Sequence record: OP889247.1
Length of the DNA: 64,000 nt
Reading direction: 5' to 3' (one strand)
The translations under genes were made by a program, and so were the position numbers. Positions 1 to 64,000 of the stretch are shown one piece after another. The notes under the pieces are model-generated. The model made no database searches. It saw only the letters and a list, made by a program, of their open reading frames with translations, and was not told the origin of the DNA. Every line of letters begins with the position of its first letter. Within the stretch, counting starts at the first letter, position 1.

Positions 1-657
1 GACGGATCAGTATCTGTACCTGAGTTTATTACCGTGAATAGCAACGGAAGTTTTACAGTACCTGTTTCAGAAAAGGATCATTTTAAATTAGCATACCTTA
101 AATGGTGCCAAATGTTCTATATTCAAACTAGTAAACGCAAGACATATATTGTTTTAGCCGATGAGGCTAAAAAGATCATTCTTGCTTTGTACAGAAATGA
201 CACAGAACTTTTGGAAAAAGCTGAATCAGTTAAACACGAAAATATGTTCTCTGCGCAAATGGTAGCACAGCTCTGTTTTGTTTTGTTGACCATGCGGATT
301 GACTTGACTACCGATTTAGTTAAGTTCGGTGACTTCGATCTAATTGGTAGCGGCGATAAAGTTGAATACACCATTGTGATGAAATTGCGGGGTTGTGATT
401 TTATCACCTTTAAGTTTACAGCTGGCTGTATAGACGTTAGTACAGATTCAGTAAGTTCTAAGCAACCTACTCCACACATGTTACACATGTCTATTATTAC
501 CATACTTGATATGTGGAAAATGGTTAAAGAAGATTTAACCATTTTATCTATTACCAAGCTGGTAGATGATGATCTAGATCAAGTTGCACACCAGTATTTG
601 TTACGAGCATTACCTATTAGCGTTAAACGTATTGTAGAGACAGAATTCATCAGTTAA
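1..657 (+). CDS. hypothetical protein, probably 5'-truncated by the window edge
   Basis: Frame is open from base 1 into the listed ORF 34..657, which starts at GTG. Confidence 0.7.
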   Translation, partial: DGSVSVPEFITVNSNGSFTVPVSEKDHFKLAYLKWCQMFYIQTSKRKTYIVLADEAKKIILALYRNDTELLEKAESVKHENMFSAQMVAQLCFVLLTMRIDLTTDLVKFGDFDLIGSGDKVEYTIVMKLRGCDFITFKFTAGCIDVSTDSVSSKQPTPHMLHMSIITILDMWKMVKEDLTILSITKLVDDDLDQVAHQYLLRALPISVKRIVETEFIS

Positions 658-665
658 AATTAGTG

Positions 666-718
666 GTTCTATAATTTTTCAAACCTATATTACCTAAGTG
701 ATAAGTAAGAGAAGTATT
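666..718 (+). promoter_or_regulatory. early (virion-RNAP type) promoter; 53-bp exact copy of the chimallin promoter
   Basis: TTTTTCAAACC-TATATTAC matches the phiKZ early TATATTAC motif; identical to 50258..50310. Confidence 0.8.
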
Positions 719-779
719 ATCTTACTATTCCTTTTGTCACTCATGGGGTGTCAAATATAAATGCTTAAGGAGCATAAAA

Positions 780-1757
780 ATGTCCAAAACCATTATCATA
801 AACACCACACCTTGTTTATTCGTTACAGAAATTTATAACAAGGGTAAAAGAGCTTTGGTAATACAAGGTTCTTACTCTGGACCCAGGCAAGACATCCAAA
901 GTCAAAACCTAATGCATATAGTTTTAGATGAACAGGAAGTCATTGAACTTAGAAATAAACTCCAGACAGTAAATGAAGATCACAACACAGTAGAAGGTAA
1001 AGAATGTCGTTATATTTCTATGGAGCGACATGACTTGTTATATACCGCCAATAAACTAGTTTTATCAAGTCCTCAAAAACCAGGGAAATCTCAAATAACT
1101 CTTCACAGTTTAATGAAGAAAACTAATTTTGAAATAGCTCAGAAATGGTTTTTGAAAGGATTTATAGAACGTTTCTCTGGTTTACTTGGATCATTCATTT
1201 TGAAGGAGGATATAACAGCACATGCATTGAAAGAAACAATTACTGGTGGGTTAATTAAACTACATTACAATAACTTCGATAGTTTAGGTTATCATCATCC
1301 AAACAGAATTTTCCATGTTACAATGGAAGCAGCCGATGGGATAAGTTACAGAATTCTCAGTGACCAAGGTCATGCAAATTTTGCAATCAGGTCTGCGACT
1401 GAATTAGGACAAATTCAACATTTGGTAAAAGAAATAGATCGGTCCACAACTGGTCAAAACTTTGCCGGTGTACTAAATTCCGCCCCGAAGATGATGATGA
1501 CTGCTTATCAAAGTTTAGAAACAACTTGGAAAGTGTTTAATAATGAAAAGATACATCATTTCATTATAGTCCAAACTAGTTTGACGGTATTGAGAAGAAT
1601 CATTTTTACTCCAACTAAGGGAACAAGTGAAACATTTCAAAAAGTTTTAGGTGTGTTGGAAACAGATATTAAAGAACGGTACATTAATAAAGACGACACA
1701 CTTCTTCATATAGAGGTTGAAACCGGGTCAACACCTATTAGACGTCTAGGTGATTAG
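780..1757 (+). CDS. hypothetical early protein (325 aa)
   Basis: ORF with AAGGAG RBS, downstream of the early promoter. Confidence 0.85.
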   Translation: MSKTIIINTTPCLFVTEIYNKGKRALVIQGSYSGPRQDIQSQNLMHIVLDEQEVIELRNKLQTVNEDHNTVEGKECRYISMERHDLLYTANKLVLSSPQKPGKSQITLHSLMKKTNFEIAQKWFLKGFIERFSGLLGSFILKEDITAHALKETITGGLIKLHYNNFDSLGYHHPNRIFHVTMEAADGISYRILSDQGHANFAIRSATELGQIQHLVKEIDRSTTGQNFAGVLNSAPKMMMTAYQSLETTWKVFNNEKIHHFIIVQTSLTVLRRIIFTPTKGTSETFQKVLGVLETDIKERYINKDDTLLHIEVETGSTPIRRLGD

Positions 1758-1810
1758 TACACTATTTATCTTTCAAAACCATTAATAAACAATCAAAGGA
1801 AATCAAAACA

Positions 1811-2245
1811 ATGCCTAAAGCAAACGCATTCGCTAAATCCATGGATTCTTCTATCGCTGAACTGGTTAAGAACGCAACCATTCACAAAGATACACATCAC
1901 GTAGCTTTTGCTACTCCTACTCTTCCTAAAGGCATCACTGCCGAATCGCTTACTCTGCATAACGATTTCGTTAATCAGGTATCTGTAGCAACTGAAGCAG
2001 CTCTAAGCGAAATCGCTATTGCTCAGTATCCTGATACCAAGGTCACTGATTGGGATGCTGAACTGAGTCTGGTTCCTGGGATCGATATCACCGCAACTGC
2101 AATGTTGAAAACTACAGTCGGTGAAGAGACCATGTACGGCGTCACTGATCTGTGTGTAGACCACATGTTCAATGAAGAACTCTCTACCTGGTATGATGAA
2201 TTCCAAGGTGTCAATCAGGACCGTGTTAAGAAACTGTTTGATTAA
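1811..2245 (+). CDS. hypothetical protein with highly-expressed codon bias
   Basis: AAAGGA RBS; strong CTG/GCT/ACT bias; terminator follows. Confidence 0.85.
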   Translation: MPKANAFAKSMDSSIAELVKNATIHKDTHHVAFATPTLPKGITAESLTLHNDFVNQVSVATEAALSEIAIAQYPDTKVTDWDAELSLVPGIDITATAMLKTTVGEETMYGVTDLCVDHMFNEELSTWYDEFQGVNQDRVKKLFD

Positions 2246-2257
2246 TTGAACGTTATG

Positions 2258-2285
2258 GTTACTCTCGGCTTAGGTCGAGAGTAAC
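2258..2285 (+). terminator. intrinsic terminator-like hairpin
   Basis: GTTACTCTCG/CGAGAGTAAC stem followed by a T-rich run. Confidence 0.7.
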
Positions 2286-2316
2286 TTCTCTACCTTACTT
2301 TTATTTTAGGATAAGT

Positions 2317-2679
2317 ATGAAACAAGATCCAGTACAGATGTTTGCAAATTACAGACACTTAGTTAATAAGTTAGTCTATATCAAATTTAGTAATGACTAC
2401 ATGGCAGCACGACTGAAAATCCTTAAAGAGCTTCGAAGGTTTGCTTGTGACTTTGAAAAAGGTTCTATTGATATAGATTCCTACAAGGATAGTTTCAAAA
2501 TAAGAAAAATCTATATTCCAGATACCTATGAAATTTGTACAGCAGAGTTATGGACAATTGCGATTAATAAAAACTCTGTTAAGGATTTGGTGTTATTTCT
2601 TAAATCAGAAGGACTAAATATAGATGAGTACGAAAGTCTGTGCCAAAGTAGTAAAAAGAGTTTGGTTGGAGGGGAATGA
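2317..2679 (+). CDS. hypothetical protein
   Basis: ORF with AGGA RBS. Confidence 0.7.
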   Translation: MKQDPVQMFANYRHLVNKLVYIKFSNDYMAARLKILKELRRFACDFEKGSIDIDSYKDSFKIRKIYIPDTYEICTAELWTIAINKNSVKDLVLFLKSEGLNIDEYESLCQSSKKSLVGGE

Positions 2680-3223
2680 TCGTATTAGCGCCGCCGTGTT
2701 TCAACATCATCTAACTGAGCAAAGTTGGTTGCGAGTTAACAAGGATGAAGAATCAGAAGAGTTTGTTAACTTTCACGATAGTACTAAAGTGACTTTCTTC
2801 TTCGGTGGAGAACTAATTATAATTCACAGTAATGACTTTATTCCCGTGATAGATTCTTATGAAGACTTTATTAAGAAACTTAAAGTCATCCAAAACAGCG
2901 TAGAAGACGCTATAGAGAGACTTCAGTCTAAAGACAAGGAAACGTATTACTTTAATATCAAACGCTTTCTAAACGACTCTGAAGGACCTTCTTCGATATA
3001 TACTTCCACTATTGCTATTACGTCCTCTACTACACATGGGAGAACATTTGAAATTGCATCATGCGACCATAAAAGTAGGATCTATTTAGGTGGTAAAGGT
3101 AATTCACTTCGCTTTCTAAATAGGTTTAACAATTTCATCATTTTCTGTGTAGGGGAAGTTGAAAAGACTCTCGCTAAACATGGAGATACTTTAAGGGACT
3201 ACAAAGATAAAATAAGATTTTAA
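2624..3223 (+). CDS. hypothetical protein
   Basis: 199-aa ORF overlapping the upstream gene; start uncertain. Confidence 0.7.
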   Translation: MSTKVCAKVVKRVWLEGNDRISAAVFQHHLTEQSWLRVNKDEESEEFVNFHDSTKVTFFFGGELIIIHSNDFIPVIDSYEDFIKKLKVIQNSVEDAIERLQSKDKETYYFNIKRFLNDSEGPSSIYTSTIAITSSTTHGRTFEIASCDHKSRIYLGGKGNSLRFLNRFNNFIIFCVGEVEKTLAKHGDTLRDYKDKIRF

Positions 3224-3232
3224 GATACAAAC

Positions 3233-3260
3233 TTTTTCAAACCGATATCATTTTAGTGTA
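3233..3260 (+). promoter_or_regulatory. early-type promoter variant
   Basis: TTTTTCAAACC-GATATCAT resembles the repeated motif. Confidence 0.5.
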
Positions 3261-3299
3261 TTGAGTAGGAATTGTTTAACTTCAAAAGGAACATTTGTT

Positions 3300-3824
3300 A
3301 TGAAAAAGTATTTTATTGCTGCTATGATCTCTATGGTAAGTTTCTTCAGTGTAGCTGCTGAAGTTAAAGTAATCGGATGGAAAGAGAAACAAGACGATAA
3401 GTTAGTCACTTATCAAATCAGTAACACTGGTAATAAAGACGGTGTTCTCACCATCGGCTGTGAAAAGAAAGGTGAACCATTTACAGTTAAATATGCAATT
3501 AACGGTAAAGAAGTGGAAATGTTTATTATCGAGACTCTGAGTACTCGTGGTAAAGATACCTTTCCGTATGTCAGCATTTATGGTCTGAATTCCATGACAT
3601 CTGATATGGTACTGGAGCAAATCGAGAACACCGATCAAGGTTTTGTGATCAGTCGTTTTGAAAATGGTGATCGCGCTCGTTATCGTGAGTCTCGGGAAAC
3701 TGGTGACAAAAGCATGACACCTATTCCTGTCGGTAACGAACTGTTTACTGGTTATGAATTCGTTGGTGAATTTGTAGCTGATTTGAAACAGGTATGTGGT
3801 AAAACTGAAGATCGTAAATTTTAA
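3300..3824 (+). CDS. exported protein with signal peptide (paralog 1 of 3)
   Basis: AAAGGA RBS, ATG at 3300; MKKYFIAAMISMVSFFSVAA signal; exactly two Cys. Confidence 0.8.
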   Translation: MKKYFIAAMISMVSFFSVAAEVKVIGWKEKQDDKLVTYQISNTGNKDGVLTIGCEKKGEPFTVKYAINGKEVEMFIIETLSTRGKDTFPYVSIYGLNSMTSDMVLEQIENTDQGFVISRFENGDRARYRESRETGDKSMTPIPVGNELFTGYEFVGEFVADLKQVCGKTEDRKF

Positions 3825-3835
3825 GATCCAAGATA

Positions 3836-3860
3836 TTTCAGTTCTATATTACCTGAGTGT
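3836..3860 (+). promoter_or_regulatory. early promoter
   Basis: TATATTAC at 3845..3852. Confidence 0.65.
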
Positions 3861-3948
3861 ATTAACCTTGCGGTAGTTTGTACCATGCTCCTATTCTCCT
3901 ACAAGGAGAATAGGAGTAAAGACTTTCATGTGATAAAAGGAAATTATT

Positions 3949-4581
3949 ATGAAAATTCAATCTATGCTGTTTGCTCTGTTTATGACTGTAGTTGGTTCTG
4001 ATGTAGTGGCGATGTCAGCTGATCCCGAACCGATTAACTACAACATCCGTCCTGCTGAAGCGGTAATCACCAACACCTATGTGAACAATCAGGGTAATCC
4101 GGTTTTGAGTATTGAGCTGAAGAAAGGTATTCAATCTCAAACTGTTTATTTTGTTTGTGCTAAAGGTAACAGTGATTACTCGGTGTTCTATGATTTTACT
4201 GATATCAATAACCAGGCAACTGATTACTCAACTGGTTTTGCTATTCAGTACTATCCTAAAGGACATGGTAACAAGGCTCGACTGGTTTATGACGATTGGG
4301 ATAACAACCTGATCCTGTCCGATCGTCGTAATGTTACTTTCACTCAAGCTATGGAACGTGCTGGTAAACTTAAAGGCGGTACCATCGTATTTGCTTTCTA
4401 CTCTACTGACAACTATGAGCAAGGTACGCCGACCGCTTACTCCTGGTCCATGCCGGTTGAAGACTTTGTTAAGAATGTAAACGGTGTTGTAAAGGGTGAA
4501 GAGTTTGATGGCGCTTGTGATCACGCTCTGGTTAAAGGTTACTCACCTAAAGTTCAGTACCAAATGCCGCGTATGCGTTAA
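3949..4581 (+). CDS. exported protein with signal peptide (paralog 2 of 3)
   Basis: N-terminal hydrophobic signal; exactly two Cys. Confidence 0.8.
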   Translation: MKIQSMLFALFMTVVGSDVVAMSADPEPINYNIRPAEAVITNTYVNNQGNPVLSIELKKGIQSQTVYFVCAKGNSDYSVFYDFTDINNQATDYSTGFAIQYYPKGHGNKARLVYDDWDNNLILSDRRNVTFTQAMERAGKLKGGTIVFAFYSTDNYEQGTPTAYSWSMPVEDFVKNVNGVVKGEEFDGACDHALVKGYSPKVQYQMPRMR

Positions 4582-4593
4582 TATTATAACTAG

Positions 4594-4621
4594 AGGTAAC
4601 CTAGAACGTTCTAGGTTACCT
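4594..4621. terminator. perfect-palindrome terminator-like hairpin
   Basis: 28-bp perfect palindrome AGGTAACCTAGAAC/GTTCTAGGTTACCT. Confidence 0.7.
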
Positions 4622-4667
4622 TGTTCAACTTTCATTACTTTTAAGTCTAGATAAAGGAATATAAAAA

Positions 4668-5366
4668 ATGACCAATAATAAATACACCAAACCTGTTGCT
4701 ATCATTTTTGGTATGATGTTTTTGTTTGCTGTTATGCACTACATCGAAATGAATATCGCTAAAGATGAAATGAAACCTATTGGTCTTACTCAAGCTCAAA
4801 TGGAAGAGTTGAGTAGTCGTTTTGAAGGTGATCTGGGTGAACCAGTTACTGTTATCCCTAAAGGTAAACTGGGTGTAGAATATGGTCGTATTCTTCCTAA
4901 CATCACAGCTATTCGTTTCTATGATCGTGAAACTGATGACGGTATTCATCATCCGATTACTTTGATGTGTAATGCAAGGACTCAGACACTATTGGTTAAA
5001 CACGATTTGGAGTATCGTGATTACGCTGATGAGTATTCTGTATCAGAGTTTTCTATTCGTCATTATGCTAAAGGGACTACTACTGTATTTGAAGCAGATG
5101 AGAACCGTGTAAAACCTTTCTCTACTAACATTGGTGATCGTAATCTTAAGGAAGCCATTGAATATATCATGACTCTTCCTGGCGATGATTTAATCTCCTT
5201 GGTAGTGGAAGAACCTGTAGTTGATGATGACTACGCTACATTTGGTTCCGCCTACTCTCCAATGTACACTGTAGCTGAATTTACCTATTTGGTAAAACTC
5301 CTCAATCTTAATGATTGCGTAGATGTGGAGCTGAAACAAAAACCTGTATACAATAAACAAGCTTAA
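4668..5366 (+). CDS. membrane-anchored or exported protein (paralog 3 of 3)
   Basis: N-terminal TM/signal anchor; exactly two Cys; FSIRHYAKG resembles FAIQYYPKG of paralog 2. Confidence 0.8.
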   Translation: MTNNKYTKPVAIIFGMMFLFAVMHYIEMNIAKDEMKPIGLTQAQMEELSSRFEGDLGEPVTVIPKGKLGVEYGRILPNITAIRFYDRETDDGIHHPITLMCNARTQTLLVKHDLEYRDYADEYSVSEFSIRHYAKGTTTVFEADENRVKPFSTNIGDRNLKEAIEYIMTLPGDDLISLVVEEPVVDDDYATFGSAYSPMYTVAEFTYLVKLLNLNDCVDVELKQKPVYNKQA

Positions 5367-5372
5367 TTCAAA

Positions 5373-5398
5373 AGAGTAGGAGCAAATGCTCCTACTCT
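5373..5398 (+). terminator. intrinsic terminator
   Basis: AGAGTAGGAGCA/TGCTCCTACTCT stem plus T-run. Confidence 0.75.
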
Positions 5399-5430
5399 AC
5401 TTTTATAAATTATTTTATTTATTTCCATAA

Positions 5431-5456
5431 TTTTTCAAGTAGATATTATTAAGTTG
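5431..5456 (+). promoter_or_regulatory. early-type promoter variant
   Basis: TTTTTCAAGTA-GATATTAT. Confidence 0.55.
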
Positions 5457-5491
5457 TAACCTAACCTATTATTTATTAAAGGAGTATAGAA

Positions 5492-6217
5492 ATGAACCAC
5501 GAAATTAGTTTGCTTGAAAAAGTTAATGATTACTATCTTAAGTTTAAGTTCTTGTTTCGCAACATCCCTATTAATCAAGACCTGTTGAAATTCTGTGTTG
5601 AGAGTATTTCACGCAACGATAAAGCTCATAATCTTGAGCATGTATTTGCTGTATGTAAACTTGCAGTAGATATTTGTGAACAAGAGAAGATGAGCGGTCG
5701 TGAAAAGGAACTAGTGATCTTAGGGGCGCTGTTTCACGATTTGGGTTGTTGTTATGAACGCTCTCAACATCACGTTATCGGGTACGGGCTAACCTACGAG
5801 TATCTGAATCGGTTCTGTGCTTTCGATTATACTTCTGAGGAAGTAATGATTGTGGCTAACGCGGTTTTAGAGCATCGTAGTTCCAATAAGAACAAGCCGA
5901 CTAACAAAGTTAGCGAAATAGTCAGTATTGCCGATTCTGGTCGTCCAAAGATCAAGTTATACATTCAAAGATGTATTCAATTCCGTGAACATCGCGGAGA
6001 CCTTGATCGACTATCAACACTGGAGTTTTTCGAAGAAGTAAAGGGACACTTAGTAGAAAAGTTCGGTCCTGATGGTTACCACTGGAAAAGCTACCCTGAC
6101 TTGGGCTTAACCTATTTTGACAAAGAGTGGAAAGAATTCAGTAGTTATCTCTGTAAGGAAAGAGAAGCTGAATTTGACTTGCTTGTAAAAGAGGTCTTCG
6201 ATTCACTCCGGGAGTAA
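5492..6217 (+). CDS. HD-domain metal-dependent phosphohydrolase
   Basis: Motifs AHNLEH, LFHDLG, EH and ADS. Confidence 0.85.
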   Translation: MNHEISLLEKVNDYYLKFKFLFRNIPINQDLLKFCVESISRNDKAHNLEHVFAVCKLAVDICEQEKMSGREKELVILGALFHDLGCCYERSQHHVIGYGLTYEYLNRFCAFDYTSEEVMIVANAVLEHRSSNKNKPTNKVSEIVSIADSGRPKIKLYIQRCIQFREHRGDLDRLSTLEFFEEVKGHLVEKFGPDGYHWKSYPDLGLTYFDKEWKEFSSYLCKEREAEFDLLVKEVFDSLRE

Positions 6218-6222
6218 TTGTC

Positions 6223-6687
6223 ATGTGGTACTCACTCGGCATGATAGCAGTCAGTATTGTGATAACCATATTCACCTCATTAATAGTCAGTTACTGGGCG
6301 TGGAGATATATAGCGAATCAAGAGTTCTCTGAAAAGAGAGCCTTCTCTTGGCATAGTTTCTTTAAGAACAATATCTACGCCTGTGTAGGAGAAAACAAAG
6401 GTGAGGAGTGGTCTTTAGAAATTCGTTACAACATGGACATCAGAAGGATTAAGAACTTACATGTACTTAGACATAGTTATTCGTTGTGCATTCCATTTAA
6501 CACCACAATAGCTGAGTTTAAAGAATACGCAAGTTCATTAAATCCTAAAGATAATCCATTACACAAGCTGATTAGAGCTGTCGCTAATGAGGAGGAGTTA
6601 TCCTCTTTAGAACTCAATGAGAAGGAACTAGTCGCTTTTAATGAGTTCAAAAATAACATTATCAATCTGGTATTAGTTAAAGATTGA
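6223..6687 (+). CDS. hypothetical membrane protein
   Basis: N-terminal hydrophobic helix; GGGAG RBS. Confidence 0.75.
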   Translation: MWYSLGMIAVSIVITIFTSLIVSYWAWRYIANQEFSEKRAFSWHSFFKNNIYACVGENKGEEWSLEIRYNMDIRRIKNLHVLRHSYSLCIPFNTTIAEFKEYASSLNPKDNPLHKLIRAVANEEELSSLELNEKELVAFNEFKNNIINLVLVKD

Positions 6688-6723
6688 CGTGTAGTGTTGC
6701 TTTCATGACAGAACAACATAATA

Positions 6724-6755
6724 AACCTCTGGAACCCAATTGGGTTCCAGAGGTT
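6724..6755. terminator. bidirectional terminator (perfect palindrome)
   Basis: 32-bp perfect palindrome between convergent genes. Confidence 0.8.
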
Positions 6756-6779
6756 ATGTTTCTTATGTTTTATTTTCTA

Positions 6780-7682
6780 TCAGGGAAGATAATTCGGTTT
6801 AGTTACGCTTTTCTTATCTTCGGCCATCATCTCGGTAAGACCGCCATCACGCAGTGCTTGCAGAGTAGCAGTAGGTTGTTTGAAGCCAGCAGGGGCCGCA
6901 CGACCACTTGAGTTGTACATCGGCATACGCTTCATTACACTACGAGCAATCTCTTTAGCAGCATAGGTATCAAACTCGATCAGACCAGTGAACTCAGTAT
7001 TGATTTCACGGACTTTACCCGAGGGAGAATCTACATCATAACTGAATTCATACTGAGCACCTTCCTTAGGCATTTGCGCAAGGACGATCGCAGCATGACG
7101 GACATCTTGCCAGTTACGAGTAGGTTCGAAGTAAACAGAACTTGCAGAGATCTCATCAAGCAGGAGTTCACCACCATAGTTCAAAGTGATGATCTTTGGA
7201 TGATGAATAACTGGGTCATTCAGCAAGTAACTGATCCAAGCATCAAACAGTTTGGAGAACGGCTCACCTTCTGGATCAAGTGCGTTATGACTAATGGTAC
7301 CAAATTGACGGCTAGAACCAACTGGGAAGGAGAGTGTAGCACCACCAGCCCAAGTGATATCATGATAGTCGACAGAAGTACGAACAGTCAAACCTGACCA
7401 GTTACGGCTTCGAGTTTCCATGTAAGCGCGCAGCAAACCGTGGAGTTCTTTACCACCGGGCATTGCGGAGAATGCAGATGGAGTAGATAGCATCACACAG
7501 TAAGGGCGTTGCGATACATAAGGTTGTTCCTGGACATAACGGAAGTTGTTCGGAGCAAATCCGTACTGACCGCCGTTAGCTGCATTGATTACCGGAGTAT
7601 TACCGATATCAAACGCCCGCTGAAACTCGCTGTTACCAGGAAGTAACATCTTATTATCACGATGTGGGGTATTTGAAGACAT
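6780..7682 (-). CDS. tail tube protein (phiKZ gp30-like)
   Basis: 300 aa, directly downstream of the sheath gene; phiKZ-like synteny. Confidence 0.8.
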   Translation of the reverse strand: MSSNTPHRDNKMLLPGNSEFQRAFDIGNTPVINAANGGQYGFAPNNFRYVQEQPYVSQRPYCVMLSTPSAFSAMPGGKELHGLLRAYMETRSRNWSGLTVRTSVDYHDITWAGGATLSFPVGSSRQFGTISHNALDPEGEPFSKLFDAWISYLLNDPVIHHPKIITLNYGGELLLDEISASSVYFEPTRNWQDVRHAAIVLAQMPKEGAQYEFSYDVDSPSGKVREINTEFTGLIEFDTYAAKEIARSVMKRMPMYNSSGRAAPAGFKQPTATLQALRDGGLTEMMAEDKKSVTKPNYLP

Positions 7683-7692
7683 CGTTTATTCC

Positions 7693-9891
7693 TTATTGGG
7701 CGGTCAGACTGGTTTCGTTGTAAGCTTCCAGTACAGAGTTCATCATATAAACTCCTTTGGAGAACCACAGACGAGTAGTCGTGTACATGACAGATTTACC
7801 GTTAGGTTCATCTTCCCGGAAACCTGGATCAACTTCCCAGTTAACAATGACAGAACCAAACTTCTCACGGATATCTTTCTCAGCAGTATCTTTAACAAAG
7901 GCAATATAACCTTGTTGGCGATACTGAGTGTCACCGGAGATCTTGATCCAAGTGTCTTGAAGTACTTTCTCCACACAGACACATTTCCAAACGTTGGAAA
8001 GATCTTTCAGTACAGAGTCAGTGTTATCGTAGACGGTCGGGAGAGCCGGTCGGCAATACTGAGAAGTGTTCAAAGGAGTTACCGAGATAGCACCTTTGGT
8101 GAGGTTGTTAGCAGCCGGATCATCGTCTTCGAACTGAACCAGTGGATCATGAGCAACACGCAGTGTGCGGTTACCTTCGTGATCAGGCATTCGATCACCG
8201 TAGATCTTACCATCGTTACCGCCACCTGCGTAAGCAAATGCGTACATGGTATCGATATTCAAAGAGAAACGACCAAAGGTCGGTTCGTCAATGATCCGAC
8301 AATCCCACATGTTAATCGCTGCGCGACAAGCGTGGGATTGGAAGGTCTCGGATTCCGGATACATGACAATCTTAGAGTTTAAAGATTCCATTGTGGAATA
8401 CAGTTGCTCTTGAGATTTCTTCTTCAGATATTCAGTTGCGCACAGTACAACGATGATATCTTTACGAACACCAAGGAAATCGATCAGTGCTTCTTTAACC
8501 GCTTCATTATAACCAACGTCCCACATAAAGGAAGTACGGTTACGAATAACATCTTTGACATCCAAAGAACGGCGGTAAGAAACAAAGTAAGCTTCCAGCA
8601 GAGATTGGTTCATGTACCAATATTGCTTATGGCTTACAATAGCCGGGGAGTTGGTATTAGGAACCCAAGTGCCATCAACTTCAGTAATCCAGTCAGCAGG
8701 TGCGTCCGGGTATTTACCAGTTTTATCAGCATATGGGTTAATACCACCATTAGCTTGCAGGTAGCTATTCAGACCGACCCGAGTACCTTTGAGCTTGGAA
8801 GGAACATCCACCAAGCCACCAAAGACGATGTGGTGATAGTTCTTACCATAATGGTTAACCAAGCTCAGTGGGTTCATGATCGCGCCTTTGGGAAGGACAT
8901 CGGTCTTGATCACAGGAGGAGTTTGTTTACCATCGCCGTATTCAGCTGCGTACAATTTAGTACAAACATCGTTCAGATAGTTGGTATAAACATGTGCAGA
9001 TTCAAACGGTGCTGCTTTATCTTCTACTGGACGGTTTACTTGACGACCTGTGAAGCGATCCAGACCACCTTGTACTGAATAGCGAACGTTATTACCACCA
9101 ACGCTATTGAACAGAGTAATCATGGAATCGGGAGAACCGATAGTAGTAGTCGCCGGTACACGGATCCCGCTAGGAAGAAGCTCGCCGATGTTCATGGTGA
9201 ACGGATACACGCCGTAGTTGATTACAAAACGTGCAATCTCATTCCAGTCGGTACCGAAAGAGTGACCAATAGCTGCGTACATCGCGTTGTAACTGTCTCC
9301 GATGCCGGAGAGAAGTTCAAACAACGGATAGAACATACCTTTGGTTTCAGCAGGAACTGATTTACCAGCAGGTGCAGTAACTTCGAAACTCTTAACTTCG
9401 CCTACAGCGGTAGCTTGATCGACAAACATAGTTGCAGGGGAAACAAAGATACCTGGAACAGTAGGAGTGTCTTCATCTACTTTAGGATTACCAGCGATGT
9501 CAAGAACATAGTCATCACGGGTATCACGTTCGTAGTTAGGAACAGGAACACCTTCGAAGAGAACAACCCCGAGAATAGTACGCGCTACTTCGACGTTGTT
9601 GGTGAGACGCTTAAAGCTGAAAGAAGCTTGCGCTGCAGACCCAAGCTTTTGAATAGCCACCGCGATCGGGTTATAGAACGGACCATTAGGATCCATTACA
9701 TCACCGAACTTCTCTTTGAAGTCAGCGACCGCGACTGTATCGCGTTTAGTCGGACCCCGAGGGGTGACCATAGCGAAGTCAGGAAAGTGAGCAGGAGAGG
9801 CGAAAACGGGGATTGGATTAGTAAGATTTTCTTTGCTAACAATACCTTCGTTTACCACTTTTCCCGGAATCACTTTATTAAAAGTAGTCAT
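7693..9891 (-). CDS. tail sheath protein (phiKZ gp29-like)
   Basis: 732 aa; TPRGP and WDVGY motifs; highly-expressed codon bias; synteny. Confidence 0.85.
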   Translation of the reverse strand: MTTFNKVIPGKVVNEGIVSKENLTNPIPVFASPAHFPDFAMVTPRGPTKRDTVAVADFKEKFGDVMDPNGPFYNPIAVAIQKLGSAAQASFSFKRLTNNVEVARTILGVVLFEGVPVPNYERDTRDDYVLDIAGNPKVDEDTPTVPGIFVSPATMFVDQATAVGEVKSFEVTAPAGKSVPAETKGMFYPLFELLSGIGDSYNAMYAAIGHSFGTDWNEIARFVINYGVYPFTMNIGELLPSGIRVPATTTIGSPDSMITLFNSVGGNNVRYSVQGGLDRFTGRQVNRPVEDKAAPFESAHVYTNYLNDVCTKLYAAEYGDGKQTPPVIKTDVLPKGAIMNPLSLVNHYGKNYHHIVFGGLVDVPSKLKGTRVGLNSYLQANGGINPYADKTGKYPDAPADWITEVDGTWVPNTNSPAIVSHKQYWYMNQSLLEAYFVSYRRSLDVKDVIRNRTSFMWDVGYNEAVKEALIDFLGVRKDIIVVLCATEYLKKKSQEQLYSTMESLNSKIVMYPESETFQSHACRAAINMWDCRIIDEPTFGRFSLNIDTMYAFAYAGGGNDGKIYGDRMPDHEGNRTLRVAHDPLVQFEDDDPAANNLTKGAISVTPLNTSQYCRPALPTVYDNTDSVLKDLSNVWKCVCVEKVLQDTWIKISGDTQYRQQGYIAFVKDTAEKDIREKFGSVIVNWEVDPGFREDEPNGKSVMYTTTRLWFSKGVYMMNSVLEAYNETSLTAQ

Positions 9892-10005
9892 ACTCGACTC
9901 CGAAATTATGTTGGATTTTTTTGATCAAAAAAATCAATCGTATGACCTTACGGCCACTAGATGGTTTAACGTTAATACGCATAACATTATTTTGGGACTA
10001 GACCT

Positions 10006-10881
10006 ATGATTATAAATGGTTACGACACCACAGTCGGTAGTCGTTTTAAAGTAAAAGACAAAGCAACTGAAACCATTCGGATGCTCCAAAGTAGTGATAA
10101 ATTGGAGTTGGTGGATCAACGTGGGGTTTACGCAATCTCTCACAAAAATGATTACAATCTCCCTCCTTTTATCTTCCCTATTTCTACGCAGAACTACATG
10201 CGTGAAAAGGTAACTATTTTTGATCAACGTCCATACATTAATAAGGAAGGTAGAAACGTTAATCTTCCCGAATATAATGTCATGTTGTTAGCTGCTTGTT
10301 TGCAACAAGATCTGCAAAACAATCAAACTACTTTGATCAAATCTGTTCGCCCATTTACTATCAAAGCATTCGCTAATGCAATGGGACGTAAACTAGAACG
10401 CATGGTAATGCTGGACATGAATCAATCAATGGTGGTTCGTGTCATCTTGGCTTATTATTATGTTTGTCTTCTGGAAAATAGTCGTGACGACTTTGCATTT
10501 GTAGCTCAGAATAGCATTCACGGTGCTCTGCGTTTACCTATTCCCTTTATTCAAGAGACAATCAAAGATTTGGGTTTTGTTAACACCCTCCCAGAACTAC
10601 TGAAAGCTTTGACTACTCATCCTGCTTTGCAATCTCTTTCTCGTTTGGATCTTCCAGGTCTGGTACAAGCTGGTACTACTATCTTCTTTTCTACCTCTGG
10701 GTTTAAACAACTCATGGGAGCTGCGCTAGAGATGCCAGCATTATTCACTGCTCTGTGCTGGGGTGCTGCTACTCAGCGTATTTACCAAAACACTATGATT
10801 GGTGAAGAGTTGAACGTAAAGCAAGACAAACGTGTAGAGACCTTCATTAGTACTGTTGGATATTATTTTAAATCAGCCTAA
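10006..10881 (+). CDS. virion structural protein (phiKZ gp28-like by synteny)
   Basis: Divergent from the sheath gene; size and position fit the conserved gp25-30 block. Confidence 0.6.
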   Translation: MIINGYDTTVGSRFKVKDKATETIRMLQSSDKLELVDQRGVYAISHKNDYNLPPFIFPISTQNYMREKVTIFDQRPYINKEGRNVNLPEYNVMLLAACLQQDLQNNQTTLIKSVRPFTIKAFANAMGRKLERMVMLDMNQSMVVRVILAYYYVCLLENSRDDFAFVAQNSIHGALRLPIPFIQETIKDLGFVNTLPELLKALTTHPALQSLSRLDLPGLVQAGTTIFFSTSGFKQLMGAALEMPALFTALCWGAATQRIYQNTMIGEELNVKQDKRVETFISTVGYYFKSA

Positions 10882-10897
10882 TCAACTGGGGTAATCC

Positions 10898-13714
10898 ATG
10901 ACAGCTTATGTTGCTTCGCACACCCAGGAGAATAATCCACTTGTCGATTATGCATTTAACACGATGTGGGGTAATCCAGAACTGGATTCTCAATATCAAC
11001 TTAAGCTTGCTCGGGTTTCTCCAGCGCTTGGTTATGTGAATAACTTCTTCTATATGGGGAAGTCGTTTACACTACCAAGTGAAGGTGTGTTTTATCATAT
11101 CTTTTCAATGGGTGGTTTAGACCTCGACTACTGGAATATGGGTAGTCGAGGTAATCACTGGTATCCGTTTAATACTTGGGTGAAAGCTTCCACCATCTCT
11201 CATGATCGTGGTGTTGGGTTGGATGTTTATAATAGTAAAGGTAGAATCTTTCCAAGAACTCATACCTATATTTTAAACACCATCGAGGGAAACACTTTTG
11301 TAGCATTCCCTATTAATGGTAATTACCCAATTCCTGTTAGTAGTAACATGTATATTCGTTGTTACACGACAGATATTAACACTGCGATCATTCCAAGTGA
11401 TCAACAAGTTAAATGGCGATTTGGCTATTCTGGGGTAGAGTTTGTAACTGGTTCTGATTTATCTAATTTGAAGAATCATTACAATGCTTACTTAGCTTAT
11501 GGGATTGGGAAAGTCACTTTCTTTGTAAATGGTGTTATTACTGATATTGGTAAGTATGTTGGTCGTATTGGTGATCTGTTAGAAGTTTACTACGATCCAA
11601 CTATCAAGATGGAGCTAAGGTATCAGTACAGTAGTTTGAATGACTATTACTCTGAGAAAGATAGTAAACGAAAACTATTGATTTTCCCAGGGTTTACTGA
11701 TAAATCTCGTAAATACCATTACTTTGATGATTGTGAGTTCTTCGTAGTTAATCGGTTAACAGGGGAAGGTCTGTATTATCATCGTAATAGTCAAGATGCT
11801 ATTCGTCAGTTAACTCATCAGGATTATGGGTTAACTTCTGACTACGTAAGTTTCTTGATTAGTGAACTTATTGGGTTGAGTAAAGGTAAAGCAACTGAGA
11901 ATGATTTCGATGTTGTAGTCCGTTACAGAGATACCAAGTGGCAATTTAACTTGGGACCCAATACTAGTCGTATTAATGATCTTTACTTACTGGAAGATCC
12001 AGCTGTAATTCTTCAAGCGATGATTGGACCACACGCTACTGTAAAAGAGTGGACACCTAGTGAACTGGAGAAAGCTCCTTGTAACTATGTACTTAACTCT
12101 ATTGCACCAAAGATTACCACTGAACGTGTAAGAGATGCTTTAGGTTACAATGGTTGTTCTACAGCTCTGTCTGATTCACCTCTGTATATGCCGTTCATTA
12201 CCCCTGGTGATCCAGCCTTTGAAGATATCTTCCCAACCCCGCCTTACACTTCTGGGTTAGGATATCGCATTCCTGCTAGTTATGTTGAATCATCTACAGC
12301 TTATGAATATAACAAAGATGGATTATATATCCGTAAGAGTTCTATTCATAATAGTGAATGGTTTAAACCAGGTCAAGACACCTACTATGTAGAGTTTGTA
12401 GTGGGTCAAGCAAGTACTTGGTTAGACTATGAAATTAGCAGAGTAGACGTCCAAGCTAGGCCAGGTTATGGCTTCAGGGTATTTAAAGCAGGTTGGATTA
12501 TTGATGAGAATCCTGATCCTACTCCTGACACTAGCCTGTTTGCTAATGAAGTCGCAATTACTTCTGATGGTAACGATATCTACCCTACTCCCACTGAGAT
12601 GAGTGTTGCTGGGGACTTAACATTGGCTAATCCAGTTGGACCTGTGACCACGGGTAGACCAGATGGTAAGTGGGTCGATATTACTGATAGTGATGAATAC
12701 CAAGTTATCGACGGCGTTATTAAATGGAAGTTTGATACTAATAACCACGTTGGATTAGTTATCTTTGATACCATTCATTTGTATAACGAATTTGATTTAA
12801 CACACGTTGATAATTCCATTTACTTTGGTATTACGCACCAGTGGGAAATTGGTGGTGTTCTAGCTACTATGGAACCTGGTCAACTTGATGTATGGTGTAA
12901 TGGACATCCGTTGATTGAGAACGTGGACTATAAGGTCGAATATCCTTATGTTTACATTATCTCTAAGATGTGGTTAGATCAATCTGGTACAAACAAGTTT
13001 GCTTATCGTGGACGAGGACTCAGCGCAGGTGGTTTGATTCCATCTAGCGAACTGGGATTTGTAATGGATGGAGTGATCGGGTACAATGGTCGATATAACC
13101 TTCGGATTGATCGTCCTACAAAGACTATAATTAACGGTAGACTTTGGATCACCTCTGCGATTGATCAAGCTGAAGATATTCATCACGGAACTAATGCAGC
13201 TGTATTGAACGGTTTCCCTTATGAAGTAAAGCACATTTACTGTGATAACAAGTATGTTGAACAGTGTGATTTACATTGGGGATTTAAAGAATCCAGAGGG
13301 CTTGATAAGAAAGTTAGCGACTACTTGACAGAACACGTTAAGTACAAACCTAAAGCTCCTGTTAATTATCCGTATCTTCAGGAAGATCGTTATAGACTCT
13401 TTAGTCCATTCTTAAGTCAGATTGTAAATGAATTGATCTTAGGCTTCCTGCCGACACCGACACCTAGTGATACACCGATTAAATATCCAGATAGTGTAAT
13501 AGATAATTTAACTCGTCCTTATCAATGGTTGTTGAAGTTTGATCCAATTAAGCTTAATATGGATTTAAGATTCTTCTCGGTTCATCCTTACAGTAATCTT
13601 ACTCGTCCAACTGTTACTCCTAATCAATTAACAATAATCTCTCGGGTTAACGATTTATATCTCGATGGTAAATTGAAGATTGAAGGTTTCTTTGAGGTGT
13701 CATCCAATGTTTGA
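10898..13714 (+). CDS. large virion structural protein (phiKZ gp27-like by synteny)
   Basis: 938 aa in the conserved terminase-sheath block. Confidence 0.65.
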   Translation: MTAYVASHTQENNPLVDYAFNTMWGNPELDSQYQLKLARVSPALGYVNNFFYMGKSFTLPSEGVFYHIFSMGGLDLDYWNMGSRGNHWYPFNTWVKASTISHDRGVGLDVYNSKGRIFPRTHTYILNTIEGNTFVAFPINGNYPIPVSSNMYIRCYTTDINTAIIPSDQQVKWRFGYSGVEFVTGSDLSNLKNHYNAYLAYGIGKVTFFVNGVITDIGKYVGRIGDLLEVYYDPTIKMELRYQYSSLNDYYSEKDSKRKLLIFPGFTDKSRKYHYFDDCEFFVVNRLTGEGLYYHRNSQDAIRQLTHQDYGLTSDYVSFLISELIGLSKGKATENDFDVVVRYRDTKWQFNLGPNTSRINDLYLLEDPAVILQAMIGPHATVKEWTPSELEKAPCNYVLNSIAPKITTERVRDALGYNGCSTALSDSPLYMPFITPGDPAFEDIFPTPPYTSGLGYRIPASYVESSTAYEYNKDGLYIRKSSIHNSEWFKPGQDTYYVEFVVGQASTWLDYEISRVDVQARPGYGFRVFKAGWIIDENPDPTPDTSLFANEVAITSDGNDIYPTPTEMSVAGDLTLANPVGPVTTGRPDGKWVDITDSDEYQVIDGVIKWKFDTNNHVGLVIFDTIHLYNEFDLTHVDNSIYFGITHQWEIGGVLATMEPGQLDVWCNGHPLIENVDYKVEYPYVYIISKMWLDQSGTNKFAYRGRGLSAGGLIPSSELGFVMDGVIGYNGRYNLRIDRPTKTIINGRLWITSAIDQAEDIHHGTNAAVLNGFPYEVKHIYCDNKYVEQCDLHWGFKESRGLDKKVSDYLTEHVKYKPKAPVNYPYLQEDRYRLFSPFLSQIVNELILGFLPTPTPSDTPIKYPDSVIDNLTRPYQWLLKFDPIKLNMDLRFFSVHPYSNLTRPTVTPNQLTIISRVNDLYLDGKLKIEGFFEVSSNV

Positions 13715-15446
13715 TGGAAAACCGGTAACGCCTGACACAAAAGGAGTGTTCCCTGGGAACACTCCTAGTCGTCCTAATGGGGACGAACTAAAACGTGTTT
13801 GGTATATTGAACAGATTTATGATCCTGATGTTCACCCTGTTGAGGATATGACTAAGTATGTTGTTCCTTATGAAGGTGAAATCGTAATTGATCGTCCTGC
13901 TCACAAGTTTTACGAAGTTTCTCATGTAGATCGTTACGGGACTTGGAAAAGTACTTTTGTACCTTGGTACCCAATTCCAGAAACTGATGAGAATGATTAC
14001 TCCTTGTTTCCGAAGCACGAATATGGTTTCCTACAGGGTGAATTAGCGCTCTGCATCGATTACAGTGTTCGTCCTCCGGTAGCTAGGGTAGATGCTAATG
14101 CTAATGCTCCAGATGCCGCTTACGCGCTGTTGTATGAAGGTTCAGTGATTGGTGAAGCTGGTAAGATTATCTCTGCCAGATATTCAGGTTCTGATCTGGT
14201 AGATAACCATATCTCTGTTTCTCCTGTTGTTATCGAGAACTTGGAGAATAAGACTATCATGGGTGCTGATAGTTTTTCAGTTCAACTAAATGAAGCTGCG
14301 ATGCCTAATGGTAAACGTTGTACTTTGGTTTATTACGATGTAGCAGGCAGACCAATTCCACCTACTTATTCAGTAGCGGTGCAACACAGTGCTTATCTGA
14401 AAGACCATCAACTGGGTCAACGTTACGTTAAATCCATTGAACTGGTTTCACCTTGGTTTACTAACTCCACTCTTCCTAATACCTTGTTTATTCCAATTAA
14501 CCTGGCATTGAAGGTAGTTGAGTTTAGGGCTAAAGTTCATTACTCTGATGGTAGTTATGAAGAACATCCAGTAAACAGTTTTAATGGTGAATCTGGATTT
14601 ACCTTGTCAGGGTTGGAACAATACAAACCAACTACTCCTGGTCAATCCACTAACGCGCTGGTATTGTCCTATGCTTACAAAAATAATGAGCAAGCTTATA
14701 TCGCGCAGCCTGGTTCTCCCAAGCATACGTCAAACCGTTATACGATTGTTGCGACGACTGCTCAAGGCAGTTACAGTCCTCGTATTTACAGTTACCCTTA
14801 TTGGGATCCTGCTGCTGGGTGGAAGCTTCGTCATTGGCTTACTGATCTGGATCGGCGGTATTGTAGAGATGTTACACAACTGGTCACTTTGAATGAAGCA
14901 AGTCCAGCGTTTGATGGTCGTAAATATGGTGAAGAACAAAACCTTATTTTCAACTTGAATATGCGTGATGTTTCTGCCAGTTATGAACCTTGGTCGTTTG
15001 TCCAACATACTACGATTACATTGTACTCTGATGGTACCGTAGATGGTCGCAAATGGGATGTTCGGCACTCTTACGGTAAGCCTGCTTTCAGTGCTTTGTC
15101 TGTTGAGTATATTGAACAAGTAGGTGGAACTCAAACCGCTAAGTTTGCTGGGATGACTTCTCTGGAAGACTTCTTGAACAAAGCGTACTATGGGTTCGAT
15201 CCTATCTATGATCCACGGACTGAAAGCAGAGCTTTAGTTCCCACTCATTTTGATTTGGTGAAGAACAATAACACGGCTCGTACTGGTATTCCTATTGCTG
15301 AGTTTAATAACATCCCTGTAGGTGATCTGTCATTTAGTAATGGCGAAGGTGTATATCTTCGTTGGACTCGTCGAGAAGCTTCTGGTAACGAATTGCAACT
15401 TGGTGTATCCGCTGGTGTCTGTAAGAAAGTGGTTGTTTACTCTTAA
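13707..15446 (+). CDS. virion structural protein (phiKZ gp26-like by synteny)
   Basis: ATG at 13707 overlaps the upstream stop and follows a GAGGT RBS. Confidence 0.65.
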   Translation: MFDGKPVTPDTKGVFPGNTPSRPNGDELKRVWYIEQIYDPDVHPVEDMTKYVVPYEGEIVIDRPAHKFYEVSHVDRYGTWKSTFVPWYPIPETDENDYSLFPKHEYGFLQGELALCIDYSVRPPVARVDANANAPDAAYALLYEGSVIGEAGKIISARYSGSDLVDNHISVSPVVIENLENKTIMGADSFSVQLNEAAMPNGKRCTLVYYDVAGRPIPPTYSVAVQHSAYLKDHQLGQRYVKSIELVSPWFTNSTLPNTLFIPINLALKVVEFRAKVHYSDGSYEEHPVNSFNGESGFTLSGLEQYKPTTPGQSTNALVLSYAYKNNEQAYIAQPGSPKHTSNRYTIVATTAQGSYSPRIYSYPYWDPAAGWKLRHWLTDLDRRYCRDVTQLVTLNEASPAFDGRKYGEEQNLIFNLNMRDVSASYEPWSFVQHTTITLYSDGTVDGRKWDVRHSYGKPAFSALSVEYIEQVGGTQTAKFAGMTSLEDFLNKAYYGFDPIYDPRTESRALVPTHFDLVKNNNTARTGIPIAEFNNIPVGDLSFSNGEGVYLRWTRREASGNELQLGVSAGVCKKVVVYS

Positions 15447-15456
15447 TTCATAATAA

Positions 15457-15488
15457 GCTAACTCTAGACCTCACGGTCTAGAGTTAGC
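15457..15488 (+). terminator. terminator-like hairpin
   Basis: 14-bp stem GCTAACTCTAGACC/GGTCTAGAGTTAGC. Confidence 0.7.
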
Positions 15489-15502
15489 AATATGCATCTA
15501 AT

Positions 15503-15542
15503 TTTAAGATCCATAGATTTTCAAACCTATATTACTAGAGTG
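15503..15542 (+). promoter_or_regulatory. early promoter; 40-bp exact copy of 56968..57007
   Basis: TTTTCAAACC-TATATTAC. Confidence 0.8.
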
Positions 15543-15602
15543 TATAAACATAGAAGATAATTCTTAATCTTCTTTAACTCCTAAGTATAGAGGGAATGTA
15601 AA

Positions 15603-16547
15603 ATGAACAAACAAGTTAAAATCGAAGTTCCGGCTAACGTAACTGGTATGGAAGTTTGGAAAGCTTTTGAAGCTAAAGGTAAACCGGTTCTTCAGATCAG
15701 CGAGACCGAATGGCAACAAGCCAGCGGTGCTACAGATTACTATGACCACTGGAGTGAAATCTCTACCCAAGGTCACAAGGTAGCTTTGGGTATTGACGAT
15801 CACGGTCGTCACGTTATCATGATAAAAGGTGAAGGATTTATCTTTCAACGTTATTCTGATAGCAGCACTACCTGGGCTCTTAACGGAATCCAGAAGTTAC
15901 ACGATAATGTCGGTCATTCAGCTATTGAACTGGATGGCTGGAAGTACATTTGTGAGCGATTCAAAGTTCAACCTGTTGTTGAATGCGAACCAGCCATTGT
16001 AGATCAAGGTGAGGAGAAAGAAATGGCTCCTAAAGATAAAGTGATCAAGATCACTGTTACCAACGAACAAGCACAATCCGAAGCTAACCAAATTAAGGAA
16101 GAACCTAAAATGACTCAAACTACATCTGCTCTGAACCTGAACTCCGACATGAACAACGCAGCTCCTGCTGTTTCTACCAACACTGAGAACCTGGGCATCA
16201 GTGTCACTACTGGTGTACTGGTAGCCGCTGGCGCAGCGCTGGGTACCTGTCTGGGTATTCAGTATGTTGAAAATCGTTTCGATCTGACTTCCAATGTGAT
16301 CACTGGCGCAGCTGTTACTCTGGCTGCCGCTACATCGTTCGGCGCGGCTAAAGCTGGCCTGAATGAGAAACTTGGTACCTACTCAGGTATCGCTTCTCAC
16401 GCAGCCATGGGCGCTCTGGTTGGTGGTTTGACAGCTCACAGTTTGAAGTTTGGTGCTGACAAGTATCTTCCTTCCTTGGAACTCCAAGACGATGCTACTG
16501 AGCTGGCTCTGATCGAAGGAACTGAACTTCCGGTACTGGAAGCTTAA
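15603..16547 (+). CDS. early protein with a Gly/Ala-rich multi-TM C-terminus
   Basis: Early promoter upstream; hydrophobic helices in the last ~120 aa; extra in-frame RBS+ATG at 16023 and 16110. Confidence 0.8.
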   Translation: MNKQVKIEVPANVTGMEVWKAFEAKGKPVLQISETEWQQASGATDYYDHWSEISTQGHKVALGIDDHGRHVIMIKGEGFIFQRYSDSSTTWALNGIQKLHDNVGHSAIELDGWKYICERFKVQPVVECEPAIVDQGEEKEMAPKDKVIKITVTNEQAQSEANQIKEEPKMTQTTSALNLNSDMNNAAPAVSTNTENLGISVTTGVLVAAGAALGTCLGIQYVENRFDLTSNVITGAAVTLAAATSFGAAKAGLNEKLGTYSGIASHAAMGALVGGLTAHSLKFGADKYLPSLELQDDATELALIEGTELPVLEA

Positions 16548-16615
16548 TTAAACAGGACCTATGTTTTTCACCATAGGTCCATTAATTTATATTTTTTTAA
16601 TTGTAGGGGTGTAAA

Positions 16616-17095
16616 ATGACCAAACGTTTCCATACTGTACTTGTAACCTCGGCTCACTCTGCCACTATCTTTGACGAAAGAACTAAAGGTAAACTTAACA
16701 TCGTATTTACTGGTAAAAGTTTATCTGATGAAAGTAACGACTTCATCGATTTCATCAATGAACTTCAAGAATGTCTTTGGGAAAAGAAAACGTTGATTCT
16801 TGAACTGTTCGGTGAATCACACATCTACTTCGATTGGATGGTCGTGCTAGATGGGTCTGTGAGTTTACGCGATTGTGAACTTCACAATACTGACTTGGAA
16901 AACGTTAAGCTGTCCAATGTAAATGTCAAACTCTGGAAAAATGCCATTATCAAATACAGCGAAATGGAGAACCAAGTACTCCAACATGAAGGTGGTGATT
17001 TGATGGTTAGATTCTGTTCTAGTGATGGTCCTAAACTTTCTTCACTGTTCTCGGACGACACTTTGATCATGTTTAACCAAGTACATGCACGTTAA
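16616..17095 (+). CDS. hypothetical protein (paralog of 40009..40473)
   Basis: Shared KG-L...F and L-LELFG motifs. Confidence 0.8.
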   Translation: MTKRFHTVLVTSAHSATIFDERTKGKLNIVFTGKSLSDESNDFIDFINELQECLWEKKTLILELFGESHIYFDWMVVLDGSVSLRDCELHNTDLENVKLSNVNVKLWKNAIIKYSEMENQVLQHEGGDLMVRFCSSDGPKLSSLFSDDTLIMFNQVHAR

Positions 17096-17104
17096 ATAAA
17101 TTAA

Positions 17105-17130
17105 CCTCTACTCCCAATTGGGAGTAGAGG
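17105..17130 (+). terminator. perfect-palindrome terminator-like hairpin
   Basis: 26-bp perfect palindrome. Confidence 0.7.
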
Positions 17131-17231
17131 GTTCTAATATATTATTTATTTATTCTTTAAAACTTCATAGTAGATGCTATGGAAACCAAGACACTCTGGT
17201 GAAGTAATATATTCTAAACTAGGATTTACCA

Positions 17232-20200
17232 ATGGATCAAGATAAACTTAATACAGCTAAGTCGATACTTAATCACTTGGGTATTAAACCCGAGACATTA
17301 CCCGACTTTGTTACAGATGCTTACTCTAAACAGATACCTTGTGCTGATTTGGACGAACGTGTATTAGCTCATTATGATGACGAGTCGATGCCCACACTTA
17401 GAACAGTCAGATTTTTAAAAGACTTCTCAAGATTTGGTGCGGGTATTCATTTAGAGACGACTAACAAAACGTTTTTAAGGACAGCTGAACTATTTAGACA
17501 AATGGGTATTAAGAACTATTTCTTTATGCTTCAACTTAATAACCCGTTACTCAAAGACGTAGACCCATGGGATCCTAATCTAACAGATGAACAAAAGTTT
17601 ATGGTGTTGGAAGAATCCCAAAACAACATTTGGTACACGTTAAGGGAATTGATTAAAATCGATGGCAGACGTTTCCAAGGAAATAGAGCTGTTATCTCTT
17701 TTATCTGGGCCTGTTTAAACCATATTCCGACATTGATCCTGATGCCACGCCAATCTGGGAAAGCCATGCATAGTGCCACCAACATAAAGGTGCCTGGGGG
17801 ATGGTCATGTATAAAAGATATCAAAGTGGGGGATGTAGTCACTTCTAAAGATGGGTCGTTATCCAATGTTACAGGTGTATTCCCTCAAGGAACAACTGAT
17901 GTTTATCGTGTTCATTTTGTTGATGGTAGAACTGCCGATTGTTGTGGCGAACACCTTTGGACGGTTTGGGACGCTGGTAAAGGACATCGTGGTAAGTGGA
18001 GAGTAATGGATACTCTTGCTATAAAGGAGAGAATACCCGAGTTAAAAAGAGCCAGAAATCATTTATCTGTTCCTCTCGTAGATCCAGACAAAACCACCCC
18101 TCCTGTTAAGTTACCGATACATCCTTATTTATTAGGTGTGTTGCTTGGTGACGGGTCATTAGGAAGTGGTAGTGTTTCTATTACCAAACCAGATCCTGAA
18201 TTACAAAAAAGAGTTTCAAAAGTTTTACCTAAAGGCTATGTAATTTCTCACCACTCAGCGATTAAACGTTTCGGTGTTGTAAAAGGACCTAATTTTGACC
18301 CTAATGAACACGTGTCTATACAGGATCTATTGCGTGATCTTAAACTATATGGGACTAACACTTTCACTAAGTTTATTCCTGAGTGTTATAAGTTAGCTTC
18401 TCACGGTCAACGTCTTCGTCTATTACAAGGACTAATGGATACAGACGGAACTGCTGAGAAGGGGGGAAATACTTATTATTCCACTAGTAATGAACAACTA
18501 GCTAATGATGTTTTATACTTAGCTAGAAGTTTAGGTAATATTGCTAGGGTTAAGAAGGAACAAAAATATTACACACATAAGGGAGAACGCAAACCAGGTC
18601 AACCTAGCTATAGAGTTAACATACGTAGTCGAGAACCATGGAACTTATTCCAAGATCCTAAGCGTAAGGAGCGTGTACAGAACTGTACAAGAGGTTTGGT
18701 GTTCAACAGTAAGTTGGCTATCTACTCTGTTGAAAAGCTTCCTGAGCAGGCTGAAACGATCTGTATTGAGATTGATCATCCTGATCAGTTGTATATCGTA
18801 GATGACTTTGTAGTTACTCACAACACTGTTGGTATGCAGGTAATGGCTTTTATATTACAGTATATCATTGGTCGTGGTTATCGTAGTGGTCTAATTACTC
18901 TGGCTGCTTCTAACCGAATGCAGTTCATTAATGCGCTTAAGAAGATACGTGCAGGTCTTCCTGAGTACATGATTAACATGAACTACAAGGACAAAGATGC
19001 TGGTAACATTCTCTCTTATCAAGCTTTTGGACAAGATAAGGAAAACACCTTTGAAGTGAAAGTACCTAGCGGTGGTGAAGATGGTGCTGAAAACGTATCT
19101 CGTGGTAACACATTTGAAACACTACTGTACGATGAACCGGCGTGGACTAAGTATATCGAGAACATTATAAACGGCGCTGGTCCTAGTACACTGACTGCCC
19201 AAAAGAATGCTCGGGAAAAAGGCATTCCTTACTTCACAGCTAAGGCAACAACTCCTAATAGTATATTGAAAGATGAAGGCAAATATATGCATGAGGAGAT
19301 GCTGGGAAGTACAGAGTGGAGGGAAGTGTTCTTTGACTGTTATAGTGAGACACATCTGGTAGAGAAGGTGATGAAGGCTTCTCCGGTGAGAACTACTTAT
19401 CCTAAATTTGCAATGCAGTTTAACCATTTACAATTGGGCTTTGGTCACGATTGGGTTAAACGCACAATGGATAAGTTGGGTTTGAGCTGGGCTAAAGCCA
19501 AGATAGACCTTTTGCTTATGTGGTCAGAAGAAGGAAAAAATAAACTCTTTGATGACAAAACTCGGGAGAAACTTAACGATAGTAAAGTTGAACCGATTTG
19601 GAATGAGGAGATAAATGATACTGGTTTGTTTGTAGACTGGTTTGTTACTAAGGAAAGATTGGATGAGTTGGTGAATGATCCAACTGAGTTTATCTTGATG
19701 GGTGTCGATACGTCAGATGCTATTAACAAGGATGCTTGTACTTTAGTATTACGACGTATGAAGACTGGTGAGAACATTGGGGTAGGGCGTTATCCATTAG
19801 CTTTCTTGGATGACGTTACAACTGTATTACGTGAGATGATCTTGAGGATTGAAAACTCTTTATTGATTATTGAACGTAACCGTGCTGCGCACATGATCGA
19901 GCAATTGTTATTGACTTTACCGAGTTACGGAATAGATCCATTTAAACGTATATTCAATGATATTTATCAAGATCCTATTAAATATAAAAATGAATATCGT
20001 GATGTTCAAGAGGTAATGTTCAAGTTTAGAACTAAAGAGTTTTATTTGAAACATAAAGCTAGATTTGGTTTCTTAACAAATGCTGAAACTCGTAGACAAA
20101 TGTATGGGTTTATATTGGAAGCTGTAAGTAATACTGGTAGTGGTATTCGATACGGTCATTTGGTTGACGAACTAATTGGTTTGGAAACTGATATGGATGG

Positions 20201-20600
20201 ACGTATTGACCATGGTAAGAAAGGTCATGACGACTTGGTAATTGCTTGGTTGTTAAGTTATTGGGCTATTCGTATGTTGAAGAATAGTTCACTGTACGGT
20301 ATTCCTCCTGGCCAAGCTTTAACTCAGATCTCTACATTAACTGGTAGTCAAGACGGCGAGAACTATACCAAAGATCAACTGGAATTATTTATGTTGATTA
20401 AGGAACGTATTGAACAGTTAAGTAAAGAACTGGAAGACAGTGACTCTGATATGGTAGGTAAACGCATTGAGTTAGAGATACGTAAATTGGGAGAATTCAT
20501 TCCTAAGAGTCTCAAACGCGTACTGACCATTGACGAAATCATTAGCAATGCTTCTGCCGAACGTAGTAAACGCGCCATCAATAGACGTTTTAATAGATAA
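17232..20600 (+). CDS. terL: terminase large subunit (intein-containing; ~768 aa after splicing)
   Basis: Walker A MPRQSGK/T split by the intein; LLYDEP Walker B; MGVDTS and HDDLVIA nuclease motifs. Confidence 0.92.
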   Translation: MDQDKLNTAKSILNHLGIKPETLPDFVTDAYSKQIPCADLDERVLAHYDDESMPTLRTVRFLKDFSRFGAGIHLETTNKTFLRTAELFRQMGIKNYFFMLQLNNPLLKDVDPWDPNLTDEQKFMVLEESQNNIWYTLRELIKIDGRRFQGNRAVISFIWACLNHIPTLILMPRQSGKAMHSATNIKVPGGWSCIKDIKVGDVVTSKDGSLSNVTGVFPQGTTDVYRVHFVDGRTADCCGEHLWTVWDAGKGHRGKWRVMDTLAIKERIPELKRARNHLSVPLVDPDKTTPPVKLPIHPYLLGVLLGDGSLGSGSVSITKPDPELQKRVSKVLPKGYVISHHSAIKRFGVVKGPNFDPNEHVSIQDLLRDLKLYGTNTFTKFIPECYKLASHGQRLRLLQGLMDTDGTAEKGGNTYYSTSNEQLANDVLYLARSLGNIARVKKEQKYYTHKGERKPGQPSYRVNIRSREPWNLFQDPKRKERVQNCTRGLVFNSKLAIYSVEKLPEQAETICIEIDHPDQLYIVDDFVVTHNTVGMQVMAFILQYIIGRGYRSGLITLAASNRMQFINALKKIRAGLPEYMINMNYKDKDAGNILSYQAFGQDKENTFEVKVPSGGEDGAENVSRGNTFETLLYDEPAWTKYIENIINGAGPSTLTAQKNAREKGIPYFTAKATTPNSILKDEGKYMHEEMLGSTEWREVFFDCYSETHLVEKVMKASPVRTTYPKFAMQFNHLQLGFGHDWVKRTMDKLGLSWAKAKIDLLLMWSEEGKNKLFDDKTREKLNDSKVEPIWNEEINDTGLFVDWFVTKERLDELVNDPTEFILMGVDTSDAINKDACTLVLRRMKTGENIGVGRYPLAFLDDVTTVLREMILRIENSLLIIERNRAAHMIEQLLLTLPSYGIDPFKRIFNDIYQDPIKYKNEYRDVQEVMFKFRTKEFYLKHKARFGFLTNAETRRQMYGFILEAVSNTGSGIRYGHLVDELIGLETDMDGRIDHGKKGHDDLVIAWLLSYWAIRMLKNSSLYGIPPGQALTQISTLTGSQDGENYTKDQLELFMLIKERIEQLSKELEDSDSDMVGKRIELEIRKLGEFIPKSLKRVLTIDEIISNASAERSKRAINRRFNR
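17763..18824 (+). mobile_element. class 3 (Ala1, WCT) intein with LAGLIDADG homing endonuclease, 354 aa
   Basis: Starts AMHSAT after GK; block B EHLW; LLGDGS and LMDTDG motifs; block F TICIEI; ends VVTHN followed by Thr+1. Confidence 0.9.
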
Positions 20601-20609
20601 GAGGTTATT

Positions 20610-20873
20610 ATGGTTCATGGTTTAATGACTGTTGTTTGGTTACTGTTTTGTTATGTTACAGGACTTAATGATTTATACTTGGTTCCTGTTTGTTTCTTTA
20701 TTGGAAGAGAGATAGCTCAAGCTGAACAAAGGGTAATCTCACAATACTACGGTAATAAGAGAGTAAATGCTCCTTGGTATTGTGGTCTTGAGGAAAGAGC
20801 TTGGACTAAGAAAGGACTAATGGATTTTGTTATTCCTTGGTTAGTAACTTTGTGTTATAGTTTTATCATTTAA
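20610..20873 (+). CDS. small membrane protein of a family usually found next to enterobacterial tailspike genes
   Basis: FFIGRE.AQAE.R and W...MDF..P motifs (recalled family); hydrophobic. Confidence 0.7.
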   Translation: MVHGLMTVVWLLFCYVTGLNDLYLVPVCFFIGREIAQAEQRVISQYYGNKRVNAPWYCGLEERAWTKKGLMDFVIPWLVTLCYSFII

Positions 20874-20881
20874 ATACTTTA

Positions 20882-20914
20882 AACTCTACTTACTCCTAGT
20901 GAGTAAGTAGAGTT
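20882..20914 (+). terminator. intrinsic terminator
   Basis: Long stem followed by TTATTTTT. Confidence 0.7.
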
Positions 20915-20975
20915 ATTTTATATTCTTTATTTTATTGATTTTATGACCCTTTAATTTAACTTAAGGAAATGAATT

Positions 20976-23252
20976 ATGCATAATACCGGGAACCCTTTGG
21001 GCTCAAATAGTGTCCTTGATCTCTACGATAACAGCGAAACAATCGACAACTTTGTTAATAGTCAACAGGACGAAACACCAGATCGTTTTGGTGCGAAACG
21101 TTTAACATTAGCTGGTTTGATTAAACGTTCTATGGCTTTGCGAAATGAGATCAATGACTTTAGTGGGGCTTTAACGTTCAAACCGGAATGGTCAGACGTT
21201 CCAATGAATGTCAGTGAAGGTGTTGGTGGGGAAGGAGGAGCTTTAAACCTTCAAGCTGAAGCTTTGGGTAATAGAATCACAATCCTAAGTTCCAATATAT
21301 CTTTTAACACCATCAGTGAGTTGAGAGAAGGAATGAATAATCTAGGTATTAAAGTTAACTTTAATACCTTACCGCCGGGAACAGAAATAAGATGGAACGG
21401 TTATCACACAATTGGTGACGGTGGTGACGGCTGGGGGGTTTTAAAGCGTGGTAACCATCTGGAGGACTCTGGGTCCATATTCAGTTTGAGCTCCGATATT
21501 TACATAGAAACTAAGTTTGGGGAAGTTGTCTCGTTAAAACAATTTGGTTGTAAACAAGATGGAGTAACTAATGACATAACACCGTTTTACAATGCAATAG
21601 AGTTCTGTGTAAAAAACAATGCGGTTCTGACTGGTTCTGGCTTAAGCACGATGTTAAGCGATGGAACTACCAGGGAGTTTAATCCTAGCACAAATGTTTG
21701 CTTGCGAGATTTTAATTTGATCTTAGGAAAAACTTATCTGGATCAACCAAAAATAAAGTTTAATACGGACGTAGAGTATAAGTTAATCAATTTTAGAATT
21801 TCTGCTGGTAGAGGGTCAAAACCAGGACTCGAGCCTTGGTATAAATTTACTGAACTATTTGGGTATGACTCGATCCAACCTACAACTGGTTATTTTATCA
21901 ACATTGGAGGTAGTTTATTAACCTCCAATGTCTTGATAGAGAATTTTTCAGCGAAGGACTGTCACTATTCTGTAATTTTGCAAGTCCTTACATCTGGCGT
22001 GATAGACGCAAAAAACATGTTTTTTAGTAACTGTTCTAACAAACAGATACACTTTTGGCACGGTATAGACGGAGGTTCTATTCCTTTATCAGGAGTGACG
22101 AATTTAAATAGTTACGTCGCTAGAAATTGCGGGATTCTACCTAGTAGTTTCACAGTAGACGGTGTTCAGAAAGGTAGATCTGATCCAGTAGCACCACAAG
22201 GTGCATTTGGCTGTATAGTGACATACGGGACATTTAACCATTCCGATATTTTTGTAACTAACTATGGTTCCACTGCTGTTACTCCGGATAGGAACATAAC
22301 AGCAATGGGTAAAAATATCAAGATCATTCATACAGATCCAAATGGTTTCAGTAACAATGGTTCTGGAGCATATTGGGACGAAGCGTGTGGATACTGTAAT
22401 GTCGATGGGCTAGAGATTAGAATTATTGCCAGGGATCCTAGAGAGACTGCTTGTGAAAGTTCATGTTTACAGATTTTTAAAGGAATTAGTCAAAGCTTTA
22501 TAGCGACAGGTGTTGTAATAGAAACTGTAAATGGTTCCAATATCTATAGTGGGATTAGAGGTTCTTTAAGTGCCGGCGCTCGTGTTAATATCAATAATTA
22601 TGATTTAGAAATGACCGGCGCCCGCGCCGCAGTTACAATGTTTCAGTTGTCTGGGTTGAGTGCATCTATAAAACTTTCAAATGGCAGAACAAGAGGGTCT
22701 AAAATTCGTGTTACCCAAGCACAGGTAATAGAGATCAATAATCTAGATTCCGACATAGATGTAATAGTTGATAGCTCATTATCCGACCCTATTGGGGATG
22801 TGAAAATAACCAACATTGCTTGCAAAACCCTTACTGTAAACAGTTCAAATAGGAATGTGGTTTTGACAAACGTACGAGTTTCTGGTAACTTAAATAGTGT
22901 CGGCTATGACAGAAATGGTTCATTTTCTTTAGTCGGGTCGTCTTTTATTAAAGGTCTAACACTTATCTCTAAGTATAAAAGATCACAAATATGTGATCTT
23001 GAAACCGACCGTAGATTAGAAATCGCAGATGTTGGTTTCGTGAAAATAACTGGAGGTACTTTAAAAACCAGCGCACCAGAACCTATACTATGGTTAAAGC
23101 CTAGTGCGGCTGGAATAATGACACAAGCTACAGTAATTGGAACTTCTCTGTATATCAAAACAGGTACCGACGGTGCCGGTTATATAAGCAGTTCTTCAGA
23201 GGTGGGGAAGCTGACCGAGCTCGCGACTGATAAACAAACTACAGCGTGGTAA
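20976..23252 (+). CDS. tailspike / polysaccharide depolymerase (beta-helix)
   Basis: NTGNPLGS..DLYDN..DRFG tailspike anchor; GYHTIGDGGDG; KQFG...DGVTND pectate-lyase-3-like start; repetitive beta-helix-like composition. Confidence 0.85.
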   Translation: MHNTGNPLGSNSVLDLYDNSETIDNFVNSQQDETPDRFGAKRLTLAGLIKRSMALRNEINDFSGALTFKPEWSDVPMNVSEGVGGEGGALNLQAEALGNRITILSSNISFNTISELREGMNNLGIKVNFNTLPPGTEIRWNGYHTIGDGGDGWGVLKRGNHLEDSGSIFSLSSDIYIETKFGEVVSLKQFGCKQDGVTNDITPFYNAIEFCVKNNAVLTGSGLSTMLSDGTTREFNPSTNVCLRDFNLILGKTYLDQPKIKFNTDVEYKLINFRISAGRGSKPGLEPWYKFTELFGYDSIQPTTGYFINIGGSLLTSNVLIENFSAKDCHYSVILQVLTSGVIDAKNMFFSNCSNKQIHFWHGIDGGSIPLSGVTNLNSYVARNCGILPSSFTVDGVQKGRSDPVAPQGAFGCIVTYGTFNHSDIFVTNYGSTAVTPDRNITAMGKNIKIIHTDPNGFSNNGSGAYWDEACGYCNVDGLEIRIIARDPRETACESSCLQIFKGISQSFIATGVVIETVNGSNIYSGIRGSLSAGARVNINNYDLEMTGARAAVTMFQLSGLSASIKLSNGRTRGSKIRVTQAQVIEINNLDSDIDVIVDSSLSDPIGDVKITNIACKTLTVNSSNRNVVLTNVRVSGNLNSVGYDRNGSFSLVGSSFIKGLTLISKYKRSQICDLETDRRLEIADVGFVKITGGTLKTSAPEPILWLKPSAAGIMTQATVIGTSLYIKTGTDGAGYISSSSEVGKLTELATDKQTTAW

Positions 23253-23294
23253 GGTCGAGTTGTCCTTTTGTGATCGAAAAAAAAAACAAATTTT

Positions 23295-23328
23295 AAATAC
23301 TCAGCCCTCCTAGGAGGGCTGAGTATTT
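23295..23328. terminator. bidirectional terminator (perfect palindrome)
   Basis: 34-bp perfect palindrome with T-runs on both sides, between convergent genes. Confidence 0.85.
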
Positions 23329-23347
23329 TTATTTACTCTACCACAGC

Positions 23348-24034
23348 TTATACTACTTGAAAATATTTACTCATTTTATTCCTGTGCTTATTTTCTTCTT
23401 TTAATTGTTTACTCTTTTCAACAACATCGAGAAGATTTACTAAATCTGTTTCATTAGATTTAACAATCTGAACATTTACTTCGTATTGATCAACAAGATA
23501 ATCCAAACACCTCATATATTTATTTCGATAGGAATCAAATACTTCCTTATCTTTAAACATCAGATCCTTAGCATTAATTTCCCGACCATCTTTAATAGAT
23601 TTATCCAAACGTTCCAAAAACTCTTCATGGGAAATATCAATAAAGATCACTAAGTCAGGAATGATATCGAATCCATAGGTACTCAACAACTTCCTATTGA
23701 AACTAAAGATCTCACTTGGTGGAACTTCTTTATCAGATTGATAAACCATAGACGTAATAAAGTTGCGATCGCTGATTACGTCTCGTCCATGTTGTAAATA
23801 CGGACCAATAACTTTTTGGAAAGCTTCTACTCGAGCTGTTCCAAAACCTTTGATCTCTTCATCCTTGGTCATTGTGTTACTAACTAGTTTTGCTTTAAAT
23901 GCTTTACTCTCAGGAGTTTCATTGAAAGGTTCTGCTGTAACTCGTGCTTTAATAGCAGCTCCGAGCTTTTTACATACAGTTGACTTCCCCGCCATTTCCA
24001 TCCCTTCGAATACGATATACAATCCCACACTCAT
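23348..24034 (-). CDS. tmk: thymidylate (dTMP) kinase
   Basis: IVFEGMEMAGKST P-loop; VISDR..SS..YQ; PDLVIFID. Confidence 0.9.
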   Translation of the reverse strand: MSVGLYIVFEGMEMAGKSTVCKKLGAAIKARVTAEPFNETPESKAFKAKLVSNTMTKDEEIKGFGTARVEAFQKVIGPYLQHGRDVISDRNFITSMVYQSDKEVPPSEIFSFNRKLLSTYGFDIIPDLVIFIDISHEEFLERLDKSIKDGREINAKDLMFKDKEVFDSYRNKYMRCLDYLVDQYEVNVQIVKSNETDLVNLLDVVEKSKQLKEENKHRNKMSKYFQVV

Positions 24035-24039
24035 CTCCT

Positions 24040-25515
24040 TTATTTATAATAGTCGCGCACTAATGTTCTAATTACAATGTACAACATCAATCCATTACGT
24101 AAACAAGCTACGCTATACTGGGTTTTAATACCAGTCATAGATGTGATTAACTTATCACCATTCTTTCTAAGCTTGTGAACCAATTCGTTAATTGACTTGT
24201 TACTGGTATATCCACCACGTAACTTATATACTACGTTACTCAAGTCATTATAACGAATAGAGTTCGAACTCAAGTACTCAAAAAGGTGGGTAATAACATC
24301 ATCTACAAACTCTCTGTATTTCTCACCCTTTGGATGATTGTACTGGGTAGGAAACTCTTTAACGACTAAAGCTAGTTTATCTTCAAACTGTTTCTGTGCT
24401 TTAGAGTCATCAATTGCTTTAGCGGCAAACCCCAGCAGTTCTTGTTTGTAGAAAGAATGTCCGTCAGTAATGATAGTATTGATGTAAGTACGAAAAGCGT
24501 TTACATTCTTCTGGATGTCTTTCAGGTCGATCTGACCGTCACTAATTACAAAACCTGATTCGGTTTCTACCAGGTTAACACTATCTTTTACTTCATAAAG
24601 CACTTTAGTGAAATCGTTAACAACACCTTTCAAACGAGATTCCATATCGTTTACCATATAGACAATTTTCTTATCATTGTCCATTTTGGTGAATGTGTCA
24701 TAGTGGATACCTGTTTTAGGATCTATAATGAATTCAGCACGTGCTTTAAACAGAGCATTCCAACTACCGTAACGTTTGATATCAAACTTCATTGACAGTT
24801 TGTTATAAGCGGTTTGAGCAACACTAGGTTTTACCAAATAAGCGAAATAGTGGTTCATGATAGATGTTAAAATACGATAGTGAAACAGAATGATCAAATT
24901 CACTAAAGCATCATCTTTCATGTTCTTAGGTAAGTTAGACTTGTGAACTTTATGCATCAAATAAACAATGGATAAGTTAAAGGCATCCGAAGATACTTTA
25001 AAGTCTTTATTAATCCATTTACATTTGATCAATTCATCCCGAAGTTTAACTTCATCAACATCAATGATGTCGGTAAAGAAAGCTACGCGATCAGCAGTTT
25101 TAAATACAATACGATGTGTACCGAGATACGGTGTACCGAAGAACTCAGCGTGATCGTTATCCTTGGTAGCGAAACCATAAACAAAACGTCTAAGGGTAGA
25201 AACCCATTTAGGTGTGATCTCTAAGTCTTCTACTAGTCCTTCAAAAACACCATATACGGAGTGATCAGTATTGTAGTTGTAATTGGGAGCCAATGCTTCT
25301 AAACCAGCAATACATTCGTTAATATCTTCAAAGCTCTCTAACCCTCCCAGTTCTCTCATAGAACGAACAGGAGTAAACATAGAGCTAAGATACTCTTCGC
25401 TTCCAGAAAGCTTACTAAGGACTTCCTGTAGCTCTAAAAAGCTATTATCGTAATCTGCTTCTTCTAAAGGTTCAGGATTAAATCTAGCTTGAACCTGATG
25501 ACTAAATTGATTCAT
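24040..25515 (-). CDS. conserved phiKZ-like hypothetical protein
   Basis: 491-aa ORF in an operon with tmk; GGAG RBS. Confidence 0.75.
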   Translation of the reverse strand: MNQFSHQVQARFNPEPLEEADYDNSFLELQEVLSKLSGSEEYLSSMFTPVRSMRELGGLESFEDINECIAGLEALAPNYNYNTDHSVYGVFEGLVEDLEITPKWVSTLRRFVYGFATKDNDHAEFFGTPYLGTHRIVFKTADRVAFFTDIIDVDEVKLRDELIKCKWINKDFKVSSDAFNLSIVYLMHKVHKSNLPKNMKDDALVNLIILFHYRILTSIMNHYFAYLVKPSVAQTAYNKLSMKFDIKRYGSWNALFKARAEFIIDPKTGIHYDTFTKMDNDKKIVYMVNDMESRLKGVVNDFTKVLYEVKDSVNLVETESGFVISDGQIDLKDIQKNVNAFRTYINTIITDGHSFYKQELLGFAAKAIDDSKAQKQFEDKLALVVKEFPTQYNHPKGEKYREFVDDVITHLFEYLSSNSIRYNDLSNVVYKLRGGYTSNKSINELVHKLRKNGDKLITSMTGIKTQYSVACLRNGLMLYIVIRTLVRDYYK

Positions 25516-25530
25516 GTTAATCCTTCTCCA

Positions 25531-26382
25531 TTAACGTTTTCTTGGCACCATTGATTTCAAGGTATCACTGACACCTTTTGGATCCGCGTAACTGAGGTAC
25601 TTCTTCATCTCTTCGTTAAAGAACTCTTTAAACTCTCTAGCTGAATCGGCGTAGCGTTCTACGTCATCTCGTACATCGTCCACAGAGACACCATAACGAG
25701 ATACAGCTTCTTGCATACCCCTACGACAGGTCTTATAGATATAAGCCTTTGTAGCTAATTCTACAAGCTCGTAGAACTTATCGTACATCTTAGGTGGGAT
25801 TACAGAGAAGTGTTCATCATAAGCTAGGATTACTTTAGCGATCATATTAAACATCGCTGCGCCAGCATCACGTATAATAAACGAGTTGTTACCGGTCATA
25901 GTAAAACTAGTAAATGAACGTTGTACATTACTGTCATCCAATCCAGCCATAAGACGATTCAGCGCATTACCAACTTGACCACCGCTGCCACAAGAACCAT
26001 TACCACTTGTCATGTTATAACCAGAAGCAATGGCGCGATTAAGATTACCAGGATAGACCTCGATAACCGAAATAATTTTTCTACCGCCAGTAAGGAAATC
26101 GGGTACATTGACTGCGATATGGCCAGACTGTAAGTTAGTTATTCTAGCAGAACTGAGGTCTAAAATCTCGGACGAACCTCCAGCAACGTTAACCAATGGT
26201 GCGACCATCTTCAAGATAACCTTCTCACGGATACCTTGCTCAATACTGTACTCGGTATTAACTGGTGACCATACAGACCCGTACGACTGGTTTGGATTAT
26301 CGAACGCTAACTTTAACAAATATTCAGGAATATCATTAACCCCTGATATTAAATTCTGTATGGAAAAGTCCACTGGGTTCAT
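25531..26382 (-). CDS. conserved phiKZ-like hypothetical protein, possibly virion-associated
   Basis: 283-aa ORF with RBS, first gene of the tmk operon. Confidence 0.75.
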   Translation of the reverse strand: MNPVDFSIQNLISGVNDIPEYLLKLAFDNPNQSYGSVWSPVNTEYSIEQGIREKVILKMVAPLVNVAGGSSEILDLSSARITNLQSGHIAVNVPDFLTGGRKIISVIEVYPGNLNRAIASGYNMTSGNGSCGSGGQVGNALNRLMAGLDDSNVQRSFTSFTMTGNNSFIIRDAGAAMFNMIAKVILAYDEHFSVIPPKMYDKFYELVELATKAYIYKTCRRGMQEAVSRYGVSVDDVRDDVERYADSAREFKEFFNEEMKKYLSYADPKGVSDTLKSMVPRKR

Positions 26383-26456
26383 GTTATCTTTCCTTCTAAT
26401 TAGGTTACTTTTAGGAAGTTACAAAAGATCAAAATCCCCGTAGAACAAACATAATC

Positions 26457-26486
26457 CTCTACCTTCCCAATTAAGGGAAGGTAGAG
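26457..26486. terminator. terminator-like hairpin bounding the ncRNA locus
   Basis: 12-bp stem CTCTACCTTCCC/GGGAAGGTAGAG. Confidence 0.7.
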
Positions 26487-26489
26487 TAA

Positions 26490-27335
26490 ACTTATCTGTA
26501 GTTAACATCAAAGTTAAATGTGTGAGAATACACATTCCATAAGGTTATCAATCTTCCATACCGAGTGTTTCGGTAAATGGTATTCAAGATAACCCTACAG
26601 GTCGTGCATTTTACTACACCACTTCTACCCGACGAAAGGTAGCATACAGTTTGCTCTGTTAGCCCTAGTCGTCTAGTAAAAAGATCTAGTCTTTATACTC
26701 TAGGTCACTAACGTCTGCGCTGTCTAAAACACCGACCATACCCGCAGGTACAGAGTGTCGGAACTCACTGTTAGGGCGTTCCTAAATAGCGAACAAGTCA
26801 GATCTAAATTGACCTGAGTCGTTCTGGACATCTTTGTTTCATGTCGCGGTCTTACTTCGACTATAACTTTCAGACTTATTTGTCGCTTAAACGACATTAC
26901 GTTTCGTCTGAAAGGTAACACCTCTTTGTTTTACGTCCTGAGGTTTCTATTTGGGACGATCCCGCCACGTAGGGATTTGGACGTCTCTTAACTGTTTGAA
27001 TGCACCGTTAGGATAAAGGAGACATGCTGACCGAGCATTATAACAACGGGAAACAATTAAGAGACTACTAGGACGATCACTACTTTTGAATTAACAGACA
27101 TTGGGTAAGTGAGGACTTTTGCAATTGGTTCTGTGAATTTCTAAGTAGTGACCGAAAGGTTGAACTATCAGTTGCCCGCTCCACTTAACGCAAATGGTTA
27201 ATTAGAAACCTGATAGTTCGTAAAGGGTTAGTTATCCATGAGAGTTTTAACTTTTCCGTTAGGCTTTGAGTTTCAACAATTTGTGATAGAGCATGAAGCA
27301 ACGGGAGGTCTAAAATCAAACATAAATAACTAAGA
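26490..27335 (-). ncRNA. candidate large ornate structured ncRNA (~850 nt)
   Basis: No credible ORF; many abutting 8-15 bp helices; most non-Watson-Crick pairs are G.U only on the minus strand; lies directly 3' of tRNA-Leu. Confidence 0.6.
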
Positions 27336-27337
27336 TG

Positions 27338-27421
27338 TGGTCTCCGAGGACGGGATCGAACCGTCACGCCATAGGCGAGGGATTTTAAATCCCTTGTGTC
27401 TACCAATTTCACCACTCGGAG
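27338..27421 (-). tRNA. tRNA-Leu(UAA)
   Basis: Full cloverleaf, long variable arm, AGGGA-UUUAAAA-UCCCU anticodon arm, encoded CCA. Confidence 0.95.
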
Positions 27422-27502
27422 TGGTAATAAGGATTATTGGATTCGAACCAATTCAATCTCTCTAATGGTGAGAGCGAGTTACCACCTAACTCTGCAATCC
27501 TT
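27422..27502 (-). tRNA. atypical or degenerate tRNA-like gene, CAU in the anticodon loop
   Basis: AAGGATT/AATCCTT acceptor; ATTGG-TTCGAAT-CCAAT T arm; CTCTC-ACCATTA-GAGAG arm lacking U33 and purine 37; extra bases before CCA. Confidence 0.6.
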
Positions 27503-27509
27503 AAAGGGG

Positions 27510-27643
27510 TTAGATCTTTCTCTTTGTCGTCATGAAAACCAGCAGGTCTCATATTGTTTATTTGTCTCGGTCACTTCAATTCGAGTCGAAGTGTAATTTG
27601 TCGGACAAATGTTAGATGGACAAGTTTCTTGAGAAAGATCTAA
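27510..27643 (-). ncRNA. structured inter-tRNA module closed by a 13-bp stem
   Basis: TTAGATCTTTCTC at 27510..27522 pairs perfectly with 27631..27643; internal hairpins. Confidence 0.45.
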
Positions 27644-27645
27644 AA

Positions 27646-27721
27646 TGGTGAGTCTTGTTGGGTATGATCCAACGACCGCCGAGTTATGAGCTCGGAGCTC
27701 TAACCGCTGAGCTAAAGACCC
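27646..27721 (-). tRNA. tRNA with CAU anticodon (Met or lysidine Ile2)
   Basis: 76-nt cloverleaf, CUCAUAA loop, CCA; unusual T loop AUCAUAC. Confidence 0.9.
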
Positions 27722-27728
27722 TGTAAAA

Positions 27729-27805
27729 TGGTGAGCTCGGTGCGACTTGAACGCACGACAGGAAGCTTAGAAGGCTTCTATTCTATCCAACTGAATTACG
27801 AGCTC
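27729..27805 (-). tRNA. tRNA-Arg(UCU)
   Basis: 77-nt canonical cloverleaf, CUUCUAA loop, CCA. Confidence 0.95.
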
Positions 27806-27811
27806 TGAATA

Positions 27812-27930
27812 GGTGGGTAGGAACAAATCCTACCCGACATGTATTACTTCGTTCTATCCCCAAGGTGCGCAAATGTCCGACCCGGTTTAGGGTTGAAATT
27901 ATCAAGTGGTAGATTCGGAAGTAATAATGT
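27812..27930 (-). ncRNA. structured module: long stem domain plus a 3' 7-bp hairpin
   Basis: TATTACTTC/GAAGTAATA long-range stem; GGGTAGG/CCTACCC hairpin. Confidence 0.4.
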
Positions 27931-27946
27931 TCTTTGAAATAGGGGC

Positions 27947-28027
27947 GAGATGCTAGACCGGACTTTATACCGGCATCTCCTGGTGGTAAGTTCACCAAGC
28001 GACTTCTGTTCAGTCTACTAACATCTC
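27947..28027 (-). ncRNA. non-canonical cloverleaf (tRNA-like) element
   Basis: 10-bp acceptor-like, 4-bp D-like, 7-bp anticodon-like and 5-bp T-like stems in tRNA order; no TTC, no CCA. Confidence 0.55.
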
Positions 28028-28105
28028 TAAGTCGAGTAACTAGATTAACTATTTACGTCTACTATACTTCAACATAATATAAACATTATGTTTATTAAAT
28101 AAAAA

Positions 28106-28136
28106 TACTCCTAGTTAGTTGGAGTAACTAGGAGTA
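28106..28136. terminator. terminator-like hairpin
   Basis: 11-bp stem TACTCCTAGTT/AACTAGGAGTA. Confidence 0.6.
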
Positions 28137-28745
28137 AAACAAAAACGCATGGAAGCATTTTTGAACGGCTCATTACTTTTTAATTAACTCTTAGTAAAAA
28201 CTAATTAAAAAGTAGGTGTTAACTTAACACCTACAAAAATAAAGCCTACAGGAAATAGAACAAAACAATGAAAAAGAAAACGCAAACCAACGCACGAAGA
28301 ACCCCGAGTTCTTCCTTAAGAACACTTTGATAAATATCCTTAAGGAAGAGAAGATGTAGGGATCATCTTCTCCGGGATAACAAGCGCCTAAACGTACTGA
28401 AAGCAAGGGATTACTTTCTTAATAGTAACTCATTGGAATTAACATTAAGAAAGCCACAGATACCTAGGAGGAGGACGTGCCTGTGACCTTTTATTACGGA
28501 GGTTTTGAAATGCAAGAAGTCAACTGTTAGCGGCAGCCTGAACTTCTTTAAGTTCACTTAATTGAAATAAACTTAAAGAAATAAGGTAACAAATAATATA
28601 ATTCATTACCTTAAACCAAACCGGTATAAATACATCATTGAGGATCCGATCATGAAAAACTTCCGCTGACAACAGGTTAAGGTTTTTCTTTCACATATAA
28701 TAAATACAACGTTGTAAATAAATAAAAAATATTTAAGTCCCATAA

Positions 28746-28770
28746 TTTTTGAGATAGATATTATTTTAAT
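28746..28770 (+). promoter_or_regulatory. early-type promoter variant opening the accessory region
   Basis: TTTTTGAGATA-GATATTAT. Confidence 0.55.
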
Positions 28771-28820
28771 GATAAACTAGTGAGGTTTAATTTTAACCTT
28801 GAGTGTAGAGAGGGTGGTTT

Positions 28821-29234
28821 ATGAGACTATTTGGTTGTGAGGAAAAAGTAAGTGGGAGAGATCGGCAAGTTTTCGTGTTTAAGGATTTTGTTATTAAACT
28901 TCCTAGAACTGAAAGCTGGTTGTCGTTCGTAAGAGGTCTGTGTTCTAACTTAAAGGAAATCGAAACGGTAAGGTCTTACGGTGGATTATTTCCTGAGCAA
29001 GTTATGGAAATCAAGTGGTCTGGTTTGTTTGGAATAATCTTGGTAGCTAAACGTTATCGGGAAGTGAAAGACACAACTGTACATCGTCGCAGATTCTTTT
29101 ATCACTTAAGGAGACTTCATGGGATGGAACTTTACAAGTGGAACTTTATCTGGGAAGATGATGTTAAAGTTTTCAACTACGGGTGGGATAAATACGGTCG
29201 GTTAGTGAAACTAGATTTAGGTATAAATTATTAA
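28821..29234 (+). CDS. minimal protein-kinase-like protein
   Basis: G..R.VF...FVIKLP (beta-3 Lys), helix-C Glu, D.K..N catalytic loop, KLDLG (DFG-like). Confidence 0.6.
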   Translation: MRLFGCEEKVSGRDRQVFVFKDFVIKLPRTESWLSFVRGLCSNLKEIETVRSYGGLFPEQVMEIKWSGLFGIILVAKRYREVKDTTVHRRRFFYHLRRLHGMELYKWNFIWEDDVKVFNYGWDKYGRLVKLDLGINY

Positions 29235-29265
29235 TTCATTTTAAATATTAGTTTAGGAGTAGTAT

Positions 29266-29880
29266 ATGAACTTTGATCAAATTAAGAAACGCATTCAACT
29301 GAATCTGCGCAATGCGTTTTCTGTAACTCATGTTAAGCAAGAGTCTGTTGACACTAACTTCATTCGTGATCCTCGGATTATCAGTGAATATCGTGTAGAG
29401 TGTATCAGTTTTGTTTTGAACAATGAAGAGAAACACTTTATGTTTTATGTTCATAAACTAGACGGATTGTTCTTTACTCGTAGTAAAGAAGGGATTAAGG
29501 AAGAGTTGTTGGGTCGACTTCGTTATTACGATTTTACCTTTGAGCTCACCGACGATCCTGAATACCGCAATGACATCACTGGTAAACTTCTGGAAAGTAT
29601 TATCGGTCGCGAAGCACGTCAGCAAATGCACAACACTTTTAATTTCTGGAGGGAAGAAGCCGCAAGTCGCGGAAACTATTTCTTTTACACTCTGGGGTAC
29701 AAGGTTACTGGATACAATAAACGTACCATGTCGTTTACAGCCGACTTTGAACTTAACGTTCGAAAAGAGGATGAAGACGAGTTTACTACCTACAGTGGTC
29801 AGTTTGTAGACGGCTCTGCTGTCAACATTAAAACTGATTGGAATGGTGCTTATGTAACACTTTCCGATATCTTCTATTAA
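29266..29880 (+). CDS. hypothetical protein
   Basis: AGGAG RBS; 204-aa ORF. Confidence 0.8.
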   Translation: MNFDQIKKRIQLNLRNAFSVTHVKQESVDTNFIRDPRIISEYRVECISFVLNNEEKHFMFYVHKLDGLFFTRSKEGIKEELLGRLRYYDFTFELTDDPEYRNDITGKLLESIIGREARQQMHNTFNFWREEAASRGNYFFYTLGYKVTGYNKRTMSFTADFELNVRKEDEDEFTTYSGQFVDGSAVNIKTDWNGAYVTLSDIFY

Positions 29881-30006
29881 TTATGTGATAAACATCCAGG
29901 GAGGTAACTCCCTGTTAATTTCACACGTTAATAGCCGGGGATTGGTCTAATGGGTACGATTGGTTTGAAAATTAAAATGTTGTTTGTTTATGTTATTTTG
30001 AAAATT

Positions 30007-30633
30007 ATGTCCAAAAACGTAGAAATAATCAACGAGAAAGTTAAAGAGTTGGTTATCTGGGCTAATGGTAAAAATAACGACAATGTTCTTTTGGGTGGAA
30101 TTGGTAGTGTAGAAGTTCGTTTGGTGAAAGAGGGTAAGGGATGGTGGATCCATATTGAAGGTCTAGGTACATCTTTGATCAAGGATCGACTCACCAATGG
30201 TTTCTATGCTTTCAATAAGAAGACTGTAGGACGTCTGGAAGCTCTTTTCATTACCTGGGCTGGGGTAGACTTCAAACATGACATCGATCACGTCTGTGAG
30301 TACATCAGGGGGTTTGACTACATGTGTCAGGTTCCTGAGTTTGGTCTCTTTGATCGTATTCGTGAAGCCAAGAAAGAAGTTGTCTTTACTCCTCACGAAG
30401 ACTTTGGTAATTACATTGATGTGAAAGGTAATGTTGCTCGTAAAGTTTATGGTCAATATTCCTTGGAATTGTGTTTTAAGATCAGTCCGAAGTTTTGTCG
30501 AGGGTTTGTAGGTGAACTAGTTATCGACAAGATCAAACCTATCGATATCTCCACTGTATTCACTCAGAAGGAATTTAATAAGTCCCTGGGTGGGTTGGTA
30601 TCAGATTACGTTCAAAACGTCGTAGAGTGTTAA
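30007..30633 (+). CDS. hypothetical protein, tandem paralog family member 1
   Basis: Shares P..LFD....K.V.F motif; start uncertain (29950 or 30007). Confidence 0.7.
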   Translation: MSKNVEIINEKVKELVIWANGKNNDNVLLGGIGSVEVRLVKEGKGWWIHIEGLGTSLIKDRLTNGFYAFNKKTVGRLEALFITWAGVDFKHDIDHVCEYIRGFDYMCQVPEFGLFDRIREAKKEVVFTPHEDFGNYIDVKGNVARKVYGQYSLELCFKISPKFCRGFVGELVIDKIKPIDISTVFTQKEFNKSLGGLVSDYVQNVVEC

Positions 30634-30700
30634 ATAGACATGCTGAGAGGGAGAGATCCTTCTCAGTGTTATTATTTTGCTGTCCAATGGAGTATAGGAA

Positions 30701-31363
30701 ATGAAAACTGTATTTAATCATGTTGATAAAGCTATTCTGGATATGGCTCGGGTAGTTAATCTCTTTGCTAGTGATAAGGAGATTCTGGAAGCTCTGGAAA
30801 CTGAACTCATTGGTTCTCGTGGTAAGAAGATTAATGTTCTTACTTGTGGTCATGTTAAACTTCAAGCTGTAATAGAAGACATGGACGTTTACCTGGGTTT
30901 CGCAGATGTTAAGTTTGAAAAAGAACGTCTTCCTACTATCTCTGGTTGTTCATTTAAAATTAACTTACTGACCAAGGATCATGCAGAGATTTCTAATGAT
31001 CTTCGTAAACGTTTTGTAATTACTTATGAAAGTCGTTACAGAACAGCCCTACAACGCTTTATGAACAATTTGAAAGCAGGATCCATGCAAAGACCTGGAT
31101 TCTGGGCAAAGTTGTTTAGACGTGGTTCTGTGAGCTTTAAATCGATTAACCCAGTTATTAGTGAAATGTTCACTTTGAAAGAAGTAGTTTGTTTTAATGG
31201 TTATGACTCAACATTGAAGTTTGATATCCTGGGCGAGATCAAGGGGATTGGAACTTACTACAACAATTACAACCCTGATATCTATATGTCAGTTTCCGAA
31301 GTTACCCCTGAGAAACTCACTGATGGTGTTATTGGCAACATCATGAGCAAATACATCCTGTAA
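30701..31363 (+). CDS. hypothetical protein, tandem paralog family member 2
   Basis: PGFWAKLFRRGSVSF motif. Confidence 0.8.
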   Translation: MKTVFNHVDKAILDMARVVNLFASDKEILEALETELIGSRGKKINVLTCGHVKLQAVIEDMDVYLGFADVKFEKERLPTISGCSFKINLLTKDHAEISNDLRKRFVITYESRYRTALQRFMNNLKAGSMQRPGFWAKLFRRGSVSFKSINPVISEMFTLKEVVCFNGYDSTLKFDILGEIKGIGTYYNNYNPDIYMSVSEVTPEKLTDGVIGNIMSKYIL

Positions 31364-31382
31364 TCTAGAAAGGAAAATAGTT

Positions 31383-32141
31383 ATGAAAACTTTTAACCCA
31401 TGTGAAAGAATGTCCGTACTACATTCGGTTATGGATGTTAATTATACGTTGATCCAAGATTTCCGTGAACTAGGGTATTCTCAGTTCTTTCTTCCATTGC
31501 TGAAGTATAACAACTACGCTCGTAAACATCTAAAAGAAACTATTGCTGGTTTAAATGTTCGAGGAGAGTTTGAACTTAAAATTGGTGTAGTGTGTAAGAA
31601 TCAACTTAGTTTGGTTCGTAATAAACAACACAAGTACTCACTCCATATTTCTGACGTTTATACTCAGGATAAAGAGATTATTTCTCTGTCTGGTACTCGT
31701 GATCTGTTTAACGAAGCTCAGATCAATATGATCATGACTAGACTGAAAGCTTGTAAGTATCCGGAAGATCTCTATTACAAACACTTTGAGATTATCAGGT
31801 CAAATATTGCCAAAAGTTTAGAAACTGATAAACCAAGTATCGTTGATAAACTCTTCAAACGCTCTAAAAACGTTTCTTTTAACACAGGCGGGTACTTAGA
31901 AGGGAAATGGATAGAAGGTTCTTATACAGCTTACTATGGACTTTGGGGAGGTGTTGAAGTAGAAGGTCAATGTAACTATTACGTTGGTATGATTAATCTT
32001 AGCATGTTCTCTGAGATTCATACTCCTGTTCATATCAAACGTTTTAAAGTTACGTTTAATAAAGATCTTAAAAGTCTGGCTACTTACTTAGCTAAAGATA
32101 TCGCTAAACAAGTATGTCAGGAACTTGGTCCTAAATTCTAG
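31383..32141 (+). CDS. hypothetical protein, tandem paralog family member 3
   Basis: IGVVC and PSIVDKLFKRSKNVSFNTGG motifs. Confidence 0.8.
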   Translation: MKTFNPCERMSVLHSVMDVNYTLIQDFRELGYSQFFLPLLKYNNYARKHLKETIAGLNVRGEFELKIGVVCKNQLSLVRNKQHKYSLHISDVYTQDKEIISLSGTRDLFNEAQINMIMTRLKACKYPEDLYYKHFEIIRSNIAKSLETDKPSIVDKLFKRSKNVSFNTGGYLEGKWIEGSYTAYYGLWGGVEVEGQCNYYVGMINLSMFSEIHTPVHIKRFKVTFNKDLKSLATYLAKDIAKQVCQELGPKF

Positions 32142-32153
32142 ATAGGAACTATT

Positions 32154-32882
32154 ATGCAAATCGATCGTACTGTCAATTTAACTTGTTATCCCGACCATGT
32201 AGATTTTGATGTTGATTATAACAAAACCATGTATGATTTATTTAAACTTGGTCTTGAGGATTACTTTGTTAAACTCTATAAAGACATTGGGCATGTCAAC
32301 AGGACAATTGACGAAGCTTTCAAAACTGCTCCTAAATCCATTACCTCAGTTACTATCCGTATTGGTGTAGTCTGCGGTAAAGACATCAAAATCAGTCGTG
32401 ATAGCAAACATCGTTTCTGGTTGTTTGTTGATGATAAGAGTTTCAGGGTTGGTGCAGTAGGTAATTATTTTGATAGAATCTCTTTAGACAGAATTAGAGA
32501 GAATTTGGGACTCCCCAATCAGTATGCTAAACAGTTTTTTACACAGGAGATTTCTCACAACGTTTTAAACTCTATTGAGATTCCAAAGCCATCCTTTCTT
32601 GATCTTTACGCTAGACGTCGTAAAGAGTTTACTTTTAATACTGGGGGATTCAAGGAAGGTAATTGGATTGTGGTAAAAGGGTTTATCAAATACAACATGT
32701 TTGGTAAAGATCATATCAGTATAGGCGTCTCATTCACTACAGGGTTAGTCAACCGTAGTTTGTTCCCTTGTTTACACACTAGACGTTCTATGGATATCAG
32801 TAATGAAGAATACAATTGGCATGAGAAGAGTAACATCTCTCACCTGGTAGCTGAAAGTATTGTAGAGTTGATTTTCAATTAA
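32154..32882 (+). CDS. hypothetical protein, tandem paralog family member 4
   Basis: IGVVC and PSFLDLYARRRKEFTFNTGG motifs. Confidence 0.8.
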   Translation: MQIDRTVNLTCYPDHVDFDVDYNKTMYDLFKLGLEDYFVKLYKDIGHVNRTIDEAFKTAPKSITSVTIRIGVVCGKDIKISRDSKHRFWLFVDDKSFRVGAVGNYFDRISLDRIRENLGLPNQYAKQFFTQEISHNVLNSIEIPKPSFLDLYARRRKEFTFNTGGFKEGNWIVVKGFIKYNMFGKDHISIGVSFTTGLVNRSLFPCLHTRRSMDISNEEYNWHEKSNISHLVAESIVELIFN

Positions 32883-33044
32883 ACTTGTTTAGGGAGTTAA
32901 AACTAACTCCCTAAACTTTAATTTTACATTTATATTTTTATGTAAAAAATATATGTTATGTAATTGGTTACTAAATTTGATTTTTGAACTTTACTTTTTC
33001 TTGGTTTTCCTATTCCTTTTAGATCGAATTTATTTCGATTTATA

Positions 33045-33120
33045 GGGGGTTTGGGGGTCCAGGTCAAAGTGGGGTCCAAAGGTCAAGTGCGGGTCCAATT
33101 ACCTAGTTCGGGTGAGTGGG
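33045..33120 (+). repeat. G-tract-rich island with ~2.5 imperfect 18-19 bp direct repeats
   Basis: GGGTCCA(AA)GGTCAA(A)GTG units at 33055, 33072 and 33091; six G3-G5 tracts in an AT-rich intergenic gap. Confidence 0.7.
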
Positions 33121-33333
33121 CGGCTGGAAGCCTATTATACTTAATTAGTGAAATGAGTATGATGGTAAGATAAGAATGAACGTAGTGAATACCTTATCCA
33201 TCAATACGAATGAACTGTAGCTAGGTAAGAAGAAAAGTAATACATTTAAAGATACTACAAACAACTTACTCTGGGTGAATAACCTAGGGTAAGGGAATAT
33301 GTTTGTTCATTTAAATAAACTACTAAAGAGGAT

Positions 33334-33678
33334 ATGAGAGTGAATATTGAAAAAGAAGTTGAACTGTTAATAAAGACTTTTAAAAATATATATTTTAATA
33401 TTGATAAAGAATCATTAGTAATTTCCATAAAACCTATTAACATTAAACAACTTGGGCATATCTCAGTTAGTAAAGAAAATGAACAACAACTTGTAGAACT
33501 ATTGGATAATCAAGTTAATTTAAGATGGGGTTATGGTTTCTGCCAAGAGTCTCCCATTATTGAGATTTATTTAGGTAATGAGAAAAGGGGTTGTTGTTTT
33601 GATGGTATACAGACATTATCTCCAACCACTGAGGGATTAGTAGAACTAATAGCGGAGTTATTTGAAGATTTAACTTAG
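33334..33678 (+). CDS. hypothetical protein
   Basis: GAGGA RBS. Confidence 0.7.
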   Translation: MRVNIEKEVELLIKTFKNIYFNIDKESLVISIKPINIKQLGHISVSKENEQQLVELLDNQVNLRWGYGFCQESPIIEIYLGNEKRGCCFDGIQTLSPTTEGLVELIAELFEDLT

Positions 33679-33688
33679 AGAACAGTTT

Positions 33689-34093
33689 ATGCTAAGTTCA
33701 TCAGGATTGATAATACTTACTAGTTCATTGATAAAGGCTGTAACTAGTAATATACTATTTCAAAGTAAAGAAACTCATGAGACTATTAAACTAGATCAAA
33801 GAGTACCAGTTTCAATATACGGTAAATGTTATTATGGAATTGTGAAACGTGATCTAATTATGGAGAATCATTTTAAACATGTAATTAAAGAGCCGATCGA
33901 CTATTATCTTTATTTTGGGTTTGATAGTGGTAAGGGTAGTGATATAGTTGATTTGTTTACAGCTGAAATAACAGTTGGAGTTATTACCAAATTGAAATCA
34001 GGATCTAGAGAACTAGAGTTTACACCTGGGAAACTTCAGGATTCAGATTTCTACGCTTTTGTTAAATCAATTGGTGAAAATCTAGTTTATTAA
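33689..34093 (+). CDS. hypothetical protein
   Basis: ORF in operon. Confidence 0.7.
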   Translation: MLSSSGLIILTSSLIKAVTSNILFQSKETHETIKLDQRVPVSIYGKCYYGIVKRDLIMENHFKHVIKEPIDYYLYFGFDSGKGSDIVDLFTAEITVGVITKLKSGSRELEFTPGKLQDSDFYAFVKSIGENLVY

Positions 34094-34122
34094 ACTTTCA
34101 CATTAAGTCTAGGAGAAAGAAA

Positions 34123-34650
34123 ATGAAATTACGTATGGATGTATTGAAAAGTAACATTGGTTCTAAAAGTGTAGAACTTGTTAAGTTTATTCGTAAAGAG
34201 ATCGAAGAGATCAGTTTTGTTATAACTGTTGATATGGATTACCGATTGGTAATGAAACGCGCCTACGGTTTACGTTACTCCATTTCCGTAATTGATACAG
34301 TTACCAAAGAAGTAAAAGATTTTGGATTTGGTGAATACTTCCCAGCTGTAAGTGTTAAAGATTCCGAAGTGTTCTTGAAAGTGGAGCGGTTCTTGCTTAA
34401 CTTGTTTGGTGGGAAGATGTTTGACATGTGGGTTGATCAACAGGTTTTAAGAACTAAAGGAAGGAAGAAACTTGCTGATCTAATTTGTAAGTACAATCCG
34501 GATTTAAACCATGATGGTGTTTTGAGCATGTTAAATAAAAAGAGAACTGGCGAAGTAAACTTTATGTTACTCCCAACTCTCTTAAAGCCTGTTAAAGCAG
34601 CTTTTTGTAATTGTGAAATTATGGATTACGAAACCTTAAGTGTAGAATAA
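34123..34650 (+). CDS. hypothetical protein
   Basis: AGGAG RBS. Confidence 0.75.
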   Translation: MKLRMDVLKSNIGSKSVELVKFIRKEIEEISFVITVDMDYRLVMKRAYGLRYSISVIDTVTKEVKDFGFGEYFPAVSVKDSEVFLKVERFLLNLFGGKMFDMWVDQQVLRTKGRKKLADLICKYNPDLNHDGVLSMLNKKRTGEVNFMLLPTLLKPVKAAFCNCEIMDYETLSVE

Positions 34651-34656
34651 GGGGAA

Positions 34657-35301
34657 ATGAAAATGAATTGTCCTGATCTTGCCATTAACAAGTTTAATGA
34701 TCACATGGCTGTAAGAGTTAATGAGCTTCCACCTACTTTACCTAAGTCGTTCTTTAAAGAACATAAGTTTAGTTTCGCAGATAGTTATGATGTTCGCTGT
34801 AGATACACTAGTCGTATTGGTTGGTTTATTCTCACAACTGAAGTTAAAGAAGTATTGGTTAACTTCCTTAAGGGTAAAAGTGTATTAGAGGTAGGGTCTG
34901 GTACAGGCTACTTTGCAGCTCACATGAAACAGGGCGGGGTAGAGGATTACAATGCAGTAGATATTTGGGATCCTCAATACTGGGATGAAAGAACTCCTCG
35001 TCACTTTGGTATTGATGGTAATAGTTTAGATTACGTTGATAGTAGTTATGACGTAATTGTAATGAACTGGCCACCTTACGATGAACCTTTTGCTTATCAA
35101 GTTGTTAGTAAGATGGTTAAAGGTCAAATATTGATCTATAATGGTCAAGGTAGTGGTGGTTGTACAGGTGATGCTGATTTCTTTAATTACTTAGATGAAC
35201 ATTTTACGCCAATGAAAGAACTTGATTATGAATTGAACGAAAATCATGTTTCTTTTCCTTGCACTAAAGATCACTGGTGGGTTTATATTAAAACTAGTTA
35301 A
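34657..35301 (+). CDS. class I SAM-dependent methyltransferase
   Basis: VLEVGSGTG motif I; AVD acidic motif; VIVMNWPPY. Confidence 0.85.
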   Translation: MKMNCPDLAINKFNDHMAVRVNELPPTLPKSFFKEHKFSFADSYDVRCRYTSRIGWFILTTEVKEVLVNFLKGKSVLEVGSGTGYFAAHMKQGGVEDYNAVDIWDPQYWDERTPRHFGIDGNSLDYVDSSYDVIVMNWPPYDEPFAYQVVSKMVKGQILIYNGQGSGGCTGDADFFNYLDEHFTPMKELDYELNENHVSFPCTKDHWWVYIKTS

Positions 35302-35314
35302 GGAGAGTTGCTAG

Positions 35315-35632
35315 ATGTTGAACGAAATTGGGCACAGTAAGTTTCAGGAAGAACTTACCAAAGCTATTGTAGAAATCAAACAAAAAGCTGAAGAATCCAA
35401 ACCTATGTACGGACAACATGTGTATCGTTTTCTAGATACTGTTTATCCGTATCGTTTTAAAATGTGTGTTGAATACGACGTCTGGGATCAGGATGGTAAT
35501 GTAGCTATTAGTTGTTCTTTACACACTAATGTTGTTGCTGACGCTTTGGTGAAGGTTCCTGAAGATAAGCTCAAAGACACTGACTGTGTTTCGGAGATCG
35601 TATCTACTTTGACCACTAAGCTGTTTCACTAA
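35315..35632 (+). CDS. hypothetical protein
   Basis: AAGGAG RBS. Confidence 0.75.
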   Translation: MLNEIGHSKFQEELTKAIVEIKQKAEESKPMYGQHVYRFLDTVYPYRFKMCVEYDVWDQDGNVAISCSLHTNVVADALVKVPEDKLKDTDCVSEIVSTLTTKLFH

Positions 35633-35642
35633 TTAACTAATG

Positions 35643-35678
35643 TTAAGTTAACTCCTACCTAGGTAGGAGTTAACTTAA
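35643..35678. terminator. perfect-palindrome hairpin (36 bp)
   Basis: TTAAGTTAACTCCTACCT/AGGTAGGAGTTAACTTAA. Confidence 0.7.
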
Positions 35679-35694
35679 TGAGAGGAATAAAATT

Positions 35695-36201
35695 ATGAAC
35701 ACGAAAGAATTTATTACCAGTTATTTAGTAAAACAATACATTTATACAGACCCCGTATTACAAAAAAGATATTTATTAAATGATGTGGCTGCGACCGAAC
35801 ATGAAATACATTTAAATAAAAATCACTATATTCACCTAGCAAAAGTGGATAACCACACCATAGTAAAACTTTATAAACAAAATCCAGAAGCCTTTATAAC
35901 ACTTGGAACATTTCATAATGATAATGGTGTAAATGAAAAAATGGCTCACATCATTAATTTTATTAATGACCATCTTTTCAATTGTATTTTGAGCGATCTT
36001 AATTTAGCTCATTTGTTAAATAAGGATCACTGCTGTACCGAGGAAGATTATAATAGGCTCAACGCCTTAATTGGTAAAGATGTTGTAATTAAAATCAAAA
36101 CCAAACAGTGGAATAGTTGGTGTCTAGGTTTGATAAAACTATTAAAAGGGAAGTTCATTAAAGGTGAACTTTTGCAAGATGTTAAAGTAAATCTAATTTA
36201 A
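35695..36201 (+). CDS. hypothetical protein
   Basis: GAGGA RBS. Confidence 0.75.
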   Translation: MNTKEFITSYLVKQYIYTDPVLQKRYLLNDVAATEHEIHLNKNHYIHLAKVDNHTIVKLYKQNPEAFITLGTFHNDNGVNEKMAHIINFINDHLFNCILSDLNLAHLLNKDHCCTEEDYNRLNALIGKDVVIKIKTKQWNSWCLGLIKLLKGKFIKGELLQDVKVNLI

Positions 36202-36214
36202 AGGAATATAGAAA

Positions 36215-36598
36215 ATGTCAGAGATCGAAGTAAACAATATTACCTTTCAACTTGCTGCTAAACTTAATGGCAAGAGCTTTGTTAGAAGCGGTAAACGGAG
36301 AATGAAATGTTGGGATGAAGGTTTTGATGAGGTGCTTTTATCTGATGATCCGAAAGGATTTACAATGATCAAAGCCGCTTCAGAATTTCACCATATAGTA
36401 GTTGATGATGACACTGGTGGGAAATATTGGATGGGAGTATTGGTTTTTGGACCGAGAAGTAAAGACGGCAAACTAAATGTCTTGGTTGTTAAAGTTGGAA
36501 AAGTGGATAAAGATCTTAATCCAGTTGAAATTTCTGACAACGATAAACATACCAACATTCTTTCCGATTTAATTGGTGAGTCAGCCATTTTCCATTAA
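36215..36598 (+). CDS. hypothetical protein
   Basis: AAGGA RBS. Confidence 0.75.
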   Translation: MSEIEVNNITFQLAAKLNGKSFVRSGKRRMKCWDEGFDEVLLSDDPKGFTMIKAASEFHHIVVDDDTGGKYWMGVLVFGPRSKDGKLNVLVVKVGKVDKDLNPVEISDNDKHTNILSDLIGESAIFH

Positions 36599-36611
36599 TC
36601 AAGGAATAGTA

Positions 36612-37193
36612 ATGAAAATTTACAAAGTTGAAGAACTTACATTAAGCGAAGCTAGAACGCTCTCAGGTGTTTTGTTTCATTTTACCGACAAACATACTGC
36701 TGTTAGTGAGAACGGTCTTATAACGCTTCTCACGAGCTCTGAGGAGGGATTTAGTCACGTACTTAAGAGTGGTAGTTTCTTTATCTATCGAGAAGAGGAA
36801 TCTGAAGAACCTGATACCAATGAACTTGTTTGGGTTTGTGGATTGATTAATCAAGAACAAGATGTCTTGATGTTGAAGTCCGGTAAAGAAGATGTTAGTA
36901 ATGTTGACAGGATCATAGTAAGTTATCTTACCAGACTACTTAATAACGAAGAACAGTTTTATCGTTTTGTAATTGGTGACGATACCTGGGAAGTTCTCTG
37001 CTGTCTCAACATCACGTCAACACAATTCCTTCTTAGGAAAATGAACACGACAATTGACAACTTGGTACGCTATTCCGATGTTTGCGAAATTGATAAGTAT
37101 TATCGCAAAACAGGTATTTGGCCAGTAGCACAAAAGTTCAGAGAACATTTGGATAATCATTACAAAGGTATCTTGGATGTTAGAACTTTTTAA
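36612..37193 (+). CDS. hypothetical protein
   Basis: AAGGA RBS before ATG at 36612. Confidence 0.75.
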   Translation: MKIYKVEELTLSEARTLSGVLFHFTDKHTAVSENGLITLLTSSEEGFSHVLKSGSFFIYREEESEEPDTNELVWVCGLINQEQDVLMLKSGKEDVSNVDRIIVSYLTRLLNNEEQFYRFVIGDDTWEVLCCLNITSTQFLLRKMNTTIDNLVRYSDVCEIDKYYRKTGIWPVAQKFREHLDNHYKGILDVRTF

Positions 37194-37557
37194 AGCAATC
37201 TGGTTTAGTTTTTGGTTTGATGTAAAGAAAGATGTTCCAATTAGTTTCTACAAGGAAGATATCACAAGTTTGAGAAGCTGGGTTTGTGGAACAGAGTTTA
37301 AACCAAGAAAGATAAGATTTGTTAATCAACTAGGTGAAACCAGAGTTGGACTATTCTATTTCGAATGGAACTTCTCTGGTTTAATATTAACTCCTGTTCC
37401 CGACACAACTGCTAAACTAATATTCCCTAAGAAAAAGAAAGTAGTGCGTTTCGTTAATACATTTGAACGTGAACCGGAATACGATGCACCTAAAATGTTT
37501 AACAGAAACTTATTGAACAAATGGGTTTATGTATTTAAACCACATAAAACAATATAA
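37177..37557 (+). CDS. hypothetical protein
   Basis: Translationally coupled ORF. Confidence 0.7.
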   Translation: MLELFKAIWFSFWFDVKKDVPISFYKEDITSLRSWVCGTEFKPRKIRFVNQLGETRVGLFYFEWNFSGLILTPVPDTTAKLIFPKKKKVVRFVNTFEREPEYDAPKMFNRNLLNKWVYVFKPHKTI

Positions 37558-37562
37558 ACAAA

Positions 37563-37597
37563 GTTCTATAATTTTTCAAACATATATTATTCTAGTG
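37563..37597 (+). promoter_or_regulatory. early promoter
   Basis: GTTCTATAATTTTTCAAACA-TATATTAT, close to the chimallin promoter. Confidence 0.75.
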
Positions 37598-37634
37598 TGA
37601 TGTAGAATAATATCTTTTAAAATGGAGTCTAGTA

Positions 37635-38120
37635 ATGTCTGTTATTGAAAGTGTGACTGAATTGAAAACCTTGACTAAAGCTTGTTTGAAAACTGTAATG
37701 TTCCATAATGTCTTTCTCCAACCGGGAGATTACCAATTCCGTAAGCTTAAAGGTAATCTCCTTATGGAATTGAAAGTAGAACTCCTTGATGGTAAGCGAA
37801 TGCTCAACATCTACATTCACGGAAGTTCTGGTGAAAGTAAACAACTTCTATCACTTTCTCTAGGTGATTGTAAATCTTGGTACAATAAAGATTTCATCAG
37901 AGTTATCGAACAAGCTTTGGTAAAACAGATGTTTGTTCGTCTAGGTGAAACTAAACAGATGGTATTTGATGATCTCGATTACTATTATGTTTATACTAAG
38001 AAATTGGATAAAGTTATCTGTAACGAAGTAGAACAAGCTATGAACAATTTCCACTCCGGTCTAGGTAAAGTCAAAGCTCCGTTCCGCAAATTGCTCTCAG
38101 TACCAGTACAACTTGTTTAA
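37635..38120 (+). CDS. hypothetical early protein
   Basis: GGAG RBS after the promoter. Confidence 0.8.
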   Translation: MSVIESVTELKTLTKACLKTVMFHNVFLQPGDYQFRKLKGNLLMELKVELLDGKRMLNIYIHGSSGESKQLLSLSLGDCKSWYNKDFIRVIEQALVKQMFVRLGETKQMVFDDLDYYYVYTKKLDKVICNEVEQAMNNFHSGLGKVKAPFRKLLSVPVQLV

Positions 38121-38149
38121 ATAGATATTAAAAGTCTAGGGGAATTAAA

Positions 38150-38887
38150 ATGCAAGTAACCATTAAACAACTTATGCAAGCAACACCTTTGCTTAGTAAA
38201 GAAGTCCTTAACCGCATCAATAACTACATTGCAATTCGTAGCGGTAACTCAGTGCTACCTATCCAACCTTTTGAAATTTATGGGATTAAGTGTAAACTGT
38301 TGTTTTTGAAAATCCCGAATGGTGTAAAGGTTAGTTTGAACCTCGCTGAAAAGTTTAGTCTGGAAACTGAAATTCCTTCTGACACTTTCGGTAAGAAGAT
38401 CGATCCTTCTCACGTAGTTGAAATGATCAATGAAGGAATATTCGATTTTATCAGAAAGATTTTCTTTAAGATCCTAGCCTGCGATGTTAACAGTTTGCTG
38501 AAACAGTATCATGAAGCTGAAGTAGGTGATGTAAGTCATCTGTTCAATCACTATTATCCTTCAATCGAAGTTAAGAAGCGTAGTAATGGTTACTCTTACC
38601 ATAGTTGGGTAGGGATTCCCAAATCCGAAGAAGGGACGCTTCGTTATGAATCAGTTGTTCTGAATTCCAGAGATCATCACCTTAATGGAATCGGGAGTGT
38701 TAGTATTGTAGAAAACACTAGTACTTGGAAACTTACTAACTACGCTGATCACAATCCAACTACTGTTTCTACCGAACAAGATATCTACGGTTGCAAGGTA
38801 ATTGATAACTTTACCGATGATTTGACCTGGCTTTGCATGAAGGGTGATTATAATCCGGAATGGTTGGATAAGCTAGTTTCGATCTAA
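38150..38887 (+). CDS. hypothetical protein
   Basis: ORF in operon with RBS. Confidence 0.8.
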   Translation: MQVTIKQLMQATPLLSKEVLNRINNYIAIRSGNSVLPIQPFEIYGIKCKLLFLKIPNGVKVSLNLAEKFSLETEIPSDTFGKKIDPSHVVEMINEGIFDFIRKIFFKILACDVNSLLKQYHEAEVGDVSHLFNHYYPSIEVKKRSNGYSYHSWVGIPKSEEGTLRYESVVLNSRDHHLNGIGSVSIVENTSTWKLTNYADHNPTTVSTEQDIYGCKVIDNFTDDLTWLCMKGDYNPEWLDKLVSI

Positions 38888-38915
38888 TAACTCAAAATAG
38901 AAAGGGATAAACCTA

Positions 38916-39284
38916 ATGCAACAAGTAGATAGTAAGTTTGAAAAGAAGATGGTAGTGTTCCTCAACAGTTTGATTAATCAAACCAAGAAAAACAAGATTG
39001 AACTTAACAGTAAAGCCGAATTCACTATTGATGGTAAAACTGTTGTGTTCAGTGCCCTGCCTGAATACCGTAAATTTGGAACTCACCAAGTATGTAATTG
39101 GAATAGTCCTGTTTACAATAGCAACAAAGAAAGTGTTGTAGCTTCTTTCAAACTGAAATTGAACGGAAATATGTTTGGTAAGTTTAGTGTTCACGTGAAA
39201 CATGTGGTAGGAGATGTTCCTGAACAAGAACTTATTAAACTCTCTCGCGAAATGAAACAAACCGCATCGACTACTTTAAACTAG
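38916..39284 (+). CDS. hypothetical protein
   Basis: ORF in operon with RBS. Confidence 0.75.
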   Translation: MQQVDSKFEKKMVVFLNSLINQTKKNKIELNSKAEFTIDGKTVVFSALPEYRKFGTHQVCNWNSPVYNSNKESVVASFKLKLNGNMFGKFSVHVKHVVGDVPEQELIKLSREMKQTASTTLN

Positions 39285-39295
39285 TCTAGGAGATA

Positions 39296-39931
39296 ATGCA
39301 AATGGAAATGACTGTTAGCGTAACTGAGTTCACTGATAACACCACTTTATTTTGGCAAGGTGTTGAAACTGCTCGTAAGAACTTCAAACAAACCCAAGTA
39401 GTTGGGTTTAGCAACATCATTGAACTGAACGAAACTATTAAAGTGGAGTTCTGGAATCAGTGTAATGAAGAAGGTGATCTTACTGTAAGTTGTTTGGTTC
39501 CTGGTTTGGGTTCTTCCGGCACTCTGGGGTTTAGTTACACTGAAGTACAAGAAGAAGAGATTCCTGAAAAAGTGTATGGTAATCACCTGTTGATCTTTAT
39601 CAATAGCCTAGTTAAACATCTAGCCCACAAAGCTTATCAGCAGTGGTGTGAGGAGACTAAGTTTATACAGTACGTTGATCTTAACGATACTGATAAGATG
39701 ACTGAACTTCTTCCCAAAGGGTTTGGTATGGTATTGGAACCTGAAGTACGTGGTTATGATCTTCAAGTAGTAGATAGTGAAGGTCAGTTGTTATACCGTG
39801 CAGCAGGTGAAAACGTTCTGGACTTTGAAGAGAACATTTCCTGGGATAAACTCAAGCTGGAAATCAAACTTGCTTGGATGACTGTTTACATTAATGGTCT
39901 TGCTTTTAAAGATCTGAAAGTTGTTATTTAA
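39296..39931 (+). CDS. hypothetical protein
   Basis: AGGAG RBS; terminator at 39940..39969. Confidence 0.8.
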   Translation: MQMEMTVSVTEFTDNTTLFWQGVETARKNFKQTQVVGFSNIIELNETIKVEFWNQCNEEGDLTVSCLVPGLGSSGTLGFSYTEVQEEEIPEKVYGNHLLIFINSLVKHLAHKAYQQWCEETKFIQYVDLNDTDKMTELLPKGFGMVLEPEVRGYDLQVVDSEGQLLYRAAGENVLDFEENISWDKLKLEIKLAWMTVYINGLAFKDLKVVI

Positions 39932-40008
39932 ACCTATCTAGAGTAACCCAGGATCTCCTGGGTTACTCTTTTAAGTCTAGCTGAATAAGTACGATAGGAA
40001 TAATTATA

Positions 40009-40473
40009 ATGATGAAAGAAGGTAGGATAAGTTATGTGATAGATGGAAATAAAGTTGTATTCCATGATAATCAACTAAAGGGTAGCTTGGTATTGTATTT
40101 CAAACCTTTGAATCCTAAGCAAGGATCAGATTTGATGTATGGTACTTTAAACGATATCTTGTTATTATTAAAGAGAAAAGAACTCACCTTGGAGTTATTT
40201 GGTATCACCAGAATAGATGTTCAAAAAGACATTATTCTTAAAGGTAAGATTTTTCTTAAATCTAGTTTCTTATTTGATCCTGAATTGAACAATTCTAAGT
40301 TACACTTTGTTTCTATTAAAAGTCGCTGTGTAATTAACGAATCAGAGATTTCTCACTTTGGTGATACAAGACATGGATTAATTAGATTTGATCACTGTAA
40401 CATCTCCAAAGAAGATTTTGTAAGACTTCCCGCTGGAAGAGAAATTACTGTTATAAAGAACCAAATCCATTAA
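40009..40473 (+). CDS. hypothetical protein (paralog of 16616..17095)
   Basis: Shared KGSL...F and LTLELFG motifs. Confidence 0.8.
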   Translation: MMKEGRISYVIDGNKVVFHDNQLKGSLVLYFKPLNPKQGSDLMYGTLNDILLLLKRKELTLELFGITRIDVQKDIILKGKIFLKSSFLFDPELNNSKLHFVSIKSRCVINESEISHFGDTRHGLIRFDHCNISKEDFVRLPAGREITVIKNQIH

Positions 40474-40490
40474 TCTAGAAAGAGGTTATT

Positions 40491-41933
40491 ATGAACGCTA
40501 AATTTATTATTGAACAAATCGTCATGTCAATGTCGTTTTTGAAAGCTGATGTGTTCCGTGAACATAAATTTATTAAACAGGAAGATGAACATGGGATGTA
40601 TAAGTGCCTGAAGGCTGTTATTAATCATCCTGAAACTGGTTATTTGCAAAATAAGATCGGTGTCGCGACGACGTTAGAAACCATCAAAGGAAAACTAGGT
40701 TTTGCATTGTTCAATTGGAGTTATCTCCTGGATGTTCTCTCGGAGATTAACAAATTAGAAAATGTAGAAGAATACAAGGAAGTGTTGGAGAGTTTTTATT
40801 ATCACTTGGTAGAAAAGACTCATCTTACTAAAGTGGAACTTTTTCTAGGTGTTAAGAACCAAGATGACCGTGCGCTTCTACGCGAAATACTTGTGCGAGC
40901 TTTTCAAGGACAGTACTTAGATCTTCATTTATTTAATGAAACTATAGAACGTGCTTTTGATCTTAATCTAGACAAACAAATAGAGTTGCTTGTTGATGTC
41001 TTCAACATTCCACAATCCATGTATGAACAAATCCTAGAAAAACAAGATTCATATGAACGTCGAACTTTTACTATCAATTCACTACGTTCATTCTTATTTG
41101 ATAAAGAAACAGCTTCGTCAGAACCAAAAGGTGATTCTGTTTCAGATGACACCCAAGCGGTTCAGGAAATTCTAAATAAACCAATTAAGGACAAAGAGAT
41201 GAAACAAGAACAATTCTACACCAAACTGTATTTCTATTCTGATGCAAAACGCATTGTCTTCTCTGGTGGCAAGATCGAAGACATTGCTGAGTGTTTCTCC
41301 AAACTTTCAGTAGTTGATCAAGCTGACGTTTGTAACCAGTTCGGGATCACCATTACATCCATCAAACATGTTCCTGGAATTGCTACTGTACTTGCTACTA
41401 TGTTTATGAACATGGATATGCAGATTCTCAAACGTAAACTGTCTGATCTAGTTTCCCATGGTTATATTGGTGAACTTCACGGTCGGATTGAACAATGTGA
41501 GACCTGGGAAGATGCAAACAAACTTCACCAGTACGTGATGTCTACTTTTAATGGAATGCAAGTTGAAAGTGTCAAAGACATTATCGTTAAACACTTTGGA
41601 TTTGATAACCGTCATCAGTTCCAACACGATGGTACTCAGCTAGCAGGTTTCTTTGCTGGTGTTATCTTTGCTGACGCCATGTCTATGGTTCATCGTAAAG
41701 AAGAGTATCGTCATCAAGCAAGTCAAGAACACACCTATGATGGAGACTGCCCAGGTTGTTCAGAACAAAGAGAGATTCTGAATATTGCCAAGCAACCTAT
41801 CTTGAGTCTCAGTGCTGTAATTGACGCAATTAACAAATCTGATCTTGCTGATAATAATGGAAAGAAACCTAAACAACAGGTAAACCACCCAGTTAACACC
41901 CAACATCCACGGATCTTCATTATCAGACGTTAA
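40491..41933 (+). CDS. hypothetical helical protein with a C-terminal CxxC
   Basis: 480-aa ORF; GAGG RBS. Confidence 0.8.
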   Translation: MNAKFIIEQIVMSMSFLKADVFREHKFIKQEDEHGMYKCLKAVINHPETGYLQNKIGVATTLETIKGKLGFALFNWSYLLDVLSEINKLENVEEYKEVLESFYYHLVEKTHLTKVELFLGVKNQDDRALLREILVRAFQGQYLDLHLFNETIERAFDLNLDKQIELLVDVFNIPQSMYEQILEKQDSYERRTFTINSLRSFLFDKETASSEPKGDSVSDDTQAVQEILNKPIKDKEMKQEQFYTKLYFYSDAKRIVFSGGKIEDIAECFSKLSVVDQADVCNQFGITITSIKHVPGIATVLATMFMNMDMQILKRKLSDLVSHGYIGELHGRIEQCETWEDANKLHQYVMSTFNGMQVESVKDIIVKHFGFDNRHQFQHDGTQLAGFFAGVIFADAMSMVHRKEEYRHQASQEHTYDGDCPGCSEQREILNIAKQPILSLSAVIDAINKSDLADNNGKKPKQQVNHPVNTQHPRIFIIRR

Positions 41934-41941
41934 TGATTATG

Positions 41942-41969
41942 CCCTCTACACCTGCAAAGGTGTAGAGGG
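41942..41969 (+). terminator. terminator-like hairpin
   Basis: 12-bp stem with GCAA loop. Confidence 0.7.
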
Positions 41970-42004
41970 TAACCTAGTATATATTTAATTTTGTCTCTTC
42001 TATA

Positions 42005-42030
42005 TTTTTTCAAACATATATTATTATTGC
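42005..42030 (+). promoter_or_regulatory. early promoter
   Basis: TTTTTTCAAACA-TATATTAT. Confidence 0.7.
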
Positions 42031-42122
42031 GTACCAGTAGGAAGAGTTTTAATTTTGACTAAGGAGTTCATCATGTAACTATAATAGTATTATCCATCAA
42101 ACCAACGCACAGGGTCACTAGG

Positions 42123-42494
42123 ATGAACAAATCCGATTTAATAAAGAAAATATTCCTAGGAGAACTCTTTGAAGAAAAACCTAAGAGTTACCCCAAAGTT
42201 TATTTTATCAAAGGTATGTTGCGAGATGATAACTTAAGGTTCTTTTCTACGTTCAGATATCGGGTTAATAAACAAGATGTTATCATTGTGTCTATCAAGA
42301 TCGCTCTTGATAATCCAGAGAACAATGTCTGCGTTTCATTGATCCATATTAAACCAATGAAAAAGTTCACTAAATCGATATTTCGTAAATCCTATCGAGT
42401 TCTTTACAAAGGGATGGATGAGATCATTTCATCTTCATCTATTCTCCTTGCAGAGAAACTCGACAAGCTTGAGGAAAGCTTTAATGTCAAATAG
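42123..42494 (+). CDS. hypothetical protein
   Basis: 123-aa ORF. Confidence 0.7.
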   Translation: MNKSDLIKKIFLGELFEEKPKSYPKVYFIKGMLRDDNLRFFSTFRYRVNKQDVIIVSIKIALDNPENNVCVSLIHIKPMKKFTKSIFRKSYRVLYKGMDEIISSSSILLAEKLDKLEESFNVK

Positions 42495-42876
42495 TGTAGA
42501 AAAGTTAATCGTTATGATTAAGCAGGATGTGAGTGTGTTCCTTGATCATATCAAGGGTAAACCGTTTCCTTCTGAAATCAAAACTGAAGAAGCTAAAATG
42601 TTCAGTTTCAGTACTACATGTACCGGAACTGAATTTAAGATTTCTGTTACAGCTTTAAAGACAGAATTCCCAGGTAAGTTTCTGATATACATCAATACTG
42701 CATTTATGTCAGAACCTAAAACAAAAGAATCAATTATTATCCATGGTGTTCCACTTCACGGTACTTATGAGTCAACTCATGCTCTTGAGAATATCGAAAA
42801 AGAAGATCAGCTGGATAGTGAAATCTATCGACTGATTGAAGAATCTCTTGAGCAACACATCAGTCATGCTTTGTAA
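42484..42876 (+). CDS. hypothetical protein
   Basis: GAGGA RBS before ATG at 42484. Confidence 0.7.
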   Translation: MSNSVEKLIVMIKQDVSVFLDHIKGKPFPSEIKTEEAKMFSFSTTCTGTEFKISVTALKTEFPGKFLIYINTAFMSEPKTKESIIIHGVPLHGTYESTHALENIEKEDQLDSEIYRLIEESLEQHISHAL

Positions 42877-43000
42877 ACGCTCTGTATTGCGTTTAAATCA
42901 ATTTCTTTATTAAATACGTACGATTCAATACTTTAGAGAAAAGAATCGTTTACAAGAGCTCTCAGCTCGTTTTAATCAATATGTTATCTAGGAGAAGAAA

Positions 43001-43951
43001 ATGGATCGTTGCTTCAATATCTATGGTGCTGGTGGTGCTGGTATTAACATTCTGAACCAACTGCTTAAAGAGTCTAAGTCTCAGCAGTTTATCAAACAAG
43101 TAGTTGGTTTGGATACCTCTGACGCTAACCCAGCTATTGATGGTCTGTTTGAAATCGAACGCCTGGGAGATACTCGTGGTTCTGGTTCCGATAAGAGTGC
43201 CAACATCTCCCGTTATCCGGACTTCGTAAAACAAGTTCTGGCTAAACATCAACCTAATAGTATCAACATTGTAGTGTTCTCAGCAGCTGGTGGCTCAGGT
43301 TCAGGTATTGGTCCGTTCCTGGTACGTGCGATGTTGGAACGTGATATTCCGGTTCTGTCAGTAGTTATTGGTGATACAACTTCTATTAAGGAGTTTGATA
43401 ACACTATTTCTACTCTACGTTCTCTGAATGCACAAACCAAACTTGGTTGCCCAGTGCTGTTTGCATATCGTGAAAACCAGCTTGGTCGTACTCAAGGCGA
43501 AGTTAACCGCAATGTGTTGGAAGTAATTAACAACGCAATCATGATGTTCAATCTGCAAAACGAACGTATTGATTACGCTGATGTTAAGAACTTCTTCTTC
43601 TTTACCAATGTGGTTAAAGCAGATCCGATTCTTACTCAAGTGTCGTTCTGTAACGATGAGAATGTGAAAGACTACAAGCGTACTCCAGTTGCGTGCATCT
43701 CTCTGTTCAATGACATCGATCAGATCAAAGCTCCGTTTGATAATCTCCTGTATCGTAAAGCTGGTTTGTTCGGACCTGAAACAGAAGGTCTGATTAATGC
43801 AGCTCACGCTCTGCTTGATCACGGTTCTACTCTTAATGAGCTGGAAGTAATGATGAAGCAACAAGAGACCAAACAAGCTGAACTCTCTGGTAAATACAAA
43901 GTACAAAAAGATCTGAGCCAAGGTTCTGATGACCACGGTATGTTCTGTTAA
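43001..43951 (+). CDS. phuZ: phage tubulin PhuZ
   Basis: GAGGAGINI and GGSGSG tubulin/FtsZ signature; 316 aa; acidic C-tail. Confidence 0.93.
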   Translation: MDRCFNIYGAGGAGINILNQLLKESKSQQFIKQVVGLDTSDANPAIDGLFEIERLGDTRGSGSDKSANISRYPDFVKQVLAKHQPNSINIVVFSAAGGSGSGIGPFLVRAMLERDIPVLSVVIGDTTSIKEFDNTISTLRSLNAQTKLGCPVLFAYRENQLGRTQGEVNRNVLEVINNAIMMFNLQNERIDYADVKNFFFFTNVVKADPILTQVSFCNDENVKDYKRTPVACISLFNDIDQIKAPFDNLLYRKAGLFGPETEGLINAAHALLDHGSTLNELEVMMKQQETKQAELSGKYKVQKDLSQGSDDHGMFC

Positions 43952-43962
43952 TATAAATGGAG

Positions 43963-43988
43963 TAGAGGAGGGGATTAACCCTCCTCTA
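43963..43988 (+). terminator. terminator-like hairpin
   Basis: TAGAGGAGGG/CCCTCCTCTA stem. Confidence 0.7.
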
Positions 43989-43995
43989 ACTTATT

Positions 43996-44274
43996 ATGCA
44001 AATTCTTTTTAATCTGTCTAGTATAGGCAACAACTTAACTGTATTGTCGGAAGCTAAAGAGAGTTTGGCATATTCCATTTTACAAGACGCGTGTCTTGAC
44101 CATGGTATCCCTCTCCCACCTTCCCCGTATAGTAGAAGTCTCTCTCATGAACACAGTTATCTTTTTGAATTAGTAAAAGGATATGTGGATGAGAAACTAC
44201 TCACTGTACCTACCCCGAGTTATGCGACCTTAACCAACTTAGGTCATCTTCACTTTCAACTCGATATTACTTAA
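43996..44274 (+). CDS. hypothetical protein
   Basis: ORF in the PhuZ to DNA polymerase block. Confidence 0.65.
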   Translation: MQILFNLSSIGNNLTVLSEAKESLAYSILQDACLDHGIPLPPSPYSRSLSHEHSYLFELVKGYVDEKLLTVPTPSYATLTNLGHLHFQLDIT

Positions 44275-44280
44275 CAAGGC

Positions 44281-44766
44281 TTGGTTATGTTTCATATCGA
44301 TTACAATCTATTAAAATCACAAGTTGCTCTTACCTGTGTAATGTCAGGTGGACAAGCAACAGAAACTCTTGACTACAATAATGCAATCTATTACAGTAAA
44401 CTCGCTCTAGATTGTATTGTTCATGTTCTCAATGATAAAGTTAACAAACCTGACGACTCTTTCTACCTGTATTGTGAAGAGTATCACAAGAACGATTGTC
44501 AATTCACCTTCCTTGGCGAAATTGTGATTGGAATGGTGGTGGATATTAAAAGACAGTTCTACACCGCAGGTTTTGATCCCCGGTTGAAGTATAAGTTACT
44601 TGAACGGAAATTTAATAATATTCCTTGTTATCGTATTTGTATGGATTTGGAAGAGACGTTCCTCTTCTTTACTCCTAAGGAAGATAAGGAGGATGTTTCT
44701 CAAGCTGTATCTGATGACCCATCTCAGGAGATGTTAAATGAGCTCTTTGGGATTTACAGTCATTAA
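44281..44766 (+). CDS. hypothetical protein
   Basis: ORF in the conserved block; start uncertain. Confidence 0.7.
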   Translation: MVMFHIDYNLLKSQVALTCVMSGGQATETLDYNNAIYYSKLALDCIVHVLNDKVNKPDDSFYLYCEEYHKNDCQFTFLGEIVIGMVVDIKRQFYTAGFDPRLKYKLLERKFNNIPCYRICMDLEETFLFFTPKEDKEDVSQAVSDDPSQEMLNELFGIYSH

Positions 44767-45184
44767 CTTCACCAGCTTCTTTCCGTTTATAGAACAAGCT
44801 ATTGATGAGAAAGGAATGTACTCATCAAGAATGATAGTTAGAAAAGATTATCCATTCCTTGTTCCTGCGTTTCAAACCTATCTAATTAGAAAGTGTGGAG
44901 TATTCTCTCTAGTTGGTTATGTGGAAGAACCGGTATTAACATCCTGGTTTGATTTTGAAACGTTAATAGAAGAGTTTGATGATTTACTACTGCAGTTTAG
45001 AGAATACCTTATTTCAAATTTAGGACTGGATCTACAAGCCAGGTATACTCTGGTTCGTTATCTGGATAATTTCAACTTTATCATTGCACAAGGGGAACAG
45101 GATGATCCGGTACTCGACCACCAACATTCATCCCTTGTGGATGATTGTGAACAAATGGTCACTGAATGCGACCCGTTTCTTTGA
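44738..45184 (+). CDS. hypothetical protein
   Basis: AGGAG RBS; overlapping ORF. Confidence 0.7.
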   Translation: MSSLGFTVINFTSFFPFIEQAIDEKGMYSSRMIVRKDYPFLVPAFQTYLIRKCGVFSLVGYVEEPVLTSWFDFETLIEEFDDLLLQFREYLISNLGLDLQARYTLVRYLDNFNFIIAQGEQDDPVLDHQHSSLVDDCEQMVTECDPFL

Positions 45185-45395
45185 AATAGCACAAGAGTAT
45201 GTTCAAAATCGTAATCCTGAAGTATTATCTATCAGATTACAAATGTTGGAACCTACTCAAGGATTTATGTTAAACCAAGAAGTAAGACAACAACTTGATT
45301 TACTTATCCAAACATTAGATTCCACTGAAGAGTGGCAGAAGTGCTATTTTGAAAATCAACAGTTTATTGTTATAGAAGGACAATTGAATGTCTGA
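45084..45395 (+). CDS. hypothetical protein
   Basis: Coupled ORF; likely ATG at 45102. Confidence 0.65.
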   Translation: MHKGNRMIRYSTTNIHPLWMIVNKWSLNATRFFEIAQEYVQNRNPEVLSIRLQMLEPTQGFMLNQEVRQQLDLLIQTLDSTEEWQKCYFENQQFIVIEGQLNV

Positions 45396-45690
45396 ACCTA
45401 AAATCTATACCCAACTGATTACATTCCCAGGTATTCCTATTGAGACTGTAACAAATGCTGTCGGTCTCCTGATGAATGTACATGGTGTACAACATCAACT
45501 GACAGTTAACCCAGAAGGGTTCTCTAGTGATGCACTAGTAACAGGTAATGAAGTAGCAGATATCCGCGCCACTAATCAATATCTGGAACTTAACGGATTG
45601 CTTGGTGGACTTTCTCGTGACCATGAGCTGGTAACTTGTGATACTAAGTCAGATGGTAAATGTCTACATCTGACTCTCACTTGTAAGTAA
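45388..45690 (+). CDS. hypothetical protein
   Basis: AAGGA RBS. Confidence 0.7.
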   Translation: MSEPKIYTQLITFPGIPIETVTNAVGLLMNVHGVQHQLTVNPEGFSSDALVTGNEVADIRATNQYLELNGLLGGLSRDHELVTCDTKSDGKCLHLTLTCK

Positions 45691-45699
45691 GGACACGAC

Positions 45700-46332
45700 A
45701 TGTTTGTCTACCTTAATGCGTTTAATTACGATGAACTCATTGGGGGAATCGTGGAGCGTTTAGGAATTCAAGACGAACCTTTGACCTATGAGATATTGTT
45801 AAAGGCGTTCAAGAGTGTTTCAGAACGTTTAAAACGAAGGAAGAAATTTCTTTCCTCTGCCAATGAAGATCCGGATAAAATAGTTGAACGGCTGGCCGAT
45901 CGTTTTTTAGAACTGGTCAGGATTTCTCCCCACTTTAATGACGAAACCAATTCATTTGATTTCCTTTTTGCAATAATAATGAAATCAAAACCCCAAAGCG
46001 TTTGGGAAGGTTATGAAATCTACCAGATTCTTTCCGAGGTTCACCAAGAAGTCGGTAACGATCAAGATGGGTATTACTTGGACATGGATCCAGAAGAAGC
46101 TTTAGCTATCGCTGAAACCATTCTTGACTTTATTGAATATAATAAACTAATAGGAGAAGATCCCCTAGACTCTTTCTTAGAGGAACATATCAAAAACCAA
46201 TTGATTGGTGATGAACCTGGTTCTTTACAGTTAGAAGTAATAGATTCACCAGGTAAAGTAGTGACCTATGGAAATGCTTTGATTACATTCCCTCTATTAC
46301 TTGCCAAGGTTGAGCACTATGAAGTTATCTGA
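45700..46332 (+). CDS. hypothetical acidic protein
   Basis: AAGGA RBS. Confidence 0.75.
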   Translation: MFVYLNAFNYDELIGGIVERLGIQDEPLTYEILLKAFKSVSERLKRRKKFLSSANEDPDKIVERLADRFLELVRISPHFNDETNSFDFLFAIIMKSKPQSVWEGYEIYQILSEVHQEVGNDQDGYYLDMDPEEALAIAETILDFIEYNKLIGEDPLDSFLEEHIKNQLIGDEPGSLQLEVIDSPGKVVTYGNALITFPLLLAKVEHYEVI

Positions 46333-46741
46333 AATCCAAAAAGGTGATCTAGTTAATTTCGATATGATTACTCCAGGTATCTTTGGAGATCAATATCGAG
46401 GTGTTTTGGTAGCAGGTGTGGTTGATTATACAGTAGCTTCTAGTATTGATCCAGAGCTTAATGTAAAACACCAAGCTTTCTATCCGATGTTTAAAAACAC
46501 CGTGGATAACGTTAATGATCCGTCTCGTTACGACTATCTGCTTATTAGACCAGACCCCACCCAATCTAATCTCTTGGTTATCGGCTATCCCTGGATTAAT
46601 CCAAGTTCCCTAGAAGTAACTAAAGGTCGTTCCGCCCTTATTACTATTACTACTTGGGAACAGCGCTTTGAAAGTCCTTTAAAAGACTTTCTGGCTAATC
46701 TAGGCGTACCTTACACCATTGACATCCGTGATAAGTCTTAA
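46319..46741 (+). CDS. conserved phiKZ-like protein (gp49-like by synteny)
   Basis: Immediately upstream of the DNA polymerase gene; ATG at 46319. Confidence 0.6.
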   Translation: MKLSEIQKGDLVNFDMITPGIFGDQYRGVLVAGVVDYTVASSIDPELNVKHQAFYPMFKNTVDNVNDPSRYDYLLIRPDPTQSNLLVIGYPWINPSSLEVTKGRSALITITTWEQRFESPLKDFLANLGVPYTIDIRDKS

Positions 46742-46757
46742 CTCCTTTTAACTAATT

Positions 46758-46791
46758 CTAACCTAACCTCCTTAATTGGAGGTTAGGTTAG
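46758..46791 (+). terminator. intrinsic terminator
   Basis: 14-bp stem plus T-rich tail. Confidence 0.75.
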
Positions 46792-46903
46792 TCTTTACCT
46801 TTGTTCCCTTTTTTATCTTTTCACCACGATTACAATTTAGTAGCGAACTAAACATTTAACCTCCTATCATTTGTTTTTCATAATTTCTGTTGAGGGAACA
46901 GTT

Positions 46904-48970
46904 ATGTCAGAATCCAATCCGTTTCTCTCAGAAACGTACGAATCAGATCGTAATATAATTAAACACTCCATTGATCAGTATTCGGAATTGATTAGTAGAG
47001 TACAAGGTGAAGATAAAGAAGTTGTAAAAGCTAACCTTTTAACTTATTTTAAAGCTAATAAAGAACAATATAAATCTAAGCGCGCCAAAGTTATTATTAA
47101 GAATAAAGTAGGTGATAGAGAAGTAAAGATTATTCCATTCTCGTCTGTATTAAAACACGTACAAGATAAGAACTATCACTTCTCACCTAGTATGATTGCT
47201 TACACTAACTCTGATGAAGAGGAGTGTGTAAACTCTATTGGAACACGTTTATTCATCGCTAACCGTAAGTATTATAAGAACTTACGACAAGATGCCAAAG
47301 CTGTAAACGATAAAGATCTTTATGGTAAGTATCACGAGTTACAAAACGCATTTAAGATCTTTAACAACGCCCAATCCGGAGCCATGTCCTCTGGCGGAAC
47401 TCCAATTAGTAATCACACTGGCCACACATCACTCACTTCCACAACAAGATGTCTGACCTCTACAGCTAACCTAACCAACGAACAATTCATCGCTGGTAAT
47501 CGTTTCTATCATAACCCTGATGCTACCTTGCAGTCTATGATAGCTAGAATTCAAGTGACTGATTTTAAACTACTTGAACAGGTAATGGAAAAGTATAAAC
47601 TACATTACCCAACTACCGAAGATCTAATGAAAAGGGTTAAGCATTGCTCTAGTAGATACTGGGATTCCGAATCACAAATGAGTCTTATAGAGACCTTTGT
47701 GGATAAACTGAAACCTATTGAAAAGGCGTCTATACTTTATACACTAGACTTGTTTTCTCTGTTCAACCATAACAGGGATGTTGTATGCGCTTTCTTTGAT
47801 AAATGGTGTCATATACCAGAAGTTGATGAATCTAAACTACTTAAACCTGATAATGGTGATAGATATGTTCTTTGTGTTTCCAAGCTCCCAAGGGATCCAA
47901 GTAAAGAACAAGTACAGGCATTAAATTATCACCATGTTCAGGTGGAAAAAGAATACAGTGATTTTATTAAGGTATTTTTTAAATCACCGATTCCACCTAC
48001 CGGATTATTTAATGTTGTAAATGCCGTTAGGGATTGTGTCTTAACTAGTGATACTGACTCAAGTATTTATAGTGTTGATGAAATGATAGATTCTTACACT
48101 AGTGATCAAAAGCAAGGCGTGATGTTGAACGGAGTACTTACGTATTTTATTCGCATGGTCTCTGTTGATCAACATGCACAACTATCCTGCAATATGAATG
48201 TGTCTAAGAAAAACTTAGATCTACTTAATATGAAAAATGAATATTTCTTCTCAGGTTATGTTACAACTGACATGTCCAAGCATTATTATGCTTATCAAGA
48301 TATGGTAGAAGGTGTAGTGAACGAAGAGGCAGAAATGGAAATTAAAGGTGTTCATCTCAAGTCTTCAAAAATCGCTACTGTTATTAAAGACAAAGCTCAG
48401 GAATTAATGGTTTCCACACTAGACGCCATTAAATCTGGTAAACAGTTGAACGCTCCAGAAATACTATTTGGAGTTGGTGAGCTGGAAAGAGGTATCGTCG
48501 ATGATATTCAAAATGGCGATTATAGTTGGCTTAGTCGTGAAAGTATTAAACCAGCCAGCGCTTATACTAACCCAGATTCTGAAAAATATCTTTATCACTC
48601 TCTTTGGGAAGAAGTGTTCTCAGAGAAGTACGGACCAGCTCCTGAACTTCCTTACACTGGGATTAAAATGTCTGTTGATCTTACTTCCAAATCAAAACTC
48701 AATGCTTATTTGGAAAAGATTGAAGATAATACCATTCGTGAGAAGTTTAAGAGCTTCCTAGAAAGTAAAGGTAAAGATAAGTTAACAAACCTTTATCTCC
48801 CTATGGAAAGAGCTCAGAACTTGAAAGATATCCCCCTAGAGTTCAAACAAGCTATTGACTACAGAACCTTGTTAAAACAAAACCTCAAGAGTGTTTACAC
48901 TGTACTCCACTCTACAGGTTTGTACATGATGAATGACAGTATTACTCGTTTAGTATCGGACGAACATTAA
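46904..48970 (+). CDS. family B DNA polymerase, polymerase-domain part (phiKZ gp50-like)
   Basis: KIFNNAQSG region III-like motif; SDTDS catalytic motif; EIKG; GAGGG RBS before ATG at 46904. Confidence 0.85.
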   Translation: MSESNPFLSETYESDRNIIKHSIDQYSELISRVQGEDKEVVKANLLTYFKANKEQYKSKRAKVIIKNKVGDREVKIIPFSSVLKHVQDKNYHFSPSMIAYTNSDEEECVNSIGTRLFIANRKYYKNLRQDAKAVNDKDLYGKYHELQNAFKIFNNAQSGAMSSGGTPISNHTGHTSLTSTTRCLTSTANLTNEQFIAGNRFYHNPDATLQSMIARIQVTDFKLLEQVMEKYKLHYPTTEDLMKRVKHCSSRYWDSESQMSLIETFVDKLKPIEKASILYTLDLFSLFNHNRDVVCAFFDKWCHIPEVDESKLLKPDNGDRYVLCVSKLPRDPSKEQVQALNYHHVQVEKEYSDFIKVFFKSPIPPTGLFNVVNAVRDCVLTSDTDSSIYSVDEMIDSYTSDQKQGVMLNGVLTYFIRMVSVDQHAQLSCNMNVSKKNLDLLNMKNEYFFSGYVTTDMSKHYYAYQDMVEGVVNEEAEMEIKGVHLKSSKIATVIKDKAQELMVSTLDAIKSGKQLNAPEILFGVGELERGIVDDIQNGDYSWLSRESIKPASAYTNPDSEKYLYHSLWEEVFSEKYGPAPELPYTGIKMSVDLTSKSKLNAYLEKIEDNTIREKFKSFLESKGKDKLTNLYLPMERAQNLKDIPLEFKQAIDYRTLLKQNLKSVYTVLHSTGLYMMNDSITRLVSDEH

Positions 48971-48988
48971 TCAATATTATGTAATTTA

Positions 48989-49019
48989 ACCTCTACCTTC
49001 CAAATGGGAAGGTAGAGGT
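48989..49019. terminator. bidirectional terminator
   Basis: 13-bp stem between convergent genes. Confidence 0.75.
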
Positions 49020-49026
49020 ATAATTA

Positions 49027-50118
49027 TCATCTTTCTTTTAAATCTAAATGAACATTATAGAATTTGTTTCTCCAATAAGGATCTTTTATTTGATTAAGAA
49101 TAAAAGCAGGATTTAGTTTATAGAAAGTTCTTAATTGAGCTTCTATAATAGGATCTTGATATCCCATGTAATCCATATAAGAGAGATATGGTTTCACCCA
49201 GTATAAAGCGGCTAGGGTGTAGATCCAACCTAGCTGAATAAACATCTGGGATTTTCCACAGTTAATGAAAGGTCCTGAGTTATAGTAAAGAGTAGGATGA
49301 TATTCCATATACTCGGTAAAGCTTCTCAGTCGATCAGACATCAATTTCTTTTTCTTCCACGTTACATACTTGCTTAAGTCCATGGAGTAGTCTGTAAACG
49401 CGAATGGTGGATCTTGAATGACTATTTTATCACCAGCTGTATAATTTAACATTACTGTTTCATTATGTACTGGATAATAATCCATCAATACTAAGTAGAT
49501 AAAGTGTTGAGGAGTCAATCCCACATTGATATTATTACTAACTCTATCGGTTAAGTAATAGTAATAACTTAGTACTAGTCGATGGACATCTACTTGTATA
49601 GCAGAATAGAAGTCTTCTTGACTCTTTCTAATCTCACTGTCTAATAACTTAGACAGATCCCAGTATTGAACATTACTGGTAGAGAAGATAGTGGAGAGTA
49701 TTGGTTGTTCCAATACTTTTTCACGAGAGAGATCATCTATTGTCAACCCGTACTCATTATCGAACGGAACGACAAAAAGAGTGTGGTGATTGCTTTCAGG
49801 AAATACTGTATCAAGGTGATCTTTACCTTTGTTATATAACGAGGTAAGGTTAACCAAGCTTGCGTATTGCCTACCTTTTAATTCCACCAAATTAAAAAGA
49901 GACTCTGATCCTGATACAATGTCAACCGAAAAGTGTTGAAGCAGTTGTACTAATGGATGTTGACTAGGAACAACTCGATTACCTAGTTGGAAATACTTCC
50001 TATAGTTTTCTCTGTTTCTAGCTATAATACGTTGTAGGTTACCAAGACCTCCGTACTGTGGTACTGAGTATTGTAACCCATTGCTCTTTAGTTTGAAATG
50101 AGACATATGGTAACTCAA
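49027..50118 (-). CDS. conserved Chimalliviridae protein divergent from chimallin
   Basis: 363 aa; opposite-strand position between the DNA polymerase and chimallin genes, as in phiKZ-like phages. Confidence 0.7.
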   Translation of the reverse strand: MSYHMSHFKLKSNGLQYSVPQYGGLGNLQRIIARNRENYRKYFQLGNRVVPSQHPLVQLLQHFSVDIVSGSESLFNLVELKGRQYASLVNLTSLYNKGKDHLDTVFPESNHHTLFVVPFDNEYGLTIDDLSREKVLEQPILSTIFSTSNVQYWDLSKLLDSEIRKSQEDFYSAIQVDVHRLVLSYYYYLTDRVSNNINVGLTPQHFIYLVLMDYYPVHNETVMLNYTAGDKIVIQDPPFAFTDYSMDLSKYVTWKKKKLMSDRLRSFTEYMEYHPTLYYNSGPFINCGKSQMFIQLGWIYTLAALYWVKPYLSYMDYMGYQDPIIEAQLRTFYKLNPAFILNQIKDPYWRNKFYNVHLDLKER

Positions 50119-50257
50119 CTTAAAAAGATAAGTGATGTAGTATTATATGTACAAACATCTAGGTTCATCCTAGATGTTAAAGCGGTAGCTGTACGTCGTA
50201 TGGAAAATTCTGTCATACGATCAACGTAGGAATGACTAATTTGTGACAATTTTTATA

Positions 50258-50310
50258 GTTCTATAATTTTTCAAACCTATATTACCTAAGTGATAAGTAA
50301 GAGAAGTATT
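50258..50310 (+). promoter_or_regulatory. early promoter of chimallin
   Basis: TTTTTCAAACC-TATATTAC; identical to 666..718. Confidence 0.85.
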
Positions 50311-50372
50311 TTCAATTACTTAATTAACCCGCCACTAGTGATTTAAATAACTTTTAGCTAAAGGAAATTATC

Positions 50373-52274
50373 ATGCAAGTTAACAACAACGAAAACAACG
50401 CTATGAACTCCACCCTGGGTCTGGGCACTTCTTCTAACGGTTCTGGTTCTCCTCTGGCTGCTCTGTTTGGTAGCACCAACCTGATCACTTCTTCTCACTC
50501 TGCTACCGAAGTTGCTGATGTGAGCAAGTACCTGCAAGAGAAAGTTAAAGAGCTGCTGGCTAACACTGCTCCTGAAATCCAGAAAGCAACTCTGCCGCGT
50601 TTCATGCAACAGCTGACCTCTGACATCACTCCGCATCTGCCGGGTATCGCAATGTACACCGTACTGGGTACTAGCTGCTACGTAATGCCGATCCTGTTCT
50701 ACAAAGCAGGTATCACCGATGCTACCGATACCATCCAAATGGGTAACGAAGCTCCGCGTGGCTATGCTAAGACTCCGACTTCCTTCATGACCAATGACGT
50801 AATGAAGAAAGTTAAGGAAAGCTTCAAGGTCATCGATGGTAAGACCATGACCAACGTCGTGATCACTGCACCGATGGTAATGAACCTGGAGCGTTATATC
50901 AAAGCCGGGATCACTGGTGAAGATATGGCTGCTAAAGTTGGTCACAAGCTGCTCAAAGAGTGGCAGACTGGCATTACCAACATGGCAGCTCTGGAAACTC
51001 AGAAAGCTGGTGGTCAACTGCCCAACCCGTTTGCTGGTGGTAAGCTGTTTGGTCAGCATGAAGCCGCTCTGGCTCGTGTTGAGTCTGTTCATCAACTGGT
51101 TGTTGATGGTCTGCCTGTTCCGTATAACCTGGCTGTTAAGCTGGCAACTGCCAACAAGAACAACATGACCAACTACGGTAACAACACCGCCAAGACCATC
51201 CTGACAACTTACCTGAACGTCCAACTGGAAACTATGTCTCCAGGTCAGTTCAACGATGTCCGGGCTCGTAACCCTGGTCGTCCTTGCGGTCCGATCGTTC
51301 CGGTTGTTGTAGCTGGTATGTCCAACCCTGGTGAAACCCTGCATCACAATAACTCCCTGATGACTCAACTGCTTGGTCTGTTCGCAAGTCTGGCAGCTAA
51401 CGCTCCGGTGTTCTTCTCTGAAGCGTTCCGTGGTCAACAGGTTGGTAACCGTGGTAACCTGGGTGTGTTCAACAACTACATGGCTTCTATTCTGGGTCCT
51501 GTATATGGTGCTGATCACAACCTCACCAACAAGAACATCACCAACATCGCAGTAACCAATGACTGGATCCAGCGTTATGTTGCTCCTCAAGCAGTATACG
51601 CAATCGATCTGATCGGTTATGTAGATGAAACCAGTAACAACGACTTCTGGTTCGGTATCACCTCTGGTGACAAGTCCTCTACCTACGTTCGCTCCATGAT
51701 CTCCCTGTGTGATCTGCTGACCGGTGGTAAGTTCTCTGCCCTGGCTAAAGAGAACACTGAGAAAGGTGCAAACCGTGACAAGTCCAAAGAGTGGGCGTTT
51801 GGTGATGCAATCATGCACCGTACCAACATCATCCGTCCTTACGGTATCGCCAAGAAAGGTAATGCTTGGTTTGATCTGGGTGAAGTAGATGGCATGTTCC
51901 TGCGTCAGCCTGAGTACTACGGTACCAATGAAGTAGCGATCAACGAGTACAACGCTCTGCTGCAAGGTAGCATGGGTAACATCGATACTCGTATCCGTCA
52001 GTACAACATCCTGAACCGCCTGCAAGCAATGTTCAATAACGATGTGATCGTTGAAGGTTGGAGCCTGCGTTATGTATTTAACCAGTCCTTCTTCAACACC
52101 CTGGCTCAAGCAATGTCTGCTGCTGGTACTCTGTCTGTATCCGGTAACAACGCAGCCGCTAACTGGACCATGCACGTTCAGAACGAAATCCTGAACATGA
52201 CCATGGGTGCTAGCCTGTCTAACGCGCCGGTCACTCAGAACGTAATGAACAACGTGATGTACACCCAGTTCTAA
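50373..52274 (+). CDS. chmA: chimallin (phage nuclear shell protein)
   Basis: 633 aa; extreme highly-expressed codon bias; early promoter; lies between DNA polymerase and nvRNAP beta' as phiKZ gp54 does. Confidence 0.85.
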   Translation: MQVNNNENNAMNSTLGLGTSSNGSGSPLAALFGSTNLITSSHSATEVADVSKYLQEKVKELLANTAPEIQKATLPRFMQQLTSDITPHLPGIAMYTVLGTSCYVMPILFYKAGITDATDTIQMGNEAPRGYAKTPTSFMTNDVMKKVKESFKVIDGKTMTNVVITAPMVMNLERYIKAGITGEDMAAKVGHKLLKEWQTGITNMAALETQKAGGQLPNPFAGGKLFGQHEAALARVESVHQLVVDGLPVPYNLAVKLATANKNNMTNYGNNTAKTILTTYLNVQLETMSPGQFNDVRARNPGRPCGPIVPVVVAGMSNPGETLHHNNSLMTQLLGLFASLAANAPVFFSEAFRGQQVGNRGNLGVFNNYMASILGPVYGADHNLTNKNITNIAVTNDWIQRYVAPQAVYAIDLIGYVDETSNNDFWFGITSGDKSSTYVRSMISLCDLLTGGKFSALAKENTEKGANRDKSKEWAFGDAIMHRTNIIRPYGIAKKGNAWFDLGEVDGMFLRQPEYYGTNEVAINEYNALLQGSMGNIDTRIRQYNILNRLQAMFNNDVIVEGWSLRYVFNQSFFNTLAQAMSAAGTLSVSGNNAAANWTMHVQNEILNMTMGASLSNAPVTQNVMNNVMYTQF

Positions 52275-52302
52275 TAGAGCTGATAAACGTTAAGATGTAA
52301 CT

Positions 52303-52334
52303 ACTAGAGAGGAGGGTAATTCCTCCTCTCTAGT
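52303..52334 (+). terminator. intrinsic terminator
   Basis: 13-bp stem plus TTTTATT. Confidence 0.8.
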
Positions 52335-52361
52335 TTTATTACCTGGAGGTAATTTTTTCGT

Positions 52362-53756
52362 ATGTCAACTTTAGCGAATGTACTTGAGCAATACCAAATA
52401 CAACATCTTCTTCCAACCACTCTATTTGATAAAATCATTGGAGAGTCAGGTTATGTACCAGAAGGTGATGACGAAAGTTTTTATCAACCTCTTTATCCAG
52501 ATATTGAAGATTTCAATTATCGGCATGATACCACTACAGTTCATCCGATCTATCTGAATGATTTCGATTTTAATATAGAAGAAGATCGAGAAAAGATTAC
52601 TGCTTTGCTACGTACTGAATATGAAGGAAACAATTTCGATACAGTAGCGAGTTGTACTTGTAAGAAACATCGTACTAATGCGTATCTTGGTACAAGTTTC
52701 GTTTGTGACAGTTGTGGAGATCCTGTTACTAAACCACTTGGTGAGAAGATCGAAACCAAAGTCTGGCTTCGTACTCCCGCTAACGTGTCAGGGTTTATTA
52801 ACCCAACTATTGCAGAGGTATTCTTTCGCAAACTCAATACCAAAACCCCTAAGGTGAATTTGGTTGAGTATTGGATTAACAAAGAGTTTAGAAATGAAAA
52901 ACGGTTTAGAGACCCAAGTCATAGTGCGTTTAAAATAGCTTGTAAACTGGAAGCTTTCCGTTTGTCACTCAATATCGAATTTGGATATAACGAGTTCGTT
53001 GACAATATGGATTTGATTATCAGATCAGCTATTGAACACGACACTAATGGTGTTCTTGATCTTACCGAAAAGAACCGTGAACATTATGCGATGTTCTGGG
53101 AAAAATTCAAATCAAGAGCTGTAGCTCAATATCTCCCTTTGCCTAACAAGGTAACCTCTATTGTCGAGTCTGACCAACGAGATAAATACGTTAATAAGGA
53201 GAAGAGTGATCTTGAAAAGATCTTTTACACCATTGCTGATATGTATCCGGCTTATGACTATCGTTCTACTGAGAACGCAGAGATCATGGGGAAGATCTTT
53301 ACTAAACTCAAAAGCATGATGTTGGATGTAACTGAATCTATCCTATTCAAGAAGAAAGGGATGATTCGTTATCACGCTGGTGCCGGTAAGTTACCGATGA
53401 CTGGTCGTTCTATCATCACAGGCGAATCTGGTGTTTGTCGGTCAGACACTATTATTGTTCCCTGGTTGTACGGAATTACGTGTCTGGATAAACACCTAAC
53501 CAACTGGTTGTATCGTAAAGGCTACACTCCACTAAAAGTAAAGGAGATTATCCGCTCAGCTGCTAACTTTAAACATCCTGTTGTAGAGGAGTTCTTTAAC
53601 TGGGTAGAAAGTAATCGATACGCTATTGCAACGTGCGGTCGAAATCCCTCTATTCAGTATTTGTCGGCACGTGGTTTCTTTGTACAATTTAACCGCGATG
53701 TAGAAGATAAATCCATCCGGATTCCGATTACTACAGTTAAGGAATTTAATGCCGAT
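52362..53756 (+). CDS. non-virion RNAP beta'-like subunit (phiKZ gp55-like), exon 1 (465 codons)
   Basis: Zn-finger C-x-C...C-x2-C; GRNP motif; ends KEFNAD. Confidence 0.9.
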
Positions 53757-55224
53757 AAACACACTAACACTCACCACTGCCAAAGGTGAGAATGAAACTA
53801 CTCAGAAATTTAATAAAATCCATTAGACTTTATTATCCCGGTTATAGAAAGATAATAGGTCTTCCTGGATTAATACATCCTATTTTGGATATAGTGTATG
53901 AATTAAAGGTATTAGCCCCTGGGTTGATTGTCCCTATCGAAGTCCCATTGCAAAAGGGTCAGTATGTCGGTGTTACAATAGCCGGTTCAAACCACCATTT
54001 ACATAGATTAAAGGCTGAACGGTTTTTACCAAAACCGATTGGAGTTAAAGACAAATTAATTATCAATCATAAAGACGGTAAAAAGGCCAACAATTCAATA
54101 GAAAACTACGAATGGGTTAGTTATTCTGATAATATTGTTCATGCTTATAAATCTGGGCTTAGAAGTGACAACATCTCAGGAACAATGTATGACCTTATAA
54201 ATCTCACTACTTACGATTTTTATTCGTATGCTGACCTATCTAGACATTTAAAAGTCAACCCTAGCTATGTGACGTATTACATGAAACGTCCGCGCGATTA
54301 CCCGTTTAGACGAAGATATGTGATAGTCCCAACTGGTAGTGAAAAACCCAACATAACTAAGGATGATATTTGGAAATCCAATGAAAATTTTGGAAATCCA
54401 ATAAGCGTTCTGGATACGGTTACCAATGAAATTACCAAATTTGGTAATTTTGCTAGCATGGTGAAAACTCTAGGTCTTAAATACCACCAAAGAGAAAAGT
54501 TCTTTCCTGGAAAGGAGTATGTTTTCGGTAACGGAAGACATATAGTAACATTAATGACCGAGTATAACGAAATCATATCAACACTTAATTCAGACCCTAA
54601 CTTTTCTACCCGTGATTATAGTCATTTAAACTATAAGAAGGAAAGAAATAAAGTTAAAGTGTCTTACCCAAACGGTGATGTGAAAATATTCAAAAATGTT
54701 GAAGTGGCGGCTAGAGAGTTAGGAAGCACAGACGCCGCTTTATCAAAAAGAATACATTCGTTCAAAGGTCTTTGGAAAGGACATGTATTAACTTATATCT
54801 GAGTGTTAGTGTAATAGTCCCCCTAGGGTGAAAGTCCTAGTGAGGTACCTTTTGAATTGCTGGAAAGTCCACAAAAGTTACTTACCTAAGCTTAATTAGA
54901 AATGATTAAGTTAATGGTGTCGAAAGACAGAAACAACAAGTAACCTGTCCTATGCTAAAAAATAATGCTAAGGGATATTAACAAGGGATAATCAGCCTCC
55001 GAGAATCTAAGTATATTCGTGATGAATAGATACGATTCAGGTTCAACGACTGTCCCGTGGCTGGGAGTAGGGAAATCAGATTTCCTGAAGTATTAGGCAC
55101 CTAACCGTGTAAAGACGTAGGTGATGGTATAGTCTGCTCCTCTAGTAATGTAGAGGCGGGTGTCTTAGCACACCGGCGTTATTATGATAGCCAAATGGCG
55201 AACGGTAATAACGTGGACATAAGG
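53757..55224 (+). mobile_element. group I intron (1468 nt) with homing endonuclease
   Basis: 5' exon ends in U and intron ends in G; P AATTGCTGGAAA 54855, Q AATCAGC 54990, R TTCAACGACTG 55042, S GATGGTATAGTC 55123; splicing restores NADFDGD. Confidence 0.9.
53792..54802 (+). CDS. intron-encoded HNH homing endonuclease with NUMOD/IENR-like C-terminal repeats
   Basis: INHKDGKKANNSIENYEW HNH motif; VEVAARELG helix-turn-helix-like motif; AAAGGTGAG RBS before ATG at 53792. Confidence 0.88.
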   Translation: MKLLRNLIKSIRLYYPGYRKIIGLPGLIHPILDIVYELKVLAPGLIVPIEVPLQKGQYVGVTIAGSNHHLHRLKAERFLPKPIGVKDKLIINHKDGKKANNSIENYEWVSYSDNIVHAYKSGLRSDNISGTMYDLINLTTYDFYSYADLSRHLKVNPSYVTYYMKRPRDYPFRRRYVIVPTGSEKPNITKDDIWKSNENFGNPISVLDTVTNEITKFGNFASMVKTLGLKYHQREKFFPGKEYVFGNGRHIVTLMTEYNEIISTLNSDPNFSTRDYSHLNYKKERNKVKVSYPNGDVKIFKNVEVAARELGSTDAALSKRIHSFKGLWKGHVLTYI

Positions 55225-55419
55225 TTCGATGGTGATAACATGTATCTATTCTTTATCCCAGATATGGTGGGTAAAGTAAATGCATATAGTAACTGGGGGC
55301 ACCATCAAATGGTTGATCCTAACAAGCCGTTTAAAACAAGTAGATTTGTTGCCGCAACACGGACTAATCTCTTAAATATAAATAGCGTGCTTCTTAATAC
55401 ACCGATTGAGGAGGACTAA
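55225..55419 (+). CDS. nvRNAP beta'-like subunit, exon 2 (64 codons)
   Basis: Begins FDGDNMYLFF, completing the catalytic motif. Confidence 0.88.
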   Translation, partial: FDGDNMYLFFIPDMVGKVNAYSNWGHHQMVDPNKPFKTSRFVAATRTNLLNINSVLLNTPIEED

Positions 55420-55420
55420 T

Positions 55421-56068
55421 TTGAACGTAACATCAGCTTTCAATAGAGGTTGTGGTGGAAGCTTGAGTAGTGAAGCTGCTCAGGTCTACGATAACTTCGT
55501 AGGAAATATGTTACAGAAATACGATAACTTAACTGGATGGTTGAGTGAAACTGTAGATTCTGTAAAGAAAGCTCATAGTAACTTTATGTCTTCTAAGATG
55601 TGGGAGTTCTCTAACCGTATTGGTAGAACAGGACACTACGTAGGAAGATTCGAAATCGGTTATCTGTCGGAAGTTCAATTCCAACAACAAGCCACTGGGT
55701 TTATGCGTAATTACATTATGGCTAACCCTAACATGATGGCGTTGTATGAAACTGAACAAGTCTCTGGATATGATGGAGATTTCTCTGACCTGTGTTCTGG
55801 TATCGGTCATGGTAATTATTACTATGATAAAGCTATGGATGGGTTGGTTACTCAAAATGAGAGTGATCAATACTTCTATCGCACTTACCATAATTCAATG
55901 GACGAAGGTACACACCTAAGTCCTAGAGAACGCTTCGATATTCAACGTACTTGGCGTGCAACCGATCACCATATTAAGAACTTGTTTGACTCGTCAAACA
56001 TTGCGGGTGGAAACATTCTTACCTTGGAAGAAGTTGAAGAACGTCGTAAAGCAGAAGACAAAGAGTAA
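55421..56068 (+). CDS. conserved phiKZ-like hypothetical protein
   Basis: GAGGAGG RBS before TTG at 55421; core-block position. Confidence 0.7.
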   Translation: MNVTSAFNRGCGGSLSSEAAQVYDNFVGNMLQKYDNLTGWLSETVDSVKKAHSNFMSSKMWEFSNRIGRTGHYVGRFEIGYLSEVQFQQQATGFMRNYIMANPNMMALYETEQVSGYDGDFSDLCSGIGHGNYYYDKAMDGLVTQNESDQYFYRTYHNSMDEGTHLSPRERFDIQRTWRATDHHIKNLFDSSNIAGGNILTLEEVEERRKAEDKE

Positions 56069-56075
56069 TTAAACT

Positions 56076-56107
56076 GAACTACCTGAGGAGCTATCCTTGG
56101 GTAGTTC
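56076..56107 (+). terminator. intrinsic terminator
   Basis: GAACTACC..AGGA/TCCT..GGTAGTTC stem plus TTT. Confidence 0.7.
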
Positions 56108-56141
56108 TTTATCTACTTTAAAAAATTAAGGAAATAGACAA

Positions 56142-56468
56142 ATGAAACAAGTTCATAAAGACGATATTTGTGTCGTAACACGCTCTGAAGTTGATGTTAA
56201 TCGTTACTATGGACGTGGTAATAAAAACAAACTTAATTTTCCAATGTTGAAATTTCAAGATAGTAGTGAGGTCATTAACGAGAATGGATTCACTTTAGAA
56301 GGTGTTATCGCTTGCACTATCGATCGTTTGGAACACTTTAATACTGGACAGTTTAAATGTGATCACAACGATCGTGCTTTGGAACATCTTCGCGGTGCAT
56401 TGAAAGAACTTAATGACCGAGTAGAGGATCGTAAAGCGCGAAATGTTTACAACACCGACAAAGCTTAG
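56142..56468 (+). CDS. tad1: Tad1-like immune-signal sponge (anti-Thoeris, possibly also anti-CBASS)
   Basis: KFQ...G......DRL..F..G.F.C..N..AL.H...AL..LN.RVEDR..RNV..T matches the recalled Tad1 C-terminal consensus. Confidence 0.8.
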   Translation: MKQVHKDDICVVTRSEVDVNRYYGRGNKNKLNFPMLKFQDSSEVINENGFTLEGVIACTIDRLEHFNTGQFKCDHNDRALEHLRGALKELNDRVEDRKARNVYNTDKA

Positions 56469-56476
56469 GAGTTAAC

Positions 56477-56965
56477 ATGGGTGCTGGATACGCCTCTTTC
56501 CAGATGGATTTGAAAAGTGCTGTAGCGATTAATACAGCAATTGAAAAAGAAGAGATTAAGTGTGCTGATGACTTTCACGAGAAGTTAGCAACTAAGATTA
56601 ACATTGTAGCTAATGATCTTCACGCAACATTGATGTATGACAAACGAGATCCGGATATTAGCCCAGGAATCAATCGTAAATCATACAAAGCTAAGGTAAT
56701 CGACGTAGAGAAGCTAGGAGTACCCGGTAAGCAATTCTACGCCCTAGTCCTTACTCTTGAGTCAGAAGAGATCCAGAAACGTTTTAAAGAGCTCCTAGAT
56801 CTTGGGTTTGAACACTCTTTCCCAGAGCTTAAACTCCATTGTAGTTTGTATTATGGGGATGGAACTGAACTGTGTTATAAGTTCATGAAACGTTTGTTCG
56901 ATGAAGGTAAACTGCCAGAATACATTACACTTTGTAATGAGAACTGGAATGCTTGCAAAGACTAA
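56477..56965 (+). CDS. acb1: Acb1-like 2H phosphoesterase (anti-CBASS, T4 gp57B-like)
   Basis: N-terminal YAS; two HxT/S motifs (LHATL, LHCSL); ALVLTLES...LG..H.F. Confidence 0.8.
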   Translation: MGAGYASFQMDLKSAVAINTAIEKEEIKCADDFHEKLATKINIVANDLHATLMYDKRDPDISPGINRKSYKAKVIDVEKLGVPGKQFYALVLTLESEEIQKRFKELLDLGFEHSFPELKLHCSLYYGDGTELCYKFMKRLFDEGKLPEYITLCNENWNACKD

Positions 56966-56967
56966 CA

Positions 56968-57007
56968 TTTAAGATCCATAGATTTTCAAACCTATATTAC
57001 TAGAGTG
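56968..57007 (+). promoter_or_regulatory. early promoter; 40-bp exact copy of 15503..15542
   Basis: TTTTCAAACC-TATATTAC. Confidence 0.8.
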
Positions 57008-57059
57008 ATAAATAGAATATGTATTTTCAACTCTACAGATATAGATAAGGAATCTCATC

Positions 57060-57203
57060 ATGACTTCAGGTCAATACTTCGGACTCGCTTTCTTTGCCCC
57101 TATGATGGTAGTTACCTTCTCTATGTTGGGTTTCTATTATTATAACCGGTGGAAAGAAAACAAAGCTAAGAAAGGTCCTATGGCTACCTTTAATAAGCGT
57201 TAA
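57060..57203 (+). CDS. 47-aa single-pass membrane protein, absent from the ORF track
   Basis: AAGGA RBS; MTSGQYFGLAFFAPMMVVTFSMLGFYYYNRWKENKAKKGPMATFNKR; own promoter and terminator. Confidence 0.75.
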   Translation: MTSGQYFGLAFFAPMMVVTFSMLGFYYYNRWKENKAKKGPMATFNKR

Positions 57204-57211
57204 GTTATACG

Positions 57212-57241
57212 TTGCTACTCTCCCAATTGGGAGAGTAGCAA
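57212..57241 (+). terminator. perfect-palindrome terminator-like hairpin
   Basis: 30-bp perfect palindrome. Confidence 0.7.
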
Positions 57242-57285
57242 TATTAAGAATGATAAATTTTTTGTTTAAATTTAAGGAGTAGTGT

Positions 57286-57699
57286 ATGCCAAAAGGTGTA
57301 GTTGCTACCATGGATACTTTAGGATATGTTAAAGAACCTACCGTAAAGATAGATCGACTCATTGCATATTGGTTTGCAAACCGTATTGATCAATCTATTA
57401 TCCTCACTGGTATTTATAGTTATCAATATGTTGTTGCAAGACATCAGAACGATTTCCAGATTGATAACTTTATTAAAGATATGGAAGAAAGTTTACGTTC
57501 CTATCTTTTAGAGTGTTTCACAGGTGTCGAAGTGGTGGTTAGATCACCAGATTACGAACCAGTTAAAAAGATGTTTACATTAGCAGTATCTGGACAAGTA
57601 GAAGAAGACGGTAAGCTGTATGATTTAGCAACGTCAGTTTCTGTTAATGGTAAGACATTCGAATTAATTCAAAAAGGAAGGAAAGAATATGCAAGGTAA
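57286..57699 (+). CDS. conserved phiKZ-like hypothetical protein
   Basis: AAGGAG RBS; core-block position. Confidence 0.75.
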   Translation: MPKGVVATMDTLGYVKEPTVKIDRLIAYWFANRIDQSIILTGIYSYQYVVARHQNDFQIDNFIKDMEESLRSYLLECFTGVEVVVRSPDYEPVKKMFTLAVSGQVEEDGKLYDLATSVSVNGKTFELIQKGRKEYAR

Positions 57700-58501
57700 A
57701 GAAGTTGCAGGTTTTGAAGGGGTTGATAAATTCGCTCACGGTGATTTGTTCGAATTCCTAAGTAAGACCTTTGCTTATACAGAAGTGGCTGGACAACGTG
57801 TTATTCAAACACCAGATGGTCTATTTGTAGAACACGTGTTGATGGAAGAAGAGTACTTCGTAGAGAACTGGTTGTCTCAGTTCGCCATTGGTCACGCTGG
57901 CGATAAGAACTACTTCGATATGGAGACTTGGAACCAGCTTACTGATAACTTCACCAAAGGTGTAATTGTTATCAATGAACAACGTCACCCGGTTCTGATT
58001 ATTCGCAAGTTCACCGAGATGGTACTACCCGAAGATCTAATGGAGAAACTCGCCTTTTGCAGTAACTATGCTTCTAAAGCCAAGTTTGTTACTGACGAAG
58101 CTGAAAAGACGGCTTTGATCAAACAGTTTGCTGAACAAGTCAATGCTATCACTAACTACGCTGGGGTAGATGAGGATTCTCTAACTAGTTTGATCCCTCC
58201 TGCATTCTACGATAAACACAATGTACATCCGCTCACAATGAAACAATTGATCTACATTCGTGATACGTATAAAGTAGCTGGTCAATCTATCGATCCTGAT
58301 GGTGATATCTTCAAACGTCTTGAAACCATTATTACTAGATTTAATAAAGGTGAAAAGATCAACGAGTCCGATAAGAAGTTTGTTCTTGATATTACCCAAA
58401 ATGAATTTCTTTTTGACTACGAAGACCATTCGGTAGAAGAATCAATTTCAATCGAAAAAACACCGTCAGAACCTGAAGAATTTGATCCACTTGCGGATTA
58501 A
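57689..58501 (+). CDS. conserved phiKZ-like hypothetical protein
   Basis: Coupled ORF; acidic C-tail. Confidence 0.75.
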   Translation: MQGKEVAGFEGVDKFAHGDLFEFLSKTFAYTEVAGQRVIQTPDGLFVEHVLMEEEYFVENWLSQFAIGHAGDKNYFDMETWNQLTDNFTKGVIVINEQRHPVLIIRKFTEMVLPEDLMEKLAFCSNYASKAKFVTDEAEKTALIKQFAEQVNAITNYAGVDEDSLTSLIPPAFYDKHNVHPLTMKQLIYIRDTYKVAGQSIDPDGDIFKRLETIITRFNKGEKINESDKKFVLDITQNEFLFDYEDHSVEESISIEKTPSEPEEFDPLAD

Positions 58502-58533
58502 ACTAATGAGGGTGTTTACGTTTAGGAACAGAC

Positions 58534-59667
58534 ATGGAAAAAAGATTTAATGCATTATGGTGTTCTGATCAACACACGTTACACCCTCATACCTCCACCC
58601 AACACATTTTGGATAACTTAAGTCGTTTCTATTACAAAGATAACAACTTAAGTGATATAGATCTAAGTGTTTGGGGTGGAGACTTCTTCCATGACTTAGC
58701 GCCAGCTAATGACAGTAATCTGTTGTTAGTACACCGCTGGGTTAAAAAGTACCTACATAGTTGTCATGAACGTAAAGTCCATGTAAGAATATTAGAAGGA
58801 ACATCTTCCCACGATTGGGGTCAGCCAGAGACATTGGAAGTACTAAAGCCAAAAGGTTCACCTTATATCAAATACATTAACACGTTGAGCATTGAGTTTA
58901 TTCCAGAACTAGATATCAATGTAATGTATGTTCCTGATAACTTTGGTAAAACTTCCACTGAAGATATTTATGATCAAGCGGTTGAACTATTGGCTAATCA
59001 TAACTTAACTCAAGTGGATTTTATCTTCTTACATGGCGGGTTTGTATTTCAGCTTCCACCAGTTGCCAATAAACACGGTACATTGTACGATGAATTGAAA
59101 TGGAGTAAGTTAGCTAAACACGCTATCTTCTCAGGTCATATCCATAAACCCGGACAGAAATACAACATCTATTGTTCTGGTTCTTTTGATCGTATAGCTC
59201 ATGGCGAAATGCATCCAAAGGGTGCTTACAAGTTCTCGTTTAACAAAGAACACTTTAGTGCTTCGTTCTATGAGAATACTTACGCACAGATCTACGATAC
59301 GATCCAGATAACTCCAGAAACTAATGTTAAACAACTTACCAAGATCATTGATAACTATTTAAGGAAATCTCCACCACCTAAAACACGTATTAAAGTTAAA
59401 GGTGGTTTATCAGCGGTAACAGTAGCTTTAGTAAATGAGTACAAAGATCAATATCCGATGTACCATTTTGAAACCGATAATGTTAAGGAAGAGAATATTG
59501 ATATAGATGCTACTCTGTATTCTCCAGAAGACTATAAAGCTATTACATTGACCAAAGATAACCTTAAAGCTAACTTGTTTAATTTCATGGAACCAACTAT
59601 CGGTCAGAACGACGACATAGATAAAGCGTACCTTGAACAGTTATTAGACGAGGTAATGAATGGTTAA
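58534..59667 (+). CDS. SbcD/Mre11-like metallophosphoesterase nuclease (phiKZ gp65-like)
   Basis: SDQH, GGDFF, EGT.SHD, FLHG and SGHIH motifs. Confidence 0.88.
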   Translation: MEKRFNALWCSDQHTLHPHTSTQHILDNLSRFYYKDNNLSDIDLSVWGGDFFHDLAPANDSNLLLVHRWVKKYLHSCHERKVHVRILEGTSSHDWGQPETLEVLKPKGSPYIKYINTLSIEFIPELDINVMYVPDNFGKTSTEDIYDQAVELLANHNLTQVDFIFLHGGFVFQLPPVANKHGTLYDELKWSKLAKHAIFSGHIHKPGQKYNIYCSGSFDRIAHGEMHPKGAYKFSFNKEHFSASFYENTYAQIYDTIQITPETNVKQLTKIIDNYLRKSPPPKTRIKVKGGLSAVTVALVNEYKDQYPMYHFETDNVKEENIDIDATLYSPEDYKAITLTKDNLKANLFNFMEPTIGQNDDIDKAYLEQLLDEVMNG

Positions 59668-60472
59668 CCGTACACTAGGTACTGTACCGATAAGTGTCGG
59701 TACTGCAATGGCTATAGAAGCTCTCCAGAGCGCTCCTATGCACAGATACCAAACACTCCTCGTCAATCTGCGTACTGTGGTGAGAAACGCAAGAGAAGCG
59801 TTTGAGGAGTCTCCTAGCGAAACTGAACTTTTTAATGCAGCTAAAGATGATGTGGTAGGGATTGCGAATTACATTGCTGAACTTAAGTTAAAAACATTGC
59901 TTGATATTAAGTTCTATTATCCGAGTTATCAAGCTCTACCAAGACTCTTCCCATTAGCTAAATTAAAGGAACAGGATCCTAGTAAACTAGTTAATCCAAA
60001 AGAAGAGAACAGAAAGAAAAAGATCATCCTTGATAATAATGTACTAAAACGTCTTATTAAAGAGTTTGATAAGTTTGTTTCTCAAGTGGATTCAAGTATT
60101 CCACAGTTCTCAGGAGATGGATTAATCATCACTCATCATCCTGTTGATTTAGTAACAACAGAAAGTTACCACAGGTTGCATCTATTAGAATCACACACTG
60201 GATCGATAAAAGGTTACGTTCAGTTTTACACTAAACTAACCGGGGGGAAAGAGCTGACCAATATCCCATTGAACAAACTGACTATTCAGATCTTTGGTGA
60301 TAATGCGGTTAACTTCATGTCCCAGTCAATCTCAGTGAAAAACGAAATCAAAGCGTTGGCTAAATCAGTACCTTGGAGTACTGCATCCACCCCAAGCTTT
60401 ATTGCAAGTACAATTCGACGGATGCCGAGTTCTGCAGCAGAACGTGACATTCTACTCAAAATGATTAAGTAA
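59660..60472 (+). CDS. conserved phiKZ-like protein (gp66-like by synteny)
   Basis: Between the SbcD-like and ChmC-like genes. Confidence 0.65.
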   Translation: MVNRTLGTVPISVGTAMAIEALQSAPMHRYQTLLVNLRTVVRNAREAFEESPSETELFNAAKDDVVGIANYIAELKLKTLLDIKFYYPSYQALPRLFPLAKLKEQDPSKLVNPKEENRKKKIILDNNVLKRLIKEFDKFVSQVDSSIPQFSGDGLIITHHPVDLVTTESYHRLHLLESHTGSIKGYVQFYTKLTGGKELTNIPLNKLTIQIFGDNAVNFMSQSISVKNEIKALAKSVPWSTASTPSFIASTIRRMPSSAAERDILLKMIK

Positions 60473-60485
60473 AAGGAATATTAAC

Positions 60486-61232
60486 ATGTCTCAACAACAA
60501 GCTTTCCAACGTCGCCCTTCCTTGATTTCAAATGACTATCGATACCCCGCACCAATGTCCCGTGAACCTGTAGACGGTGCTAAGTACCCAGCCCGCTGGA
60601 CCTGGGAACAAGGTCTGGATGGTAAAATCTATTTCAAAGTTAACGATGGTGTATTTGGTAAAGATGACCGCAACGCCAAAATGAAAGAAGTAGAAATGTC
60701 TGCCATGGATCGTCTGTCTCTATTCGAACTAATGAAAGATGCTTGCGACAACGCCAACTTTACCAAAACACAATACCACGTTAAGAAGGTTACATTTGGC
60801 GCCGGTGGTCGTTTGAACGAACATCCATCCACCCTTGGTATTTTTACCGTTATGCGTAGCCAAGAAGGTCGCATCTCGGTAGGTTACACCAAAGGTTCTT
60901 ACAAAGTTATGTTTGAATTCAAATCACCATTTGATTCAATGATTATGGTCGCTAAAGACGGTGAACCTTGCGAAGAACCGGGTTTGATGAGCCGTGTATA
61001 TTGTAAAGCATTTATCAATTTCTACGGTCCGTATCTTAACGAGCTAGAGATCGCTGGTTACAAACCTCGCGAAAGCAAGAACGCTGGTGGTAATAACAAC
61101 TCCAGCGGTAACAGCGGTTGGAATAACAACCGTGCTGGGAATGGTGGCAATAACTGGAATGGTAACGGTGGTAACAATAACTCCCAACGTAAACCTGATC
61201 CCACTTCTTTTGATGATGACATTGACTTCTAA
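60486..61232 (+). CDS. chmC: ChmC-like nucleic-acid-binding protein with an Asn/Gly-rich tail (phiKZ gp67-like)
   Basis: Directly upstream of the gp68/PicA-like genes; N/G low-complexity C-terminus; ends FDDDIDF. Confidence 0.65.
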   Translation: MSQQQAFQRRPSLISNDYRYPAPMSREPVDGAKYPARWTWEQGLDGKIYFKVNDGVFGKDDRNAKMKEVEMSAMDRLSLFELMKDACDNANFTKTQYHVKKVTFGAGGRLNEHPSTLGIFTVMRSQEGRISVGYTKGSYKVMFEFKSPFDSMIMVAKDGEPCEEPGLMSRVYCKAFINFYGPYLNELEIAGYKPRESKNAGGNNNSSGNSGWNNNRAGNGGNNWNGNGGNNNSQRKPDPTSFDDDIDF

Positions 61233-61254
61233 GAAAAACTTTTAACACATTTAA

Positions 61255-61281
61255 AGAGAGAAGGCTTAAAGCCTTCTCTCT
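61255..61281 (+). terminator. terminator-like hairpin
   Basis: 12-bp stem AGAGAGAAGGCT/AGCCTTCTCTCT. Confidence 0.7.
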
Positions 61282-61299
61282 ATTATATCTATTTTTACT

Positions 61300-61335
61300 G
61301 TTCTATATTTTTTCAGATAGATATTATTTAAGTGT
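61300..61335 (+). promoter_or_regulatory. early-type promoter variant
   Basis: GTTCTATATTTTTTCAGATA-GATATTAT. Confidence 0.6.
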
Positions 61336-61347
61336 TATTCTAGGGGA

Positions 61348-62958
61348 GTGTTTAAAATGCGCTATAGCACTGTACTTTCTGGGAAACGACGGATTGATTC
61401 TGTTGTCGTTTCTCACAATAATGAACAGATTGAATTTAAGGGAACACAAACAGTTTGCGGTGGTGATGCCGACCAAGAGTTGTTTGAATTCATGAACATC
61501 TTCTTTGAAGGTTGTCGTGATAGTACAATGGATCAATTGTGGAATTTGTTTAAGGAAGGTAAACGAATTCTTCAGCCTGGTTATTTCGAGGAAGCAGAAA
61601 CTGCCGAATTATCAGAACTTCGCGAACGTAGTTTGGATTATCAGTTCCTAATCGAGAAGCTGAGTCCTATTATCAAACGTATGTATGAGCTGGTCACACC
61701 CAATGAGATTGCTTACGCAGCGCAAGTAACAGGTCGTACTGTGGCACCTAAAGACTTGATGCGTATGGCGGCAATGGGGGACTATCCAGAAGAGACCACT
61801 ATTGATAATGACAAGTATGCTGAGTTGGTTAAACTAGCTTTCACAGCTCAACTTTGTTTCCCTCTTATTAACCAGTTGTTAGATCAGATCAACGAGGTAA
61901 CTGGTAAAGAGTATCAGTACGCAGTAGTAGGTAGTATGATTTCTCAAATCCCTAGTATCGTAGAGATACCTGGTTGGAAAATCATGGATACATATATCCG
62001 CGCTAGCTGTGCTCGCAAAGATAGTAAACGGGAAAATACCGACGTAGTATCTGAGGAACGATATGTAGATTATATCGTATTCGAGGGACTGTTTAGTAAA
62101 CTCTCTTTGTCATTTATACCAAGTCAGCTCAAAGACAAGAACTTGTCCAAAGAGTTAAACTCGTTAGTAGAAGGAAAGATCCGTAAAGAACAATCTACTA
62201 AGTTTACACGGTTCTCTGAAAGTAAACCAGGTAGTGACGATCAATCAATTCCTGAAAGTTATCGTATTGCCCAAACAGTAAACGGTTCTGACGAAGAAGC
62301 GATGGCGGAGTTCTTCTCATTTGGGATGTTTGATGAAGAAGATAAACCCCGTTATAAAGACATCTTTAAACACCAAGCAAAAGCCCTTGGAATTAAAGCT
62401 GAGAAAACTGTGGAGAAGTTGTTCCATAATCTTCCAACTGTTTGGGATTTTCGTTTCACTAACATTCAGAATCAATTACTCCAGTTAGCATTTATTGATG
62501 ATATTAACTATTATCTTTATCCTGCTATGGATTATCGACAGCTAACTGCCGCAATGTGTTTAGCACAAGTTAAACTATTTGAACAAGGTTATGAGCATCT
62601 TGCTCAATTAGTCTGTGCTATGCGTTCTAACGCTGTTCCAATTACTTACATGGGGGATGAATTCAAACTCTCTACCAAAGAGCGAGAAGATCTAATTGAT
62701 CTGTGTTATATCTATGTGGGGCAATCCACTGCTAGTACAGATAACATGTTAGTGATGTCGGTACAATCCTTCCTAGATGAATTAGCGGCTTCTGGGTGGG
62801 AATCTAATATTGAACCAGGATTATTGGGAAATCAGAAGTTTCTTGATGCAATGTCACCTGGTGACATGTATCCCATTGATCTAGTACCAGAGATTAAACG
62901 TGAGTTACTTGCGTTGATTACTCAAACCCATAGTGTAGAAAAAGAAAACGAGGAATAA
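61348..62958 (+). CDS. non-virion RNAP specificity subunit (phiKZ gp68-like)
   Basis: 536 aa; syntenic position; early-type promoter. Confidence 0.7.
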   Translation: MFKMRYSTVLSGKRRIDSVVVSHNNEQIEFKGTQTVCGGDADQELFEFMNIFFEGCRDSTMDQLWNLFKEGKRILQPGYFEEAETAELSELRERSLDYQFLIEKLSPIIKRMYELVTPNEIAYAAQVTGRTVAPKDLMRMAAMGDYPEETTIDNDKYAELVKLAFTAQLCFPLINQLLDQINEVTGKEYQYAVVGSMISQIPSIVEIPGWKIMDTYIRASCARKDSKRENTDVVSEERYVDYIVFEGLFSKLSLSFIPSQLKDKNLSKELNSLVEGKIRKEQSTKFTRFSESKPGSDDQSIPESYRIAQTVNGSDEEAMAEFFSFGMFDEEDKPRYKDIFKHQAKALGIKAEKTVEKLFHNLPTVWDFRFTNIQNQLLQLAFIDDINYYLYPAMDYRQLTAAMCLAQVKLFEQGYEHLAQLVCAMRSNAVPITYMGDEFKLSTKEREDLIDLCYIYVGQSTASTDNMLVMSVQSFLDELAASGWESNIEPGLLGNQKFLDAMSPGDMYPIDLVPEIKRELLALITQTHSVEKENEE

Positions 62959-62963
62959 ATAAA

Positions 62964-64000
62964 ATGCAACTAGTTAACGCTCAAGTCGGCCTGACCAACC
63001 TGTACCCTGATCAAGTAATCCGTAATCCAGCAGTGAACATGGATAACCAGGTAATCGATACCTTGGTTTCTGAGAATCTGCAAGGTGGTGTAAACGAACG
63101 TTCCCTGTTAACAGCTGCTGCTCTTTCAGGTGGGCTTAATGCTCAAGCTACTGGGTTCGCTACTATCCAGAATGGTTGGAATGATAGTAAGGGTCTGATG
63201 AAGCTGGATTTCATTATTCAGGATTCTCCAGTAGCAGTCCAATACATGCACGTGATTGGTTATATCCATAATAACAACTCACAAGGTCTTGACCTGAATG
63301 CTATATTTGTTCCGCAGTTCAGCTGGAAAAGTGAAGACCGGATGGTGGGTTCTGGTTTGCTGGATATGCCAACTACTACCAAGCGTACCATTGGGCAACG
63401 TACCGATTACCTGATGAACGATGGTTCAGCTTCTGATCAAATGGTTACCATGCGTCCCGGTGATGTAGTGGAGTATGCGCTTAACAACGCGACTCAGCAA
63501 TCCATTATCGATCAAATGGAAGCCGAAGGTCTGGAAGGGATGACCCCAGTTGGTACAGTGGCTGGTTCTAATATCTCGCGGGTGGGTGTAATTGCATCCA
63601 AACGGGGTAACCTGAACCCTGCTGGTTATGCTGCTGACATCCTGGGTGCTGGGTTATCTGTTCAACGTGGTCAGAGGGTATACCAGGGCGGAACCGAAAT
63701 GGATGGTGTCATCCAAGGTCACGGGGAAGGTTTGTTCGGAGAACTAGCGAACTCTGCACATCAAGTAAGTGGTACTGAACCTGCTATCATGCGTGACAAC
63801 TTCTTTGCTGAAATGTCATCTATGCTTGGTAATGTTCGTATGGCTGGGTTTACCGGCTATACCATTAATGACCTACTGATGGTATTCGACAACCTGAACG
63901 AAGTACTTGACCTTACTTTGTTTGATGCTGAACAATACCGTGTGGATGATCTTTCTCTGAGTTGTGAAAGTATGGGTACTTCTCAGCTCGCCGAGTTCGT
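62964..64000 (+). CDS. picA: PicA/Imp1-like nuclear import factor (phiKZ gp69-like), 3'-truncated by the window edge
   Basis: Open frame from ATG at 62964 to the window end; follows the gp68-like gene; GW, MRPGDV and SKRGNLNP motifs (recalled). Confidence 0.65.
   Translation, partial: MQLVNAQVGLTNLYPDQVIRNPAVNMDNQVIDTLVSENLQGGVNERSLLTAAALSGGLNAQATGFATIQNGWNDSKGLMKLDFIIQDSPVAVQYMHVIGYIHNNNSQGLDLNAIFVPQFSWKSEDRMVGSGLLDMPTTTKRTIGQRTDYLMNDGSASDQMVTMRPGDVVEYALNNATQQSIIDQMEAEGLEGMTPVGTVAGSNISRVGVIASKRGNLNPAGYAADILGAGLSVQRGQRVYQGGTEMDGVIQGHGEGLFGELANSAHQVSGTEPAIMRDNFFAEMSSMLGNVRMAGFTGYTINDLLMVFDNLNEVLDLTLFDAEQYRVDDLSLSCESMGTSQLAEF

Follow-up and report, generated by a model that had tools for sequence, protein, structure and literature searches.

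The tRNA cluster of phage T4 is made as precursors that RNase P and further RNases of the host process; no function is known yet for its RNAs rnaC and rnaD. The large RNAs GOLLD and ROOL have recently been shown to build RNA-only cages. In the sections of PMC12286853 that deal with these two families, both are described as heavily structured, “ornate” phage or prophage RNAs of 0.6-0.8+ kb with unknown function, which often neighbour tRNA islands. GOLLD is characterized there as phage-encoded, adjacent to tRNA islands and longer than 800 nt; its 3′ part is conserved, its 5′ part varies, and its first instance was seen downstream of a tRNA-Met (PMC12286853). Pseudoknotted hammerhead ribozymes of all types, and their phage contexts, have also been described (PMC3088659).

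We analyzed a window of 64,000 nt (sequence record OP889247.1) from the 234-kb genome of the jumbo phage Aeromonas phage AVP1. The minus strand is without a convincing ORF from 28083 to 26457, and no ORF of more than 76 aa was found between 26383 and 28220. Read on this strand, the order of elements is the promoter-like sequence TATATTATG, module A, module B, tRNA-Arg, tRNA-CAU, module C, module D, tRNA-Leu, an RNA of 881 nt, and a terminator (Table 1). Every element listed in a preliminary description was found in its place on the minus strand.

Table 1. Features of the RNA cluster and its borders, in minus-strand order (positions refer to the window).
Feature	Position	Strand	Basis
Three terminator-like hairpins	28234-28212, 28163-28140, 28136-28106	-	Terminator scan; bound the unit on its 5′ side
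Promoter-like sequence TTTATATTATG	28073..28083	-	Exact sequence; putative function
Module A, non-canonical cloverleaf, tRNA-Lys(CUU)-like	27947..28027	-	Fold z -5.33
Module B, 94-nt multi-stem domain with 13-bp closing stem, plus 8-bp hairpin	27812..27930	-	Fold z -3.87
tRNA-Arg(UCU), CCA encoded	27729..27805	-	ARAGORN; Rfam 62.9 bits
tRNA with anticodon CAU (Met or Ile2), CCA encoded, T-loop AUCAUAC	27646..27721	-	ARAGORN; Rfam 60.3 bits
Module C, 134-nt RNA, 12-13-bp closing stem around three hairpins	27510..27643	-	Fold z -5.35
Module D, tRNA-like cloverleaf	27422..27505	-	Fold z -2.63, the weakest; 3/200 shuffles fold as well
tRNA-Leu(UAA), CCA encoded	27338..27421	-	ARAGORN; Rfam 53.6 bits
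Large RNA, 5′ domain, specific to the Ferozepurvirus type	26983..27337	-	Part of the 881-nt fold
Large RNA, hammerhead-module remnant	26912..26982	-	Best match of covariance model R1 in each AVP1-type locus searched
Large RNA, central hairpins, CCUUUCAGAC-GAAAC...GUCUGAAAG and invariant GUAAGACC	26779..26911	-	Alifold helices
Large RNA, 3′ domain, common to OBP-type phages	26525..26778	-	Covariance model R2
Intrinsic-terminator-like 12-bp hairpin, followed by U-rich GAUUAUGUUUG	26457..26486	-	Terminator scan

ARAGORN (default settings) and Rfam call exactly three canonical tRNAs, i.e. Arg, CAU, and Leu. When the whole window and the region were searched with Rfam (gathering threshold and E ≤ 10), only these three and antisense-tRNA artefacts (Plastid-ycf2) were retrieved. 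The tRNA content differs among close relatives: a tRNA-Asn is present only in pAEv1810, and the tRNA-Arg is missing in ACP1. Genes for HNH endonucleases lie within the tRNA clusters of PS1 and pAEv1810.

Two of the remaining modules, A and D, resemble tRNAs in outline. Module A has a 10-bp acceptor-like stem, the loop AACUUAC (with A33), and the non-consensus T-loop UAUAAAGU. Module D combines an 8-bp stem and the loop ACCAUUA (CAU with C33) with a canonical T-arm, AUUGG-UUCGAAU-CCAAU, and its 3′ tail UUACCA directly abuts base 1 of tRNA-Leu. Both lack the 7-bp acceptor stem and the U33 of canonical tRNAs, and module A additionally lacks the UUCRANY T-loop and the CCA end. Neither is called by default ARAGORN or matched by Rfam RF00005 (threshold 29 bits) even at E ≤ 10. 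Under relaxed ARAGORN settings, module A is called as Lys-CUU only with -ps80, and module D as “Asn-AUU” only with -ps. Module A is found in all AVP1-type genomes; its T-arm changes from CCGG/CCGG to CUAG/CUAG in ACP1, and the changes in its acceptor stem preserve pairing. Module D occurs in AVP1 and pAEv1810 only and is dispensable, because it is absent in ACP1 and PS1.

tRNA-Lys is a frequent target of anticodon nucleases. Modules A, with its CUU loop, and D, with its CAU loop, might be decoys or nuclease-resistant tRNA substitutes in an anti-defence system, in which the large RNA would serve as a sponge or scaffold; decoy and scaffold roles had been suggested in the preliminary description. 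It is in the anticodon loop that both modules depart from tRNA rules, with A33 or C33 in place of U33; this and the retention of module A in all AVP1-type genomes are consistent with such a role. In a review of jumbo phages, it is suggested that the tRNAs of phages might protect against, or undo, the cleavage of tRNAs by RNases of the host (PMC13282480). However, module D is dispensable, modules B and C and the large RNA have no likeness to tRNAs, and no defence-related gene was seen near the cluster. We regard an anti-defence function as unlikely.

Modules B and C are structured RNAs of a different kind. Module B (119 nt), whose 8-bp hairpin directly precedes tRNA-Arg, is nearly invariant, with one substitution and one loop indel among four isolate genomes. 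In module C, the loop GACUCGAAUU is invariant, and compensatory changes are found in ACP1 and PS1. A homologue of module C lies within the tRNA cluster of Aeromonas phage CF8 (L017 3237-3368; nhmmer E 1.2e-5), and with CF8 included, 9 of the 37 predicted pairs of this module show a compensatory change.

Among relatives, the modules are 95-100% identical, compared with 64-84% identity at the third codon positions of the flanking genes, and compensatory base changes occur in modules A and C as well as in the large RNA. Because fold z-scores, conservation above the synonymous background, and compensatory changes agree, the cluster is beyond chance. The modules that are not tRNAs are thus genuine structured RNAs under selection, as opposed to junk spacers. 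The preliminary description had read the region as tRNAs alternating with structured modules, and this picture holds: three canonical tRNAs are called, and the other modules fold and are conserved, with compensatory changes in A and C. The RNA-only cluster it proposed is indeed dense, conserved, protein-free and confined to one strand, with a plausible phage promoter in front and a strong terminator at its end.

Several observations bear on the borders of this cluster. The three upstream hairpins lie directly before the promoter-like site, and in total seven terminator-like hairpins were found in the region, whereas 1.9 were expected. The surroundings of the promoter-like site are almost invariant among four relatives, and the stretch 28160-28101 has no variable site. 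The motif TATATTA[CT] is ~6-fold enriched within 120 nt upstream of the ORFs of this window; the 11-mer TTTATATTATG itself, a short AT-rich motif, is not over-represented, and a scan for sigma-70 promoters gave no excess over shuffled sequences. TATATTATG is also present at the 5′ edge of the large RNA in the loci L007-L009 and in AH04. The large RNA could also have a start of its own at GUUAUUUAUG, directly after tRNA-Leu. The position of the terminator at 26486-26457 is conserved, and its hairpin covaries in both RNA types, i.e. the AVP1 type and the OBP type. The terminator scan detected no strong conserved terminator between the promoter-like site and this final hairpin; within the large RNA, at 26753-26736, there is a weak terminator-like hairpin whose U-run is not kept in PS1.

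A promoter in front, one strong terminator at the end, and none in between make a single precursor cut at its tRNAs the natural reading. We consider it reasonably probable that the region is an RNA-only transcription unit, punctuated by tRNAs, that contains a modular large RNA of an OBP-like family. The single precursor, its processing, and the stability and function of the RNAs are inferred from sequence. Transcription would start at the TATATTATG site and end at the hairpin 26486-26457. The precursor would most likely be processed by tRNA enzymes of the host, with RNase P cutting at the 5′ ends of the tRNAs and 3′ endo- and exonucleases acting at the CCA ends. The predicted products are three tRNAs, the cloverleaves A and D, the small stable RNAs B and C, and one RNA of ~880 nt, which would begin where tRNA-Leu ends on its 3′ side.

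The large RNA (27337-26457, minus strand), foreseen as a structured RNA of ~850 nt, turned out to be 881 nt long and has a minimum free energy of -269.8 kcal/mol compared with -209 +/- 7 for shuffled sequences (z -8.75). In an alignment of the four AVP1-type RNAs, 28 of 232 pairs are compensatory. The core, 27099-26850, is nearly invariant. Within the 5′ domain, compensatory changes occur in the outer helices, and 27099-26983 is almost invariant; of the central hairpins, 26911-26850 is nearly invariant and 26849-26779 is more variable. The 3′ domain comprises a hairpin with the invariant loop GCCyUAACnGUGA, a junction CAAACnGU-hairpin-AAGUnGU, and a long terminal hairpin with internal loops. 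An exact 23-mer from the core had no match in IMG/VR.

The conservation could in principle reflect small protein-coding genes that are conserved at the protein level. Annotations in homologous stretches, e.g. AVP1_0151 (39 aa), Kc263 QYN80068, and N1M2_252, as well as the existence of ORFs of 65-76 aa, would fit. Yet the annotated ORFs vary in place and strand, one of them overlaps a tRNA gene and another the terminator, and in the 250 nt with the highest conservation every position is conserved, without a 3-nt period. Together with the covariation of the helices and the presence of a complete hammerhead in relatives (see below), this makes a coding origin extremely improbable.

OBP-like jumbo phages carry an RNA of ~0.75-1.1 kb at the same locus, between the tRNA island and the gene for the virion protein DUF7484. 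The gene order, i.e. tRNA island, ~1-kb gap, DUF7484, ~490-aa virion protein, and thymidylate kinase, is shared by at least 15 phages, in which the gap is unannotated or contains only small or dubious CDS calls. The RNA persists across genera whose DUF7484 proteins are only 64-73% identical. In phiKp_32, the available locus is cut off 575 nt before the DUF7484 gene. D6, EL, Aphrodite1, and the metagenome loci with 38-43% DUF7484 identity were matched by neither RNA profile. Phage EL is a more distant relative that encodes the tubulin PhuZ.

A blastn comparison of the AVP1 RNA with the OBP-type loci found nothing. An nhmmer link between the two RNA types was discarded, as its score came mostly from the terminator and the downstream syntenic DNA, and E values were 1.7-7 without these parts. 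It was therefore replaced by a covariance model, R2, which was built from a trimmed alignment of OBP-type sequences only, with the terminator left out. The full model matched AVP1 at 26783-26525 with 35.0 bits and an E value of 1.3e-7 (2.3e-8 for ACP1 and 1.3e-6 for PS1), while the next unrelated match had an E value of 0.06. In the joint alignment of the 3′ domain, 35 pairs are predicted, 21-22 of which are compensatory, and 96% of the cells are paired compared with 34-47% when the partners are slid. Judged by the covariance model and the common motifs, and not by sequence similarity alone, the 3′ domain of AVP1 is homologous to that of the OBP type. The 5′ domain, in contrast, resembled neither the 5′ domains of the OBP type nor any other locus in nhmmer searches, and no relative of it was detected outside the genus. 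GUAAGACC is invariant in OBP-type RNAs too, but is located near their 5′ end.

The large RNA is thus a member of a modular family in OBP-like jumbo phages, a result that goes beyond the preliminary description. The family is always located between the tRNA island and the DUF7484 gene. Its members have a 5′ domain that varies, a pseudoknotted type-I hammerhead, and a 3′ domain, which is kept in most of them and missing in three. The family is apparently new, as set apart by the models of Rfam 15, none of which matches. A literature search on hammerheads or large RNAs of jumbo phages yielded nothing relevant.

Most relatives carry a hammerhead that is predicted to cleave itself. A complete type-I hammerhead core (CUGA[CUA]GA, GAAAC, CCGUC) is present in 12 of 12 sequences from OBP-type relatives, with an A15.1-U16.1 pair and C17 at the cleavage site. 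Stems I, II, and III covary in these 12 phages: stem I occurs as CAU/AUG, CAG/CUG, CUAU/AUAG, and CACC/GGUG, and stem II as GUCC/GGAC, GUCUG/CAGAC, and others. The pseudoknot of 4-6 bp also covaries, with six different pairings. The scores of the relatives stay below the Rfam hammerhead thresholds (best Hammerhead_1 score 23.7 versus 34 bits, in L007); the long stem III is penalised. No hammerhead match was listed for the other three loci of the first set (E ≤ 1) or in seven further loci (E ≤ 5). A search of the species genomes with the hammerhead pattern was abandoned: its 10 matches are about what chance would give, and they showed no link to an Rfam family, GOLLD, or a tRNA array.

In AVP1, only a remnant of the hammerhead module was found. 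It consists of the P0 hairpin, whose loop is GUGG, the CGUCC/GGACG helix of the pseudoknot, and UAAAACAAA, an A-rich loop. The matches of covariance model R1, the calibration of which is rough, are marginal (AVP1, 14.4 bits, E 0.015; PS1, 17.1 bits, E 0.0024; ACP1, E 0.044), and the site is collinear in the three AVP1-type loci. Relative to R1, AVP1 has 51 positions deleted, which comprise the 3′ strand of stem II, GAAAC, stem III, and the cleavage site. The core motif CTGA.GA (CUGAnGA) is absent from the RNAs of AVP1, ACP1, and pAEv1810, and the Rfam hammerhead models had no match to the AVP1 RNA at E ≤ 10. Because the core is gone, we do not count the AVP1 RNA as a hammerhead member.

In the relatives, the hammerhead would separate the 5′ and 3′ domains and would thus be an alternative form of processing punctuation. 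It is likely that a self-cleaving hammerhead, and not a tRNA, punctuates the RNA between its domains in these phages. The RNA of AVP1-type phages probably stays whole or is cut otherwise, because its 5′ domain differs and the hammerhead core is lost.

A further view would be that the locus is a decaying tRNA island with tRNA pseudogenes and scars of homing, and that the long stretch is a leader or attenuator of DUF7484 or a mere spacer. The shifting tRNA content of close relatives, the HNH genes in the clusters of PS1 and pAEv1810, and the presence or absence of module D depending on the genome could be taken as signs of decay, and the RNA ends only 75 nt before the DUF7484 start codon. Decay is, however, difficult to reconcile with conservation far above the synonymous background, with compensatory changes, and with a family that extends across genera. 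As to a leader, the RNA and the gene are set apart by a strong terminator, after which comes a conserved AT-rich stretch, possibly the gene's own promoter; a ~1-kb leader with a ribozyme would be unprecedented. Hence, we rate this view as very unlikely, and the large RNA is probably not a leader of the downstream gene.

If it is instead an RNA in its own right, as we favor, the large RNA would be a stable, trans-acting, highly folded RNA of the infection, with a link to tRNAs or translation that is suggested by its context only. RNase P RNA was considered because AGAGCAAAC, AAAGUCC, and ACAGAACC recall M1 RNA; this candidate was rejected, as the Rfam RNase P models had no match and nhmmer found no similarity to E. 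coli rnpB. With nhmmer profiles of both RNA types, the 9-mer AGAGCAAAC was all that the RNA had in common with rnpB.

The large RNA might also be a very divergent GOLLD or ROOL and thus belong to the family of RNA-only cages. As far as GOLLD is characterized in the sections of PMC12286853 cited above, the setting is shared: a phage RNA of 0.8-1.1 kb that directly follows a tRNA (Met or Leu) and is conserved in its 3′ but variable in its 5′ part. But the Rfam 15 models of GOLLD (RF01998) and ROOL had no match at E ≤ 10, neither in the OBP-type loci nor, even with lax filters, in the ~900-nt RNAs of AVP1 and Yubaba searched alone, a comparison that was made with the Rfam models and the published description. 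Moreover, a hammerhead is not mentioned for GOLLD in those sections of PMC12286853. We consider membership in either family unlikely.

A different assignment seems possible to us, although we advance it tentatively: the ~0.9-kb RNA could represent a new class of large modular RNAs with exchangeable domains in OBP-like jumbo phages and, together with modules B and C, could form the RNA-only arm of a takeover programme that acts on tRNA or ribosome biology or assembles into an RNA-only particle. Such a class would combine 5′ domains of two unrelated types, a pseudoknotted hammerhead that releases domains, and a conserved 3′ domain marked by its loop GCCyUAACnGUGA and its junction CAAACnGU.

Non-coding RNAs that are both large and highly structured are rare, and a function is known for hardly any of them; a further family would widen the small set that includes GOLLD and ROOL. 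The phages that carry this family, jumbo phages of Pseudomonas, Erwinia, Serratia, Klebsiella, and Aeromonas, can be cultured and are genetically tractable. The family offers natural contrasts: the hammerhead and the 3′ domain are each present in some RNAs and lacking in others, and there are two different 5′ domains. The cutting of a composite non-coding RNA into parts would be a concrete, testable role for a hammerhead in a bacterial virus. In addition, ~1.7 kb of “empty” or mis-annotated DNA, in which several small CDS calls are dubious, deserves annotation as RNA genes in these genomes.

The preliminary description went too far in calling this type of system undescribed, since the T4 cluster follows the same plan. 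It lies on one strand, is protein-poor, and has eight tRNAs followed by non-tRNA structured RNAs of 119-139 nt (rnaC is species 1, rnaD is species 2); it also contains the homing endonuclease gene segB, comparable to the HNH genes in PS1 and pAEv1810. Like T4, AVP1 has non-tRNA structured RNAs of ~120-140 nt on the same strand as the phage tRNA cluster. The identities between the AVP1 modules and rnaC or rnaD, however, are only 7-11 nt long, and the folds differ; the 11-nt matches are AAACCGGGUCG, shared by module B and rnaD, and a T-loop match between module D and rnaC. In contrast to T4, the AVP1 modules also lie between the tRNAs and not only after them, and T4 is without an RNA of ~0.9 kb.

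The OBP-type hammerhead is similar to type-I hammerheads with a pseudoknot between stem I and loop II (Perreault et al. 2011, PMC3088659), and its phage context fits. It differs from known type-I hammerheads in that a structured RNA of ~1 kb surrounds it, in which it occupies the middle or the 3′ end, and in that it has a long stem III of ~40 nt and a sub-threshold Rfam score. The large RNA appears analogous to GOLLD and ROOL in its setting. It shares with GOLLD that it is phage-encoded, adjacent to tRNAs, and longer than 800 nt, and that its 3′ part is conserved and its 5′ part variable, which is a resemblance and not a membership. Unlike GOLLD and ROOL, it is found in jumbo phages with gammaproteobacterial hosts, and its relatives carry an embedded hammerhead.

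The region matches Aeromonas phage AVP1 (OP889247.1, 234 kb, genus Ferozepurvirus) to 100%. The RNA cluster is encoded on the minus strand, flanked on one side by divergently transcribed hypothetical genes (28821 onward, plus strand) and on the other by a minus-strand block for a DUF7484 protein (26382-25531), a 491-aa protein, and thymidylate kinase. Jumbo phages of the OBP and EL types encode homologues of the DUF7484 protein, which is listed as a virion structural protein in other records; in EL, the gene for the tubulin PhuZ is part of the same locus. An ORF scan of 26383-28220 revealed no ORF of more than 76 aa. The GenBank CDS calls AVP1_0151 (39 aa), N1M2_252, and Kc263 QYN80068, which lie within the structured RNA or across its terminator, are probably spurious. 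The ~600 nt upstream of the cluster (28220-28820) have no GenBank annotation and contain only ORFs of 45-60 aa, are still ~93% identical among relatives, and could harbor small genes or more RNAs.

ARAGORN and Rfam agree on exactly three tRNAs in the cluster. Compared with shuffled controls, three of the four additional modules fold far better and module D marginally better (see the table). The composite of three tRNAs and four folded modules in the preliminary description is real and was well read, including the long stem closing module C and the contact between D and tRNA-Leu. The CAU tRNA has an odd T-loop, AUCAUAC (A54, U58) in place of UUCRANY, and is a candidate Met or Ile2 (lysidine) tRNA. 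Modules A and D do not qualify as canonical tRNAs: at normal settings ARAGORN and Rfam called neither of them, and both are missing U33; with relaxed thresholds, ARAGORN read A as Lys-CUU. It is possible that A and D are decoys.

The cluster is present in five metagenome contigs and in four sequenced relatives, namely ACP1, pAEv1810, PS1, and PS2, of which PS1 and PS2 are identical across this region. A, B, and C were found to be 95-100% identical among relatives, versus only 64-84% for third codon positions of the flanking genes. Substitutions in the modules preserve pairing, i.e. CCGG/CCGG to CUAG/CUAG in the T-arm of A, and UUUGUC/GACAAA to UUUACC/GGUAAA in C. B is conserved nearly without variation and therefore gives no structure test, and D is confined to AVP1 and pAEv1810. 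Aeromonas phage CF8 has a diverged copy of C among its clustered tRNA genes (nhmmer E 1.2e-5); with this copy added, compensatory changes are seen in 9 of 37 pairs, and the loop GACUCGAAUU does not vary. Small RNA C forms a conserved family in its own right, and the analyses show the cluster to be a dense, selected, protein-free set of RNA genes.

Coordinates of the features in the AVP1 window and at related loci
Feature	Locus	Coordinates	Strand	Remarks
Promoter-like TTTATATTATG	window	28083-28073	minus	exact sequence
Module A	window	28027-27947	minus	cloverleaf, fold z -5.33
Module B	window	27930-27812	minus	stem domain and hairpin, fold z -3.87
Module B strings common to T4 rnaD	window	27888-27878 and 27870-27864		E 0.005, two-sequence database only
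tRNA-Arg-UCU	window	27805-27729	minus	ARAGORN, Rfam; CCA encoded
tRNA CAU	window	27721-27646	minus	ARAGORN, Rfam; CCA encoded
Module C	window	27643-27510	minus	13-bp closing stem, fold z -5.35
Module D	window	27505-27422	minus	cloverleaf, CCA abuts base 1 of tRNA-Leu, fold z -2.63
tRNA-Leu-UAA	window	27421-27338	minus	ARAGORN, Rfam; CCA encoded
Large RNA	window	27337-26457	minus	881 nt, fold z -8.75 versus shuffles
Dubious CDS calls	window; L011; L013 (phage/contig loci)	26419-26535; 2874-3386; 3527-3718		one overlaps a tRNA gene
HNH gene, PS1/PS2	L004	3625-4128		between tRNA-Arg and tRNA-CAU
HNH gene, pAEv1810	L003	4908-5960	opposite	replaces last ~70 nt of large RNA and terminator

The set of tRNAs differs among relatives, and the insertion of HNH endonuclease genes into the RNA cluster in PS1 and pAEv1810 recalls the placement of segB within the T4 tRNA cluster. 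A small glutaredoxin/thioredoxin gene is found within or right after the tRNA island at the PS1/PS2 locus (L004) and seven further phage or contig loci (L011-L016 and L018), and is missing at the AVP1, ACP1, and pAEv1810 loci. The operon layout had been proposed to represent an undescribed system, but the T4 tRNA cluster is a precedent. T4 rnaC and rnaD share only strings of 7-11 nt with the AVP1 modules. Module B and rnaD (T4 locus L023, 2554-2672) have AAACCGGGUCG (11 nt) and GCGCACC in common, with the order kept, which may be chance.

The 11-mer TTTATATTATG is not over-represented, and in this window TATATTA[CT] is enriched ~six-fold within the 120 nt that precede ORFs. A scan revealed three minus-strand terminator-like hairpins (28234-28106) immediately upstream of the promoter-like site, and the large RNA ends with a 12-bp terminator-like hairpin. 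In four relatives that have a protein gene between the tRNAs and the large RNA, the promoter-like motif also lies at the 5′ edge of the latter. T4 tRNA clusters are processed by RNase P and tRNA 3′-end enzymes; by analogy, a single precursor probably begins at the TATATTATG site, continues to the terminator, and is cut by these enzymes.

Within the large RNA, 27099-26850 is nearly without variation among the AVP1-type relatives, and 28 of 232 predicted pairs show compensatory changes (four sequences only). No relative of the 5′ domain (27337-26983) was detected outside the genus. Using the DUF7484 gene as a lead, we found Pseudomonas phage OBP and three IMG/VR contigs, as well as SXP01, N1M2, Yubaba, Kc263, Survivor, AH04, and pEt-SU. 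The gene order is common to all: the tRNA island, often with a small glutaredoxin/thioredoxin gene after it, is followed by ~0.75-1.1 kb of DNA with no or dubious annotation, and then come DUF7484, the gene for a virion protein of ~490 aa, and that for thymidylate kinase. The ~0.75-1.1-kb stretch is conserved among these relatives and ends with a covarying terminator.

Within this stretch, a complete hammerhead is present in twelve genomes, in the order stem I, CUGAnGA, stem II, GAAAC, long stem III, CCGUC with the cleavage site, and return strand of stem I. All three stems covary. So does a pseudoknot of 4-6 bp that joins loop II to the sequence 5′ of stem I, for which six different pairings occur; natural hammerheads, whatever their type (I, II, or III), are stabilised by such pseudoknots (PMC3088659). 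The short Rfam hammerhead models reached 23.7 bits in one genome (threshold 34) and found nothing in a second set of loci, likely because stem III is ~40 nt long. The hammerhead directly precedes the terminator in SXP01, Survivor, and pEt-SU, which lack the 3′ domain, while the remaining members have a 3′ domain of 250-350 nt after it. The large RNA is composed of separable domains, with a hammerhead between them in most relatives. In the OBP-type RNAs, the ribozyme would part the 5′ domain (2′,3′-cyclic phosphate end) from the 3′ domain (5′-OH start).

The string GUAGACAGCC is invariant across OBP-type RNAs (AVP1 equivalent, AUGCACGACC), and this region may be a K-turn-like or protein-binding site. 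In Serratia phage Yubaba, the 3′ domain (L012 3726-3886) weakly matches the Rfam model of the ribosomal protein L10 leader (26.3 bits, E 0.052, gathering score 44), a match that rests on ACCGUAGACAG...CUGAG and the terminator. An unrelated viral contig (L025 8844-8953; IMG/VR 3300045136_000538, 70% GC) contains a hammerhead-like core, CUGACGAGUCC...GGACGAAAC...CCGUC; neither RNA profile matches it at E<=1e-3.

CUGAnGA is missing from the large RNAs of AVP1, ACP1, and pAEv1810, and the Rfam ribozyme models have no match in AVP1. The best match of a covariance model of the hammerhead module (R1) at each AVP1-type locus is at the collinear site (AVP1, 26982-26912, E 0.015; PS1, E 0.0024; ACP1, E 0.044). 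The alignment is limited to the preceding hairpin, the pseudoknot helix (CGUCC/GGACG), and an A-rich loop, and deletes 51 positions, i.e. the 3′ strand of stem II, GAAAC, stem III, and the cleavage site. A GACGAAAC...GUC string persists nearby in a different hairpin context. We read the AVP1 element as a putative, catalytically incompetent hammerhead remnant; the score is marginal and the position adds weight. The AVP1 large RNA would then remain in one piece.

No similarity between the two RNA types was found with blastn. A profile of the OBP-type RNA matched AVP1-type loci with E-values of 1e-7 to 1e-11, but the score came mostly from the terminator and the syntenic DNA beyond, and without these the values were 1.7-7. 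Therefore, a covariance model (R2) was built from eight OBP-type 3′ domains only, excluding hammerhead and terminator. The whole length of the model aligns with the AVP1-type RNAs (AVP1, 26783-26525, 35.0 bits, E 1.3e-7; ACP1, 37.9 bits; PS1, 31.1 bits), the next unrelated match having an E-value of 0.06; these E-values are approximate. A joint MAFFT alignment of both types has 35 consensus pairs with compensatory change in 21-22; 96% of cells are paired, versus 34-47% with partners slid, and 0 of 500 shuffles equalled the observed value. Both types share a hairpin whose loop, GCCyUAACnGUGA, is invariant and whose stem covaries freely, a CAAACnGU-hairpin-AAGUnGU junction, and a long terminal hairpin in which the internal loops are conserved. 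The octamer GUAAGACC and the hairpin after it are also invariant in both; the octamer lies mid-RNA in AVP1 (26855-26848, GTAAGACC) and ~100 nt from the 5′ end in OBP-type RNAs (L006-L018). At the same locus after tRNA-Ile2, CF8 (L017 3459-3960) has a shorter ORF-poor stretch of ~480 nt with the junction motif UAAACAGUCCG-hairpin-AAGUUGUG and a terminator of the same type, which may be a third, reduced family variant.

Between the large RNA and the start codon of the DUF7484 gene, which follows it in the common gene order, lie a strong terminator and a conserved stretch, so that the RNA is unlikely to be a cis-leader of this gene. GOLLD, ROOL, RNase P, tmRNA, group I/II introns, and all other Rfam 15 families have no match at E<=10, even with the isolated RNA. 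Kinship with RNase P was rejected, a single 9-mer being common to E. coli rnpB. The large RNA, set apart from known families by the Rfam 15 models, appears to be a new family of unusual modular build, and the jumbo-phage literature covered, which is incomplete and includes a 2026 review, describes no comparable RNA. Closest by setting are GOLLD and ROOL, which, according to PMC12286853, are phage-encoded, adjacent to tRNA islands, and conserved at the 3′ and variable at the 5′ side; because of this similar setting, we favor the view that the large RNA may act in trans as a stable folded RNA with a link to tRNA or translation.

Follow-up and report, generated by a model that had tools for sequence, protein, structure and literature searches.

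The analyzed 64,000-nt stretch of OP889247.1 (hereafter, the window) originates from Aeromonas phage AVP1 (100% identity) and likely encodes a stand-alone, highly structured minus-strand RNA of ~880 nt, acting in trans as a scaffold and representing an undescribed family of OBP/EL-related Chimalliviridae (rough probability 0.7), with its expression, processing and function being inferred. The RNA is built of two modules. The 5' module (~550 nt) is specific to the Ferozepurvirus lineage and includes an almost invariant 245-nt core, and the 3' module is a ~260-nt pseudoknotted multi-helix domain, which is the unit common to several genera (Table 1). The original prediction, which was made without comparative data, described an ~850-nt large ornate non-coding RNA of a nucleus-forming phage, co-oriented with and fused to a tRNA cluster, and located between tRNA-Leu and a terminator. 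All of these claims are supported, with the candidate now extended to ~881 nt and with the genus Ferozepurvirus (which includes AVP1) now placed in Chimalliviridae by ICTV (PMC12451628). Three points were not visible at that stage: the modularity of the RNA, the cross-genus distribution of its 3' third, and the hammerhead-like core at the module boundary in relatives.

Table 1. Window coordinates of the RNA, its parts and its flanking genes
Feature	Position	Strand	Remarks
tRNA-Leu(UAA)	27338-27421	minus	CCA encoded; directly adjoins RNA 5' end
Whole RNA, ~881 nt	26457-27337	minus (27337→26457)	From base after encoded CCA of tRNA-Leu to end of terminator hairpin (ends inferred)
Peripheral 5' region	27075-27332	minus	Three long hairpin domains; sequence variable, compensatory changes
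Hairpin domains of peripheral 5' region	27332-27229, 27219-27162, 27154-27074	minus	
Near-invariant core of 5' domain	26786-27074	minus	95.1% identity AVP1/PS1
Core helix (predicted)	27065-27051/26997-26983	minus	
Core helices (predicted)	26984-26979/26938-26933 and 26944-26940/26924-26920	minus	Mutually pseudoknotted
Core helix (predicted)	26914-26906/26875-26867	minus	
Core hairpins (predicted)	26861-26849, 26845-26827, 26824-26791	minus	
Segment at position of relatives' hammerhead-like core	26791-26875	minus	GUCUGAAAG-UUAUA-GUC..GAC-CGC-GACAUGAAAC, then long hairpin
3' domain	26527-26785	minus	Common to OBP-like jumbo phages; reduced form in Chaoshanvirus
Hairpin P-a	26760-26782	minus	5-bp stem, full cross-genus covariation; conserved 13-nt loop GCCYUAACNGUGA (26777-26765)
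Pseudoknot partner	26646-26650	minus	ACUGU within CAAACUGUAUGC; proposed to pair loop bases ACAGU (26771-26767)
Hairpin P-d and GAAGUKGU	26618-26641	minus	P-d 26641-26626; conserved GAAGUKGU 26625-26618
Long closing stem P-f	26527-26610	minus	26610-26588 with 26549-26527; contains originally predicted 10-bp helix
Terminator-like hairpin	26457-26486	minus	12 pairs, 7 G-C; CUCUACCUUCCC-UUAAUU-GGGAAGGUAGAG, then GAUUAUGUUUG
Virion structural genes	25531-26382, 24040-25515	minus	Immediately downstream of RNA

Aligned with 11 other sequences (26785-26527), the AVP1 domain displays every feature of the proposed new family, in the order of a UAACNGU-loop hairpin pseudoknotted to ACN'GU, P-d, GAAGUKGU, another hairpin, (GA)CAGCC and the closing stem. 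Across genera, the 37 aligned pairs are 93.2% paired (vs. 37–52% in slid controls), 24 of them are compensatory (vs. 4–9), including 5/5 pairs of P-d, and the covariation score reaches 0.64 (vs. about 0.1). The loop-junction pseudoknot ACNGU:ACN'GU is paired in 12/12 sequences, its center pair occurring as three Watson-Crick types (UA in five, CG in four and AU in three); as read by eye, this center varies even within one genus, U-A in CF8 and C-G in AerS_266, of which only CF8 was confirmed by a regular expression. The domain is found at a syntenic place (tRNAs/glutaredoxin, gap, virion structural genes, thymidylate kinase, terminase) in OBP, N1M2, Yubaba, Kc263 and AH04 as well as in four IMG/VR jumbo contigs. 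This link, undetected when OBP-like loci were searched by nhmmer with the Ferozepurvirus alignment, was first spotted by eye via the loop motif; a mixed-clade profile then confirmed it. Searches for the family relied on profile HMMs and regular expressions. When two AVP1 core motifs were searched as exact patterns in IMG/VR, a single chance match emerged, in an integrase CDS, and no family member was found among 185,579 bacterial and archaeal genomes scanned; within these genomes and collections, the family is confined to the OBP/EL-related branch of Chimalliviridae. Eight loci added by a looser 3'-core pattern in IMG/VR were set aside as chance matches without profile similarity.

Within the clade, nine Ferozepurvirus-like sequences, of which four come from phage genomes and five from ENA metagenome contigs, retain the RNA over its full length; across them, the 263 predicted pairs are 97.6% paired and 17 are compensatory (vs. 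2–6 in slid controls). Two reservations apply: PS1/PS2 are the only diverged members, so that much of this covariation reflects one lineage vs. the rest, and the tested structures were predicted on the same alignments, which biases the comparison with slid controls in their favor. All nine originally proposed helices are present where they had been placed (5–15 bp each, 0–2 mismatches), with 96.2% of cells paired in the nine related sequences and eight compensatory pairs vs. at most one in slid controls; the weak one is the long-range helix 26662-26670/27066-27074 (77.8% paired, C.A in 7/9 sequences). The minus strand folds with an MFE of -246.4 kcal/mol vs. -203.2 ± 6.1 for shuffles (z = -7.04), and its thirds, folded separately, are each significant alone (z = -3.7, -4.9 and -4.2, 200 shuffles each). 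Neither of two outcomes that would have refuted the prediction, folding no better than that of shuffled sequences and a lack of compensatory covariation, was observed.

Absence of coding capacity is also confirmed, as no conserved reading frame is present in the region upon comparison of AVP1 with ACP1 and PS1. The single stop-free stretch of 68 codons (26930-26727) is frameshifted or stopped in both of these phages, and its variable columns are distributed 14/21/19 over codon positions 1/2/3. AVP1 and PS1 share 95.1% identity in the 245-nt core of the 5' module, as compared to 83.6% in the adjacent structural gene (64.8% at third codon positions), and this identity above that of the neighboring gene, combined with the lack of a conserved frame, likely reflects selection at the RNA level. 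Being near-invariant, the core cannot show covariation, and its fold therefore rests on thermodynamic prediction. A search for covarying palindromic kissing loops gave nothing robust; one candidate signature, a CUAG loop in AVP1 replaced by a GGCC loop in PS1, was dropped because GGCC of PS1 sits in a stem.

The RNA is assigned to the minus strand based on the z-scores (-7.04 vs. -3.16 for the plus strand), the excess of G.U over A.C in three counts (244:17, 31:15 and 68:10), the junction with tRNA-Leu and the 3' terminator; these pair counts, the junction and the terminator also support the inferred co-transcription with the tRNAs. Four imperfect pairs reported as C.A on the plus strand and G.U on the minus strand were indeed found, in four helices. 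The single hint of the opposite orientation, a GAAA-looped hairpin at 27151-27160, did not hold: this site reads CCAUUCGAUC in 7/8 other sequences and CCUUUCGAUC in pAEv1810, and an unconserved hairpin provides no evidence for the plus strand.

In the absence of any expression data, both ends of the transcript are inferred from the sequence alone. The RNA starts 1 nt past the CCA of tRNA-Leu, and its first helix begins 6 nt past it, too close for a promoter of its own to fit in between; an identical junction occurs in ACP1, pAEv1810, PS1 and five metagenome contigs. The putative 3' end is marked by a hairpin with a weak U-tract (GAUUAUGUUUG), and the hairpin-plus-UUUAUGUU motif also closes other genes in related genomes. 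We propose that the RNA would be transcribed as the last member of a tRNA-Arg/tRNA-Met/tRNA-Leu unit, its 5' end being freed by 3' processing of tRNA-Leu and its 3' end being set by the intrinsic-type terminator hairpin. By analogy with what has been proposed for GOLLD and ROOL, and by inference only, it may then act in trans as a folded scaffold during infection, being neither a leader nor a coding remnant. As observed separately, the ORF-free island spans 26441-28808 in the AVP1 window, and homing endonuclease (HNH) genes are located near the locus in pAEv1810 and PS1/PS2.

The two modules have distinct evolutionary distributions. An nhmmer search with the OBP-type 5' domain (--max, E ≤ 100) detected nothing similar in AVP1, either in its 5' domain or elsewhere in the window, and nothing in CF8, AerS_266, D6, EL or Aphrodite1; the AVP1 and OBP-type 5' domains are thus treated as unrelated. 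Even within the clade, the peripheral region varies, with an inner hairpin (27139-27089) missing from PS1/PS2. In OBP-like relatives, the same 3' domain follows immediately after a hammerhead-like core, which is itself preceded by a 5' module of another kind. The core elements are arranged in the order CUGANGA, GUC..GAC, GAAA, long stem III, and GUC with a putative cleavage site (in the OBP locus, JN627160 14540-15600 on the reverse strand, predicted from its sequence to follow the GUC preceding AUGUCUAG). This core is invariant among relatives except for N7, and its stem I and stabilizing pseudoknot helix covary (6/15 pairs compensatory, 98.9% of cells paired). Thus, the relatives meet the definition of a hammerhead catalytic core by sequence and covariation; cleavage is only predicted, and the Rfam score is sub-threshold (Hammerhead_3 on the OBP-type locus: 16.3 bits, E = 4.5, vs. 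a gathering score of 48.5). Canonical phage hammerheads of type I (Rfam clan CL00010), retrieved with the same pattern, share with them the CUGANGA/GAAA/GUC core and the arrangement of three stems. The relatives differ from these in having a stem I of only 3–4 bp and a stem II of 3 bp, lengthened through a pseudoknot with the 5' flank, and in being embedded in a ~1-kb structured RNA. Three relatives, SXP01, Survivor and pEt-SU, have a terminator and then a gene directly after the hammerhead-like core, the 3' domain being missing.

AVP1 itself lacks this motif and does not meet the catalytic-core requirements (C3-U4-G5-A6-N7-G8-A9, G12-A13-A14, H17 site, three-way junction). CUGANGA is absent from both strands of 26300-28900, the sequence aligned to it in relatives reads CUGAAAG, and the corresponding segment (Table 1) contains no GUC cleavage triplet. 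This segment may be a remodeled remnant of a hammerhead-like core, a possibility that we raise tentatively. A circularly permuted hammerhead composed of AVP1 GACGAAAC and CUGAAAG was considered and rejected, as it is without stem I and without G8/A9. If the core of relatives is active, self-cleavage would part their 5' module from the 3' domain; with the catalytic core gone in AVP1, its modules most likely stay joined.

Among alternative interpretations, a role in cis is the one that survives best. It remains possible, and cannot be excluded, since the RNA lies directly upstream of virion structural genes on the same strand. In its full form, this alternative regards the RNA (at minimum, the 3' domain) as a leader of the late operon controlling terminator read-through, mRNA stability, export or translation, with no role in trans, which we consider unlikely. 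In its favor, the same-strand position immediately upstream of structural genes is found in every genome examined; the 3' domain, a junction with an invariant loop and joining nucleotides, resembles a riboswitch aptamer and is followed by a terminator hairpin; and cleavage in SXP01, Survivor and pEt-SU would leave a read-through mRNA with a hairpin-capped 5'-OH end. Against it, the closing stem and the terminator lie 25–70 non-conserved A-rich nt apart, and no alternative pairing between these two elements is evident from by-eye inspection of the alignments. The same terminator motif with UUUAUG is found at the ends of unrelated genes, which suggests an ordinary terminator-plus-promoter unit. 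Furthermore, three relatives retain the same downstream genes and yet dispense with the 3' domain, and in pAEv1810 an HNH endonuclease gene (~1 kb) splits the RNA from the structural gene, the RNA being intact up to the closing stem.

That the RNA is a GOLLD or ROOL too divergent for Rfam models to reach is a much weaker alternative. In its favor, the AVP1 RNA (881 nt) resembles GOLLD in being phage-encoded and tRNA-adjacent and in combining a conserved 3' region with a 5' region that varies, and ROOL is likewise a large ornate phage/prophage RNA found near tRNA islands, abundant, non-coding and with no known protein partner. However, size, tRNA adjacency and a variable-5'/conserved-3' layout characterize GOLLD without being its defining features, and ROOL is shorter and not described as having this layout. 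The RNA matches neither the GOLLD covariance model (RF01998), which captures the sequence and structure of the conserved 3' region, nor that of ROOL (RF03087). A search with all 4227 covariance models of Rfam 15 gave only tRNAs at the gathering score over the whole window; with permissive filters on both strands of 26300-27900, nothing was matched at E ≤ 10 apart from tRNAs and a noise-level Intron_gpI hit, and membership in the group I intron, RNase P RNA, tmRNA, OLE or other Rfam 15 families is therefore not supported either. GOLLD and ROOL were also not found at the gathering score in 16 related loci, nor at E ≤ 10 with permissive filters in the OBP-type locus. The conserved motifs (GCCYUAACNGUGA, CAAACNGUCYGC, GAAGUKGU, GACAGCC) differ from those of GOLLD and are recognized by no Rfam model. 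In addition, GOLLD is known from Lactobacillales and lake/marine phages, as opposed to Chimalliviridae of Gammaproteobacteria, of which only the OBP/EL-related branch yielded the new family in the scanned collections, and the relatives of the new RNA hold a hammerhead-like core between the two regions. Of the two options left by the original prediction, a divergent GOLLD/ROOL and a new class, only the latter is left standing, given the absence of Rfam 15 matches at E ≤ 10. A resemblance of ACAGAGAGCAAAC and GAAAGGGUGCGGUAAG to the RNase P S-domain was dropped, as no RNase P model matched at E ≤ 10.

Even less probable is a functionless, decaying remnant of a gene, self-splicing intron or other mobile element, as might be suggested by HNH homing endonuclease genes nearby in pAEv1810 and PS1/PS2, by the apparent loss of the hammerhead-like core in the AVP1 lineage, and by the best non-tRNA Rfam match near the region (Intron_gpI, 26399-26712, 11.6 bits, E = 8.1); this match does not rise above noise and falls on the plus strand, opposite to the RNA, a coding signal is absent, the core is conserved above neighboring protein genes, and the helices are maintained by compensatory substitutions within and between genera. 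Finally, a functional plus-strand transcript, antisense to the tRNA unit, is the least likely of all: its folding is also better than that of shuffles (z = -3.16) and one AVP1 hairpin then displays a GAAA tetraloop, but this loop is not conserved, the G.U pairs of the minus strand would become A.C (244 vs. 17 and 68 vs. 10 cells), and it is the minus strand that carries the tRNAs, the terminator and, in relatives, the hammerhead-like cores.

Beyond the preferred reading of a trans-acting scaffold RNA, a bolder interpretation would treat the island 26441-28808 as a dedicated RNA locus of nucleus-forming phages, comprising an ultra-conserved upstream RNA, the tRNAs and the two-module RNA, with the 3' domain released by hammerhead self-cleavage in some lineages and tethered to a lineage-specific scaffold in others, and with this unit assembling into an RNA-only or RNA-protein particle, whose target would be either the phage tRNAs or the traffic of RNA between phage nucleus and cytoplasm. 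As one joint claim, it is doubtful.

Very few large RNA classes (>500 nt) with extensive covariation have been described so far, and GOLLD, ROOL and OLE each provided an unexpected RNA architecture once studied. Chimalliviridae form a nucleus with a protein wall, which RNA has to cross. The literature that we searched (jumbo phage hammerheads, Chimalliviridae non-coding RNA, GOLLD/ROOL) contains no prior description of this RNA and no structured RNA of comparable size in Chimalliviridae. The relatives constitute a natural experiment, in which the 3' domain is found behind a hammerhead-like core, fused without this core, or reduced to a pseudoknot core, and the domain boundaries and the essential core have therefore already been mapped by evolution. 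Genome annotations are corrected as well, since several "hypothetical protein" CDSs overlie these RNAs. This analysis also flags a second non-coding kilobase, located upstream of the tRNAs at 27806-28820, which is 96% conserved, more so than the RNA described here.

The ORF-free stretch between tRNA-Leu and the terminator of Aeromonas phage AVP1 is a conserved, non-coding, structured element of the minus strand, with a pseudoknotted domain shared across genera. It is a real feature, and the large structured RNA that it encodes in this phage likely constitutes a new class. The segment 26400-27440 is 100% identical to the AVP1 record (OP889247.1, 150400-151440; record coordinate = window coordinate + 124000). 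All nine helices listed in the original prediction, made from the sequence alone, were found, and its four plus-strand C.A mismatches are indeed G.U pairs on the minus strand. Folding energy, a check proposed there, is better than in shuffled sequences: the 846-nt stretch folds at -246.4 kcal/mol on the minus strand vs. -203.2 ± 6.1 in shuffles (z = -7.04) and at -231.7 kcal/mol on the plus strand (z = -3.16), and thirds of the RNA folded separately yielded z = -3.67, -4.86, and -4.16 (200 shuffles each). No stop-free frame of >=90 codons is present in window 26441-28808; the sole recurrent open stretch (68 codons) is interrupted in ACP1 and PS1 and displays no third-position excess of variation. 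The GenBank CDS AVP1_0151 (38 aa), which overlaps the terminator and is unannotated in ACP1 and PS1, is probably spurious.

The functional strand is very likely minus, because several lines of evidence agree: the ratio of G.U to A.C cells (244:17 in the predicted structure, 31:15 in the strand-neutral helices of the original prediction, 68:10 in the cross-genus domain), the z-scores, the tRNA-Leu junction (the RNA starts 1 nt and its first helix 6 nt past the CCA), the terminator forming the 3' end on this strand, and the matching orientation of hammerhead-like cores in relatives. The orientation with the tRNAs, originally called likely, thus held, while a GAAA hairpin adduced for the plus strand failed, being CCAUUCGAUC in 7/8 other sequences and CCUUUCGAUC in pAEv1810.

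Positions of the features discussed. Coordinates are those of the window or of related loci (L-numbers; L003, pAEv1810; L004, PS1; L011, N1M2; L015, Kc263)
Feature	Locus	Position	Strand	Remark
Structured RNA	window	26457..27337	minus	~881 nt
3' domain	window	26527..26785	minus	
Terminator-like hairpin	window	26486..26457	minus	
tRNA-Leu-UAA	window	27338-27421	minus	ARAGORN + Rfam
tRNA-Met	window	27646-27721	minus	ARAGORN + Rfam
tRNA-Arg	window	27729-27805	minus	ARAGORN + Rfam
tRNA-like remnant	window	27423-27505	minus	between tRNA-Met and tRNA-Leu
Three terminator-like hairpins	window	28234-28106		
Hammerhead-like core	L007	5577-5712		Pseudomonas phage OBP
Hammerhead-like core	L008, L009, L010, L011, L013, L014	4965, 5041, 5511, 2503, 2823, 2514		
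Hammerhead-like core	L015, L017, L018, L021, L027	2549, 2827, 2505, 2831, 2297		
CDS AVP1_0151	window	26419-26535		hypothetical protein
CDS N1M2_252	L011	1860-2372		hypothetical protein
CDS QYN80068	L015	2527-2718		hypothetical protein
HNH endonuclease gene	L003	1892-2944		free-standing, at RNA 3' end
HNH endonuclease gene	L004	4557-5060		free-standing
tRNA-Leu(UAA)	L004	~3870-3955		unannotated, directly 5' of RNA copy
Hairpin CCCUACC..GGUAGGG, then UUUAUGUU	window	26457-26486 with 26440-26456		
Same hairpin and UUUAUGUU	L007, L015, L017, L021	~8950-9000, ~5925-5985, ~5910-5975, ~5940-5990		after other genes, e.g., thymidylate kinase

Homologues of the RNA were found in the phage collection (pAEv1810, 97%; ACP1, 91%; PS1/PS2, 74%), and five ENA contigs (93-97% identity) came from the metagenome collection, which was scanned with a three-anchor pattern. 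On the resulting nine-sequence alignment A2, the originally listed helices are 96.2% paired with eight compensatory pairs vs. <=1 in slid controls; in the RNAalifold structure (263 pairs, 34 helices), pairing reaches 97.6% and compensatory pairs number 17 vs. 2-6. The weakest of these helices, the long-range 26662-70/27066-74 (77.8% paired), is built on one of several CUAG palindromes; it held only in part and is left undecided. Variation is mostly confined to peripheral hairpins, and AVP1 and PS1 share 95.1% identity over the RNA center (window ~27067-26824), vs. 83.6% over the adjacent structural gene (64.8% at third codon positions). PS1 lacks one 47-nt hairpin (27139-27089), and in pAEv1810 an HNH endonuclease gene stands in place of all sequence 3' of the closing stem; these two cases delimit optional parts of the RNA.

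AVP1 belongs to Ferozepurvirus, a genus placed by ICTV in Chimalliviridae, the nucleus-forming phages, in 2025 (PMC12451628), and the 283-aa protein adjoining the RNA shares 64-73% identity with relatives in phiKZ-related jumbo phages, Pseudomonas phage OBP among them (~47% in phage EL). The claim of a nucleus-forming phage is therefore supported, on taxonomic grounds only. Synteny is kept in OBP, N1M2, Yubaba, Kc263, AH04, SXP01, Survivor, pEt-SU, and four IMG/VR jumbo contigs (L007 among them duplicates the OBP genome): tRNAs, in many cases accompanied by a glutaredoxin or thioredoxin gene, are followed by 0.8-1.2 kb of unannotated sequence, a pair of virion structural genes, and the genes for thymidylate kinase and terminase. 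A Ferozepurvirus profile search of the OBP-like syntenic loci gave no match. In most syntenic loci, a hairpin loop of 13 nt (GCCYUAACNGUGA) caps a stem wholly different between genera; the conserved blocks ACAGCG and CAAACNGUCYGC come next, then a hairpin, GAAGUKGU, another hairpin, GACAGCC, and finally a long stem that closes the domain. A mixed profile recovers all loci with this 3' domain (E = 1e-67 to 1e-129). In alignment A3, which comprises 12 sequences, the domain's 37 pairs are 93.2% paired (37-52% in slid controls), with 24 compensatory pairs (4-9) and a covariation score of 0.64 (~0.1). Compensatory covariation, the absence of which would have refuted the original prediction, is thus present both within the clade and across genera.

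In 12/12 sequences the loop bases ACNGU are complementary to ACN'GU within the CAAACN'GU block, the central pair being U-A in five, C-G in four, and A-U in three. A competing RNAalifold helix, ACN'G/UKGU, takes the same bases, and the choice between the two pairings is undecided. Chaoshanvirus phages have a reduced version of the domain, in which, read by eye, the hairpin loop UAACUGU faces AAACAGU in CF8 and UAACCGUG faces ACGGU in AerS_266; this would amount to compensation inside a single genus, a tentative reading. A regex check matched CF8 only. Profile and regex searches found nothing of the domain in D6, EL, Aphrodite1, and phiKp_32.

Directly 5' of the shared domain, inside the unannotated RNA (~1 kb) that OBP-like Chimalliviridae carry, every OBP-like sequence has a hammerhead-like core in the order CUGA(N)GA, GUC ... 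GAC, GAAA, a long hairpin (ACGG/CCGU), and C, after which three or four bases complement those ahead of CUGA. The long hairpin corresponds to stem III, and the putative cleavage site follows GUC. Across 12 copies from jumbo phages, N7 (U, C, or A) is the only variable position of the core. Covariation is seen in stem I (CAU/AUG, UAU/AUA, CAG/CUG, CACC/GGUG) and in a helix between the 5' flank of stem I and the stem II loop (CCCG/CGGG, GUCG/CGAC, AUCG/CGAU), which would be a stabilizing pseudoknot; in total, 15 pairs are 98.9% paired with six compensatory. Canonical phage hammerheads with the same layout turned up in a pattern scan built on this core. Since Rfam Hammerhead_3 scored only 16.3 bits, under its gathering threshold, hammerhead identity remains a call by sequence and covariation without a curated match, and cleavage is only putative. 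No description of this core in OBP-like Chimalliviridae was found in the literature searched. In SXP01, Survivor, and pEt-SU a terminator follows the ribozyme-like core within <=~25 nt, and the 3' domain is absent. In AVP1, CUGANGA is absent from both strands of 26300-28900; its aligned segment (26875-26791) reads GUCUGAAAG-UUAUA-GUC..GAC-CGC-GACAUGAAAC, then a long hairpin, and may represent a remodelled remnant.

The OBP-type 5' domain (~650 nt) is well conserved among its carriers and has no detectable similarity to that of AVP1 with all filters off; the family is therefore modular, with a lineage-specific 5' part and a common 3' part. The AVP1-type RNA, no description of which was found in the literature searched, is limited to Ferozepurvirus and close metagenomic relatives, and the 3' domain to this branch of Chimalliviridae in the collections scanned; 185,579 bacterial and archaeal genomes yielded none. 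Judging from the layout, the RNA would be co-transcribed with the tRNAs, its 5' end freed by tRNA-Leu 3' processing, and transcription would end at the hairpin. By inference from relatives, the 3' domain may be the functional unit, possibly a separate RNA after self-cleavage; a trans-acting, GOLLD- or ROOL-like scaffold or assembly is speculative.

The main rival, a cis-acting leader of the structural-gene operon, remains possible and is not excluded. Against it, the spacer between RNA and terminator is non-conserved, the terminator-plus-UUUAUG motif recurs elsewhere, pAEv1810 carries a 1-kb HNH insertion, and three relatives have lost the 3' domain. Membership in GOLLD or ROOL is rejected by the only operational criterion at hand, a covariance-model match: Rfam 15 at gathering score detected only tRNAs in the 64-kb window and likewise in sixteen related loci, and permissive filters (E ≤ 10) gave no match to GOLLD, ROOL, OLE, RNase P, tmRNA, or ribozyme families in 26300-27900, where the only intron match was at noise level on the wrong strand. 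Of the two alternatives proposed, a divergent member of GOLLD/ROOL or a new class, the second held and the first was not supported. The new class is similar in kind to both, and GOLLD is also described with a lineage-variable 5' and a shared 3' part, with tRNAs that can sit even in the linker.

Upstream of the tRNAs, the ORF-free 27806-28820 shows 96% mean column identity among AVP1, ACP1, and PS1, above the flanking protein genes, has weak profile matches in CF8 and OBP and none in Rfam, and folds better on the minus (z = -5.99) than on the plus strand (z = -2.43) in its 28236-28820 part; it probably comprises a second structured RNA together with the leader of the tRNA operon. The tRNA-like remnant combines an acceptor-like stem of 7 bp with a canonical T arm (GGUUCGAAUCC) and the anticodon-like loop ACCAUUA (CAU with C33), and is called as tRNA by neither ARAGORN nor the Rfam model. 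Between the tRNAs, the inverted repeat GATCTTTCTC...GAGAAAGATC closes an element of ~130 nt at 27506-27645. Taken with these elements and the tRNAs, the whole 2.4-kb island 26441-28808 has the look of an RNA locus.

Several minor observations concern annotation and neighboring sequence. The three tabulated hypothetical-protein CDSs lie on these structured RNAs, one also overlapping tRNA-Met, and all are likely mis-annotations. Another 439 nt (window 32880-33318) lack a stop-free frame of >=90 codons on both strands. By analogy with phiKZ late promoters, UAUG after the terminator could be part of a promoter read by the RNA polymerase that the phage itself encodes. In PS1/PS2, an HNH endonuclease gene is inserted between tRNAs, and the same inverted-repeat element lies upstream of the tRNA-Leu, which is unannotated in both.
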